In this document: positions 1 to 43,134 of the stretch, piece by piece | How positions within the stretch are numbered: position 1 is the first letter of the stretch | Layout of the letters: each line of letters begins with the position of its first letter | Virus record (IMG/VR): IMGVR_UViG_3300045988_126989 | DNA: 43,134 bases | Source: a virus | Direction: 5' to 3' (one strand) | Program-made: the position numbers and the translations under genes | Notes under the pieces: model-generated | The model's database searches: none | Seen by the model: only the letters and a program-made list of their open reading frames with translations | Told to the model about the DNA's origin: nothing

Positions 1-79
1 ATTATACCCCAATATACCCCAAGACAAATAAAAAAGCCTTTAAATAAAGGCTTAAAATTCGATGGAGCAGATGAGGGGA
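1..79. repeat. Terminal direct repeat, copy 1 (identical to 43056-43134)
   Basis: Base-for-base identity read directly. Contains tandem TATACCCCAA x2 (3-22) and a terminator hairpin. Confidence 0.95.
28..53 (-). terminator. Rho-independent terminator at the end of the late/lysis operon
   Basis: AAGCCTTT-aaat-AAAGGCTT (34-53), followed by a U-run only in minus-strand RNA. The second copy is at 43083-43108. Confidence 0.6.
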
Positions 80-198
80 TTATATAAATACCTCGTATCT
101 ATTGATATTTGATGTTATTTACATCATTATCCGCGTGTTTTGACATCACTTTGTTGTTTTGTACCCCAAAATGTACCTCACTGCTTCACGCAAGAAAG

Positions 199-227
199 AT
201 AATACAGTATAAACTATATTATGTCAA
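199..227 (-). promoter_or_regulatory. Near-consensus sigma-70-type promoter pointing toward the repeat/att end
   Basis: Minus strand reads TTGACA (227-222), 17 nt, TATTAT (204-199). It lies downstream of the endolysin stop. Confidence 0.5.
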
Positions 228-265
228 TCTTTTTTTATAAATTTTATTTTTTATAAATTTTATCC

Positions 266-1333
266 TTAAACAAATCTTCCGTATGGACTGGTATTGTATC
301 CTTTCGAATTTAACACACCAGCTTTCATCCAACGACGTTCACCTGTTGAAGCACTAATCCAACTAATCCAAACGAATCCTTCACGTTTTACATATCCGTC
401 ATATCTGACAGACATTCCGTTAGAGTAGTACAATCCTGTATCAATTCCTTTTTCTGTAGGTGCTTTTCTAATCTTTAATGTTGTGTTTGGATAGAATGTA
501 GCATTTTCTCTAGTAAAATCTGAAGGAATACTGTTTAATACAGCCTGTACTGATTGAGTTGTTGTTCCGCCAGGAACATGAGGGTCTGAATCAATACCTG
601 TGTCATTTGTCCATCCAATTGCTACACCATTACGATCTACACGATACGGATATTTGGCACCTTTAATCACTCTACCAATCGTACCATTCCAATCACCTTT
701 ATAAACTTTACCAGTACCATAGCAATTTACACTTAATGTATTTGTGCAGATAGGTGTACTAACTGAGTACTTCTCACCACTTGGAGCGCTTGGAGTACTT
801 GGTTGTGTTGGAGCTACAGTTTGACCATCCAATCTAGCATTTACTTCTTGTGCTAACTGTGGCATTTTCGAATGTAAATAAGGGCCCGGACAAGTGGTCG
901 CAGTAAACATTCTATGTTCGGTTAAGCTGCCATTCGCATTACCGGTGTAATTCAATCTGAATCCATATCGTTTACATACATCCACGCATAGATTTACCAA
1001 TGCATTCCATGCTTTAGGTGAGATCGTCCACGTATCTGTATTATCGTTAGCAATTTCAATTGTAATTGATTGGCAATCATTATAATAATTTGATGAAGTC
1101 CACGCTCTATTTTCTTCATCAACATTCGCAACAATTGTACCATCTGAACCAATACAGTAGTTGGCACTAGCTTCCCTTCCAGCTACCTGAAATGATCTAG
1201 CACAAGTCTCTGCTGACCATTGACAAGCCATGTGATGAGGTGTGATTTTACAGACCTTGTAACCACCTCTACCACGCATATAGTTATCTGTACTAGCAGG
1301 AATATATTTATTTGTTAAGCCTGAGTATGACAT
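266..1333 (-). CDS. Endolysin: N-acetylmuramoyl-L-alanine amidase (Amidase_2/PGRP type) with C-terminal SH3b-like cell-wall binding repeats
   Basis: 355 aa. Motifs ITPHHMA, ANYCIGSDG, SITIEIAND, EHRMF..TCPGP. SH3b-like C-terminus (..FVWISWISASTGERRWM..). Adjacent to the holin. Confidence 0.9.
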   Translation of the reverse strand: MSYSGLTNKYIPASTDNYMRGRGGYKVCKITPHHMACQWSAETCARSFQVAGREASANYCIGSDGTIVANVDEENRAWTSSNYYNDCQSITIEIANDNTDTWTISPKAWNALVNLCVDVCKRYGFRLNYTGNANGSLTEHRMFTATTCPGPYLHSKMPQLAQEVNARLDGQTVAPTQPSTPSAPSGEKYSVSTPICTNTLSVNCYGTGKVYKGDWNGTIGRVIKGAKYPYRVDRNGVAIGWTNDTGIDSDPHVPGGTTTQSVQAVLNSIPSDFTRENATFYPNTTLKIRKAPTEKGIDTGLYYSNGMSVRYDGYVKREGFVWISWISASTGERRWMKAGVLNSKGYNTSPYGRFV

Positions 1334-1425
1334 TCTTCTTCACCATCTTCTTTACCATTGCTCAATTCTGTTTGAGCTTCTTCTGGTAAATCTTCAAATT
1401 TTACTTCTTTTTCTTTATCACTCAT
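1315..1425 (-). CDS. Small acidic ORF between holin and endolysin (36 aa)
   Basis: MSDKEKEVKFEDLPEEAQTELSNGKEDGEEECHTQA. ATG is 7 nt after a GGAGG lying in the holin 3' end. Overlaps the endolysin start by 19 nt. Below the ORF-track cutoff. Confidence 0.25.
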   Translation of the reverse strand: MSDKEKEVKFEDLPEEAQTELSNGKEDGEEECHTQA

Positions 1426-1427
1426 TA

Positions 1428-1652
1428 TTATTCCTCCTCTGGTACACTAATTTCAGGCAATCCACCAATACTAGTTAATAACGAAACAACACCCGACAAA
1501 ACCGCGGACGAAATTACAACTCGCCAATCAACGGCTTCCAATAATGCAGATGCTCCAATGACTCCTACTGCTGTCTGAGCAATTGTTTTTAATGCTCTAA
1601 TACTAGCGTAATAGCCATATTGGACCCACCATTCTTTACTATATTTTTTCAT
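1428..1652 (-). CDS. Holin (phiLC3 / TIGR01598-like family)
   Basis: 74 aa, two hydrophobic helices, acidic tail. Pattern RALKTIAQTAVGVIGA..VDW..LLTSIGGLPE resembles phiLC3-type holins. Sits upstream of the endolysin. Confidence 0.8.
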   Translation of the reverse strand: MKKYSKEWWVQYGYYASIRALKTIAQTAVGVIGASALLEAVDWRVVISSAVLSGVVSLLTSIGGLPEISVPEEE

Positions 1653-1673
1653 TTACAAATACCTCCTATCCTA

Positions 1674-1710
1674 ATAATAGTATTTAAATCGTTTGTACAC
1701 TGTACAAAAT
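1674..1710 (-). promoter_or_regulatory. Putative late promoter for the lysis cassette: 19-nt palindromic box plus -10-like hexamer
   Basis: TTTGTACACTGTACAAAAT (1692-1710) is identical to 23708-23726. On the minus strand it is followed after exactly 12 nt by TATTAT (1679-1674). Confidence 0.5.
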
Positions 1711-1731
1711 AAAAGACCGTATTTAACGGCC
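1706..1731 (-). terminator. Terminator after ORF 1732-2214
   Basis: GACCGT-attta-ACGGCC pairs fully only as minus-strand RNA (one G.U pair), then UUUUAUUUU. It sits directly after the stop codon. Confidence 0.55.
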
Positions 1732-2214
1732 TTATTGATACATATTAAACATGTCTCGTATATGTGTCTTAATCATTGTTTTTTCTTCATCTGAATCAAC
1801 GCATCCATGAATCATAGTTACGATTTGTTGCATACATTTCATAGTCTTATCTAATTCACGATGAGACTTTTCTAAATCCATATCACCTTTTGTACGCTCG
1901 TATTCTTCTTTGAACGCTTTATATTTTTTCAAATGTTCTGCAAGCTTATAAACAATATCTTCTGTTTCTGGATCATGAATATTATATCCATCATTATCTT
2001 CTTTTAATCGAGCCACAGTTGAAACCCCATCTTTTCCTATCTCAATTTGATATTTATTTCTCATTGCTTCTATCGTTTCAATATCTTTGATATTATCCAA
2101 AGCTTGAGATAATGCATGGAAATAAGATTCTGCATATCCATATTTCTCTAACATGTTTACTGACTCATGCATTATCTTTTCATTAACTTCCATTGCTTTG
2201 TGCATATTTTTCAC
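1732..2214 (-). CDS. Hypothetical helical protein (160 aa), last gene of the accessory cassette
   Basis: Intact ORF abutting 2215-2634. No recognisable motif. Confidence 0.6.
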   Translation of the reverse strand: MKNMHKAMEVNEKIMHESVNMLEKYGYAESYFHALSQALDNIKDIETIEAMRNKYQIEIGKDGVSTVARLKEDNDGYNIHDPETEDIVYKLAEHLKKYKAFKEEYERTKGDMDLEKSHRELDKTMKCMQQIVTMIHGCVDSDEEKTMIKTHIRDMFNMYQ

Positions 2215-2634
2215 CTACGCAATCTTTTTAATGATGATATTTGCATTTTGAACAGATAAATCCAAACCACTGTTATTTCCTAAAGTAATTGTGTAAGAAG
2301 CTCCACAAGGCACTTGAATCAATGTCGCTCCACTCACATTTCCATATGCGCTTGCAGTTGCAACAGTATAAATAGATTGTGTTCCTCCAATTACTTCTCC
2401 ATTTAGTTCAAGCACTAGAGAAGCTTGTCCTGCCGCTGCACTCGTAATATCCGCAGTATAAGTTACTTCATAGATTCCTTGTTTTGTTAGTGTAAACAAT
2501 CCACTTCCTAGATCGTGTGCCAACCATCCTTTACATGGACACTGGCATGATTTTGATCTTACACGATCTGTAGGAAACAAAACATTATTTGAATTATCGA
2601 CTGTCTGAACAGCCGTAGCAATACTATTAATCAT
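2215..2634 (-). CDS. Stand-alone BclA-C-terminal / C1q-TNF-like jelly-roll domain protein
   Basis: 139 aa. Pattern ..GIYEVTYTADI..ASLVLELNGEVIGGT..SGATLIQVPCGASYTITLGNNS..NANIIIKKI resembles the BclA/C1q-like C-terminal domain. No collagen repeats. Confidence 0.5.
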   Translation of the reverse strand: MINSIATAVQTVDNSNNVLFPTDRVRSKSCQCPCKGWLAHDLGSGLFTLTKQGIYEVTYTADITSAAAGQASLVLELNGEVIGGTQSIYTVATASAYGNVSGATLIQVPCGASYTITLGNNSGLDLSVQNANIIIKKIA

Positions 2635-2658
2635 TTCTTTTATCCTCCTATTAAAATA

Positions 2659-2703
2659 GGGATAGCCTTTCGACTATCCCGTTAAATCCAAAGGCAATTG
2701 CCT
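2659..2703 (-). terminator. Two intergenic hairpins (attenuator-like) between 2722-3345 and 2215-2634
   Basis: GGGATAG-8nt-CTATCCC (2659-2680), followed by a U-rich run on the minus strand. 12-bp palindrome AGGCAATTGCCT (2692-2703). Confidence 0.35.
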
Positions 2704-2721
2704 AATCACATATGTGCTAGA

Positions 2722-3345
2722 TTATAAGTTGTTGTAGCCATTACATCCACATCCGTTGTTATAAGCGTAATATGGTGAACATGTAATGTAAGCTGGTTTT
2801 GGTGTAGGTTGCAAAGTATTAATGATGTTTGCTGATTGTGCCTGTTGACTTAATTGGAAATTAGCCGTCAATAATTCACGGTCACGATCAGCTAAACGAT
2901 CACGTAATTCTTGCATTGTGTTAGCATTGATCAACGCACGTGTAGCTTCACCTTCTGAATGAATTGCTGTTGTAATGTCACAAGTGTTTTTGAAACTTTG
3001 AGCATTTACATTATCAATTGCACGTTGAGTGTTGCAGCAACATTCTTGTTGCTGAGCTTGCAAGTTTTGAAGTCCTAACTGATTAGTATAGCGACTTTCT
3101 AATACATCACGTTGAGTTTGACAACCTGTTTGAGATACATTTGTGTTTGTGTTAAAAATGTCTCGTTTAATGAATTCTTCATTTAATAAAGAATCATTTG
3201 TTAGGTTTCCGTTGCCATATCCTCCATATCCAAATAATACGAAGATTAGCAAGATCCAAATCCACCAACCTCCTCCGTCTCCAAAGCCGTCATTTCTTTC
3301 AGCTAAGTTGTAAGTTGGTTGAATTCCCATTCCGTTTTCCATCAT
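2722..3345 (-). CDS. Membrane-anchored Gly/Trp-rich, Cys-cluster, coiled-coil protein of unknown function
   Basis: 207 aa. N-terminus GFGDGGGWWIWILLIFVLFGYGGYGNGN (TM). Also QQQECCCNTQ, NTCDITTAIHSEGEATR, and C-terminal CSPYYAYNNGCGCNGYNNL. Confidence 0.6.
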   Translation of the reverse strand: MMENGMGIQPTYNLAERNDGFGDGGGWWIWILLIFVLFGYGGYGNGNLTNDSLLNEEFIKRDIFNTNTNVSQTGCQTQRDVLESRYTNQLGLQNLQAQQQECCCNTQRAIDNVNAQSFKNTCDITTAIHSEGEATRALINANTMQELRDRLADRDRELLTANFQLSQQAQSANIINTLQPTPKPAYITCSPYYAYNNGCGCNGYNNL

Positions 3346-3386
3346 ATATGTTCTCCTTTCTTTCTATAATAACGGTTTATCCGTTG

Positions 3387-3629
3387 TTACCTGATTCCAA
3401 ACTGTTTTGCCATTTGTTGCAGTTGTTGCTTTTGTTGTGGATTTAAATTACCCATCATCTGATTTAAAATCATTTGTGGATTTTGGCCACTGTTCATAAG
3501 CATTTGAAATTGTTGAAATGCTTGTGGATTTTTCTGTGATAGCATATTCATTAACATTTGTTGGGGATTTCCCATATTCATCATATTCATTGGATTCATA
3601 TTTCCCATAATACTTTTTAAAGGATTCAT
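3387..3629 (-). CDS. Met/Asn/Gln/Pro-rich low-complexity protein (80 aa)
   Basis: Repeated NPQ(Q/M/A)..M/L units. ATGA overlap with the upstream stop. AAAGGAG lies 10 nt upstream of the ATG. Confidence 0.6.
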   Translation of the reverse strand: MNPLKSIMGNMNPMNMMNMGNPQQMLMNMLSQKNPQAFQQFQMLMNSGQNPQMILNQMMGNLNPQQKQQLQQMAKQFGIR

Positions 3630-4066
3630 TTTGTTTGTGCTCCTTTCTTTGGTTGTTCATTAGCTTGTTTTGGTGGTTTGCTTAATGCACATATCAAATC
3701 ATCTAATTTCTTTTCGATTCCATTTACACGATTTTCTATACTGTTAGAAGTATCTTCCGTGATTTCTTCAAATTTAAATTTTTTAAATGTTCCATCTAAA
3801 GATTTCATATAAAAAATAGATTTATTGTTATCAAATAAAATCGTTGGTAAATTTGCATTCGCAAAGTTTCTAGCTTCCTGCTCGTCATTCACCCATTTTC
3901 CATTAAAATCAAAATTACCTTGTTGTTGTGGTGTAATCTGATTATTAATATTGATAGGTGGAATATTTGCATACTGTTGTACTTGCTGAATTTGTTGATC
4001 TATCATTTGTCTTTTCTGCATCAAGCTGTCAATTCGTGCTTGTGCTGGATTATAATTGTTATACAT
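3626..4066 (-). CDS. Hypothetical Q/N-rich protein, first gene of the accessory cassette
   Basis: The ORF track gives 3626-4075 (GTG). ATG at 4066 lies 5 nt after AGAGGTGG, so it is preferred. Confidence 0.6.
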   Translation of the reverse strand: MYNNYNPAQARIDSLMQKRQMIDQQIQQVQQYANIPPININNQITPQQQGNFDFNGKWVNDEQEARNFANANLPTILFDNNKSIFYMKSLDGTFKKFKFEEITEDTSNSIENRVNGIEKKLDDLICALSKPPKQANEQPKKGAQTK

Positions 4067-4089
4067 TTCAACCACCTCTTTACGCTTTA

Positions 4090-4118
4090 ATTATATGGTT
4101 ACGTAATAAATAATTTAA
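4090..4118 (-). promoter_or_regulatory. Candidate promoter of the accessory cassette
   Basis: Minus strand reads TTAAAT (4118-4113), 17 nt, TATAAT (4095-4090). It sits between an upstream terminator and the cassette RBS. Confidence 0.4.
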
Positions 4119-4140
4119 TACTCGAATAATACTCATAAAA

Positions 4141-4178
4141 TACCCAAAATAAAATGAGCAACCATTATTGATTGCTCA
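4141..4178 (-). terminator. Rho-independent terminator after the sigma-r4-like gene
   Basis: TGAGCAA-10nt-TTGCTCA (4155-4178), followed on the minus strand by UUUUAUUUU. The 5' arm lies in the last codons of 4165-4398. Confidence 0.6.
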
Positions 4179-4398
4179 CATATTTATCGAACATTTTTCT
4201 TGCTTTGCATACTCTGTTCCTTATGGTTTGTACTTCCACACATAATGCATCTGCAATTTCCGTGCATGACATATCATACACGTACCTCATAATCAAAACC
4301 TGTTCATATTTCTTTCTTAATCCAACAGATTTGATAAGTATTAATGCATCATTAGGACGTATCTCTTTTAATCTGTTAGCTTTGTTAATATAAACCAC
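4165..4398 (-). CDS. Small sigma-70 region-4-like HTH protein (77 aa)
   Basis: LRKKYEQVLIMRYVYDMSCTEIADALCVEVQTIRNRVCKARKMF fits the region 4.2 pattern (L..R.V..LRY....EIA......TV..R...AR..L). No regions 2 or 3. GTG start with a weak RBS. Confidence 0.55.
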   Translation of the reverse strand: MVYINKANRLKEIRPNDALILIKSVGLRKKYEQVLIMRYVYDMSCTEIADALCVEVQTIRNRVCKARKMFDKYVSNQ

Positions 4399-4402
4399 CG
4401 CC

Positions 4403-4633
4403 TTAAATTCGTTGGTTTGAATTAGCTTCGCAAGAATTATTCACATGATCATCTTTCCAATAACCACGACAAACAATAGTAGAATAAAGAACAATAATTA
4501 CTAGGATTAAAACCGTAATAATCGTTCTACTTGTTTTATAGTTTCTATCAATTAATTTTGAACAAAAACCATAAATGTTATCTACTTTTTCTTCTACATT
4601 TTGAAGTTTCTTGTTTGCATCTTTAATATCCAT
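4403..4633 (-). CDS. Small membrane protein (76 aa, one TM)
   Basis: Central hydrophobic helix IITVLILVIIVLYSTIV. Translationally overlapped with its neighbours. Confidence 0.5.
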   Translation of the reverse strand: MDIKDANKKLQNVEEKVDNIYGFCSKLIDRNYKTSRTIITVLILVIIVLYSTIVCRGYWKDDHVNNSCEANSNQRI

Positions 4634-4916
4634 TTTTATTACGATCCTCCAACGCTTCTACACGTTTAAACAAAGTAGTTATTTGCTCTTTTATTTGAGA
4701 AAGCTCTACTTCCATTGAATTACTTCCTTTTTTAATTTCTGAAATTGAATCCTTTATATCACTTAAATCCGATTTAATATGTTCCAATTCATTCTTCAAA
4801 AATGCCATATTGGATATTTGCTCGCCATCCATCTTGCGTGTTCCACGATTATACGTAATAAATGCAATTACAAGCATGCATGCAGAAATAATAACACTAA
4901 GATATTCACCACTCAT
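4623..4916 (-). CDS. N-terminally anchored coiled-coil membrane protein (97 aa)
   Basis: TM LSVIISACMLVIAFITY followed by heptad-like KSDLSDIKDSISEIKK..LSQIKEQITTLFKRVEALE. AAGGA RBS. Confidence 0.55.
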   Translation of the reverse strand: MSGEYLSVIISACMLVIAFITYNRGTRKMDGEQISNMAFLKNELEHIKSDLSDIKDSISEIKKGSNSMEVELSQIKEQITTLFKRVEALEDRNKNGY

Positions 4917-4979
4917 ATTCGTTTTCCTTTCAAGTTTTCATCCTATATAAATGCAACAATTTACTAATTTCTTATCTAG

Positions 4980-6818
4980 TTAATTATTGCGAATTTCGTT
5001 GTTCCAAGCAACTAACTCAATATTTTCTATTGTTGAATCACTTGTATTTGGTTTAAGTTCAATTTGTCTGCTCACACTATTTCCACAAACAATTGCTTTT
5101 GTTTTAAGTTGGCTTGTACCATAATAAAGCAAACGAATTGTGTTATTTCCATATAAATAGTTATCTTTGATTGAAATAAATGATTTTGCATTTGGTTGAG
5201 AAGTGTTGTGGATAGAAATAGATGCGGTTGTATCTTTACTTCCAACTGTTTCAAATATACAACTTTCAACATTAAATTCCCCGAACATCCCAAGACCAGC
5301 ACCAATACAATTATGTGCACCCCATGCAGTATTTTCTGTATTATCTAGTTTCATTTGAACATTTATATATTTATTTATATAAGGTTTATCAAAAGATGAT
5401 GGATCATCATGTGAACAGTATCTTGCATTTTTAACATCAATAATACCACCATGTAATTCAAAACCATTAATTTCATAATCCTTTGAAGAATACGGACTGT
5501 AAGGAGCAAAGTTGAAAGGTGAGAATAATTCTTTTACATTGGCATTATCACCGCTATAATGAAATTTAATTATTGCATTTGATGACATTATAATTTTAAT
5601 ACCATTACCTAAATACAGACCTCTTCTTTCTGAGCGTTCAAAGTTATTAAAAAAGTTATCGCCATAAATAGCTTTAAATTCTTCTTCAATGTCGTATTCG
5701 CCATCATCTACATATACCATTGAATTCTTATACTTTACTGCTTCAGTGACTACTGCCGAGAATGATTTATCCGTTCTGTTTTTTCCTACATAATACACAT
5801 TTGGAACAGCGGTATTAATTAATTCATTTATTCCTTTTAAATAGTCAATATAGCGATCATATGGATAATATTTATCAACTTGGAAGCCACCGTCAACTAT
5901 CATTGCATAATCAATATATGCTGAATTAAACGCAACTTTAATATATTTAGCATTAGTAGGTACACTGTATAATGTTTCCGTTAATCCTCTCTTGCCTATC
6001 ACATTTTTTCCTTCATCAAATGCAACAATATATGTGTTAAGTGTATTCCATTTCCCAACATTATAGAACCCTAACACAATGCTATTGTGTCCAGATACAT
6101 CAACATAATCACTAGCACAATATTTATTGTTAGGATCATTTACGATATCTCCATTGTCATTAATAGTTTTATTTAATGTAACTGTATCTTTATTGAACAT
6201 GTTAGGACTAATATATTCATACACACCTATACCTTTTTCTAAATAGCCTAAATCTTCCTTTAGTGAATTAACTTGTGATTGCAAATTATCATTTTGCTTA
6301 TTTATCATATTTGATAACTCAGTATAGATTTGTGCAATTCTATCTTCTTCCTCACTACTAGGTGTATAAGATTTAATATAAATTCCATCAGGTGTAATTA
6401 CAGATGCAATTTGTGTAGACCATCTTTGATCAATTACACTTGAACTATTTTTAGTCATAACTGCGCTCATCGCAAAATGTAATACTCCTGAATTTTTCAA
6501 AGCATCAAATGGCACTTTCCATGAAAATTCACAAGTATCATTATTAATTGTTTTGTTAATCGCAATTGACTGGCCTTTAACTCCCCTAGAATCAATCCAA
6601 TTTATATAAACAATTGAATCTTGCATTTTTTGAATATCAGATAACGTGTTTTTGATTCTAAATTTAATCAGTTTAGAATTTCCATCATATTGCACTCCGA
6701 ACAATCTAGATACATTATTAATATTAATAGTATGTGTATCTGTATCAATCGTAAGATATTCATCATCATAATCATAAGCAACCGCATCAAAACTTAGTCT
6801 TGCTTTTAATCCATCCAT
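4980..6818 (-). CDS. Tail fibre / receptor-binding protein (BppU-N-like N-terminus, possible beta-helix C-terminus)
   Basis: 612 aa, last large structural gene. N-terminus ..TIDTDTHTININ..GVQYDGNSKLIKFRI resembles the baseplate-upper-protein N-domain. Otherwise called by position. Confidence 0.55.
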   Translation of the reverse strand: MDGLKARLSFDAVAYDYDDEYLTIDTDTHTININNVSRLFGVQYDGNSKLIKFRIKNTLSDIQKMQDSIVYINWIDSRGVKGQSIAINKTINNDTCEFSWKVPFDALKNSGVLHFAMSAVMTKNSSSVIDQRWSTQIASVITPDGIYIKSYTPSSEEEDRIAQIYTELSNMINKQNDNLQSQVNSLKEDLGYLEKGIGVYEYISPNMFNKDTVTLNKTINDNGDIVNDPNNKYCASDYVDVSGHNSIVLGFYNVGKWNTLNTYIVAFDEGKNVIGKRGLTETLYSVPTNAKYIKVAFNSAYIDYAMIVDGGFQVDKYYPYDRYIDYLKGINELINTAVPNVYYVGKNRTDKSFSAVVTEAVKYKNSMVYVDDGEYDIEEEFKAIYGDNFFNNFERSERRGLYLGNGIKIIMSSNAIIKFHYSGDNANVKELFSPFNFAPYSPYSSKDYEINGFELHGGIIDVKNARYCSHDDPSSFDKPYINKYINVQMKLDNTENTAWGAHNCIGAGLGMFGEFNVESCIFETVGSKDTTASISIHNTSQPNAKSFISIKDNYLYGNNTIRLLYYGTSQLKTKAIVCGNSVSRQIELKPNTSDSTIENIELVAWNNEIRNN

Positions 6819-6820
6819 TC

Positions 6821-7114
6821 CTAATCTCCTTTCACTTGAAGAATTCCTTTTAACGGTGTTTCTTTAATTCCATTCACATCAATACGAACCATCCAATTAT
6901 AAACACCAGCAGAAAGTTCATCCGTTTGGCAAATCACCTTCAGAGATTCATCAATTGGAATTTTAATCAATTCTTTGCCATCTTTATAAATAATAAACTC
7001 TAAAGAATCATCCTTACCAGGAACAAATAACTGTCCATTCTTATACTTAATCAAAATATCTGTATAGATTGTATCTCCTTGATTTATGAAAATATGATCT
7101 CTTTTAATTTCCAT
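6821..7114 (-). CDS. Small tail-tip associated protein (97 aa), unknown function
   Basis: Tightly packed between structural genes. Beta-rich. Confidence 0.5.
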   Translation of the reverse strand: MEIKRDHIFINQGDTIYTDILIKYKNGQLFVPGKDDSLEFIIYKDGKELIKIPIDESLKVICQTDELSAGVYNWMVRIDVNGIKETPLKGILQVKGD

Positions 7115-7117
7115 TCT

Positions 7118-8218
7118 TTATTCCTCCTTATAAGGTATTGCCTGATGCCATTCCAAGCCATCATATGCACTTAATCTAACAAGGTTATAAGTATCTCTAT
7201 TTCCTACGCCAGAAGAATATGCAGTTATTCCACTATCTAGTTTTGGTTTATTCATTCTTCCAAGAGCCATGGAATACCCCCGTTTCCATGTTCCTCCAAC
7301 AAATACCCACGCTTCCATATAAGTGAATGTTGTGTTAAATTTAAATTCAAACGGTTTGCTGGTTCGTCCAAGTGTATCTTCTATCGTTACTTCAAAGTCA
7401 AATTCTAAGTTTTTAGGCAGATTATTGTATGTGGTACTCGTTCCTTCAGATACTTTGTAATTTCCACGCGTTCCCCACGTACAAGATTTTACATGAGTAT
7501 CATCTGACGTATGCACAGTAAGTGTTACGTTGTCATACTCTGAATCAACTTCCGTTATTACAAAATCAACACTTTCAATGTTTATTTCAGGATAATTCTC
7601 TAGTGTGGTTGCAGTTAATATTTTTTGGCTAACATACGATCCACTTAAATCAGCTTTCCATACCTCAACATGATATTCATACTGTGTTTTTTGTGTTAAT
7701 CCATCAACAGTTAAAGATCCATTTAAATTGTTTGAAATAAACAATCTTTTATCTTGCGAGAATACTCTCAAACAATACAAATTGTATGGATTGCTTTTTA
7801 ATTTTCCGTTGATAACTAAAGATTCTACATCAATATCAGATATAGATGTTTCAAACTCAGGCACTGAAATCAAAGGTGTTTTTACACTGGCTGTTCCACT
7901 TAAATTTGGCCATCCACTAATACTACAATTCCAAGAAAAACTACGTTGCCTATTACATCCCATAGCTTCATTTATTTCACCAGGAATATTTATCCACCCT
8001 GTATCTTGTGTATAATATCCATAATTCATGTATCCTGACCACGTTAATCCACCAAATTTAACAGTATTCGATGCCTGGATAGCGAATTGACCTGTAATCT
8101 TAAACCGAACATTTGCTTTGTATCTTAAATTAGGATAAGAACCTTCGTATCGCTCGTTGTACACATCAAATGATACGCGCAAGTATTGGTTATAGTCTAA
8201 ATTTGCTACAATCCCCAT
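7118..8218 (-). CDS. Baseplate / tail-tip structural protein (366 aa)
   Basis: Called from position in the tail-tip block. No specific motif recognised. Confidence 0.5.
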   Translation of the reverse strand: MGIVANLDYNQYLRVSFDVYNERYEGSYPNLRYKANVRFKITGQFAIQASNTVKFGGLTWSGYMNYGYYTQDTGWINIPGEINEAMGCNRQRSFSWNCSISGWPNLSGTASVKTPLISVPEFETSISDIDVESLVINGKLKSNPYNLYCLRVFSQDKRLFISNNLNGSLTVDGLTQKTQYEYHVEVWKADLSGSYVSQKILTATTLENYPEINIESVDFVITEVDSEYDNVTLTVHTSDDTHVKSCTWGTRGNYKVSEGTSTTYNNLPKNLEFDFEVTIEDTLGRTSKPFEFKFNTTFTYMEAWVFVGGTWKRGYSMALGRMNKPKLDSGITAYSSGVGNRDTYNLVRLSAYDGLEWHQAIPYKEE

Positions 8219-8221
8219 GTT

Positions 8222-8818
8222 CTACTCCTTGTATTTGATATAAATATCACCTTGCTTGTCCGTTGATAAAACAGTTGGATCACTTGTTCCGTAACGCACA
8301 TTTACAGTCAATTTTAACTGTTCTTGGAATTTGCTAATATAATCTTCTAAAACTCTGATGTATTCTCTTTGTTTTGCCATCAATTCAATAGCATTTCTAA
8401 ATTCTTCTTTAGATTCCAAATCAAACGCTATTGCCATATTTTCAATTACATTAATTTTAATAGGAACAGACGTTACGAATTCACCACTCATCAGAACATT
8501 GATTTGGCATTGTACTATGCCAACCTCAGCAATAATCTGTTGGAATATTTTTGAATCTGAAAATTTAATTTCGTAAGCATTCGAATTTTGAAATCTAGAT
8601 ACAGATGTAGCATCCATACTAACCATTAATCCACTAGGCTTAGTAGCCCATAATGTAGCGGTTAAGCTATCATCCGTATACGCTACTTGATCAGTGATAA
8701 TATCGTCACTGACGAATACATCCAATCCTCGTCCTGTATCACCTTGTACCATTTCAACTATAGGCACAGATGTTTGCTTAGTTAAGCTTACAATTACATT
8801 TGAATATACAATTGCCAT
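8222..8818 (-). CDS. BppU-like baseplate upper protein
   Basis: Start moved to ATG 8818 (GGAGG 6 nt upstream). N-terminus ..VEMVQGDTGRGLDVFVSDD resembles the BppU N-domain. Confidence 0.5.
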   Translation of the reverse strand: MAIVYSNVIVSLTKQTSVPIVEMVQGDTGRGLDVFVSDDIITDQVAYTDDSLTATLWATKPSGLMVSMDATSVSRFQNSNAYEIKFSDSKIFQQIIAEVGIVQCQINVLMSGEFVTSVPIKINVIENMAIAFDLESKEEFRNAIELMAKQREYIRVLEDYISKFQEQLKLTVNVRYGTSDPTVLSTDKQGDIYIKYKE

Positions 8819-8819
8819 G

Positions 8820-10460
8820 TTATACCTCCGTTTCCAAAATAAGAGTAAGTTCATCTGGCATTTCTTTGATTAAATCATATGTCATTTTATTTAAATAAAA
8901 TCTTTCTCTTTTACCTGAATTATTTGTATCTACATAAATAACATCATTCAGTTTTAATTGATTCGCATTAGGAATGTTTGATCCAAACAATTTTTCAAAT
9001 TTTATAGTTGTTTCCGTATCCGGATTTTGCAATTCATTTTTTAAATCTTTTCCTGCTATGTATCTTAAATATGCTTGCAAATTAGATTCGTTTTTAAATA
9101 CGCCAAACGTAGATTTTGAAGCCGACGAATCATCAGCCATTAATTTAACATCCGAATATTCTTTTACTTCAATGCGGTGTATTTCATTCTCATCCCATTT
9201 ACTAGATTTAACTATCTCGTTATTTGGCAAAATTCTTCCATTGTATGCCTTTGGAATTATTCCAGTAACAACATTTTCCATAGATACTTTTTTTGTGTAG
9301 TCAACAATTTCTTTATAACCAACATAGAACTCTTTTGGCTTTAACGCTGCTTTATAACCATTAGGTTTGCCAAAATAACAATCATAATTATCAAACATCG
9401 CAACATATCTATGTTCTTCGCATTCAGGCCATCTGTTCATCATAGAATTATCTTCACTTCCAAACAGACATTGAATCAAATTATAACGAATCCAATAGGC
9501 TGTCTGTGTTGATTCCTTATCCTCAAATTGCCAACAAAGACTTTGTGATTTGTTACCTATTCCGTGTGAATATAGTTGTATTTTCACTCCTTGCGTTAAA
9601 CCGCTTCCATCACCGCCTGGCCACCAATTGTAGTTTTTATCGGTAGGTCTAACGATTTTATATCCATTAGCTTCTGGCAAATAGATAAGTCCCCAATAAT
9701 CTTCCCAATGCATATTTGTATTCGATGGATTATTTCTAAGCCAATATGTTTCGATTTTAGAATAATTTTTGTCTTCATAATTCTCAGCACATATCCATCT
9801 GCATGAGCATATCGACATAAAAGACCAGATTTCATGAATTCCATTAATTTCATCCGAAAATTTTTTTAAAACAAATGTTTGAGCAGGTGAATTGTTAGCT
9901 TTAAACATTTCTAATTGTGTTGCTATATCCTCGTTTGCTGATGGAACATCTACACACAAATCAGTTTTATAAGCATTGTGAATATGTACTTCTCTACCAT
10001 CTTCTGGCTTTATATTTTTGTAATCTTCGTACCACCTATCACCATAAACATGATACGGATATTTAGATTTTGATTTTTCGATAATATCATTGGCAGTTTT
10101 AATAGCTCCATCCCACGTTGAATTCACTGTACGATCATCAAATACAAATATTTCTTTTTGAGAGTCAAAGAATATATGCGTTGCATAACATACATAAGTA
10201 TCAGAAATTCTATTTTCTTTAAAATAAACCATTCTAAATAGTTGCGCTGTTTCAAAGTTTAAATCTACTTTAAAAACAGATTCTTCTGAAATTTTCATTC
10301 CCAATAATTCACTCTTTGGAAATTCAATTTCCACATACCAGATTGAGTTTCTTTCAAAAGTTGCTTTTGCGCTTTTGCAGTTCTTAAGAACAATATTTCC
10401 ATTTCGCTCAATCATTTGTTGATATGTTGTATTTTTTTTAGACAAAAATAAATGTATCAT
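8820..10460 (-). CDS. Tail-associated lysin-like / minor structural protein (Tal position)
   Basis: About 546 aa directly after Dit. ATG 10460 lies 8 nt after AAGGAG. Called mainly by position. Confidence 0.55.
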   Translation of the reverse strand: MIHLFLSKKNTTYQQMIERNGNIVLKNCKSAKATFERNSIWYVEIEFPKSELLGMKISEESVFKVDLNFETAQLFRMVYFKENRISDTYVCYATHIFFDSQKEIFVFDDRTVNSTWDGAIKTANDIIEKSKSKYPYHVYGDRWYEDYKNIKPEDGREVHIHNAYKTDLCVDVPSANEDIATQLEMFKANNSPAQTFVLKKFSDEINGIHEIWSFMSICSCRWICAENYEDKNYSKIETYWLRNNPSNTNMHWEDYWGLIYLPEANGYKIVRPTDKNYNWWPGGDGSGLTQGVKIQLYSHGIGNKSQSLCWQFEDKESTQTAYWIRYNLIQCLFGSEDNSMMNRWPECEEHRYVAMFDNYDCYFGKPNGYKAALKPKEFYVGYKEIVDYTKKVSMENVVTGIIPKAYNGRILPNNEIVKSSKWDENEIHRIEVKEYSDVKLMADDSSASKSTFGVFKNESNLQAYLRYIAGKDLKNELQNPDTETTIKFEKLFGSNIPNANQLKLNDVIYVDTNNSGKRERFYLNKMTYDLIKEMPDELTLILETEV

Positions 10461-10462
10461 TA

Positions 10463-11290
10463 TCAAATCTCCTTAAAGTTTCTGAATATTTCAGTACGAA
10501 TCAATCCAATTTCTGTATTGATAACTATGTCGTTTGATCCATATTCAATTTTTAAATTTTCAAATGATCCTTCTGTTTTTAATGTCGTATATTCGAAATA
10601 TCCATTTTCATAAACAGTTTTCATATATGCATTTTCAGAGTTTATTTCTATGTATTTAACAGCCAGTGCATTATCAATGCTACCTGGTTGATAATAATTG
10701 TATTTTTTAGCAAACGGTTGATATATTTTAAAACTGCGGTTATGAGTAAGTGAAGTAATAGAAATCCAGCCAGTCTTTTCTGATGTGTTATAGAATTTAT
10801 ACGTAGGATATGACGGTTCGTAAAGATTTACAATTGATGTAATGTCAAATACCGAAATCTGCATTGGCCTAGCATATTTATCAATATATCTATATCCATC
10901 AACAGTGAATTTGATAGTCAATGAAAACATAAAACCATGCCATCTTTCTGAAATGTTATATTCTATGTTCTTCACTTTCCAGAAATGGTCAGAATCTTCA
11001 TCAGGGAATTTTAACAATCCTTTCCCACCTGCAAAATATTTTTTAATATCATACAATCTTTCATTAGCTTCTTTTTTGTTTTGAACTACAAAATTACAAG
11101 CAACCTCAATCGTTTTATCTTTAAGAACACCAGTGTGACGGTACGATGTTGTACCGTCTCCCATTTCTGATGTTTCTACAATTTCTTCCGAAAAAGGGAT
11201 AATTGGAGCACTAGTTATCTTCAACAAATTACTAATATTTTTGTAAATTGTATAAGGTTGATTTTCAGGTGTGAATTGTAATGTATACAT
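10463..11290 (-). CDS. Distal tail protein (Dit)
   Basis: 275 aa, immediately downstream of the tape measure gene, which is the canonical siphovirus order. Confidence 0.6.
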   Translation of the reverse strand: MYTLQFTPENQPYTIYKNISNLLKITSAPIIPFSEEIVETSEMGDGTTSYRHTGVLKDKTIEVACNFVVQNKKEANERLYDIKKYFAGGKGLLKFPDEDSDHFWKVKNIEYNISERWHGFMFSLTIKFTVDGYRYIDKYARPMQISVFDITSIVNLYEPSYPTYKFYNTSEKTGWISITSLTHNRSFKIYQPFAKKYNYYQPGSIDNALAVKYIEINSENAYMKTVYENGYFEYTTLKTEGSFENLKIEYGSNDIVINTEIGLIRTEIFRNFKEI

Positions 11291-11293
11291 ATT

Positions 11294-14200
11294 CTAAGCT
11301 ACTCCTTTCCCTATATTTTTTAGCATATCTCGAATTGATACAATTTCTTGTACAGTATCTGTAACAACATTTCCGTCCAATTGCATAGGTTGTAGATTAA
11401 TTGTTAGGTTAGTATTCATAACTGTATCAATAAGCTTATCTATCTTTTTTGAGATACCACTAATATTAATATTTGTTGCCTTAGATGTAGATTTAATTGC
11501 TGCACCCGTTACAAATGCTGTGTCCACTGTATCTACAGAAGCATATTGACTAGTATCGGCCAACGCTGCAATAGAATCTGCACTCATTGGAGCAACATCA
11601 GTAAGAACAGGTCTAGACATATCATCAATGTTTTGCTTACTAACATATCTATCTGTACTTACTTTAACTGTTTCTACCGTAAACGTTATTTTTTTCTTTG
11701 CTGCATTGTATAATTGTTCATATTGACTTTGTAGAGATTGAAGTTGACTCTTTGCGTTTTGTATTCCAGGAGATAATGCTTTACCCAGTTGTTGTGTATA
11801 ATAATCACCTGTGCCTGTTGCAGCAGTTCCAGCACCTGACTTTCCTTTACTTAAAGCATTCACAACTTTTTTCTGTGTATCATCTGCTTTTCCTTCAGCT
11901 TTATTTAATGCTTTTTCCAAAGCATCAACTCCGCCGTTTCCAAGAATCTTCATTGCTTCAGAAACTGTGATATCACCTTTCGCAATGCCTTCTGCACAAA
12001 GTTTTGAAATTTGTTCGCCATCATATCCGGATTTAGTCAAAGCTTCTTCAAACTCAATTAGATTGTTAAGCATAGTATTAGCTTCTGATACACTTCCTGC
12101 ATTTGAAATAATACCGTAAGCCATGTCTTGTGGAATATTAAGACCAGCTGCACTTGCATTATCAACTAACTGTTGAAATGTCATCATAGATGCCACAAAA
12201 TTACTTGCCGTTTGATAACTTTCTGTGCCATTCATGATTCCGCTTGTTAACTTTTCAGGAATTTGAATACCCGCTTCACCAGCTTTATCTATAGCACCTT
12301 GTAATGATTGTTTTAACGAATCTCCAATTTTTGTATAGCCACCCGTTTCTGCCTGATTGTTGAGATCTAGTAAAGTCTTATTTGTTTCTTGCATTTTAGT
12401 TGCCATAGTTGCTAAAGAACCGTTTGCTTCATCTATTTTCTTTCTCAACTGCTCAATCTGAGTTTGATACTTTAATGCCTTTTCAGTGTCCCCATCTTTA
12501 AATGCTTGTGATTGTTTGGCTTTCAATTCATCCATCTTGTCATTTAATCCATGAACACTCTCTGCTACTTCACTATATTTCATCTGTTGCTTAATTAAAG
12601 ATTTTGTTTGTTCTTTAATCGCTTCTGCATACGCTTCTTGTTTAGCAGCTTCTTGAACTTTTTGAATGTATTCTTCTAACGCTTGATTGTTTTCAAACAC
12701 CTTGCCTGTATTGTCGGCAACTTTTCCTGTATTTGAATCAATTGTTAAACCGAGATCAGGATAGATTTCATTCAATTGATTAACAGCTTCTTGCAACATT
12801 TGTTTCTGTATAGTATTTTTGTTTTCTACACCATTTAATTGTTCAATCGTTCTCATCAAAGAATTAGACTGACTAATATTCTGTTCATTTGTAGCCAAAA
12901 TAGTTTCTGTTTTTTCTTTATATTCATCAATTTTTTTATTGAACGAACTAACACTGTCTACAACTTTTAAATAACTTTGAGCTACTGCATCATTCTTAAC
13001 AGCATTTTCTAAAGCTTTTTTATTTGCCTTTTCAAACATAGGAACTAACACTGCAATTTCAGCAGCTGCCAATCCAACAGCTATCCCAACTCCACCTAAT
13101 GCAATACTTGAACTTTTTAATGCTTCAGTTGTAACTCCAGTTTTCTTAAACAATTTCGTCAATAATCCATTAGTTTTATCTACAGGGCCACTTAAATCGT
13201 TTAGTTCACTTGCCGTTTTGCCAACCCATGAAGAAACTTTTCCAAATCCATTTGTCAACTTCTGAGCGCCACTAAATATTTTTCCTAATCCTTTTGCGGT
13301 AGGATATGATGCTGCGGTAAGCAACAATAGTTTAGCAATCGTTTCCTGCGTTCCATCATCTAGATTAGAGAATGCATTCGCTGTTTTCTTTACAACTTTT
13401 AAAATAGATGTAAGAGTAGGAGTAAACGCCTGGCCCAATTCATCAGCGGCTTGTTTAACTGCTTCCCATGTCTGTGACATTTGAGATTTTAATGTTCCAT
13501 ATCGCTTTTCTGCTTCAGTTGCCATGGCTGAATTCGCTTGCCATGCGTTTTGAGAAACATTTAATGCTCTAGCCAACACATCCGAACTTTGTGCCAAAGC
13601 ACCCATTGACTGTGCTTGTCGTACTTCCTTAATGCCTAATTCATCCAATGTTTTTGTAACATCCGCCGATTTTCCAATACCTTCTACAAACTTTAAGAAT
13701 GTTCCTGCTGCATCTTCTCCCCAAGCCTTTTGGAATTGTTGAGAAGTCATACCAGACACTTCTGCAAACTTTTGTAGTTTCTTATCTCCAGTAGAAACAG
13801 ATAGATCAATTGTCTTTAACATTTTAGAGACAGAACTACCACCGGCGGCCGCTTCAATACCTAATGAAGATAATGCAGTAGATAATCCTAATACCTGGTT
13901 CGAATTCAAACCAACCATTTTTCCTGCAACACCTAGCCTAGTAGCCATATCCATAATATCCGCTTCAGTAGTAGAGAACTTATTTCCCAAATCTACGATT
14001 GTAGAACCTAAACGAGAATAATATGTATTCGTCTTTTTAGACTGCGAAACCATTACATTTGAGAACTTGGCAATACTTTGTGCTGCTTCTTCACCAACAA
14101 GATTTGTAGTATCACCCAATTCTGTAATAGTTTTAGTAAATCCAACAATAGAATCTGTAGGGATACCCATTTGTCCTGCAAGTTCTGCATAATGTGCAAT

Positions 14201-15124
14201 ATCTTGATATGTACTCGATGTATTTTGTGCAAGATCTTTTAAGCCTGCATTGATTTTTTCAAACTGTTGAGGGGTTGCATTTACTGTTTTTGTAACACCA
14301 GTCCATGCATCTTCAAAATCAATTGCAGTTTTTGTTGCTCCGACAATAACCGCTGCTGACAACGCAGACAATGGTTTAATAGTTTCTGCAAATTGGTTTG
14401 CTTTCTGACTGGCAACACCAAATGAATGTGATAATTTTAATATATTTTCATTATCTGTAATAAAGCTTTTATTCAAACTCTTTAATTCATTGTTTAATGT
14501 TGCTGCACCAGCTCTTAGACCATTAAACGTCCTTTGCGATTCCTCATACGTGCTTCCTAAGTCAACAAGATTTTTCTTTTGTTCCGCAATTTTTGCATTG
14601 TATTCCTTTTGCGAAGCACTATTTGCCTTCATAGAAACTGTAAGTTCTTTATTTCTAGCAGCTAGAGTTGAAATTGCGGTTTCACATTGTTCTGTAGTGT
14701 GATAACTATCACCAATCGCATCTTTCCATGCTTGGATTTGAGTTTGATTTGTCTTATATTCTTTTTGTAAGGCACTCATCGCCGATTCAGTGCTGTTTAA
14801 TTTAGTCTGATATTGCGATAACGTGGCTTTTGATTTGTTAACTTGATCTGTCCATTGTTGTTGTGTTTTAGGATATTCTTTAAGCTTTTTGTTATAGACA
14901 TCCAATTGCTTAGAAGTGCTCTGAATCTTATCCTTTAATAGATTTTGGTATGTTGCAAATGACGAGAAATCATTCGGATTTAGCTTCATCGAAGCTTTTA
15001 GCTTAGACATTGTTTTGTCTAATCCCGATGTTTCTCTTTTGATTTCATTTATCGCTTTCTGAAATCCTGTAGTATCTCCATCAATCTTTACGGAGATACC
15101 TTTTATTTGATTATAGCCTGACAA
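11294..15124 (-). CDS. Tail tape measure protein
   Basis: 1276 aa, coiled-coil rich. Core like ..DIAHYAELAGQMGIPTDSIVGFTKTITELGDTTNL.. TTG start 8 nt after AGGAGG. Confidence 0.9.
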   Translation of the reverse strand: MSGYNQIKGISVKIDGDTTGFQKAINEIKRETSGLDKTMSKLKASMKLNPNDFSSFATYQNLLKDKIQSTSKQLDVYNKKLKEYPKTQQQWTDQVNKSKATLSQYQTKLNSTESAMSALQKEYKTNQTQIQAWKDAIGDSYHTTEQCETAISTLAARNKELTVSMKANSASQKEYNAKIAEQKKNLVDLGSTYEESQRTFNGLRAGAATLNNELKSLNKSFITDNENILKLSHSFGVASQKANQFAETIKPLSALSAAVIVGATKTAIDFEDAWTGVTKTVNATPQQFEKINAGLKDLAQNTSSTYQDIAHYAELAGQMGIPTDSIVGFTKTITELGDTTNLVGEEAAQSIAKFSNVMVSQSKKTNTYYSRLGSTIVDLGNKFSTTEADIMDMATRLGVAGKMVGLNSNQVLGLSTALSSLGIEAAAGGSSVSKMLKTIDLSVSTGDKKLQKFAEVSGMTSQQFQKAWGEDAAGTFLKFVEGIGKSADVTKTLDELGIKEVRQAQSMGALAQSSDVLARALNVSQNAWQANSAMATEAEKRYGTLKSQMSQTWEAVKQAADELGQAFTPTLTSILKVVKKTANAFSNLDDGTQETIAKLLLLTAASYPTAKGLGKIFSGAQKLTNGFGKVSSWVGKTASELNDLSGPVDKTNGLLTKLFKKTGVTTEALKSSSIALGGVGIAVGLAAAEIAVLVPMFEKANKKALENAVKNDAVAQSYLKVVDSVSSFNKKIDEYKEKTETILATNEQNISQSNSLMRTIEQLNGVENKNTIQKQMLQEAVNQLNEIYPDLGLTIDSNTGKVADNTGKVFENNQALEEYIQKVQEAAKQEAYAEAIKEQTKSLIKQQMKYSEVAESVHGLNDKMDELKAKQSQAFKDGDTEKALKYQTQIEQLRKKIDEANGSLATMATKMQETNKTLLDLNNQAETGGYTKIGDSLKQSLQGAIDKAGEAGIQIPEKLTSGIMNGTESYQTASNFVASMMTFQQLVDNASAAGLNIPQDMAYGIISNAGSVSEANTMLNNLIEFEEALTKSGYDGEQISKLCAEGIAKGDITVSEAMKILGNGGVDALEKALNKAEGKADDTQKKVVNALSKGKSGAGTAATGTGDYYTQQLGKALSPGIQNAKSQLQSLQSQYEQLYNAAKKKITFTVETVKVSTDRYVSKQNIDDMSRPVLTDVAPMSADSIAALADTSQYASVDTVDTAFVTGAAIKSTSKATNINISGISKKIDKLIDTVMNTNLTINLQPMQLDGNVVTDTVQEIVSIRDMLKNIGKGVA

Positions 15125-15136
15125 TTTTAGTACCTC

Positions 15137-15762
15137 CTAAAATCTGTCAAAGTCTTCTTGGGTTGCCATACGTACGTTGGATTTCTTTTTATTAATGCTT
15201 TTTTCAGCTCGATTTGTCATGTTGTTTTTTGCAACAATTAAATCAAACATCATTCCAATATCCATATTGTCTATTTCATCCATTTTTAGCCCTAGATTCA
15301 TGCATCCTAAAATTAATTCAGAATAGCTTGTTAATCTTTTTTTTTCTTATTTTCTTCATCTTTTTTTTCAGTTTCATCTTCAACTGTGGCCTTATTTGAA
15401 TAAACGATTTTTTCAAATAAAATAACACCAATTAAAACAAATGATTCATAATCATCAACATTATCTACCATTACATTAAACGGTTCAGTAACCAAGTTAT
15501 TTTTAACATCGTACGCTTTGATGCAGGCCCATAGTAAACGTTCAAAAAATTCCGATCCAACTTCTTTTAATAGAATGAAATATGCATTTTCATCCCCTCT
15601 GTCTTCATCTACCGCTTTTTTAATACCTTCATCAAAATTCATTTGCGCCTGTTGAATATCAATCAATAAATCACGATTGAATGTTTCTCTATAAATACGT
15701 GCTGTAATCCCTTTATATAGGACACCGTGTTCTTTACCTTCGATTTTTACTGTAGTTTCCAT
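15137..15762 (-). CDS. Tail assembly chaperone -1 frameshift fusion (gpGT-like)
   Basis: A -1 slip in A9 (15337-15345) opens 66 further codons (..MATQEDFDRF) ending at TAG 15137-15139, just before the tape-measure RBS. Confidence 0.65.
15331..15762 (-). CDS. Tail assembly chaperone (gpG-like)
   Basis: 143-aa acidic protein between the major tail and tape measure genes. Ends in a Lys-rich tail containing an A9 run. Confidence 0.75.
   Translation of the reverse strand: METTVKIEGKEHGVLYKGITARIYRETFNRDLLIDIQQAQMNFDEGIKKAVDEDRGDENAYFILLKEVGSEFFERLLWACIKAYDVKNNLVTEPFNVMVDNVDDYESFVLIGVILFEKIVYSNKATVEDETEKKDEENKKKKD
15337..15345 (-). promoter_or_regulatory. Slippery A9 tract for programmed -1 ribosomal frameshift
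   Basis: AAG AAA AAA AAA GAT TAA in frame 0. The -1 frame is open from here to 15140. Confidence 0.6.
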
Positions 15763-15773
15763 ATAACCTCACA

Positions 15774-15793
15774 AAGAGGGGGTTGCCCCTCTT
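15774..15793 (-). terminator. GC-rich hairpin overlapping the major tail stop (partial terminator/attenuator)
   Basis: AAGAGGGG-caac-CCCCUCUU then UGUG on minus-strand RNA. Confidence 0.35.
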
Positions 15794-16448
15794 ATAATGC
15801 GCTCACTTCCTTGCCATCATCACTTTGTACTTCTACCGGTGTACCGGCTTCATGGCTCACTTGGCTCACTTCACTAGCTTTTGGTGTAGGTAATTTTGGC
15901 GCAGTCGTAAAGAAACTAGTATAGTTTGTATCACCTTTTTTGCAGTCAATTTTTACCCATGCATGATCATCTTTTTCTACAGGAATAGCTGTAATATCCA
16001 TAGTTGTTGTATTTGGATCAATACTTTCTTCTCTTGTTTCACCTTCAACAGATGGGCGAGCAAATACCACTTTGAAGAACATATGTTTTGTCGCATTTTT
16101 GTCTCCTTCAAATTGGAACATTAAGCCTACGTTGTTTGGTAGAACGTTAGCGTCTTCAGCCAAGTTACCTTCCTCTGTTTCAATATTATTAAAAATCATT
16201 TTTTTAATTTCATCTTCCAAGTATGTCATTTCAATACTTCCGGAATATCCATTATTACTGTTTGTTGTAAAATATGCAGTGTTGTCTGCATAATATGTAT
16301 TTGTATCTCCTTCCGGATCTAGTGTTAATGATTTAGCACCTTTCCATGCTACAGGTGTACCATACGTAATATTTCCACCTTCTTCAGACTCAATAGGAAC
16401 TACATGTACATTTTTAATTCCATATTTAACTTTGTTTGTATCTGCCAT
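15792..16448 (-). CDS. Major tail protein (phi13-family-like)
   Basis: 218 aa. N-terminus MADTNKVKYGIKNVHVVPI..YGTPVAWKGAKSLTLDPEGD is typical of phi13-type major tail proteins. Position supports the call. Confidence 0.8.
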   Translation of the reverse strand: MADTNKVKYGIKNVHVVPIESEEGGNITYGTPVAWKGAKSLTLDPEGDTNTYYADNTAYFTTNSNNGYSGSIEMTYLEDEIKKMIFNNIETEEGNLAEDANVLPNNVGLMFQFEGDKNATKHMFFKVVFARPSVEGETREESIDPNTTTMDITAIPVEKDDHAWVKIDCKKGDTNYTSFFTTAPKLPTPKASEVSQVSHEAGTPVEVQSDDGKEVSAL

Positions 16449-16453
16449 AGTTT

Positions 16454-16864
16454 TTATCCTTTCAAATATTTTTCGATTAAACCTGGCAGTTCCTTGATTG
16501 CGTTTGTTTCTCCATCTTTCCAGTGCTTAAATGCACGTGTACGTCGAGGAGAGTTCCATAAATTATGTCCGTTTTCTAGTAAATGAGTCAATGAATATTC
16601 ATGGCCACTCGCATAAATAACACCGCGTGTATGAGCTAACTCACGCTCAATCTTATATGTTATAGACCTTTTATATTTGCCCTTTCTGCGTGTGTTTCTA
16701 TGATCTACATTGGCCTTAGCTTTAATAATATCTTTAGAATCTTTTGTAGTTTCTTCTACTGCTCTATCAATCTGCGCCAAAGAATGCTCTTTATATTCTT
16801 GAATCATCTTTCTAATTTCTTGTCCAAGCTGCGACATATCGCAATATACATCATTGACGGCCAA
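16454..16864 (-). CDS. HK97 gp10-like neck / tail-completion protein
   Basis: 136 aa. ..YASGHEYSLTHLLENGH.. resembles the HK97 gp10-family motif. Position supports the call. Confidence 0.6.
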   Translation of the reverse strand: MAVNDVYCDMSQLGQEIRKMIQEYKEHSLAQIDRAVEETTKDSKDIIKAKANVDHRNTRRKGKYKRSITYKIERELAHTRGVIYASGHEYSLTHLLENGHNLWNSPRRTRAFKHWKDGETNAIKELPGLIEKYLKG

Positions 16865-17189
16865 CTAATGTCACCGTCCATTCTGTACAGTGTACTTTTT
16901 GAGCTTTTATATCTTCATCTGTGATAGTTTGGTATGGTATTTCTAATTCATCGAACATGTCTTCGATTTTAGCTTCTAATTCAAAATCTTTTTGATCAGT
17001 CACTAATCTATATATGTAAGTTCCAATCTTGCAATACGTTCTATTGTCTGCAAAGTAATTATTTGTATAATCCAATGCATAATTCCCATATGGAGTATGG
17101 GGCTTTGACTTGAAACTGCCATATACAAATTGTCCTTCACCTAAAAGTTCAGTGAATTTAGCAACGATTTGTTTTCTTACTGTTTCCAT
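16851..17189 (-). CDS. Neck / head-tail joining protein (position-based)
   Basis: 112 aa, overlapping its neighbours within the neck module. Confidence 0.45.
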   Translation of the reverse strand: METVRKQIVAKFTELLGEGQFVYGSFKSKPHTPYGNYALDYTNNYFADNRTYCKIGTYIYRLVTDQKDFELEAKIEDMFDELEIPYQTITDEDIKAQKVHCTEWTVTLVGRQ

Positions 17190-17512
17190 TCTCCAACATC
17201 CTGTTGAACATATAGTTCAATCGTATCTCCGGATGGGAACGTACGATAAACCGCATACTTTTTGTCGTTGTATTTCACTGTTGTCTCACCATTGTAATCA
17301 ATGCTTGGAATAACAAGCTTATACGCTAACTGTATGCCTGCCTGGTAGGCTTCATTAAATTCTTTTGAATAAATTCCACCAACTCGGCAAAAAACTTCAT
17401 TCTCCGTTTCGTTAACATGTTCCACACCATCTTCATCAACATATCTTTCTTTTTCAATCAGATATGCCACATCATAATAAAGATTATTCTCACGAGTATA
17501 TTCATATGCCAT
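17177..17512 (-). CDS. Head closure / head-tail adaptor protein
   Basis: 111 aa. Position and size are typical of an HK97 gp7-like protein. Confidence 0.55.
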   Translation of the reverse strand: MAYEYTRENNLYYDVAYLIEKERYVDEDGVEHVNETENEVFCRVGGIYSKEFNEAYQAGIQLAYKLVIPSIDYNGETTVKYNDKKYAVYRTFPSGDTIELYVQQDVGEWKQ

Positions 17513-17513
17513 A

Positions 17514-17816
17514 CTATGTCACCTTCTTATGGGATTTATCTGTCATAAGAATCTGACGTAAATCATCATACGTTTTAGCCATTGATTCTTTATATGAAGC
17601 ATCCGTTGTACCAAATTTTGACTTCACATATGTTATTACCGCTACTACAATTTCATCTTCTAACTCATCCTCATCAAATAAGATATTTAATCTATCCAAA
17701 TCGTATAAACATGCATTGATATATGTTTTGATTTCATCATCATATGCGCGTGATTTAGCTCTTGTAGCAGCGGTTCTAACACGTTCTAGAAGGCTTTCAG
17801 AAATATTGAACTCCAT
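17514..17816 (-). CDS. gp6-like head-tail connector protein
   Basis: 100 aa directly after the capsid gene. ..YINACLYDLDRLNI.. is typical of this family. Confidence 0.6.
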   Translation of the reverse strand: MEFNISESLLERVRTAATRAKSRAYDDEIKTYINACLYDLDRLNILFDEDELEDEIVVAVITYVKSKFGTTDASYKESMAKTYDDLRQILMTDKSHKKVT

Positions 17817-17826
17817 TATCTATCAC

Positions 17827-19320
17827 CTAAGCTTTCTTCGTACTGCTTTTTCGAGTGGTTTTCTTAGGCTCATCATCTAATACAATAGGTTCTTCATCAG
17901 GTAATGATTGTGTTCCTGTTTGGCTTTCATCTGTTGCAACAGGTTCATCCTCAGGTAATGATTGTGTTCCTGTTTGGCTTTCATCTTTCGTAACATCTCC
18001 ATTGCTTAAGCTACTTTTTTTTTTTAACAAGAAGATGTATTGAGGATCTAGTACTTTACCATCATTAATAACTAAAGCCTGAGTTACTTCCTCATTTTTT
18101 TCATAATCCCAGTACTTCTTCACACCAAACTGCATATTTGAGTTGATTGCATAGGCTTCTTTTCCTACCCAATACATTCCGAAATATTCACCGTTCTGTG
18201 CTTCATCAAAATCCTTGAAAGTATCATTTTCAACGAAATTTACAGTTCTAGCTTTGAATGTAGCACGTTCTGCACCATCAATAGGATTATATGTTTCTGC
18301 ATAAACAGGACGATTATTATCGTCGGCCAATGTTTTAATGTTTGCTTCATATGTTGCCGGAGTCATAACAAACTCTGGTTTTAATTTACGCATTGATAAA
18401 GGAATCTTTGCGAACAATTTTGTTTGCCATGATTTCCAATCTTTCATTTCTGCTTCCGTAAATTCAATGATATGGTCCGCTTTAATACGTCCACCTGATT
18501 TGTTAGCTTCTGTCAAGATACCTTCACATTCATTATTTGTAGAGTTACCTGTTAAAATTTCACGATCCATAGCTTCCAAATAAGCTTCTACAATAACTTT
18601 TGCTAATTCAGTTTCGAATGCAGTTACAGTCAATACTGTTTGTAGTAATGTACGTGCTAAACGAATTTCACCAATCAAATATCCAAATTGTACAAATTCT
18701 GTAACAGAACCGGCCTTTTGACGATCAGATACTGTTGTTTCAGTGATACGTTTAAATGTAGCCTTGAATGAACCGATAGGATATTTAACACCACCACGGA
18801 AATTAGTATGTAATACCGCATTGTATAAGTAACCACGTGATTTACTTAATTCAGTCATTACTTTCTGAACAATTGTTTCAGGAATTAAAATACCTAGATC
18901 AGCTGCCACACCTGCTTCTGCGCTACGTTGTCTTAAGATTTCTGACTGTTTTCCTTTTTGAACGAATTCCATGAATGCACTACGATATTCCATATCGTCT
19001 TCCATTCCTTTTTTACGTTCTGACAATCCTTTTGGCATTGTTGGATGTCCTTTACTACGAGCTTGTTCCTGTTGTTTAACAAAAGTTTCTTCTTCATCTT
19101 CAATAGATTTTGCCATAGTATCTAAGAACGCTTGACGTTTTGCAACCTGGCCTTGTAACTCTTTGTCACGCTTTTGTAGGATATCAAATTCCGCCTGTAA
19201 CATTTCCAAGTCTGTATTAGGATCGTTTTTGTTGACCTCATCTTGAATTTCTTTAAATCTTTTTTGAATCTGTTCGTGATTCATTGCATTGAATGCTGCT
19301 AGTTGTTGCTCTGTAAACAT
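17827..19320 (-). CDS. Major capsid protein, HK97 fold, with N-terminal delta/scaffold-like coiled coil and an unusual C-terminal extension
   Basis: 497 aa. ..EYRSAFMEFVQKGK.. and the core resemble TIGR01554-type capsids. The C-terminus carries an 18-aa tandem repeat and a Lys-rich tail. Confidence 0.85.
   Translation of the reverse strand: MFTEQQLAAFNAMNHEQIQKRFKEIQDEVNKNDPNTDLEMLQAEFDILQKRDKELQGQVAKRQAFLDTMAKSIEDEEETFVKQQEQARSKGHPTMPKGLSERKKGMEDDMEYRSAFMEFVQKGKQSEILRQRSAEAGVAADLGILIPETIVQKVMTELSKSRGYLYNAVLHTNFRGGVKYPIGSFKATFKRITETTVSDRQKAGSVTEFVQFGYLIGEIRLARTLLQTVLTVTAFETELAKVIVEAYLEAMDREILTGNSTNNECEGILTEANKSGGRIKADHIIEFTEAEMKDWKSWQTKLFAKIPLSMRKLKPEFVMTPATYEANIKTLADDNNRPVYAETYNPIDGAERATFKARTVNFVENDTFKDFDEAQNGEYFGMYWVGKEAYAINSNMQFGVKKYWDYEKNEEVTQALVINDGKVLDPQYIFLLKKKSSLSNGDVTKDESQTGTQSLPEDEPVATDESQTGTQSLPDEEPIVLDDEPKKTTRKSSTKKA
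17887..17994. repeat. 54-bp tandem repeat x2 inside the capsid gene 3' end
   Basis: 17887-17940 versus 17941-17994, about 48/54 identical. Encodes DESQTGTQSLP(E/D)(D/E)EP twice. Confidence 0.85.
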
Positions 19321-19931
19321 TAATTAATAGCCTCCTTAATCTGCAACAACAAACTCAGTCTTTCTCGTTTCTTTTCATTATCTTTTTTAACCCGTTCTTC
19401 ATCCATTAAAGACTTTGCCCTTGCTTCAATAGACGTTTGATCATTTGCAGGAATCGACACTGCCGAAACATCATAAATTTTTGACACTTTACGTGTTGTC
19501 CACGTTTTTGTATCTCTATCATATGATTCCTCATCCACCATGTATCGCCATGACATCTGATTCACCATTCCTGCCTGAATACTGTCGTACAAACGTTTTG
19601 CAGCTTCTGTTCTTCCTAAATCTGCTGCAACAAACAATCCATGTTCATCTACTTCAACAATAAGTGAACCATTGCTTGTACGTGCATATACCATTCCTCC
19701 ATGATCAAATTGGAAGATGATATCACTCATATCAGCGTTATCCAAACTTGAACGCTCAATCAATTCATATACATCATTACCTTCGTAATCTCGATAAAGC
19801 ACATAAGGCTTGAATGTAGTAGCATATCCCTCAACATAGTATTGAGTATCAATCCGTTTGTTTTCCGTCACCGGATTCATCTGAAACGGAATTGAGCGCA
19901 TTTGGATTTTGCTGTGGTTCGGTTTCGCCAT
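19320..19931 (-). CDS. Prohead maturation protease (HK97 family)
   Basis: ..YVEGYATTF.., ..FQFDHGG... Sits between portal and capsid. The true start is probably internal (19901 or 19880), because the ORF overlaps the portal 3' end. Confidence 0.8.
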   Translation of the reverse strand: MAKPNHSKIQMRSIPFQMNPVTENKRIDTQYYVEGYATTFKPYVLYRDYEGNDVYELIERSSLDNADMSDIIFQFDHGGMVYARTSNGSLIVEVDEHGLFVAADLGRTEAAKRLYDSIQAGMVNQMSWRYMVDEESYDRDTKTWTTRKVSKIYDVSAVSIPANDQTSIEARAKSLMDEERVKKDNEKKRERLSLLLQIKEAIN

Positions 19932-21132
19932 TGTAACTAATACCTCCTTGATTTGATTTAGTTACCTGGATGTATTCACCTCGAATAAAACGTTTCTTAC
20001 CTTCATCATCTGGTAAAGGCGCTTTGTTCATAATATTTAATGCCCCGTTCGTATCAATCATTCCTCTATCGAACATTTGAGTCGCAACATTCAGCTTTGT
20101 CTGTGTTGAATCATACTGTAAACGATCGCTTGTAAGAATGATTTCACTACCATTCATAATCTGATTTACGGAATATAACATTCCACTCAACACTTCTCCA
20201 ACTTCAATAAAGAATGGTTCAATAATTGATTCATAAAATGCATTCCATTCATCAGGTTTATATTTATTTTGTAAAATAGCTTCACTAATTCCAAAATAGC
20301 TGTATACACTATTTTCAATGGCTTGCTTCTGCTTGGCATCCACTAACAGTGGTTTACTTTCAATCGGTTTTACTTCATCAAAACGGTTATCAATAAGAAA
20401 TACACCTGTTTCATTCTTGTTCAGGTTATTTCTTAAGATTTGGTTCTGTTGCTCTTTGTAATCCTCATCATCATCAATCGGTGTTGAAATTTTAGCTAAG
20501 AATCGAACAATTGAACTCGACTTAATCGCATTGATTGCTCCTTCTTCCTGAGCAAGCATCAATTTAGCTGTTGTATCAAATGCATCATTTACATCACCAA
20601 AGTAATCATCTTTATACTGCATTTGCCTTAGATGTCCTACTTTGCTGTATTCAATCAATTTTGTTTCGCCATAGATGAAATTAAAATAAATATAAACTGC
20701 ACCATTGATTTCTTTTAACTGACACTGACTTGGAACAGCAGGCCATAATCCTTTTATCATTCCATATTCATCTTCAATTGGAATAATGAAAGCATTGTTT
20801 TCTGCAAAATATATAGTTGCCAGCCTTTTGTAAAATTGACTAGCTGTCATATAAGGATTTGGCTTTTTCTTAACCAAATAGTTATATATCTTACTTTTGT
20901 AGTCTTTGTTTGTCAGTTCAGGTGAAGCCTTTCCACATGATGTAGCAATTCGATTGATACATGCTCTGCATAGTCCAATCTCATATATTCCACCATCATA
21001 TGATGAATACACTGGTGAATATCCACCTAAGCTTGCAAACATTGAATGTAATTGATTTTGTTTAGGTGCTGGCTTATTTAGTCCTAATAGACTTCCTAGC
21101 AAACCAAATCTTTTTCTTCTGCTTTTAGCCAC
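19849..21132 (-). CDS. Portal protein (HK97 family)
   Basis: 427 aa immediately after TerL. Typical size and order. Confidence 0.85.
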   Translation of the reverse strand: MAKSRRKRFGLLGSLLGLNKPAPKQNQLHSMFASLGGYSPVYSSYDGGIYEIGLCRACINRIATSCGKASPELTNKDYKSKIYNYLVKKKPNPYMTASQFYKRLATIYFAENNAFIIPIEDEYGMIKGLWPAVPSQCQLKEINGAVYIYFNFIYGETKLIEYSKVGHLRQMQYKDDYFGDVNDAFDTTAKLMLAQEEGAINAIKSSSIVRFLAKISTPIDDDEDYKEQQNQILRNNLNKNETGVFLIDNRFDEVKPIESKPLLVDAKQKQAIENSVYSYFGISEAILQNKYKPDEWNAFYESIIEPFFIEVGEVLSGMLYSVNQIMNGSEIILTSDRLQYDSTQTKLNVATQMFDRGMIDTNGALNIMNKAPLPDDEGKKRFIRGEYIQVTKSNQGGISYNGETEPQQNPNALNSVSDESGDGKQTD

Positions 21133-22790
21133 TAATTCACCTTCCTTTTCTTGTTTTCAAGGCGGTATTTAAATGTATCCCACCATTTTTGTCTTACTGT
21201 ATATGCATCAATAACAGATGCATATCCATCAATATGTTTTCTTGAATCAGTTTTAATCATGCGAACACGATTGTCCTCCGCAACTTTCTTTAATGCCACA
21301 CTAGACATATGTGCTTGTAAAAGTCCATTCGTTCCTGTATGAACAAATCCATCTCTTACATATCCTGTAAATTCATTAATAACCGGTGTAAGGTTAGTGC
21401 CCTGAATGACATCATCCATCTTGTATCCGTATTTCTTCATATCATCCACAAGATATTGAGCTGAATAACGGTCATATCCAACGACTACACAATAAATCTT
21501 GTATTTCTTACGCAACATTTCAAACCATTCCGTAACATCCTCATACCGTACAAAGTTTTCCCCACTTGGACTTAAATATCCCAATTGAATAAATCTTGTA
21601 TATGGTATTTTGTCTCTTTCCTCTAGCTCCTTGATTTTTAATGTTGGAAGCCAGAAATGAGTAAATATGTAGTCATGTTCTTGAATTCGTATAACTACAG
21701 ATGCGGCTGTTAAATCGGTTGTTTGTGACAAGTCAATTCCACCAACTGCATATGTATGTGCAAAATCTTCAAATCTAAGTTCTTCACCTTTAACTTTGTT
21801 AATATCTTCTGCACTAAATAATGCTTCTGTTGAATTCTGTTTGATATTCGCATATTTTGTTATGAATTCAGCCTTATATGTAGGTGAGCTATGGGCCTTT
21901 AAAATTTCATTCTGCAAATATTCATAAGAGACAGATATTCCAAGGTTTGGCATTGCCTTCCTCAATTCAATAGGATCATCCCATTTTTGAATATCATCAA
22001 TCATGTAAAAGAAAGGCAACATTTGTTTTTCATCAGACGTACCAAGTAAAACAGATGTTCCACGAACAAATAGTTCATCATATAATCCTTCATCAATATA
22101 GTTTGCGGTACTTACAGGAATATAAAGTGGATCAGGTCTTGCACCACCTGCCGACAACATAACGTTGTACATTTTCATACCCGCTTCACCTTCCCAGGCT
22201 GCAAACTCATCAAAGATTGTCAAATATGGGTTGAATCCGTCTGATTTTTTAGATGCAAAGGCAATTGGCTCCCATCTACAGTTGTTCTGTTTCATGTAGA
22301 TATCTGTTCTACGTTTTTTTACTCTTTGACTCAATGCTTTAGAGTGTTCCATCATTTGATACAGAACGTTGTAAATGATCTGCGCTTGTTTTAACTTTGG
22401 CGCTATATTGTATATCTGCATACCTGCTTCATCAGATGTAAATCCAACATCAAGTTCAATACCTGCACAAAGAAATGATTTTCCTTGTTTTCGGCCCATG
22501 ACTGTAGGTATTTCACGGAACTGCCTTTTCCCATTCTTATCAACAAGTCCGAATATGCACGCAATATAGTATTTTTGCCAAGGTTCAAGCTTTACTTTTG
22601 TTGTTTTTCCTTCTACGTGGTGACAAAACGTTTCAATAAACGCTATATGCATTTCCGCTTTTTTTTCATCATAGAAGAAATCTCCATTTGCTAAACCTCT
22701 TTCAACATATTGAAGATTAAGCTTTATCCACTTACCGACTACATCTTCACCCGATTTAATACGTTCTTTATAAATGTCTAGATATTTCAT
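21132..22790 (-). CDS. terL: Terminase large subunit
   Basis: 552 aa. Walker-A-like MGRKQGKS and DEF acidic motif (TIFDEFAAW). Terminase_1-like organisation. Confidence 0.9.
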   Translation of the reverse strand: MKYLDIYKERIKSGEDVVGKWIKLNLQYVERGLANGDFFYDEKKAEMHIAFIETFCHHVEGKTTKVKLEPWQKYYIACIFGLVDKNGKRQFREIPTVMGRKQGKSFLCAGIELDVGFTSDEAGMQIYNIAPKLKQAQIIYNVLYQMMEHSKALSQRVKKRRTDIYMKQNNCRWEPIAFASKKSDGFNPYLTIFDEFAAWEGEAGMKMYNVMLSAGGARPDPLYIPVSTANYIDEGLYDELFVRGTSVLLGTSDEKQMLPFFYMIDDIQKWDDPIELRKAMPNLGISVSYEYLQNEILKAHSSPTYKAEFITKYANIKQNSTEALFSAEDINKVKGEELRFEDFAHTYAVGGIDLSQTTDLTAASVVIRIQEHDYIFTHFWLPTLKIKELEERDKIPYTRFIQLGYLSPSGENFVRYEDVTEWFEMLRKKYKIYCVVVGYDRYSAQYLVDDMKKYGYKMDDVIQGTNLTPVINEFTGYVRDGFVHTGTNGLLQAHMSSVALKKVAEDNRVRMIKTDSRKHIDGYASVIDAYTVRQKWWDTFKYRLENKKRKVN

Positions 22791-23179
22791 TTAAATCTGC
22801 TCATGAACTCATCCAATTCATCACCTTTTTTTCCGGATACTTCTGTTGTTTTTGAAAGTGAAGTAGGTGACAAGCCAAGTTCTTTGCAGTATTTCATAAT
22901 TTGATCACGTAATTGAACGGTAATAATGTAATATGGTGAGCGTGATAAATTCGTTGCACCAGCCTTGTTCGTGTATTCAACAACCATCTGTAATGTTTTG
23001 AAACCATTTGCTTTGCTTGAATCTCTCCATTGCTTCATTGTTGAATCATATTGGGCCAAGGCATCTGCAAGTGAATCAATCGCAACCGAATATTCAGGGG
23101 AATATGTACCTAAATTTTCTAGTTGAGAATTTATTCTTTTTTTCCATGCTCCTTTTTGCATTCTTCCTCCCTTCCACAT
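22787..23179 (-). CDS. terS: Terminase small subunit (P27-family-like)
   Basis: About 125 aa. C-terminal ..CKELGLSPTSLSK.. is typical of the P27 family. Overlaps the terL start. Confidence 0.7.
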   Translation of the reverse strand: MWKGGRMQKGAWKKRINSQLENLGTYSPEYSVAIDSLADALAQYDSTMKQWRDSSKANGFKTLQMVVEYTNKAGATNLSRSPYYIITVQLRDQIMKYCKELGLSPTSLSKTTEVSGKKGDELDEFMSRFK

Positions 23180-23502
23180 CCTATAAGCATTCCATTTTCA
23201 TCAAATTCAAAAGATGGTTTGCGTTTGGAATGTTCTTCTGCATGGCATAAGTCACACAACGCTTCCAAATTAGAATCACCAAATAGAATGTGTATATCTC
23301 TATAGTTGTCCTGGTCAATGTGTACTTTGTGGTGCACACAAGTAGACCTTGTATAGATTCCTTTTTTTAAACACCTTTCACAAAGCGGATGCGCCTTTCT
23401 ATACGCTTTACTTTTCTTTTCCCAAGCCTTGCTTGAGTAGAATTTTCTAGCATAATTTCTAGCGCCCGTTTTCGTTGCTTCTGAACCATAATATTTTTTC
23501 AT
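23131..23502 (-). CDS. HNH endonuclease associated with cos-type packaging
   Basis: CERCLKKG..VHHKVHI..LCDLCHAEEH (HNH/zinc motifs). Located directly upstream of terS/terL, as in HK97-like cos phages. Confidence 0.85.
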   Translation of the reverse strand: MKKYYGSEATKTGARNYARKFYSSKAWEKKSKAYRKAHPLCERCLKKGIYTRSTCVHHKVHIDQDNYRDIHILFGDSNLEALCDLCHAEEHSKRKPSFEFDENGMLIGCGREEECKKEHGKKE

Positions 23503-23578
23503 ATCGCTACATTCAAAGTTTTAGTTAACAGATTTAAAGGACGACAATATGAACAGTAAACCCTTTGAATGCAGTGAT
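23503..23578 (-). promoter_or_regulatory. 16-bp imperfect inverted repeat abutting the HNH start codon
   Basis: ATCGCTACATTCAAAG (23503-23518) versus CTTTGAATGCAGTGAT (23563-23578), 14/16 complementary. No Shine-Dalgarno precedes the ATG at 23502. Confidence 0.45.
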
Positions 23579-23581
23579 ATG

Positions 23582-23611
23582 AAAAAGACCCGTGTTTCCA
23601 CAGGTCTTTTT
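23582..23611. terminator. Bidirectional rho-independent terminator in the late-operon leader
   Basis: AAAAA-GACCCGTG-tttc-CACAGGTC-TTTTT. 8-bp stem with one mismatch, and A/T runs on both sides. Confidence 0.6.
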
Positions 23612-23689
23612 CAAACGGGCACAATATGAAACAATCCAAGAACTACCTTGTTTGTGTTCTAGAAGATGTTTTCCAATCTTCACAACTAC

Positions 23690-23726
23690 AGAATATCACG
23701 GTTTTTCTTTGTACACTGTACAAAAT
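23690..23726 (-). promoter_or_regulatory. Putative late promoter for the packaging/head/tail operon: same 19-nt box plus -10-like hexamer
   Basis: TTTGTACACTGTACAAAAT (23708-23726) is identical to 1692-1710. After 12 nt on the minus strand comes TATTCT (23695-23690). Confidence 0.5.
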
Positions 23727-23735
23727 GAAGAAATT

Positions 23736-23837
23736 CAGATTTTACCCCCCTCTCGTGCGCGCATGACCGAGTTTTTTTAAACTCCCCACGCCGTTCCCCG
23801 AAACGCAAAAAACTTCCGAAAGATAGGGGGGTATCTG
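23736..23837. repeat. Interrupted 13-bp inverted repeat with C6/G6 runs enclosing a GC-rich 73-nt segment (cos-region or RNA-stem candidate)
   Basis: CAGAT-ttt-ACCCCCCT (23736-23751) pairs with AGGGGGGT-ATCTG (23825-23837). An internal hairpin GAGTTT-tttt-AAACTC is present. Confidence 0.5.
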
Positions 23838-24149
23838 CTGATCTGATCCCAGCCAAGGGCGCTTTCAGGGTTCAAAATTTGGATTATGCAGCTACCACCA
23901 CACCGCACCATTCACGGCTTTAATCATATGACATTCACATATTTATTATTGTGTTGAAACATTTTTCAACACGCATTGTTGAAAGCGTGTTTCATACCAT
24001 AGCCATGACTACATCAATAGAACACGCGCGCACGTTCTTATATATGCAATAACTCTTGCATCACTCCAGTGCATTGCATCATGCGCACCCGTTCCATATG
24101 TTTTTAGCGTGTCGCTTGGCTTCCTTGATGGAGCTCAAGCAAACCACAC

Positions 24150-24173
24150 AAAAAAAGGACGCTCACCACGTCC
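24150..24173 (-). terminator. Short intrinsic terminator on the minus strand
   Basis: GGACG-7nt-CGTCC followed by U7 in minus-strand RNA. The stem is only 5 bp. Confidence 0.4.
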
Positions 24174-24196
24174 ATACATGTATATAATACCGGTCT

Positions 24197-24253
24197 GATA
24201 ACTATATCTTATAAGACCAAAAGCGAACACGCTTAAAAGCCTTATAAATAGGC
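24197..24253. repeat. Copy B of a 57-bp repeated module (copy A at 29094-29150)
   Basis: GATAACTATATcTTATaAGACCAA matches copy A at 22/24. AAAAGCCTtaTAAATAGGC matches at 17/19. Same orientation. Confidence 0.7.
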
Positions 24254-24326
24254 GCTTGCGTGCACGTTTGAGAATACAAAAGCTTTTTGAAAAAATGAGC
24301 ACCGAAAAAATATTATTAATTTTTTA

Positions 24327-24354
24327 TTGACATATACATGTATATGTTTATAAT
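24327..24354 (+). promoter_or_regulatory. Consensus sigma-70-type promoter of the plus-strand island
   Basis: TTGACA (24327-32), 16 nt, TATAAT (24349-54). Confidence 0.7.
24331..24346. promoter_or_regulatory. Perfect 16-bp palindrome (operator candidate) inside the promoter spacer
   Basis: CATATACATGTATATG is its own reverse complement. It overlaps the -35 and the spacer. Confidence 0.55.
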
Positions 24355-24358
24355 GTAA

Positions 24359-24618
24359 GTGTAAGCTAAATAAAAAGCTTACACAAAACAAACGGCGCTT
24401 ACTCATAAAGCCAAGCCAAGACAACTATAAATTGATAGATTGGACTTGATAGTATGGATAAGTTTATAAGCCTATTAAATAAATTGTTGTTTAAACTTCA
24501 TATAAAAATAAGTTTAGACATAAAAAAAGGGCGCTTACTCATAGACATAAAAGTCAATGAATAGCGTCATTAAATAAGCAAATAAATTATAGCGCCGTTT
24601 GTTTAAATAGTCAAGTTT
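24359..24618 (+). promoter_or_regulatory. Structured 5' leader of the plus-strand island
   Basis: 5' hairpin GTGTAAGCT-8nt-AGCTTACAC (24359-84). 14-nt perfect long-range complement 24386-99 / 24591-604. Direct repeat GGCGCTTACTCATA at 24394 and 24530. Confidence 0.45.
24586..24614 (-). promoter_or_regulatory. Near-consensus minus-strand promoter facing the island promoter
   Basis: Minus strand reads TTGACT (24614-09), 17 nt, TATAAT (24591-86). Predicted start sites of the two promoters are about 220 nt apart, with overlapping transcripts. Confidence 0.6.
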
Positions 24619-24631
24619 AGGAGGTGTAAAC

Positions 24632-24823
24632 ATTGTAAGAAAAAAAAGTGGTTCTTTCAATCAAATAGAATACATAAAAGAATTTAATAAAGCCAATTAT
24701 AGAAAATACGAAATCAGAGTGAAAAAAGAAAATATAGACCTTATAAAATGGCTTGATAAACAACCAAATAAAACCGCTTATATAGTAGATTTGATTGAAA
24801 AAGACATGAACAAAAAAAAATAA
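24632..24823 (+). CDS. Small ribbon-helix-helix-like DNA-binding protein with a non-canonical ATT start (63 codons)
   Basis: AGGAGG (24619-24), 7 nt, ATT. Frame open to TAA 24821-23. No ATG/GTG/TTG is available upstream. ..YRKYEIRVKKENIDLIKWLDKQPNKTAYIVDLIEKDM looks like strand-helix-helix. Confidence 0.4.
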   Translation: MVRKKSGSFNQIEYIKEFNKANYRKYEIRVKKENIDLIKWLDKQPNKTAYIVDLIEKDMNKKK

Positions 24824-24909
24824 AAACGTGAACCCCTTCCAGGTCGCCAAACTCAAAAGGGATTCACACAACGGCAATTATACACAATATTCAGGAGGTT
24901 AAGCCCGTC

Positions 24910-24960
24910 TTGTATATATTGCTTTTCTATTCTACCATAGACGGGTTAAAAAGAAAATGA
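24910..24960 (+). CDS. 16-codon upstream mini-ORF, possibly coupling translation into 24957-25439
   Basis: AGGAGG (24893-98), 11 nt, TTG. MYILLFYSTIDGLKRK. Its TGA overlaps the downstream ATG (ATGA), and the downstream gene lacks its own SD. Confidence 0.25.
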   Translation: MYILLFYSTIDGLKRK

Positions 24961-25439
24961 AAGAACAAAAATACTATTATGGAAATGCTATTAGTGAATA
25001 CGGTTTAGAAAATGGACGTGTAGACTATGCCACACTTGCAAAGGCTTTCGATGCCGTATTAAACAATGACATCATGAACTTGACTTATGACATAGGTTCA
25101 TGGGAGCAAGTGAGCGGTATTATTGACAACACGGACGAGATAGAAGAACTAGAAGAAAAAAGAGACGAGTTAGAAGAAGAAAACGAAAATAACCCATCGC
25201 AAATTATTGAAAATGAAATAAATGAAATAAATGAACAAATAGAAGAACTTGAAAACGAACAAAATGAATATCAAGAAGTATTTCAATGGTTTATTGTGGA
25301 TGATTGGGGCGCTAGATTATTACAAGATATCGATGAAGTTGTTTACTACAACGAAAAACTTGATATGTATTTATGGGGCGTTACGCACTACGGTACTTCT
25401 TGGGATTATGTTCTAACAAACATTAAAATTGATTGGTAG
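24957..25439 (+). CDS. Hypothetical protein with a central acidic coiled coil (160 aa)
   Basis: YYYGNAISEYGLENGRVDYATLAKAFDAVL.. then an E/N-rich linker then ..WGVTHYGTSWDYVL. No function recognised. Confidence 0.6.
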   Translation: MKEQKYYYGNAISEYGLENGRVDYATLAKAFDAVLNNDIMNLTYDIGSWEQVSGIIDNTDEIEELEEKRDELEEENENNPSQIIENEINEINEQIEELENEQNEYQEVFQWFIVDDWGARLLQDIDEVVYYNEKLDMYLWGVTHYGTSWDYVLTNIKIDW

Positions 25440-25452
25440 GTGTAATATTCCA

Positions 25453-25602
25453 ATGTTAACACGCAAAGATCTTGACAAGATGAGCGCCGTCCAGGTGCTC
25501 ATACTTGCATTATTAAAATTCTACTTCTATATATGTTTTGACGCATTGTTGATAGGCCTATTTTTAGGCTTATCAAACATAATATTACCACTTATTTATT
25601 AA
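25453..25602 (+). CDS. Small hydrophobic protein (49 aa)
   Basis: MLTRKDLDKMSAVQVLILALLKFYFYICFDALLIGLFLGLSNIILPLIY. Fills the gap between ORFs. Weak RBS (GGTAGGTG). Below the track cutoff. Confidence 0.3.
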   Translation: MLTRKDLDKMSAVQVLILALLKFYFYICFDALLIGLFLGLSNIILPLIY

Positions 25603-25619
25603 TTGCAGGAGGCTATACA

Positions 25620-25892
25620 ATGGAACTTTTAGAAATTAAATTATTGCATAAATATGCAAGAATAAGATCATATATGAATGATCTTATTTCAGGTAATTAC
25701 ATCATTTATGATTTTCTTTATGAATGTTTGGTGGATCATATTGAATCTTTTATTTTTGATCTTGCTTATATAGAAAATGAGAAAGTCATAAATATTTATT
25801 ATGATCAACTATTAAGCGATTCTAAACAAGTAAGTAACAAACTTTATACACTTGTTATAAATATTTTTGAAGATAATGAATGGAGGTTTTAA
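25620..25892 (+). CDS. Hypothetical protein (90 aa)
   Basis: AGGAGG 7 nt upstream of the ATG. Confidence 0.55.
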   Translation: MELLEIKLLHKYARIRSYMNDLISGNYIIYDFLYECLVDHIESFIFDLAYIENEKVINIYYDQLLSDSKQVSNKLYTLVINIFEDNEWRF

Positions 25893-25894
25893 AA

Positions 25895-26125
25895 ATGAAT
25901 AACAAAGAATATATTGAATTTACAGAAAAAAAACTAGATCGACTAAATGGATCTAGCTGCAAACCTTACACAATAACCAAACATTTAAACGGTTTATATG
26001 ATCTTAATTATGGTTTAGATACAATTGTGTGGATGCTTGAACCGCGCGAACTTTGGCTATTTGTAAATACTTTGTATACGTTGGATATTTTAGGAGGTCT
26101 TAAAAATGACAATATGGAAGCGTGA
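25895..26125 (+). CDS. Hypothetical protein (76 aa)
   Basis: ATG at 25895 lies 8 nt after GGAGG and is preferred over the track start at 25880. Confidence 0.55.
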   Translation: MNNKEYIEFTEKKLDRLNGSSCKPYTITKHLNGLYDLNYGLDTIVWMLEPRELWLFVNTLYTLDILGGLKNDNMEA

Positions 26126-26687
26126 GCGAACTCACTTTAACTACTATATTACAAATGAACGGAAACAACCCCACATTTATATTGAAGCGTTAGGAACTCC
26201 AAGCGCTTCAACTGAAAAAGTTTTAAAAGATCATGGTTTTAAATTTGATCATAATAAATGCATGTATGCAGCAGCTCAAACAAATGAATTAAGGCTTTTT
26301 GTCGCTCATGATCTTGACAAGCTTTTCAACTATGATATTCAAATATATTTCAATACAGAAGCGAAAAAAGAACTTTTCGCGCCTGATATCCAAGAAATAA
26401 AAGATATCTGTTATTTCTTCAAAATTTATAAATGCTATGTTGATATTTTAAACAAGGATCTTTTTAAGATTTGTAAACCAGGTTCAAAAAGCTTGCTAGC
26501 AACTTATAACACTTATTCAAAAACTATAGATGTTTTTAATAGAAACAAATTACAAGAAAGCTATATATACAAAAATGGTAAAATCAATAAAATGAGCGTT
26601 GAAAAAGCAGCGCCAAAGAAGAAGAAAAAAACAGCACTTACAGAACAACAAAAATTAAATGAAATGCTTGAAGCATTTCCATTTTAG
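26106..26687 (+). CDS. Hypothetical protein (193 aa) with a Lys-rich C-terminal segment
   Basis: AGGAGG 8 nt upstream. ..APKKKKKTALTEQQK.. No recognised domain. Confidence 0.6.
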   Translation: MTIWKRERTHFNYYITNERKQPHIYIEALGTPSASTEKVLKDHGFKFDHNKCMYAAAQTNELRLFVAHDLDKLFNYDIQIYFNTEAKKELFAPDIQEIKDICYFFKIYKCYVDILNKDLFKICKPGSKSLLATYNTYSKTIDVFNRNKLQESYIYKNGKINKMSVEKAAPKKKKKTALTEQQKLNEMLEAFPF

Positions 26688-26699
26688 GAGGTAAAGAAA

Positions 26700-27014
26700 A
26701 TGAAAAAAACTGTTAATGACATTAAAAATTTATGTAATTTATTGCAATATATGAGCCGTGAAGCCGGCTTATTCAGCAATGGATATATTAGTTATATATC
26801 AATTGGAAGATATGCAAAGTATGTTGATTTACATTTTATAAACGGATCTATTTACAACTTTGATTCATATACAAAAGCTTTTCTATATGATCAGCTTTTA
26901 AGATATGCAAAAAACCATCTAGAAAAATGGGATCAAAAAGAAAAAAGCAAGCGCGAAAAAAATCGCTTCAATCGCGCAAAAAGAGAACTTGAAAAAATTG
27001 AAAAGGACTTGTAA
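26700..27014 (+). CDS. Hypothetical protein (104 aa), basic coiled-coil tail
   Basis: AGGAGG RBS. Last gene before the terminator. Confidence 0.6.
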   Translation: MKKTVNDIKNLCNLLQYMSREAGLFSNGYISYISIGRYAKYVDLHFINGSIYNFDSYTKAFLYDQLLRYAKNHLEKWDQKEKSKREKNRFNRAKRELEKIEKDL

Positions 27015-27030
27015 AAAAGTCCTTTTTTTA
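27001..27030. terminator. Bidirectional terminator between the convergent plus-strand island and the early operon
   Basis: AAGGACTT-6nt-AAGTCCTT followed by T7. A-run upstream. Confidence 0.7.
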
Positions 27031-27035
27031 TACTT

Positions 27036-27586
27036 TCATTTTTTTATCTGCTTCTGGATCAGCTGTTTTTTAACCGGATTCGATGCGAAAAAGTTCATAA
27101 AAAGTTTAGTTTTAAACTCATATTCTTTTTGGTCCATTTCCTTTATATCCAAAACTCTTTTAAATATCACTATCGCGATAAAATTCGCAAACAAGTTTGC
27201 ATCTTTTTCTATTTCCTGATTCTCATAGTGTTCGTTGCTTGAATCCTTATAACTTTCAAATTCTTTTTTCCATATAGAAACGCTTCTTTCATCTATAGAA
27301 AACACTTTTTGATTCTTCTTATATACACATGCATATTGGTATAAATGTCTTATTTCATGTGCAAGATATATATATAAACTAAACTACTATCTATGGATGT
27401 ATTCAGGTTTACACAAATTACATTTTCTTTTGGGTATGATGTGCATATGCTTGTATCTTTTACTTGAAAAAGTTCTTTATTGACTGGTTTATGTTTAAGA
27501 TCATAAACCTTATCATTTGCTTTAAAGTAAACTTTTGGAATCTTTATATTTAATAGTGTGCATAGAAAACTTACATAATCATTCAT
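27036..27586 (-). pseudogene. ImmA/IrrE-type (Peptidase_M78-like) HExxH metalloprotease split by a frameshift in a TA repeat
   Basis: Track ORFs 27350-27586 and 27036-27305 join in another frame: ..SSLVYIY|LAHEIRHLYQ...NQEIEKDANLFANF (HExxH plus an E.E.AN.FA-like motif). Removing one TA from 27366-27376 restores one ORF of about 180 aa. Confidence 0.6.
27366..27376. repeat. (TA)5T dinucleotide tract at the frameshift point
   Basis: Minus strand reads TATATATATAT. A change of -2 or +1 nt fuses the two reading frames. Confidence 0.8.
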
Positions 27587-28242
27587 GCATCCATTATATC
27601 TGAAAAACTTTATTTTGAAAAACTTATTTATCTAGAATCAAAAAAACTTTTTCTAATTGTTCTTGAGAAGTTGGAAAAAACTTTTGAGATTCTTTTTCAT
27701 GCTTGCATAGAATCGAACCGTCAAAAAACTTTTCCAGCAACTGATAAAACTTTTCTTTCTTCACATAATAAACATAATTCACAGACACATCTTCATCATC
27801 ATGCGCATTGTATTCAAAAACTTTTTCAACCATCTTAGAACAAATAACACCAATCTGTACATTATCATACTTTATAAAAACTTCTTTATAAGAAAACCTA
27901 TTTTCGTCCATTTCATCACTCCTAAAAAACTTTCTACATATCAAACAATACTCTTAAAAACTTTGCATATTCTTTTTCTGATTTCAGATAAAACTTATTA
28001 CATCCATCCATGATATCTTCATAGTTGCAAGTCTCAATTTCATTATCCAAAAACTTTCTATATAAACTTTTGAATTGCGATTCACAAATATAATGCTCAG
28101 CCACTAGTATATCATTCTCATAATGACACCTTATAAACTTATAATGTGCCATATAAATACATGCAACATTATTTCCATATTGCACAAATAAACTTTCTAT
28201 ATCACGAATCAGAAAAAACTTTTTCACTTCTGATAAAAACTT
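27566..28242 (-). repeat. Dispersed same-orientation array of AAAACTT(T) (minus strand AAAGTTTT)
   Basis: 15 exact AAAACTT plus 3 ATAAACTT counted by eye in 677 bp, with irregular spacing. They occur in intergenic DNA and in at least two different reading frames. Confidence 0.75.
27624..27944 (-). CDS. Hypothetical protein (106 aa), weak paralog of 27934-28248
   Basis: Shares FIKYDNV.. / FVQYGNN.. and ..KFYQLLEKFFD / ..FKSLYRKFLD segments with its neighbour. Confidence 0.5.
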   Translation of the reverse strand: MICRKFFRSDEMDENRFSYKEVFIKYDNVQIGVICSKMVEKVFEYNAHDDEDVSVNYVYYVKKEKFYQLLEKFFDGSILCKHEKESQKFFPTSQEQLEKVFLILDK

Positions 28243-28248
28243 TCTCAC
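27934..28248 (-). CDS. Hypothetical protein (104 aa), weak paralog of 27624-27944
   Basis: See the paralog entry. Overlaps the downstream start by 11 nt. Confidence 0.5.
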   Translation of the reverse strand: MRKFLSEVKKFFLIRDIESLFVQYGNNVACIYMAHYKFIRCHYENDILVAEHYICESQFKSLYRKFLDNEIETCNYEDIMDGCNKFYLKSEKEYAKFLRVLFDM

Positions 28249-28261
28249 AATATCACTCCTA

Positions 28262-28606
28262 TCAACCAGCGGTCATTTCCGCATAAAAATCATAATAACA
28301 TTTACCTAAATACATCCGGCCATTATTGAAATGCGTTCTTAAATAAAACATTACTTTTTCAAAATTCTGCCGATCAAGCGCTATAATTCTTTTAAATCCA
28401 TCACGTCCATGAGCATCTTGTCTATATCTATACTTTATTCCATCGTTGACAATAAACTTATCAAACTTTTTATATTTTGTTTTGGTGAGATTATATTCAT
28501 AACCCCATCCTTCATCATTATGCAAAATTATAAACCATCTGTTATAGCACGGCATGATTTTTAAGTATCCAACACTTTCCATGATACCGTTCCTATTTAT
28601 CTGCAA
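28262..28606 (-). CDS. Hypothetical protein (114 aa)
   Basis: Intact ORF in the early operon. No motif recognised. Confidence 0.5.
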   Translation of the reverse strand: MQINRNGIMESVGYLKIMPCYNRWFIILHNDEGWGYEYNLTKTKYKKFDKFIVNDGIKYRYRQDAHGRDGFKRIIALDRQNFEKVMFYLRTHFNNGRMYLGKCYYDFYAEMTAG

Positions 28607-28868
28607 TCGTTTCTACAAAACAATTATAATAAACATATCTTTTCCCATCATAATCAAATTTTACATATCCACCATCATTTGTTTCAATATCAATTCTTCC
28701 CTCATAGCTAGCTATAATTTTTCCATCTGCTGTATACACATTGATTATTCTATTCAATCCACCATTCAAATCGGATTTTATATCAGTACCCCAACGATCC
28801 ATAGATGCACATCCAAATAAGGAAATGCTAATCATTCCAACCATTAATAATTTGTATAATTTATTCAT
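28593..28868 (-). CDS. Lipoprotein (91 aa), paralog of 29212-29613
   Basis: Start moved to ATG 28868 (AGAGGA RBS). Signal peptide MNKLYKLLMVGMISISLFGC (lipobox LFGC). Shared motif EGRIDIETNDGG. Confidence 0.65.
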   Translation of the reverse strand: MNKLYKLLMVGMISISLFGCASMDRWGTDIKSDLNGGLNRIINVYTADGKIIASYEGRIDIETNDGGYVKFDYDGKRYVYYNCFVETIADK

Positions 28869-28908
28869 TTTATTCCTCTTTTCTTTGACAACCCTATAAA
28901 GCATACAT

Positions 28909-29073
28909 TTATTCAAATTCAACAAATCTTGTATCTTTCACTTTCCCGCATTTCAAACACACAAGATACTGAGTCTCACCGCTGATACAATGAAACATCT
29001 CATTCTTTACACACCAAGTAAATTCATGCTTACAGAATAATCTTTTAAAAAACCATTTAATTTTGTTTATCAT
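28909..29073 (-). CDS. Small Cys-rich (zinc-ribbon-like) protein, 54 aa
   Basis: MINKIKWFFKRLFCKHEFTWCVKNEMFHCISGETQYLVCLKCGKVKDTRFVEFE. Purine-rich but weak RBS. Below the track cutoff. Confidence 0.3.
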   Translation of the reverse strand: MINKIKWFFKRLFCKHEFTWCVKNEMFHCISGETQYLVCLKCGKVKDTRFVEFE

Positions 29074-29093
29074 CTGAACTTCTTTCTATGTCC

Positions 29094-29150
29094 GATAACT
29101 ATATATTATCAGACCAACTACAAACCTTTTAAAAGCCTAGTAAATAGGCT
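29094..29150. repeat. Copy A of the 57-bp repeated module, including a minus-strand terminator hairpin
   Basis: GATAACTATATATTATCAGACCAA ... AAAAGCCTAGTAAATAGGC. On the minus strand, AGCCTA-tttac-TAGGCT then UUUUAAAA, downstream of the lipoprotein stop. Confidence 0.65.
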
Positions 29151-29211
29151 ACTTTATAACACTTTTCTAAAATAAAAACTTTATGAATTTTTGAGCCATG
29201 CTGTAATGTGT

Positions 29212-29613
29212 TTATTTATTTGTATCTTCTACGTTAATCAAGCCATGTTCAATCGTTTCTTTAGCAGGAAAGAATGTTATTTTATATCCATACGGATTTT
29301 CTTTTACCGAATCGGTCTGAATACTTGTATATGTAACATCTTTTGATAAATGTGCATAAAACAATTTATATTTATCTTTTCCAGTTTTAATCGTTACATT
29401 CAAATCGCCATCACTATCTGTTTCAATAGATATTTTTCCTTCAACAGAAAACAATGGTTCATTTGTTCTAGTATTTAATGCCACAACCTTTCTCGATATT
29501 TTAAAGTTGTTTGCATCCACTCTTAAATTATGATTAGCTGTATCTGATTCTTGGCATCCCGCCAAACCTAGACACATTGTCATTCCTAAAATTGCACATA
29601 ATATTTTTTTCAT
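29212..29613 (-). CDS. Lipoprotein (133 aa)
   Basis: MKKILCAILGMTMCLGLAGC (lipobox LAGC). Motif EGKISIETDSDGD is shared with 28593-28868. Confidence 0.7.
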   Translation of the reverse strand: MKKILCAILGMTMCLGLAGCQESDTANHNLRVDANNFKISRKVVALNTRTNEPLFSVEGKISIETDSDGDLNVTIKTGKDKYKLFYAHLSKDVTYTSIQTDSVKENPYGYKITFFPAKETIEHGLINVEDTNK

Positions 29614-30077
29614 TTGTTCAAATCTCCCATAATGAGCTTTTTAAGCTCTTTTTTCATCGCGTAATACATTTTCATTCTGCTACAGAACTTTTCGCCTGAA
29701 AGCTTCTCAAATGATTCTCCGTTGACATAATGACGTTTCATATATAAACGAATATCATCATCTGGAATAAGATCAATAATTGTTTCAATTTCTCTCATCT
29801 TTCCTAAGATAAGATTCTTATCATCTTCAAGCACTTTTTCTTTTGAAATAAACTTTACAAGAACATCATTTGTAATATCCTTGTTCTTTTTTGAATCCAA
29901 CCTTTGTTCAAATGATGGAGATTTTGGATCTGAAAATTCTTTTTTTCGAACTTCCAAATCCTTTAAAATTCCATCCAACGATTTAAACTTTCTTTCATAG
30001 ATTTTGAACATTTCAAGCTTTTTAATTAATGCATCCACTTGAACATCTACATATTCTTCATAATCCGTTTTACTCAT
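29610..30077 (-). CDS. Candidate late-gene transcriptional activator (sigma-70 region-4-like C-terminus; ArpU/RinA-type by architecture)
   Basis: 155 aa. C-terminus ..DDDIRLYMKRHYVNGESFEKLSGEKFCSRMKMYYAMKKELKKL fits a region-4-like HTH. The family assignment is not verified. Confidence 0.4.
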   Translation of the reverse strand: MSKTDYEEYVDVQVDALIKKLEMFKIYERKFKSLDGILKDLEVRKKEFSDPKSPSFEQRLDSKKNKDITNDVLVKFISKEKVLEDDKNLILGKMREIETIIDLIPDDDIRLYMKRHYVNGESFEKLSGEKFCSRMKMYYAMKKELKKLIMGDLNK

Positions 30078-30209
30078 TTTCTCTCCTATGCAATCTCTTC
30101 AATTTCCTCAATGCTGCATGATGGATGTTTCATATAGAACTTATACATTGCCATACTTTTTGACTCTTCATGAACTTCCATCACACAAATATTATTGTCT
30201 TTGATATAT

Positions 30210-30422
30210 TTAATTCTGTATTTCTTTAACACCTTTATATCCTAACCTTTCTAATTCTTTTTTTCTTTCTTCATTTTCTCTTACTTTCAGCCATGTACAT
30301 CCTTCAACAAACCAATCATCTCCATACATGTCAAAAATCAGTTTCATAGTATAAGAGTAAACATCTTCTTCGCCTAAGTGATCTACAATAAAAGCTAATT
30401 CTTCTCTTGGTATTAATTTCAT
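30210..30422 (-). CDS. Hypothetical protein (70 aa)
   Basis: Intact ORF with a 4-nt overlap with the upstream gene. Confidence 0.5.
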   Translation of the reverse strand: MKLIPREELAFIVDHLGEEDVYSYTMKLIFDMYGDDWFVEGCTWLKVRENEERKKELERLGYKGVKEIQN

Positions 30423-30613
30423 TTTGTTTCCTCAAATCCATCATACAAATATTCTTTATTCACCTTATTTTTTAAATCCATAATTTCCATTTTTTGTGCT
30501 GCAATCATATTTTCTAAACTTGTAATCTGCGATACCATTGCACAACTACATACAATCAATCCGCATATAGCACCTAACATCAATCCTATTGTAAACCACA
30601 TATTAGAAACCAC
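30419..30613 (-). CDS. Small membrane protein (60-64 aa)
   Basis: TM helix WFTIGLMLGAICGLIVCSCAMV plus a short coiled coil. Start is either GTG 30613 or ATG 30601. Confidence 0.45.
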   Translation of the reverse strand: MVSNMWFTIGLMLGAICGLIVCSCAMVSQITSLENMIAAQKMEIMDLKNKVNKEYLYDGFEETK

Positions 30614-30749
30614 TCTCCAACGGATTACCTGATGGTGCGTTCAATCCATATAATGTTGCATATACAATAACTGCATATACAACATAAAGTACTGTACAAG
30701 GAATAATAAGATTCAGGTTCTTAATAATTGATTTTTTAATTTTATTCAT
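30603..30749 (-). CDS. Small membrane protein (48 aa)
   Basis: MNKIKKSIIKNLNLIIPCTVLYVVYAVIVYATLYGLNAPSGNPLESGF. Its ATG overlaps the upstream stop (ATGAATAA). Below the track cutoff. Confidence 0.3.
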   Translation of the reverse strand: MNKIKKSIIKNLNLIIPCTVLYVVYAVIVYATLYGLNAPSGNPLESGF

Positions 30750-31038
30750 CATCATTTAAATATTCAAACTCTTTCATTAACTCATCCTTTGTTTTTTCAA
30801 ACTCTGATTCGATTTGTTTCTGTACATCAATCTTAGTTTGTTTAAACCATTTCTTTTTGAACTTAGTAACTGTTTCACGATAACGTTTTTCATCACAGTC
30901 ACACGACTGCCACCATTCTAAATCGTGTAGCACTTTAACTAAATCTTTCATCATTTCATTTAATTGAGAATCGAACATTCTGTTAACACATTCTTCTTCA
31001 ACTTTGCAATACACATAGCTGTAACTTCCACCACTCAT
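30742..31038 (-). CDS. Hypothetical protein (98 aa)
   Basis: Intact ORF in the early operon. Confidence 0.55.
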   Translation of the reverse strand: MSGGSYSYVYCKVEEECVNRMFDSQLNEMMKDLVKVLHDLEWWQSCDCDEKRYRETVTKFKKKWFKQTKIDVQKQIESEFEKTKDELMKEFEYLNDDE

Positions 31039-31053
31039 TAGTTAATCTCCTTT

Positions 31054-31452
31054 TCAATCGACAATCTTCCTGCCGCAATTTGGACAATATCTCGGTGCGT
31101 ATTCTTTCATACATCTATCTTCTGGATAATCTTCATCAATTTCGATTTCGTTATAATTTTCGATAATAATTCCACAATTTGAACATTCAAATCCATCTAC
31201 TAAATTATATTCTGATTCGTTTGTACAAGTTTCTTCTTCTAACCACCCAAGCTCTTCACATTGTTTATTAATCGCTTTTACCAATTTACAGTCTAAGAAT
31301 TCGTACCCTAAACCATGTTGTGTTGAAATTCCAACTCCTGTTGTGCAAAAGTTTACCCATGTAAATGGGTCATTCTTCTTGATATACACAGGACTTATGC
31401 ATTCATCACATTTTTTGTATCCTAATTTTTCAAACATTTCTTTTGCATTCAT
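31054..31452 (-). CDS. Hypothetical protein with a C-terminal zinc ribbon (132 aa)
   Basis: CSNCG...CPNCGRK Cys pairs. Confidence 0.55.
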   Translation of the reverse strand: MNAKEMFEKLGYKKCDECISPVYIKKNDPFTWVNFCTTGVGISTQHGLGYEFLDCKLVKAINKQCEELGWLEEETCTNESEYNLVDGFECSNCGIIIENYNEIEIDEDYPEDRCMKEYAPRYCPNCGRKIVD

Positions 31453-31506
31453 AAGTATATTTACCTCCTATTTAAAAAACTGCAAGAATCATACTGATAA
31501 TACTAA

Positions 31507-31740
31507 TCACCAAAATAAACGATTTAATTCTTTCTTCAAAACGATTTGGTTTGCCTTTCTTTCTACAATTTTGTGCAAACTACATATTCTGCTATTATCA
31601 ACTTCTGATAAGCAGTCAGATTCTTTTAAAACATTCTCCAACTCATCTTTATACTTTTTTAGACATTCTGTGTCATCTTCAATTTCTATAGTGTACATTT
31701 CAATTAAAGAATCAAGTTCTTCAATCCTTGTTTTAATCAT
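31507..31740 (-). CDS. Hypothetical coiled-coil protein (77 aa)
   Basis: Intact ORF with a 4-nt overlap. Confidence 0.5.
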   Translation of the reverse strand: MIKTRIEELDSLIEMYTIEIEDDTECLKKYKDELENVLKESDCLSEVDNSRICSLHKIVERKANQIVLKKELNRLFW

Positions 31741-31970
31741 TGTTCTTGCTCCTTTAGCTTTTTAACAAATTCATCAGTTTCTTTTTTGATTTGCACCATT
31801 CTTTTAAGTTTTCTCAAACTTGCGTTTTGCTTTTTTCTCAGTTTATTCATAATTAATTCTTGTTCTTTTTTTGAATCATCCTCAAGCATTTGTCTAAATT
31901 GTTCTTTAACCTTTTTTTTATACTCTTCTTCTGTGAATCTGTTTTTTTCTAATAATTCTTTTTCTTCCAT
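31737..31970 (-). CDS. Hypothetical Lys/Glu-rich coiled-coil protein (77 aa)
   Basis: Intact ORF, charged heptads. Confidence 0.5.
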   Translation of the reverse strand: MEEKELLEKNRFTEEEYKKKVKEQFRQMLEDDSKKEQELIMNKLRKKQNASLRKLKRMVQIKKETDEFVKKLKEQEQ

Positions 31971-31990
31971 TTAAAAATCATCCTCCTTGT

Positions 31991-32413
31991 TTATTTTTCC
32001 TTTTCAAAATAAAACTTAATTTTCTTCTTATGCTCTTCAATCAATCCGTATTTCAACGCCAAGCGATATATGAATGGCTTCTGCAACCTTTCATGTAATG
32101 TTTCTAACCGTTTTCGCAAATATTCAATATCGGCTATTCCTTTATAGAAATTACACATTCTACAACTAGGCAAAAGGTTGTCTATATTGTTATCGCCATT
32201 TCCATATACTGATTTAACATGGTCTACCTGCATATCTTTGTAATCTAATTCACATCCGCAATAGGCACAATGACCGTTGTATTTTTGGTAGACTTGTTCT
32301 CTGATTTTTTTGGTATTGGCTTCCTTGTCATACTTCCACCTCCTCATCTTGTGGCATTTGATAAATTTCTTTCCATTCTTTTGTAAAAAATCTCCTCGTA
32401 CAATTTGCGTCAT
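31991..32413 (-). CDS. HNH endonuclease (second copy, early region)
   Basis: HCAYCGCELDYKDMQVDHVKSV..NIDNLLPSCRMCNFYKG. Start uncertain; an internal ATG at 32347 is possible. Confidence 0.75.
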   Translation of the reverse strand: MTQIVRGDFLQKNGKKFIKCHKMRRWKYDKEANTKKIREQVYQKYNGHCAYCGCELDYKDMQVDHVKSVYGNGDNNIDNLLPSCRMCNFYKGIADIEYLRKRLETLHERLQKPFIYRLALKYGLIEEHKKKIKFYFEKEK

Positions 32414-32603
32414 CAGTATGATAATGATGCTCAGTCATAATACAAGTTTGAATTTCGTCTAATACTTTTAAAGCTTTTTCCTTGGTTGAATATATTCCTA
32501 ATGTACAACCATTCCCTACAATGTATATTCCAATTTCAAATTGCTCAATTACAAAACGATTAACATCGTGTAATTGCATTCTATTCTGACTTCTAATCCA
32601 CAT
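32328..32603 (-). CDS. Hypothetical protein (91 aa)
   Basis: Intact ORF of a common small phage-protein type. No function recognised. Confidence 0.5.
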   Translation of the reverse strand: MWIRSQNRMQLHDVNRFVIEQFEIGIYIVGNGCTLGIYSTKEKALKVLDEIQTCIMTEHHYHTDDANCTRRFFTKEWKEIYQMPQDEEVEV

Positions 32604-32605
32604 AC

Positions 32606-33121
32606 CTAGTATCCCTCTTTCAATCTTTGATAATTCACTTTGTTTTTGTCACAATATGCTTTATGCACATCTTCAATCGTGAAACCTAGGTATTCAGTGA
32701 TTGCGATTAGTCTTTCAAGCTTTTCTGATTTAATGCTCGGTACATCTGCAAGTAAACAAATAATTCCAGTTTTAAAAGCTTTAATTTCAGAAAGCCATGT
32801 TATAGCATCGTCAATCATTTGTTCTTCTGCTCTCAATCCCTCTTCACAACTACCGAAATGATTTTGATAACTTAAAACAAAATGCCAAACATCAACTAAT
32901 TCGCCTAGCACCTTGCTTTTATCAACTTTTGGTTGTGTTTTCTTCCACCAACACCAATTACCTTTTAATTCGTGTGTTAATTCTCCAACTTCGTCTAGAA
33001 TTGCGAAACTAAGTTTTGTTTCGTCAATTTCAGTCAATCCGTATTCTTTCATAATTGCTTCATCTAGTTTAGCTTGCATTTGAAGCATTTCTTTTATTAA
33101 ATCAATATCTTTACTTGTCAT
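32606..33121 (-). CDS. dut: Dimeric (all-alpha, dUTPase_2-type) dUTP diphosphatase
   Basis: 171 aa. ..ILDEVGELTHELK..WKK..LGELVDVWHFVLS...AYCDKNKVNYQRLKEGY matches the pattern of dimeric phage Duts. Confidence 0.75.
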   Translation of the reverse strand: MTSKDIDLIKEMLQMQAKLDEAIMKEYGLTEIDETKLSFAILDEVGELTHELKGNWCWWKKTQPKVDKSKVLGELVDVWHFVLSYQNHFGSCEEGLRAEEQMIDDAITWLSEIKAFKTGIICLLADVPSIKSEKLERLIAITEYLGFTIEDVHKAYCDKNKVNYQRLKEGY

Positions 33122-33133
33122 TTGTTTCTCCTT

Positions 33134-33697
33134 TTATTCATCTATGAAATTTATGATATATGTTAATTCTTTCATTCTTTTTACCGCTTCTTCTTTAATG
33201 AATTGCAAAGCTGCTCTCTTTGCTACTTCAAAACTTTTAAACGGATGAACAATGCTTATTGTTTCTCCAAAATACAATGTGAAATATATATAAAACAATT
33301 TTGGCTCACTATCGTTAAGTTGGTGCTCTTCAATTGTTGCGATTGCTCTGTTTTCATTGTAGGCATCAGTCAATATAAGTCGTGTTATTTTTTGCCCGTC
33401 AAATCTATTTTTTTTCCATATTAATTTCATATTTTTCTCTTCGGCAACAACTTCAGATTTTTTATCTTTTGTTATTCTATGTTTTACATGATCTTTACCG
33501 GTTAATAATCTATATAAACAAGTTTTTCCACCAAAAAATTCAAGATTTCTAGAATCAAATTCAATTGATCGTAGCTCTAAATCTTCATTAAAATACAGTG
33601 GGTTGCATTGCTTAAACTCACCATCCACATCAAATGCATCATATGGTTCTAAACCATTTTCTTCCATGAATTTTTCAATAACTTTTGATTCAATCAT
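33134..33697 (-). CDS. Hypothetical protein (187 aa)
   Basis: Intact ORF in the replication module. Confidence 0.55.
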   Translation of the reverse strand: MIESKVIEKFMEENGLEPYDAFDVDGEFKQCNPLYFNEDLELRSIEFDSRNLEFFGGKTCLYRLLTGKDHVKHRITKDKKSEVVAEEKNMKLIWKKNRFDGQKITRLILTDAYNENRAIATIEEHQLNDSEPKLFYIYFTLYFGETISIVHPFKSFEVAKRAALQFIKEEAVKRMKELTYIINFIDE

Positions 33698-33900
33698 TCT
33701 ATTTCCTCCAATTCCAATTCTTCACATATTTTTACGATTATAAATCCATTCCTTGAACGCTTTATTTTTCCTTTTTTCTGTTTGGAATACATGGATCTAA
33801 ATGTATTGATTGTTGTTTCTAAAAACAATGCACATTCATCTTCTGTTCCAATACAAGCAGGAAGATCATCCTTGTATATTCCATATATTTTTCGTGCCAT
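33694..33900 (-). CDS. Hypothetical protein (68 aa)
   Basis: Intact ORF, overlapping start and stop. Confidence 0.5.
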   Translation of the reverse strand: MARKIYGIYKDDLPACIGTEDECALFLETTINTFRSMYSKQKKGKIKRSRNGFIIVKICEELELEEIE

Positions 33901-34691
33901 CAGTTCAACCTGTAATTCTTTCCAGGCTCTTTCTCAATTTCAAAGAAGAAACCATTGCACTTTTCAACAATTCGTCCAACTACCGCTTCATTTATATCAA
34001 TCATTTCCTGGCTTGTTCTTTCGCAGGATATGATCGTCTGCATGTTATTGTTATAGCGATAATCAATCAAATCAAAGATTGCTTTATCATCCAACCGATT
34101 AGCACTAGATTTGAATAAATCATCTAGATACAAGATTTGAGCGTGTTTAGCGCGTTCTAGAAGCGAATAATCAAAGTTGCTAATAGAATTGCTCAATTCA
34201 ATATATCTGACGTACAGAACGCGTTTATTTTGTTCTAACAACCAATTACTGATTCCTGAACATAGATGTGTTTTACCACATCCACTCTGTCCTAAAAACA
34301 TCAGCCAATTGCAAGGAGTATGTTCTGCAAAATTGTTTTTACAATCCTGAATGTAATTCACTGCCATTTTTTTGATTGCTTCCTGCCAAGGATCTGATGC
34401 ATTGAAGCTATTGATTCGTTTATTCAACAAATCACCTAGCCCACTGTTCTTTTTGTTTTTCTCAATCCATTCACTGCGATAGCTTGATAGCTTCTCACAG
34501 TCATTTCTTTTTGAACAGAACACCTTTGTTGCAGCCACCAAGTATTTACCGTCATAATACGCTGGCTTTTCCCAAATACCACAAGCGCCTGCTGCCATGC
34601 ATTTGTCACAATCGCTTTGACAATGTTTGCTTTTAAGATATTTCTTATTTTCTTCATTTTGTTTTTGGATTATTTCACTAACTGACTGCAT
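33900..34691 (-). CDS. DnaC/IstB-like AAA+ helicase loader
   Basis: Walker A GQSGCGKTHL, Walker B ILYLDDLF. Cys-rich N-terminus. Follows the replisome organiser. Confidence 0.8.
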   Translation of the reverse strand: MQSVSEIIQKQNEENKKYLKSKHCQSDCDKCMAAGACGIWEKPAYYDGKYLVAATKVFCSKRNDCEKLSSYRSEWIEKNKKNSGLGDLLNKRINSFNASDPWQEAIKKMAVNYIQDCKNNFAEHTPCNWLMFLGQSGCGKTHLCSGISNWLLEQNKRVLYVRYIELSNSISNFDYSLLERAKHAQILYLDDLFKSSANRLDDKAIFDLIDYRYNNNMQTIISCERTSQEMIDINEAVVGRIVEKCNGFFFEIEKEPGKNYRLN

Positions 34692-35491
34692 TACATCTTC
34701 ATTCCTTTCGTGATCACAAAATTATTTGTTTTTTGTTTAGGTGCTACACTGTTCAGATAAATTTCAAACTTAGATCCAAACAACGTGTCAGGCCTTAGAT
34801 ACTTGTTCATTTTTGTATCGTTTAACCAATCATAAGCTTTAACATCAATCACAAGCTTAAAGTCTTCTAATCTGAATCCCTCATTCCATCTAGCATGAAT
34901 CTTCTCTCTAGCAATGCGATTACTGTGTTTGTAACGCTTTGAACATTTAGAATTCAAGTAGTCAATAATTTCATCATAAGGAATTGTTTCTGATGCTGAT
35001 AAATCAGTGTCGTCGGAACTTTCTTTTATATTTCTTTTATTAACTGTGTTACTAACTGTGTATATAACTGTCTTAGATTGGTCATTTTTGGCCATTGTAC
35101 ATTGGTCATTTTTGACTATTCTACAATTGCCATTTTCGACCGTTCGATTAGTCACTTTTGACCAATCTATACTTAAAGCACTTTTTAACTTTTCTCCTAC
35201 TTCTCCAAACGCATACCAAGTTGTATGATTCCATGGATTTTCGTTATAGTTTCCCTTGACTAACAAGCCAAGTTCAACCATTTTATTTAAGATTCTTTTT
35301 ATCTTTTGAACATTCCAATACGGGAACATTTTATGCAATCCTTCATATGTATTGAACGTCCAATATTTCCCGTCCTGGAAATTGTAATTATTTGCTTCGT
35401 TCTTGCTGATCCAAAAACAAAACATATCGAACATGATAGCTATTTCAACTCCATATTCATTCGCAATTTCCACATCAAAACTATGTTTCAT
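34691..35491 (-). CDS. Replisome organiser / DnaD-like replication initiation protein with conserved phage C-terminal domain
   Basis: 266 aa. C-terminus ..HARWNEGFRLEDFKLVIDVK..WLNDTKMNKYLRPDTLFGSKFEIYLN resembles the phage rep-organiser C-domain. Iterons lie inside the gene. Confidence 0.75.
   Translation of the reverse strand: MKHSFDVEIANEYGVEIAIMFDMFCFWISKNEANNYNFQDGKYWTFNTYEGLHKMFPYWNVQKIKRILNKMVELGLLVKGNYNENPWNHTTWYAFGEVGEKLKSALSIDWSKVTNRTVENGNCRIVKNDQCTMAKNDQSKTVIYTVSNTVNKRNIKESSDDTDLSASETIPYDEIIDYLNSKCSKRYKHSNRIAREKIHARWNEGFRLEDFKLVIDVKAYDWLNDTKMNKYLRPDTLFGSKFEIYLNSVAPKQKTNNFVITKGMKM
35038..35168. repeat. Iteron cluster (putative origin of replication) inside the organiser gene
   Basis: ATTGGTCATTTTTG at 35077 and 35101 (identical). 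Degenerate copies at 35126 and 35147. Inverted GATTGGTCAAAA at 35157-68. TAACTGTGT-like x3 at 35041-35072. Confidence 0.7.
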
Positions 35492-35498
35492 ACTATCC

Positions 35499-35762
35499 TC
35501 AAAATAAAGATACTTCCTTTATTCTCTTTCTATTTCTTGTATTACTCTTAGGTAGAATCACAAGCTCATAAAGCCTTCCATCCACCTGATAAAAACGATA
35601 TGCTGCACCCATGCAAGAAATGTTTTTTCTTTGTACAAGTGCAGCTGTTATTCCATATTCTTCAAACATATAAACTGCATCAGGAACTACTTGTAGAACC
35701 TCGTATGATGCATTTTGAACCTGAATAACATCTCCTGTATTAACATTAGTAGCTTCTTTCAT
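35499..35762 (-). CDS. Hypothetical protein (87 aa)
   Basis: Intact ORF upstream of the replication genes. Confidence 0.5.
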   Translation of the reverse strand: MKEATNVNTGDVIQVQNASYEVLQVVPDAVYMFEEYGITAALVQRKNISCMGAAYRFYQVDGRLYELVILPKSNTRNRKRIKEVSLF

Positions 35763-35785
35763 TTGTTTCTCCCGTCTTGTATAAT
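35757..35785 (+). promoter_or_regulatory. Candidate promoter of the antisense-oriented gene 35810-36265
   Basis: Perfect TATAAT (35780-85) with a weak -35 TTTCAT 17 nt upstream. AGAGG RBS 9 nt before the ATG at 35810. Confidence 0.4.
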
Positions 35786-35809
35786 TACCTCGAAAAGAGG
35801 TATATTTAT

Positions 35810-36265
35810 ATGAAATTTGATAATGATTTTTTAAATTTTGCTTTTAAATCGTGGCCTTATATAGTCGCGATAATTCCATCTTGTGTAGGCCTTCATAAGT
35901 CGATTAAAGTAGAGAAGATTATAGCTGCTAACAAGGAACTTGTTTCTATAATCCAAGCTCGCGCACCAATAACTCAAGAGCATTACAATCAATTATTAAG
36001 TGTTTTCTCTGATTATTTAGACAAAGCCGCTAGATACAATAAATCAGATGGGAACACTTTATTAAAAGAATATCGTGCTGCCTATTTAAAATCTCGAATG
36101 TTAATCCCTGACAAAGAACTACATGATAAAATGGATGAAGTTAATACGTATTTGTTAGATCAAAAAAAATCTAATATTAAATCTGAATTGGAATTCACTA
36201 ACATGTTGGCTGATATATCTGACTCTTTCAGTCTCTTTCTAGATCAAATTGAAAGAAACGCATGA
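35810..36265 (+). CDS. Membrane-anchored helical protein encoded antisense to the early operon (moron-like)
   Basis: 151 aa from ATG 35810. N-terminal TM WPYIVAIIPSCVGL. Has its own promoter/RBS. Converges on 36244-36435. Confidence 0.55.
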   Translation: MKFDNDFLNFAFKSWPYIVAIIPSCVGLHKSIKVEKIIAANKELVSIIQARAPITQEHYNQLLSVFSDYLDKAARYNKSDGNTLLKEYRAAYLKSRMLIPDKELHDKMDEVNTYLLDQKKSNIKSELEFTNMLADISDSFSLFLDQIERNA

Positions 36266-36435
36266 CATAGTCCAAATGCACATGCATGTCCATAGAACCA
36301 AAATTTAAAATACTGAATTGCATGTCTTTTAATATCGTCTTTATAGTCATAGAATTTAGTTTCACTAAATTCTAAAATAAAAGCAATCGTGATTGTTACC
36401 ATCCATCCAACATCCACTGCAAATTTAACATCCAT
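36244..36435 (-). CDS. Small membrane protein (63 aa) downstream of the recombinase
   Basis: Hydrophobic helices. Starts 8 nt after the recombinase stop. Confidence 0.45.
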   Translation of the reverse strand: MDVKFAVDVGWMVTITIAFILEFSETKFYDYKDDIKRHAIQYFKFWFYGHACAFGLCHAFLSI

Positions 36436-36443
36436 TCCATTCC

Positions 36444-37343
36444 CTACTTTCTTTTCGCATAACTCAATGATTCAAGATTCTGCTTTTTCATTTTCCTTGT
36501 TGTACGAACATAGATTCTTGTGGTTTCTAAACTAGAATGTCCAAGAATATCAGCCAATTCAGCAATCGCATTTTCACCATTCTGCATCAAATACTGAATC
36601 GCGAACAAATGCCTAAATGCATGAGGATGTACTTTACCAAGCTTAATTCCTCTGCACTTACCAGCGATCATTTTTAGATCCCTGGATAACACACGAGCGT
36701 TTACAGGACTTTTCTTATCAGAAGAAGTAAATATATACCCTTCTTCGATTTTGTTGTCCTTGCAATATTTTAGAAGCTCTCGCCGCAAGTCTGAACGTAG
36801 AATGATTCCTCTTCCTTTTCCTTTGTTCATAACATACACATTGTCATCCGTTACTGCTTCTACAGTGAAGAACTGTAATTCACTCAATCGAATGCCCGTA
36901 TATCCAAATACCTTCATGATCTCGTATAAATCCATACGATTGATTTCACGGGCTTTTTTCAATAGCCTTTGAAATTCATTAGGTTCTAGAATATCATCCA
37001 AAGAATCGTCTTTCTGGACTCTTACGTTCTTCAATAAGTTCTTTGAATAATATTTCTTTAGCTTAAGAAAATTAAAATCATCATCAGAATCAATGATTTC
37101 GCTATATTTAATAAATTTATTAATGATCACAATATAGTTGTTTACTGTACTGATTTTATAATCATGCAGCAGTTTATCTTTAACACCAACTATATCGGAC
37201 TTTTGTATTTCACCATCAGGCAATGAGTTAACAAACAAGATAGTTACATGTTTGTATTTACGAATGGTATTCTTACTTTTCTCATCCGCTGTTTCTTCTT
37301 CTATGAACCCGTCAATCTTTGTTTGTAACTCATCCTTAGTCAT
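36444..37343 (-). CDS. Second tyrosine recombinase (XerC/D-like, 299 aa)
   Basis: ..GIRLSEL.., ..HPHAFRHLFA.., ..LGHSSLETTRIYV.. (the R...HxxR...Y catalytic pattern). Confidence 0.85.
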   Translation of the reverse strand: MTKDELQTKIDGFIEEETADEKSKNTIRKYKHVTILFVNSLPDGEIQKSDIVGVKDKLLHDYKISTVNNYIVIINKFIKYSEIIDSDDDFNFLKLKKYYSKNLLKNVRVQKDDSLDDILEPNEFQRLLKKAREINRMDLYEIMKVFGYTGIRLSELQFFTVEAVTDDNVYVMNKGKGRGIILRSDLRRELLKYCKDNKIEEGYIFTSSDKKSPVNARVLSRDLKMIAGKCRGIKLGKVHPHAFRHLFAIQYLMQNGENAIAELADILGHSSLETTRIYVRTTRKMKKQNLESLSYAKRK

Positions 37344-37344
37344 A

Positions 37345-37563
37345 TTACTTAACTACCTGGATGATTGTAGTTACCAAAATCTTAGTAGATAAGAACACAC
37401 ATACATTCAACGCAAGTAAAGCGATATTAATGAATGTACACGGAACGACATAATTTTTTGACTTAGGTTTCTCATTAATGACAAGCTTGTCATTTAACTT
37501 ATAGATGTCATACTTATCGAAATTTGGAATCTCCCAAGTTTCTTTTTCTTTTTCTTTTGCCAT
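37345..37563 (-). CDS. Small C-terminally anchored membrane protein (72 aa)
   Basis: Start moved to ATG 37563 (AAGGAG 7 nt upstream). TM FINIALLALNVCVFLSTKILV. Stop abuts the recombinase start. Confidence 0.5.
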   Translation of the reverse strand: MAKEKEKETWEIPNFDKYDIYKLNDKLVINEKPKSKNYVVPCTFINIALLALNVCVFLSTKILVTTIIQVVK

Positions 37564-37604
37564 TTTATATCTCCTTATATAATAGTGATTGGAGGTGAAA
37601 AGAA

Positions 37605-37820
37605 ATGTCTGATTTAGCAATTCAAATCCATAAATTTGTCCTAGCAAACAAACGTGGAGAAGAAAAACTATGCAGTTTAGAAGATGTCACAGATGCGTTC
37701 CCTACTCATTCTGAAGATCAAGTCAAGAAAGCACTTCACGAATTAGGTGATAACGGCTACATCCGTTCCTTTATGAACGCTGACAACTTCATTTATTACG
37801 TATTCAGTGTGATAGAATAA
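37605..37820 (+). CDS. Small winged-helix-like protein (71 aa), divergent from the recombinase unit
   Basis: GGAGGTG RBS. ..EDQVKKALHELGDNGYIRSF.. is wHTH-like. Has its own terminator. Confidence 0.5.
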   Translation: MSDLAIQIHKFVLANKRGEEKLCSLEDVTDAFPTHSEDQVKKALHELGDNGYIRSFMNADNFIYYVFSVIE

Positions 37821-37823
37821 GTA

Positions 37824-38114
37824 TTAGCACTCTTTTGAGTGCTTTTCTTTTTGTCTTACCCTTTCATGAATCGAATATGCTCTATCTTGATGATCTATTC
37901 TTTTCACCAAAATCCAATCCTTAGCCAAAATATCTTTTGTTGTAATTCCTGCCATGCGAACAATATATCCTTTAAAAGGAATATAAGCGCCATAGCCATA
38001 AATAGCATTATCAAACGGCACTAAATAGCCATTTACAGTTGTGAGGAATGAGTTCTTACGTACCATTCCCATTTTTCTTTTCTTTGCCAACTTAGTGGCT
38101 TTAACAATATTCAT
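37824..38114 (-). CDS. Hypothetical basic protein (96 aa)
   Basis: AAGGAG RBS. Intact ORF. Confidence 0.55.
   Translation of the reverse strand: MNIVKATKLAKKRKMGMVRKNSFLTTVNGYLVPFDNAIYGYGAYIPFKGYIVRMAGITTKDILAKDWILVKRIDHQDRAYSIHERVRQKEKHSKEC
37826..37852 (+). terminator. Plus-strand terminator after 37605-37820
   Basis: AGCACTC-tttt-GAGTGCT followed by TTTTCTTTTT. Confidence 0.65.
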
Positions 38115-38140
38115 TTTTTTATTTCTCCTTTTAGAAACTG

Positions 38141-38212
38141 TGATATAATGAACTCGTAATACATTAACCCAGGGCTCACTACCCTAGCACTCTTGGCCAA
38201 GAGTGCTTTTTA
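38141..38212 (+). ncRNA. Candidate ~57-nt antisense RNA (extended -10 promoter plus terminator)
   Basis: TGaTATAAT (38141-49). About 40 nt later comes a perfect 22-bp palindrome AGCACTCTTGGCCAAGAGTGCT (38186-38207) followed by TTTTT on the plus strand only. No plus-strand gene lies here. Confidence 0.35.
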
Positions 38213-38444
38213 TTTCTTGTTTCCAAATGTCATTAAGCGCACTTTTAGTCTCAGGAAAATACTCAACAAATATTGGAGTGGGAACTGCAAGAATCTTTCC
38301 AAGCATAGTGTCTCGATATGATCCTTCGAACATTTCACCCTTTTTGTCTTTTTGTTTGCGTAGATTATGTAAAATCTTTCTAGCCTGTGTATCCTTTACT
38401 GGTAAAACAAGCATCACATCTTTCACAGTCACATATGCTTTCAT
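38184..38444 (-). CDS. Small HTH (excisionase/Cro-like) DNA-binding protein, 86 aa
   Basis: Start moved to ATG 38444 (GGAAAGGAG upstream). ..VTVKDVMLVLPVKDTQARKILHNL.. is HTH-like. Second gene of the early operon. Confidence 0.45.
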   Translation of the reverse strand: MKAYVTVKDVMLVLPVKDTQARKILHNLRKQKDKKGEMFEGSYRDTMLGKILAVPTPIFVEYFPETKSALNDIWKQEIKSTLGQEC

Positions 38445-38593
38445 TTTTCTTCGTTCTCCTTTCCTTTTGAGCCTTTTCTTTTGCTCTGAGTCAAAATACA
38501 TGCGATAAAGCCTCGATCATACTCGTTGATGTCATATCCCATCTTTTCGAGCGTATCCAAAGCTTCTTTAGTGACATTTTCCTCATCAGTCAT
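38441..38593 (-). CDS. First early gene, 50-aa acidic/basic protein
   Basis: GGAGGG 5 nt before ATG 38593. MTDEENVTKEALDTLEKMGYDINEYDRGFIACILTQSKRKGSKGKENEEK. Its TGA overlaps the next ATG. Below the track cutoff. Confidence 0.45.
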   Translation of the reverse strand: MTDEENVTKEALDTLEKMGYDINEYDRGFIACILTQSKRKGSKGKENEEK

Positions 38594-38620
38594 TACATCC
38601 CTCCTTTTAAAATACTTTTT

Positions 38621-38710
38621 GTATGTTACACATACATTATAAGTATGTGTTGCATACTATGTCAACTTTAAATTATTCAAATAATTTGTTTTTTTGTATA
38701 CTCGGCATAC
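38621..38710. promoter_or_regulatory. Three 15-bp operators GTATG-N5-CATAC of the immunity switch
   Basis: O1 38621-35 GTATGttacaCATAC. O2 38643-57 GTATGtgttgCATAC. O3 38696-38710 GTATActcggCATAC. Confidence 0.65.
38636..38665 (-). promoter_or_regulatory. Early lytic promoter (PR-like)
   Basis: Minus strand reads TTGACA (38665-60), 18 nt, TATAAT (38641-36). Operators lie in the spacer and just downstream. Confidence 0.7.
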
Positions 38711-38755
38711 TTTTTAATGTATAATCACAGTGTAAGCAGTTAAGAGGTGAAAATC

Positions 38756-39160
38756 GTGGAAGAACATATAGGGTCGAGAATATATAAAATACGTAAACAT
38801 TTTAATTTGAGTATGGAAAAATTCGGTAAACAAATAGGTATCTCAAAAGGTTCAATCAATAACATTGAAAAAGGAACTACCAATCCATCAAGCCAAACCA
38901 TCAATTCTATATGTCGAGAATTTAACGTTGACTATGTATGGTTAACTGAAGGTATTGGAGACGATATGTTCATTTCTATACCTGATTCAAAAATAGATCA
39001 GCTAATCGAAGATTATGGATTAAAGCCAGAAGATAAATGGCTTGTGCGAGGATACCTTGAAGCACCGCCGGATATAAAGCAACAAGTTGCAGATTATTTG
39101 TGGTCAATTGTAAATAGAGAATTAGCTAAAAGAGAAAAAGAAAAGAGTAACAAGAAATAA
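38756..39160 (+). CDS. CI-like repressor (XRE-family HTH, no S24 peptidase domain)
   Basis: GTG 38756 lies 8 nt after AAGAGG. ..LSMEKFGKQIGISKGSINNIEKGTTNPSSQTINSICREF.. Divergent from the early promoter. Confidence 0.8.
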   Translation: MEEHIGSRIYKIRKHFNLSMEKFGKQIGISKGSINNIEKGTTNPSSQTINSICREFNVDYVWLTEGIGDDMFISIPDSKIDQLIEDYGLKPEDKWLVRGYLEAPPDIKQQVADYLWSIVNRELAKREKEKSNKK

Positions 39161-39220
39161 CTTGCTACTTTTTGTTTTATAAATTAAATATTTACATAGC
39201 TTATTTATGGAGGAATAGTA

Positions 39221-39907
39221 ATGGAAAAAGTAGTTTATTATTGCCCTAATTGTGGAAAAACAGTTTCTAGATTAAAAGGAAATAAAGACAATTGTTCTAA
39301 CTGCAACGGGAAAATGGTTCAAACACCGATTGATGTAGAAAAATGGAAAGAGTTGTCTGATGATGAAAAAGCAAAAATCAAGTCAGAAATATCATTTTAT
39401 GGAATCCCTGAATATAGTGGAGAACCATTAAGTGCTTTAAAACATAGATATGACTTAATTCAAATTCAGAAGATTTCCGTCACTACAACAGACATAAAAC
39501 GTGATTATGTTATTATTGGGCCTGTATTTTATCAAATAAATGATGCAGGATCAGGAAAAATGATTTTTCAAAAGCAAAAAGAATATCGTAGTGTAATAAA
39601 TTCTTTAAAAGATCAAAATCAATTAGTGAATCAAAAAGCATCAATATCTGAAGCTTTAGGTACAATATCAAGTTTTTTTGAATTAATTAATACTGGTGAT
39701 ATATCTGCATCTACAAAAGATTTATTAGGAAATGGTCACACTCAATTTGATGAAGCTTTTTTTATTTCGGTAGAAGAATTAAAAAAGCGTGCATATTATA
39801 TGGGTGCAGATGCTGTCATTGGCATGAAAGAAGAACTAAATTTAGATACTAATGGATTTCAACATTTTTATATGCAAATGTATGGAACAGCTGTTAAATT
39901 TAAATAA
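39221..39907 (+). CDS. Zinc-ribbon plus YbjQ/DUF74-like domain protein, co-transcribed with the repressor
   Basis: YYCPNCGK..CSNCNGKM at the N-terminus. C-terminus ..RAYYMGADAVIGMKEELNLD..MQMYGTAVKF resembles the YbjQ fold. GGAGG RBS. No terminator after the cI-like gene. Confidence 0.6.
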   Translation: MEKVVYYCPNCGKTVSRLKGNKDNCSNCNGKMVQTPIDVEKWKELSDDEKAKIKSEISFYGIPEYSGEPLSALKHRYDLIQIQKISVTTTDIKRDYVIIGPVFYQINDAGSGKMIFQKQKEYRSVINSLKDQNQLVNQKASISEALGTISSFFELINTGDISASTKDLLGNGHTQFDEAFFISVEELKKRAYYMGADAVIGMKEELNLDTNGFQHFYMQMYGTAVKFK

Positions 39908-39937
39908 AAGCTAGGGTAAATTCCCTAGCTTTTATTT
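39906..39937 (+). terminator. Terminator of the lysogeny operon
   Basis: AGCTAGGG-taaatt-CCCTAGCT followed by TTTATTT. Confidence 0.7.
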
Positions 39938-40054
39938 CTTCTTTGCCAACTACTTCATCAGACCAAATTTTAGCCTTCATAGCATTCAAATCTTTCCACA
40001 ATTGAGATTCTCTTTTTTCTTAAATTTAGTATCCTTCTTTTAAATTTGTGCGTA

Positions 40055-40070
40055 AATACCTATAGGTATT
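40055..40070. repeat. Perfect 16-bp palindrome
   Basis: AATACCTATAGGTATT. Confidence 0.8.
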
Positions 40071-40074
40071 AGTG

Positions 40075-40194
40075 TTATTCTTTTTTAGATGATAACAGCA
40101 GTCTTTGTGCATGATTGTACAGAATTCGCAGATCATCAACACTTAGCTTTTTCGCTAGGATAATTAATTTTGTTATCCATAAATTCCTTTTCAT
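40075..40194 (-). CDS. Small helical ORF (39 aa)
   Basis: MKRNLWITKLIILAKKLSVDDLRILYNHAQRLLLSSKKE. AAGGGA lies 7 nt upstream. A TTGACA-like promoter is at 40279-84 on the minus strand. Speculative. Confidence 0.25.
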   Translation of the reverse strand: MKRNLWITKLIILAKKLSVDDLRILYNHAQRLLLSSKKE

Positions 40195-40230
40195 AAGACC
40201 ATCCCTTTCCATTCATCTTTTATGAACAAA

Positions 40231-40248
40231 AAGGAAAACGTTTTCCTT
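40231..40248. repeat. Perfect 18-bp palindrome (operator or hairpin)
   Basis: AAGGAAAACGTTTTCCTT. Lies between the candidate minus promoter and the 39-aa ORF. Confidence 0.8.
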
Positions 40249-40368
40249 ATTCTAATATAATAAGTCTTAAATTTTATATGTCAATGCATGTTTTGTATTA
40301 AATTGTACAAATATAATACTAAAATGTGCAAGTGGTTATATATCACATTTCCAGTCTCGAATTTTTTC

Positions 40369-40377
40369 GGGGGGGGG
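40369..40377. repeat. G9 homopolymer in AT-rich intergenic DNA
   Basis: ttttttcGGGGGGGGGtag as read. Sits at the 3' end of an 18-codon ORF starting at 40324. Confidence 0.8.
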
Positions 40378-40554
40378 TAGAATTTTTAATGTACTTTTGG
40401 TTATATTATTAATGACTGATTTTGTTTTGTAAATATTTATTAATATTTTGCATTTTTAATTACTCTTTTTAAAATGCGATGTTATTATTCATGTGTACAT
40501 GATAAATATTTTAGGCTTTTTTCTATTTCCTCAAGAAAAGATTAGCAGAGAATG

Positions 40555-40600
40555 AAAAACAGATAGTGGTGTTGAGCAGCATACACTATCTGTTTTTCTT
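40555..40600. terminator. Bidirectional terminator after the int operon
   Basis: ACAGATAGTG-15nt-CACTATCTGT (10 bp), flanked by AAAAA and TTTTTCTTTTT. Confidence 0.75.
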
Positions 40601-40606
40601 TTTGTA

Positions 40607-41371
40607 TTAACTAAATAAGCCTTTCTCTTTTTCAAGATTACTGAATGGAACTGTCATTATTCCATATTCTTTAAAACCTTGTACGATATCGCTTTTTATT
40701 GTTTGAGCATCGTTTAGAATTACAATGCATTTCGCATCGTTTCTAGTCTTTTCTATATCCAACCACGCAAATACTGTAGTAGTCAGACTATCTCTAGTAG
40801 GATTGTTGATTGCCTTGCATAAGCGCTCGTTGTGATTTTTATTTCTTTGAAAGCATAGATCAAATTTTTGAGTTAGTCCTGACCTTCCAACAAATGAAAC
40901 GTTATCCGAAAAATAAATATCATTTTTAATAAAAAAGTTTGTTACATCTTCCAAGAAATATGATGTAGTACGAACTGTATTTGTTAAATACATATCGTCA
41001 ATTTGAAGCATTGTCATTGCTAATTGATGCACTTTAGACGGTAAATCCTTCTCAGATGATAAAACAGTCATTTCATTATCATCACTTAAGGAAACCCCTG
41101 ACAACATGCAAATTTGTTCAATGGTTTTTCTTCTGCTGGATTTTTTATCAATATTAATGCCTGTATCAATAAGATTATTTATAATATATCCATCATCGGA
41201 AACCAAAAACATACCGTTTTCTTTTTTATCATCCACATAGCAAACTATTGAATCTCCTATGTGATCTTCAAAAGGAAGGACTATTTCATGTGCAGTTTCT
41301 ATTTTTTTTACAGATAAATTAGATTTTAAAAAATTCAAATAATTCTTTGCAAAGTCTTTTAAATTTTCCAT
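40607..41371 (-). CDS. DUF1828/DUF1829-like two-domain protein (254 aa), function unknown
   Basis: ..VLPFEDHIGDSIVCYV..LVSDDGYIINNL.. and ..FVGRSGLTQKFDLCF..KAINNP..VILND.. recall the DUF1828+DUF1829 architecture. This is from memory and is not verified. Confidence 0.55.
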   Translation of the reverse strand: MENLKDFAKNYLNFLKSNLSVKKIETAHEIVLPFEDHIGDSIVCYVDDKKENGMFLVSDDGYIINNLIDTGINIDKKSSRRKTIEQICMLSGVSLSDDNEMTVLSSEKDLPSKVHQLAMTMLQIDDMYLTNTVRTTSYFLEDVTNFFIKNDIYFSDNVSFVGRSGLTQKFDLCFQRNKNHNERLCKAINNPTRDSLTTTVFAWLDIEKTRNDAKCIVILNDAQTIKSDIVQGFKEYGIMTVPFSNLEKEKGLFS

Positions 41372-41398
41372 AACACCATTCCTCCCTACAAAAACATT

Positions 41399-41869
41399 TT
41401 AACAAAATCTAGGCATTTCCACCACGCTATTTTTGTTTAATTCAATTACTTTAAATTTTCTTAAAAATTCTACACAATAGTTTACCAAGTTAGGATCATT
41501 GATATCAAACTTTGTTGCATATTTATCTTGGTATTGTTCGGTAAATATATGTAGATGAGTTCCATAAATAATTTCACCGTCCGGATTTTTATGAGCGTGG
41601 TTATCAGGAACTACATCCAATCGCATCAAAGGTAATTTTGCTTCTTTATCTAAGGCAAGATATGTTAGTTTATCAGGTTGTCTGTTACCTCTACGCAAAA
41701 TAATTTTGAATTTATGTTTAAATTCTTCTATAAGATAAGCTTCATATTCATTTCCTTCAGCTGGATTTGGAATTTCAATTTGTTTTTCTCGTAATCCCTT
41801 AAATCCATCTAATAATTTTCTGATTTCTTCTTCTTTCATTTCCTCGTGCACCTCTATATTAATTTTCAT
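41399..41869 (-). CDS. Hypothetical protein (156 aa) with a His-rich motif
   Basis: ..DNHAHKNPDGEIIYGTHLHIF.. Lies between int and the DUF1828-like gene, with gaps of 22 and 27 nt (operon-like). Confidence 0.55.
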   Translation of the reverse strand: MKINIEVHEEMKEEEIRKLLDGFKGLREKQIEIPNPAEGNEYEAYLIEEFKHKFKIILRRGNRQPDKLTYLALDKEAKLPLMRLDVVPDNHAHKNPDGEIIYGTHLHIFTEQYQDKYATKFDINDPNLVNYCVEFLRKFKVIELNKNSVVEMPRFC

Positions 41870-41891
41870 ATCGACATTATTTATGTCTCAT

Positions 41892-42989
41892 TTACAACAA
41901 CTTATTCATCATATCTACAATGCTCTTGTCTTTTGTATCAAACCAGTGTGCATATGTATTGTGCAATGTTTCAACTGTATCTCCTAAGCGCTTGGCTATA
42001 TCAAAATCTGAAAATCCAGCACCTGCCATGTTATTAATTAGAAATGATGCGTGTGAATGTCTAAAATCATGGATTCTTATTTTAGGCAATCCATCATCTT
42101 TTTCTTTTGCCTTATTATATGCATCATCAAATCTTCTTTGCACTGTCTGAGGTGATATTGGTTTATAGTATCCAAATACAAATTTATCTTTTGTAAAATC
42201 ATCCCATTTAGAACATTCTAGAAACCATTCTCGAAGCATTTTAGACAATGTATTAGGCATTGTAATAGTTCTATAGCTATTGTTTGTTTTTGGCGGTGTA
42301 AGCCATTTATTAGGGTCTTTCTCTTTGTATCTATATGTTTTGTTGATGTCTATCGTTTGCTTCCTAAAATCAATGTCTTTCCATTGTAGGGCCATTGCTT
42401 CACCTTTTCGCAATCCCATATAGAATAAAACAGAATAAAAACATTTCATCATTTGTTCATTTACTTCTTCAATAAACAAATCAAAATCATATTGCTGCCA
42501 TATTGTCATTTCTTCTTTTCTTTCATTCAATCTAAGATCACGTTTTACATATGTCATTGGATTGGTTGGAATGTATTCAGAAGTAACACCAAATTTATAT
42601 AGCTTATTTAAAAAGAAATAGATTCTTGATACATATGCCTTTGAATATTTTTCATCAAATTTGTTGATCAAGTTTTGCATTTGCCTTTTATCTAGAAAAT
42701 CAATATCTTTCATTTCCTTAGAAAGGACATTGTACAAATATTCATCTGATTTTAGTGTTGATTCTTTTACATACTTTTTATTATATTCTTTAAAAGCTTT
42801 ATATAGTCTGTCAAAATTCATGTCTGATGGAAGCATAAAGAAATCTTTCCTGAATTCAACCTCAGCTTTTTGTGCTTCCCATTTAGAATCAAAACCACGC
42901 TTACGATATCGCTTTATACATTTACCATCTTTATATATTTTTCCGGCAAACATATATTTTCCTGTCTTCTTATCTAATTCCACTGCCAT
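41892..42989 (-). CDS. int: Tyrosine integrase with an N-terminal arm-binding-like domain
   Basis: 365 aa. ..LRKGEAMAL.., ..IRIHDFRHSHASFL.., ..GDTVETLHNTYAHW.. Adjacent to the terminal repeat. AAGAGGG RBS. Confidence 0.9.
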   Translation of the reverse strand: MAVELDKKTGKYMFAGKIYKDGKCIKRYRKRGFDSKWEAQKAEVEFRKDFFMLPSDMNFDRLYKAFKEYNKKYVKESTLKSDEYLYNVLSKEMKDIDFLDKRQMQNLINKFDEKYSKAYVSRIYFFLNKLYKFGVTSEYIPTNPMTYVKRDLRLNERKEEMTIWQQYDFDLFIEEVNEQMMKCFYSVLFYMGLRKGEAMALQWKDIDFRKQTIDINKTYRYKEKDPNKWLTPPKTNNSYRTITMPNTLSKMLREWFLECSKWDDFTKDKFVFGYYKPISPQTVQRRFDDAYNKAKEKDDGLPKIRIHDFRHSHASFLINNMAGAGFSDFDIAKRLGDTVETLHNTYAHWFDTKDKSIVDMMNKLL

Positions 42990-43012
42990 TTTTTGTGCCC
43001 TCTTATATGTCC

Positions 43013-43041
43013 ATAATATGCAAAAAAAGGGTATAATTCAA
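43013..43041 (-). promoter_or_regulatory. Candidate integrase-operon promoter
   Basis: Minus strand reads TTGAAT (43041-36), 17 nt, TATTAT (43018-13). Confidence 0.5.
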
Positions 43042-43064
43042 TATTTTAATATCAAATTATACCC
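43029..43064. repeat. 9-bp inverted repeat flanking an AT-rich 18-nt spacer (core-site or operator candidate)
   Basis: GGGTATAAT (43029-37) ... ATTATACCC (43056-64). The right arm is the first 9 nt of the terminal repeat. Confidence 0.6.
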
Positions 43065-43134
43065 CAATATACCCCAAGACAAATAAAAAAGCCTTTAAAT
43101 AAAGGCTTAAAATTCGATGGAGCAGATGAGGGGA
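43056..43134. repeat. Terminal direct repeat, copy 2
   Basis: Identical to 1-79. Confidence 0.95.

Follow-up and report, generated by a model that had tools for sequence, protein, structure and literature searches.

The stretch of viral DNA analysed here, which we refer to as the window, is 43,134 nucleotides long (IMG/VR virus record IMGVR_UViG_3300045988_126989). It carries on its minus strand, in the order of transcription, a gene for a tyrosine integrase (int, positions 41892-42989), orf156 (41399-41869) and orf254 (40607-41371), as placed in the preliminary description of the sequence. The product of int has 365 residues and matches PF00589 (E = 3e-19) and phrog_1 (6e-58). We call the products of orf156 and orf254 A and B, respectively. 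Taken as maximal open reading frames, the genes are separated by 22 nt (int to orf156) and 27 nt (orf156 to orf254), also in line with the first account. Translation of orf156 probably starts at M11 (ATG at 41839), which would give a protein of 146 residues, because the sequence GAGGTG (41849-41854) is found 9 nt upstream, the homologues begin at this point and the product in public gene calls has 146 residues; with this start the gap between int and orf156 is 52 nt. For orf254, the sequence GGGAGG is located 9 nt 5' of the ATG.

The int-A-B unit is closed, on the same strand, by an intrinsic terminator-like hairpin (about 40554-40598; -19.8 kcal/mol) that is followed by a run of U. The 10-bp stem noticed earlier downstream of orf254 is real, and flanking runs of A and U lengthen its core to 15 pairs (z = -5.7; 0 of 200 shuffled sequences folded equally well). 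No hairpin was found between int and orf156. The candidate promoter at 43041-43013 scored 9 out of 12; as the region contains 32 promoter-like sites against the 30.4 expected from shuffled sequences, such sites are no commoner than by chance, and a promoter common to int, A and B remains a candidate.

Family membership and linkage of the two genes

A belongs to the DUF6978 family (PF22398, 7e-23), with a score of 81.7 bits against a gathering cut-off of 29.6 and a match that spans positions 1-133 of the 133 in the profile. In B, DUF1828 (PF08861, 2e-17; 63.9 bits, cut-off 22) is followed, in the N- to C-terminal direction, by DUF1829 (PF08862, 4e-22; 78.9 bits, cut-off 22.2), and the protein also matches phrog_5059 (3e-57); with both Pfam domains above threshold, the two-domain assignment made from the sequence at the outset is confirmed. 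Both proteins are represented in the PADLOC collection, A by two PDC-M24A models (PDLC04536, 5.4e-22; PDLC04538, 2.6e-20) and B by the PDC-M24B model PDLC04539 (2.1e-67, residues 1-249). The PDC-M24 models were matched by 127/127 relatives of A and by 53/53 relatives of B, and no other PADLOC system gave a convincing match with either family. The DUF6978 family itself comprises 726 representatives in a library clustered at 50% identity.

PDC systems are "guilt-by-embedding" defence candidates, derived from genes embedded within BREX, DISARM and type I restriction-modification (RM) loci, and the association with defence is thus independent of the prophage in the window. In the literature, "PDC-M24" is named in no paper, DUF6978 is mentioned only incidentally, and we found no experiments on the A-B family. 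The proposal that the pair was a novel defence candidate therefore does not survive, since both proteins match catalogued components, whereas its description as a credible defence candidate without an experimentally known function does. On sequence grounds, the pair is a member of the PDC-M24 family with nothing that sets the locus apart from the family, and the window brings no new kind of system beyond it.

A was encoded directly 5' of B, on one strand, in 18 of the 20 independent lineages that had enough flanking sequence. The genes overlapped by up to 29 nt or stood up to 53 nt apart, and several lineages had overlaps of the ATGA type. The linked relatives of A diverge to about 25% identity, and the divergence matrices of A and B are correlated (Spearman 0.68, Mantel p = 2e-4, 15 lineages). 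Independent occurrence of the two genes had been named as an observation that would speak against a cassette; they almost always co-occur, and the view that orf156 and orf254 form a linked cassette, placed as cargo on the lysogeny side, holds. The pair was found in prophages, in a Streptococcus satellite, in a staphylococcal island and at isolated chromosomal sites. It lies between the repressor gene and int in phages of Staphylococcus, Streptococcus and Lactobacillus, and adjoins lukDE in S. aureus, contexts that are typical of mobile defence cargo. It is also found beside transposase genes. Carriers of the module include temperate phages of Staphylococcus, Streptococcus, Lactobacillus, Lactococcus and gut Firmicutes.

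These contexts do not agree with an "integrase operon" as the unit, as had been suggested. Most other lineages either have the order repressor...A-B-int or lack an integrase, so that the unit is A-B; int is an upstream neighbour outside the conserved module, and the placement of A-B behind int is a local feature of the phage group to which the window belongs. Conceivably, A and B could serve the life cycle of the phage itself, as an accessory of integration or excision or in lysogeny control, and not defence. The pair does adjoin int in most prophage lineages and, in the window, no terminator separates it from int. Nevertheless, we regard such a role as highly improbable: the pair also occurs with no integrase or phage genes nearby, it has no fixed order with respect to int, neither protein has DNA-binding helix-turn-helix (HTH) or Xis-like features, and sibling phages without A and with half of B missing circulate widely. 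In these siblings A is cleanly deleted and B is truncated, which shows that A-B is dispensable for the phage.

Natural variants also separate the two genes. One relative of A occurs without B, in a conjugative element, and one B occurs alone, in an Aerococcus defence island, beside genes for RT and AAA_13, PemK/MazE, and AAA and S8 protease proteins. In a sibling prophage, A carries a 2-bp frameshift and B is intact; an intact A beside a broken B was seen in no lineage, an asymmetry for which one or two metagenomic contigs are the basis. As to the scope of these searches, tblastn of A against phage records returned phage 37 only, and the A genes in other phage records surfaced only via B together with a local HMM. 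A genome-wide locus scan with the A alignment found a single locus, and scans of viral contigs returned near-identical siblings only.

The same observations bear on the idea that A-B is a plain addiction (toxin-antitoxin, TA) or selfish stabilisation module of mobile elements, without any function against phages and retained only because its loss kills the host. The tight bicistronic arrangement, with frequent start/stop overlaps, would be expected of such a module, as would the distribution of the pair over prophages, a satellite, islands and sites beside transposases; moreover, the cargo slot next to the pair is taken by MazEF modules in sibling prophages. However, the family came to light through genes that lie within BREX, DISARM and RM loci, the pair sits in a classical lysogeny-side defence hotspot, and the ease with which sibling phages lose the cassette argues against strong addiction. 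We consider addiction alone improbable. Many TA modules do both jobs, so that this alternative overlaps with the explanation that we favour below.

The conserved site of A and its comparison with TumE

The preliminary description drew attention to the stretch DNHAHKNPDGEIIYGTHLHIF in orf156, which is present, and to an H-x-H..H-x-H motif within it. Three of the four histidines, H93, H105 and H107, are conserved in at least 98% of 128 family members; H91 is not conserved. Across the 128 members the signature reads LxRLD-x7-HxNPDG-x6-HxHx[YF]xE, in which R83, D85, H93, N95, P96, D97, G98, H105, H107 and E111 are each conserved in 78-99% of the sequences. Nine polar residues of A are near-invariant, and an enzyme-like set includes K24, R83, D85, H93, N95, H105, H107 and E111. 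This pattern of conservation suggests that the core formed by residues 81-111 (41537-41629, minus strand) is a putative metal or catalytic site.

A structural model of A, of medium quality (pLDDT 69, from a five-sequence alignment), has a helix at residues 13-28, about eight antiparallel strands and a second helix at residues 128-138. Searches of the PDB and BFVD with the model gave no match at E < 1e-3; OspA-like single-layer sheets and the "Torus domain" came up with TM scores of 0.36 or less and E-values of 0.0095 or more, and these matches are meaningless. Sequence searches of the PDB, with the single A and B proteins and with both family profiles, returned nothing below E = 0.03. We also considered HIT (HxHxH), cupin motif 1, LAS/M23 (HxxxD...HxH), HNH and metallophosphatase sites for A; spacing or topology disagreed, and no such fold was matched.

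TumE (DUF6516) is a validated toxin, whereas A is a candidate toxin. The Pfam TumE model (PF20126) had no match in A of the window at E-values up to 1, and among 127 relatives of A a single match was found (3.7e-4), which is within the noise of the scan: a match to Phage_gp49_66 (PF13876) was equally good, and the latter is spurious, as hhalign against Sf6 gene 66 gave a probability of 0.08%. For a more direct comparison we used seven real haloarchaeal DUF6516 proteins, the genes for which are from haloarchaeal plasmids. The match between the A alignment and these proteins in hhalign was not significant (P = 0.076, probability 0.7%). When extended, the alignment, of which the profile match itself is not significant, stays colinear across 106 columns, and R83 falls opposite R71, D85 opposite D73, H93 opposite H76 and H105 opposite H81. 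TumE and A have R-x-D, H and H-x(1-2)-H in the same motif order. TumE has been described as two helices on a seven-stranded antiparallel sheet, with no match in the PDB (PMC10584680); the model of A (pLDDT 69) agrees with this published description, a likeness by description and not by superposition. Both proteins are also encoded in a bicistron with an unrelated partner, and the haloarchaeal DUF6516 genes lie upstream of the partner gene and overlap it, toxin first; A, the candidate toxin, likewise precedes B. The differences are in size and in partner. A is about 30 residues longer than TumE, with an extra N-terminal helix and an inserted NPDG hairpin, and its partner is a two-domain protein of 254 residues with a nuclease fold, whereas that of TumE is a small DNA-binding antitoxin.

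The fold of B and its possible role as the effector

B could be modelled with high confidence scores (AF2, pLDDT 93). Residues 138-245 (DUF1829; 40637-40960, minus strand) show an alpha-beta-beta-beta-alpha-beta topology in the model, and Foldseek matched this domain to Cdn1, Can2, AF1548, the R2 endonuclease domain, PspGI, NucS/EndoMS, Avs4 and DdmD, that is, to at least eight PD-(D/E)xK families with probabilities of 0.9-1.0 and a best E-value of 4e-4. The model thus predicts that the C-terminal domain of B is a restriction-endonuclease-like PD-(D/E)xK fold, and the remark that no nuclease signature is obvious was wrong at the level of the fold. The conserved residues of the domain are E141, D171, E182, [RK]183, [RK]186, D205 and D221. 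An acidic residue is found at position 141 on helix 1 (E or D) in 62 of 63 sequences, D171 on strand beta-2 is present in 61, and E182, at the start of beta-3, in 53 sequences, with D in two more. The canonical lysine of the (D/E)-x-K motif is missing: all 63 sequences carry L, I, F or V at position 184, and the basic residues are those at 183 and 186. In two streptococcal phages D171 is replaced by N and E182 is lacking.

The N-terminal domain (residues 1-130, DUF1828; 40982-41371, minus strand) is of the alpha+beta type, with a four-strand antiparallel meander. Foldseek gave weak matches to proteins of the YbjN family (6vu7, 5frk and 4h5b; E = 0.05-0.2), the Pfam matches to Y4YQ_C, LcrG and CdiI_ImmP were recurrent and weak, and P33, D36, D59 and L67 are invariant. 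Judging from the model, the domain is weakly YbjN- or chaperone-like and is a candidate protein-binding or sensor domain.

Proteins of the Can2/Cdn1 type gave the best Foldseek matches to B (4e-4 to 1e-2). Like B, the type III CRISPR sensor-nucleases Can2, Cdn1 and Card1 consist of two domains, of which the C-terminal one has the PD-(D/E)xK fold. Their N-terminal domain, however, is a Rossmann-like CARF domain, in contrast to the helix and four-strand antiparallel meander of B, and a CARF model was matched by 1 of 53 relatives of B (0.02). In addition, B has no cyclase or CRISPR context and no canonical ExK lysine. A second comparison is with DS-6/HipAD, a validated two-gene anti-phage system in which a toxin kinase is paired with a DUF1829 protein that is not itself toxic and is predicted to contact both the toxin and DNA (PMC13092281); on HipAD we found nothing in the literature beyond the DefensePredictor paper. 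DS-6/HipAD and A-B both have a DUF1829 domain in the second protein, a likeness by description and not by direct sequence comparison with DS-6B. The toxin differs, a HipA-family kinase in DS-6/HipAD and a DUF6978 protein in A-B, as does the other domain of the partner, DUF3037 in the former and DUF1828 in B.

The matches of B suggest an alternative in which B itself is the effector: an auto-inhibited sensor-nuclease, made of a YbjN-like sensor and a PD-(D/E)xK domain, that, once triggered, would degrade nucleic acid of the phage or the host. In that case A would be a co-factor (an activator, a sensor of the trigger or a metal-dependent modifier) and not a toxin. This is the main rival to the explanation given below, and we consider it possible, if rather doubtful. 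The Foldseek matches named above include defence or repair nucleases (Cdn1, Can2, Avs4, DdmD, NucS, PspGI and AF1548), and E141, D171 and E182 are each retained by 87-98% of the 63 sequences. B is also under stronger purifying selection than A in the phage lineage of the window (pN/pS of 0.14 and 0.46, respectively). A large and well-folded protein that is more constrained than its partner and keeps an acidic triad is more what one expects of an effector than of a labile antitoxin, and both the orphan B in a defence island and the intact B beside a frameshifted A can be read in the same way. On the other hand, the consistent presence of a hydrophobic residue in place of the canonical lysine (63 of 63 sequences) and the loss of acidic residues in the two streptococcal phages argue against an active nuclease as the effector, the many invariant polar residues of A look catalytic and not regulatory, and the DUF1829 protein of HipAD is the non-toxic partner.

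A toxin-antitoxin-like model for A-B

The explanation that we favour, with a probability of roughly 0.4, is that A-B is a TA-like abortive-infection module in which A is the toxin and B its neutraliser or sensor. The cassette would be prophage cargo expressed in the lysogen. A, of about 146 residues, would be the toxic effector, a small enzyme of the alpha+beta type that carries an R-D-H-N-D-H-H-E site and probably works as a metal-dependent hydrolase that targets RNA or translation. B, made from the same mRNA and often translationally coupled to A, would keep A silent; its chaperone-like N-terminal domain may bind A, and its nuclease-fold C-terminal domain may bind nucleic acid and possibly also cleave it. 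When another phage infects, the A-B complex would be disturbed and A released, and the infected cell would be stopped before the phage matures.

That B is tolerated without A, in the sibling with the frameshifted A and in Aerococcus, counts for A as the toxin, and DS-6/HipAD offers a precedent for a non-toxic DUF1829 protein. Against A as the toxin stand its occurrence as an orphan in the conjugative element and a link to TumE that is without statistical support. With type II TA systems A-B shares the tightly linked bicistron; the antitoxins of these systems, however, carry an HTH, RHH or AbrB DNA-binding domain, whereas no such Pfam domain was found in A or B. It may also be that DUF6978 is a remote and enlarged branch of the TumE superfamily, with a neutraliser of two domains, one chaperone- or immunity-like and the other of the nuclease fold and without the canonical lysine. 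In that event PDC-M24 would represent a new, toxin-first and phage-sensing class of TA defence, common in prophages, satellites and islands of Firmicutes, in which the partner is maybe a second effector or a sensor of phage DNA; we put this forward as a speculative and unlikely extension of the model.

PDC-M24 emerges as a widespread candidate immune module. What is new here is the fold of B, with its nuclease-type and chaperone-like domains, the exact conserved site in A, a link between A and TumE that can be tested, and natural knock-outs that suggest which of the two partners is dangerous. If the model is wrong, A-B is one more hypothetical cargo pair. If it is right, the module would be a new prophage-borne abortive-infection system, and the TumE superfamily would extend into the biology of the phages of Gram-positive bacteria.

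Locus layout and conservation of the pair

As the preliminary description proposed, int (41892-42989), orf156 (41399-41869) and orf254 (40607-41371) are three minus-strand ORFs separated by gaps of 22 and 27 nt. The product of int (365 aa) is a tyrosine recombinase (PF00589, 3e-19; phrog_1, 6e-58), that of orf156, hereafter A, belongs to Pfam DUF6978 (7e-23), and that of orf254, hereafter B, consists of DUF1828 (2e-17) and DUF1829 (4e-22). Translation of A probably starts at M11 (ATG at 41839; 146 aa), because GAGGTG lies 9 nt upstream, relatives start there and public gene calls have 146 aa; residue numbers of A count from the maximal 156-aa ORF. The terminator claimed to follow B is indeed a strong hairpin, its core of 10 bp lengthened to 15 pairs by A/U runs on its flanks (-19.8 kcal/mol, z = -5.7, matched by 0 of 200 shuffles), and no terminator-like structure was found in the int-A interval. 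The candidate int promoter (43041-43013) does match at 9 of 12 positions, but it is no rarity; since promoter-like sites are equally common in shuffled sequence (32 observed, 30.4 expected), co-transcription of int with A and B is plausible rather than proven. A 17-pair inverted repeat, GGGGTATAATTTGATATT...AATATTGAATTATACCC (43028-43065, minus strand), overlaps the -35 of this promoter and may serve as an operator or belong to the attachment region.

Against PADLOC-DB, A matched four PDC-M24A models (best 5e-22) and B matched both PDC-M24B models (best 2e-67), these being the components of the candidate defence system PDC-M24. PDC-M24 models were matched by all of the 127 sampled relatives of A and all 53 of B, and no other PADLOC model gave a convincing match to these sequences. 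PDC systems, derived from defence-embedded genes, were added to PADLOC with the explicit status of untested candidates (bioRxiv 10.1101/2024.01.29.577857). The earlier observation is real, but the locus belongs to an already catalogued, uncharacterised family and is therefore not the new candidate it was taken for. A literature search for the name PDC-M24 found no paper, and DUF6978 has incidental mentions only, one of them from proteomics, where such a protein was found expressed in S. aureus. NCBIfam gave a model for neither A nor B, and the PHROGs entry for both is of unknown function. A full HMMER scan returned 726 representative relatives of A, nearly all single-domain proteins of 140-165 aa.

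Loci were collected from both sides, via A and via B, and every ORF was then scanned with local HMMs. A was found directly upstream of B on the same strand in 18 of the 20 independent lineages with enough flanking DNA, which bears out the linkage of the two cargo genes. The genes overlapped by up to 29 nt or stood up to 53 nt apart, with frequent ATGA-type overlaps, and adjacency persisted where A shares only about 25% identity with the window protein. Moreover, the pairwise divergences of A and B were correlated (15 lineages; Spearman 0.68, Mantel p 2e-4). We conclude that the pair is conserved, co-diverging and often translationally coupled. In three GenBank records, an unannotated DUF6978 gene lies just 5' of the annotated DUF1828 gene (L-numbers denote comparison loci): Staphylococcus phage UPMK_1, in fact part of a lukDE island in a chromosome (L030:2614-2943), Streptococcus phage Javan249 (L031:2489-2968) and the satellite Javan357 (L034:2436-2918).

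One of the two exceptions is a B without A in Aerococcus sp. (GCA_026694505.1; L039:687-10795), with an RVT_1 reverse transcriptase and an AAA_13 ATPase upstream, and PemK/MazE, an AAA ATPase and an S8 peptidase downstream; this setting looks like a defence island. The other is a 201-aa A homologue without B in the leading region of a conjugative element (ArdA, DUF3801, TraG/VirD4; L061:119-4724), whose gene overlaps that of a 510-aa ParB_N protein; K24, R83 and D85 are substituted, and the HxNPDG and HxH motifs are retained. The order repressor ... A-B ... int, all co-directional, occurs in Staphylococcus phage 37, phiSP119-3, Streptococcus Javan642, Javan249 and MissF, Lactobacillus Lj965, and Latilactobacillus P3. 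The pair comes after the lysin in Lactococcus petauri, and in the remaining lineages it lies between housekeeping genes or beside a transposase, without an integrase. Because the position relative to int varies, the conserved unit is A-B and not, as first suggested, an integrase operon, and its settings are those of mobile cargo.

Variants of the cassette among sibling phages

The window is a complete-looking prophage, in which an amidase endolysin occupies 266-1333, the repressor 38747-39160 and int the far end. In its early region, a minus-strand ORF of 299 aa (36444-37343) has a sibling equivalent with a Phage_integrase (PF00589) domain, and on that basis would give the phage another tyrosine recombinase in addition to int. 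The siblings, from human-associated metagenomes, are integrated beside an aminoacyl-tRNA-synthetase gene. A variable cargo slot between the B terminator and the repressor (window 39221-40560; about 7400-8900 in L042-L046) is occupied in the window by a plus-strand gene for a zinc-ribbon and YbjQ_1 (YbjQ-like) protein (39221-39907), and in siblings by MazE/PemK, a 260-aa ORF or an Ltp-type lipoprotein, a superinfection-exclusion family.

Two siblings (L027 and L028) carry a clean deletion of A, corresponding to window 41385-41863, and their B retains only its first 134 residues (DUF1828 alone), beyond which the sequence is unrelated (window 40561-40968 affected). A public protein cluster holds many 134-aa B fragments, so that the decayed form is a common one. 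In one integrated sibling (L042:5480-6001), a 2-bp deletion (cctttg to cctg) shifts the frame of A before its conserved core, and B is intact and identical to the cluster representative. It follows from these variants that the cassette is dispensable for the phage and that B is tolerated without A. An intact A beside a broken B was not seen in any lineage examined. Crude pN/pS values against the window, from non-independent comparisons and with small counts for A, rose from 0.02 in int through 0.14 in B to 0.46 in A. Synonymous divergence from the window (L011-L017, L043-L046) was about 0.19 for int and only 0.02-0.07 for A and B, which suggests a more recent exchange or sweep of the cassette among sibling phages than of the adjoining int.

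Predicted fold of B and conserved site of A

In an AlphaFold2 model of B (53-sequence alignment, pLDDT 93), the C-terminal domain (residues 138-245) has the helix-strand-strand-strand-helix-strand topology of a PD-(D/E)xK core. Foldseek against the PDB matched this domain to Cdn1 (E 4e-4), AF1548 (E 1e-3; 111 columns, rmsd 3.1), Can2 (E 3e-3), the R2 retrotransposon endonuclease domain (E 1e-2), PspGI and NucS/EndoMS (both E 3e-2) and, more weakly, Avs4 and DdmD; the E-values are singly modest, yet all matches concur on the PD-(D/E)xK superfamily. A sequence-profile search of the PDB with B found nothing. The family conserves E/D141 (first helix), D171 (beta-2) and E182 (start of beta-3), as well as basic residues at 183 and 186, D205 and D221; the canonical-lysine position, two after E182, is hydrophobic in 63 of 63 sequences. 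We regard the predicted fold as established and nuclease activity as putative. The N-terminal domain (residues 1-130) is modeled as a helix, a four-strand antiparallel meander and further helices, an arrangement on which a CARF identity was rejected. It gave weak Foldseek matches to YbjN-family proteins (E 0.05-0.2), and B relatives gave recurrent weak Pfam matches to Y4YQ_C, LcrG and a CdiI immunity family. The B proteins of Javan642 (L009) and Javan249 (L031) have N at the otherwise invariant D171 and lack E182, reading FNF...SK instead of FDF...ER, with A still upstream; they may be inactivated or functionally shifted nuclease-fold domains.

In the main rival reading, B would be an auto-inhibited sensor-nuclease and A its co-factor. 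The conserved acidic triad, the stronger purifying selection on B, its effector-like structural neighbors and the B found alone in the apparent defence island of Aerococcus all speak for this reading, which we consider somewhat less probable than A as the toxin.

A model of A built from five sequences (pLDDT 69, pTM 0.69) shows a helix (13-28), eight strands and a second helix (128-138); its search against the PDB and BFVD gave no match below E 1e-3, and a sequence-profile search of the PDB with A found nothing. The family keeps K24, P34, R83, D85, H93, N95, P96, D97, G98, H105, H107, E111 and A118. Of the histidine motif noticed initially, H93, H105 and H107 are conserved in at least 98% of sequences and H91 is not. 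So many invariant polar residues point to an active site, not to structural metal binding, and make A enzyme-like.

A Pfam scan of the 127 A relatives gave single weak matches to TumE (3.7e-4) and Phage_gp49_66 (4.3e-4), the latter spurious, as Sf6 gene 66 has no similarity. TumE (DUF6516) has been validated as a toxin that inhibits translation. According to its published description, it lacks a PDB match, folds as a seven-stranded antiparallel sheet carrying two helices, has a site predicted to hydrolyse esters, and is neutralised by diverse, unrelated partners (PMC10584680). We aligned seven genuine DUF6516 genes from haloarchaeal plasmids (L054-L059; L053:33688-34511) for comparison with A. 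Their invariants (R71, Y72, D73, N74, H76, H81, H84, E94 and others) run in the order of the RxD, H, HxH and E of A. Like A relative to B, each of these genes precedes and overlaps its partner, which codes for a "transcriptional regulator" or hypothetical protein of 133-150 aa, whereas in the original paper DUF6516 is predominantly downstream (PMC10584680). By hhalign, the A and seven-sequence DUF6516 profiles were not significantly related (probability 0.7%, P 0.076); the extended alignment is colinear over 106 columns (R83-R71, D85-D73, H93-H76, H105-H81). The possible link to TumE is a lead, not a finding.

Proposed roles of A and B

We infer that the pair would act as a toxin-antitoxin-like abortive-infection system. 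At a probability of about 0.4, A would be the toxic enzyme and B its neutraliser or sensor. A is favored as the toxin because of its catalytic-looking site, its resemblance to TumE, the toxin-first order of the haloarchaeal TumE loci, the persistence of B without A (the reverse so far not seen among siblings) and the precedent of DS-6/HipAD, in which the toxin is a kinase and its non-toxic partner, a DUF1829 protein, has predicted contacts to both the kinase and DNA (PMC13092281). That A-B is a pure addiction module appears improbable, and that it serves the phage life cycle, for which it is dispensable, highly improbable; both are less likely than A as toxin or B as sensor-nuclease.

Specialists will not be surprised that a prophage cargo slot holds a PADLOC candidate. 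New in this work are the model-based folds assigned to both DUF1829 and DUF1828, a precise definition of the conserved site in DUF6978, a possible connection to TumE and the natural variants of the cassette. The PDC-M24 family is widespread, and clear experiments are now attached to this candidate system.
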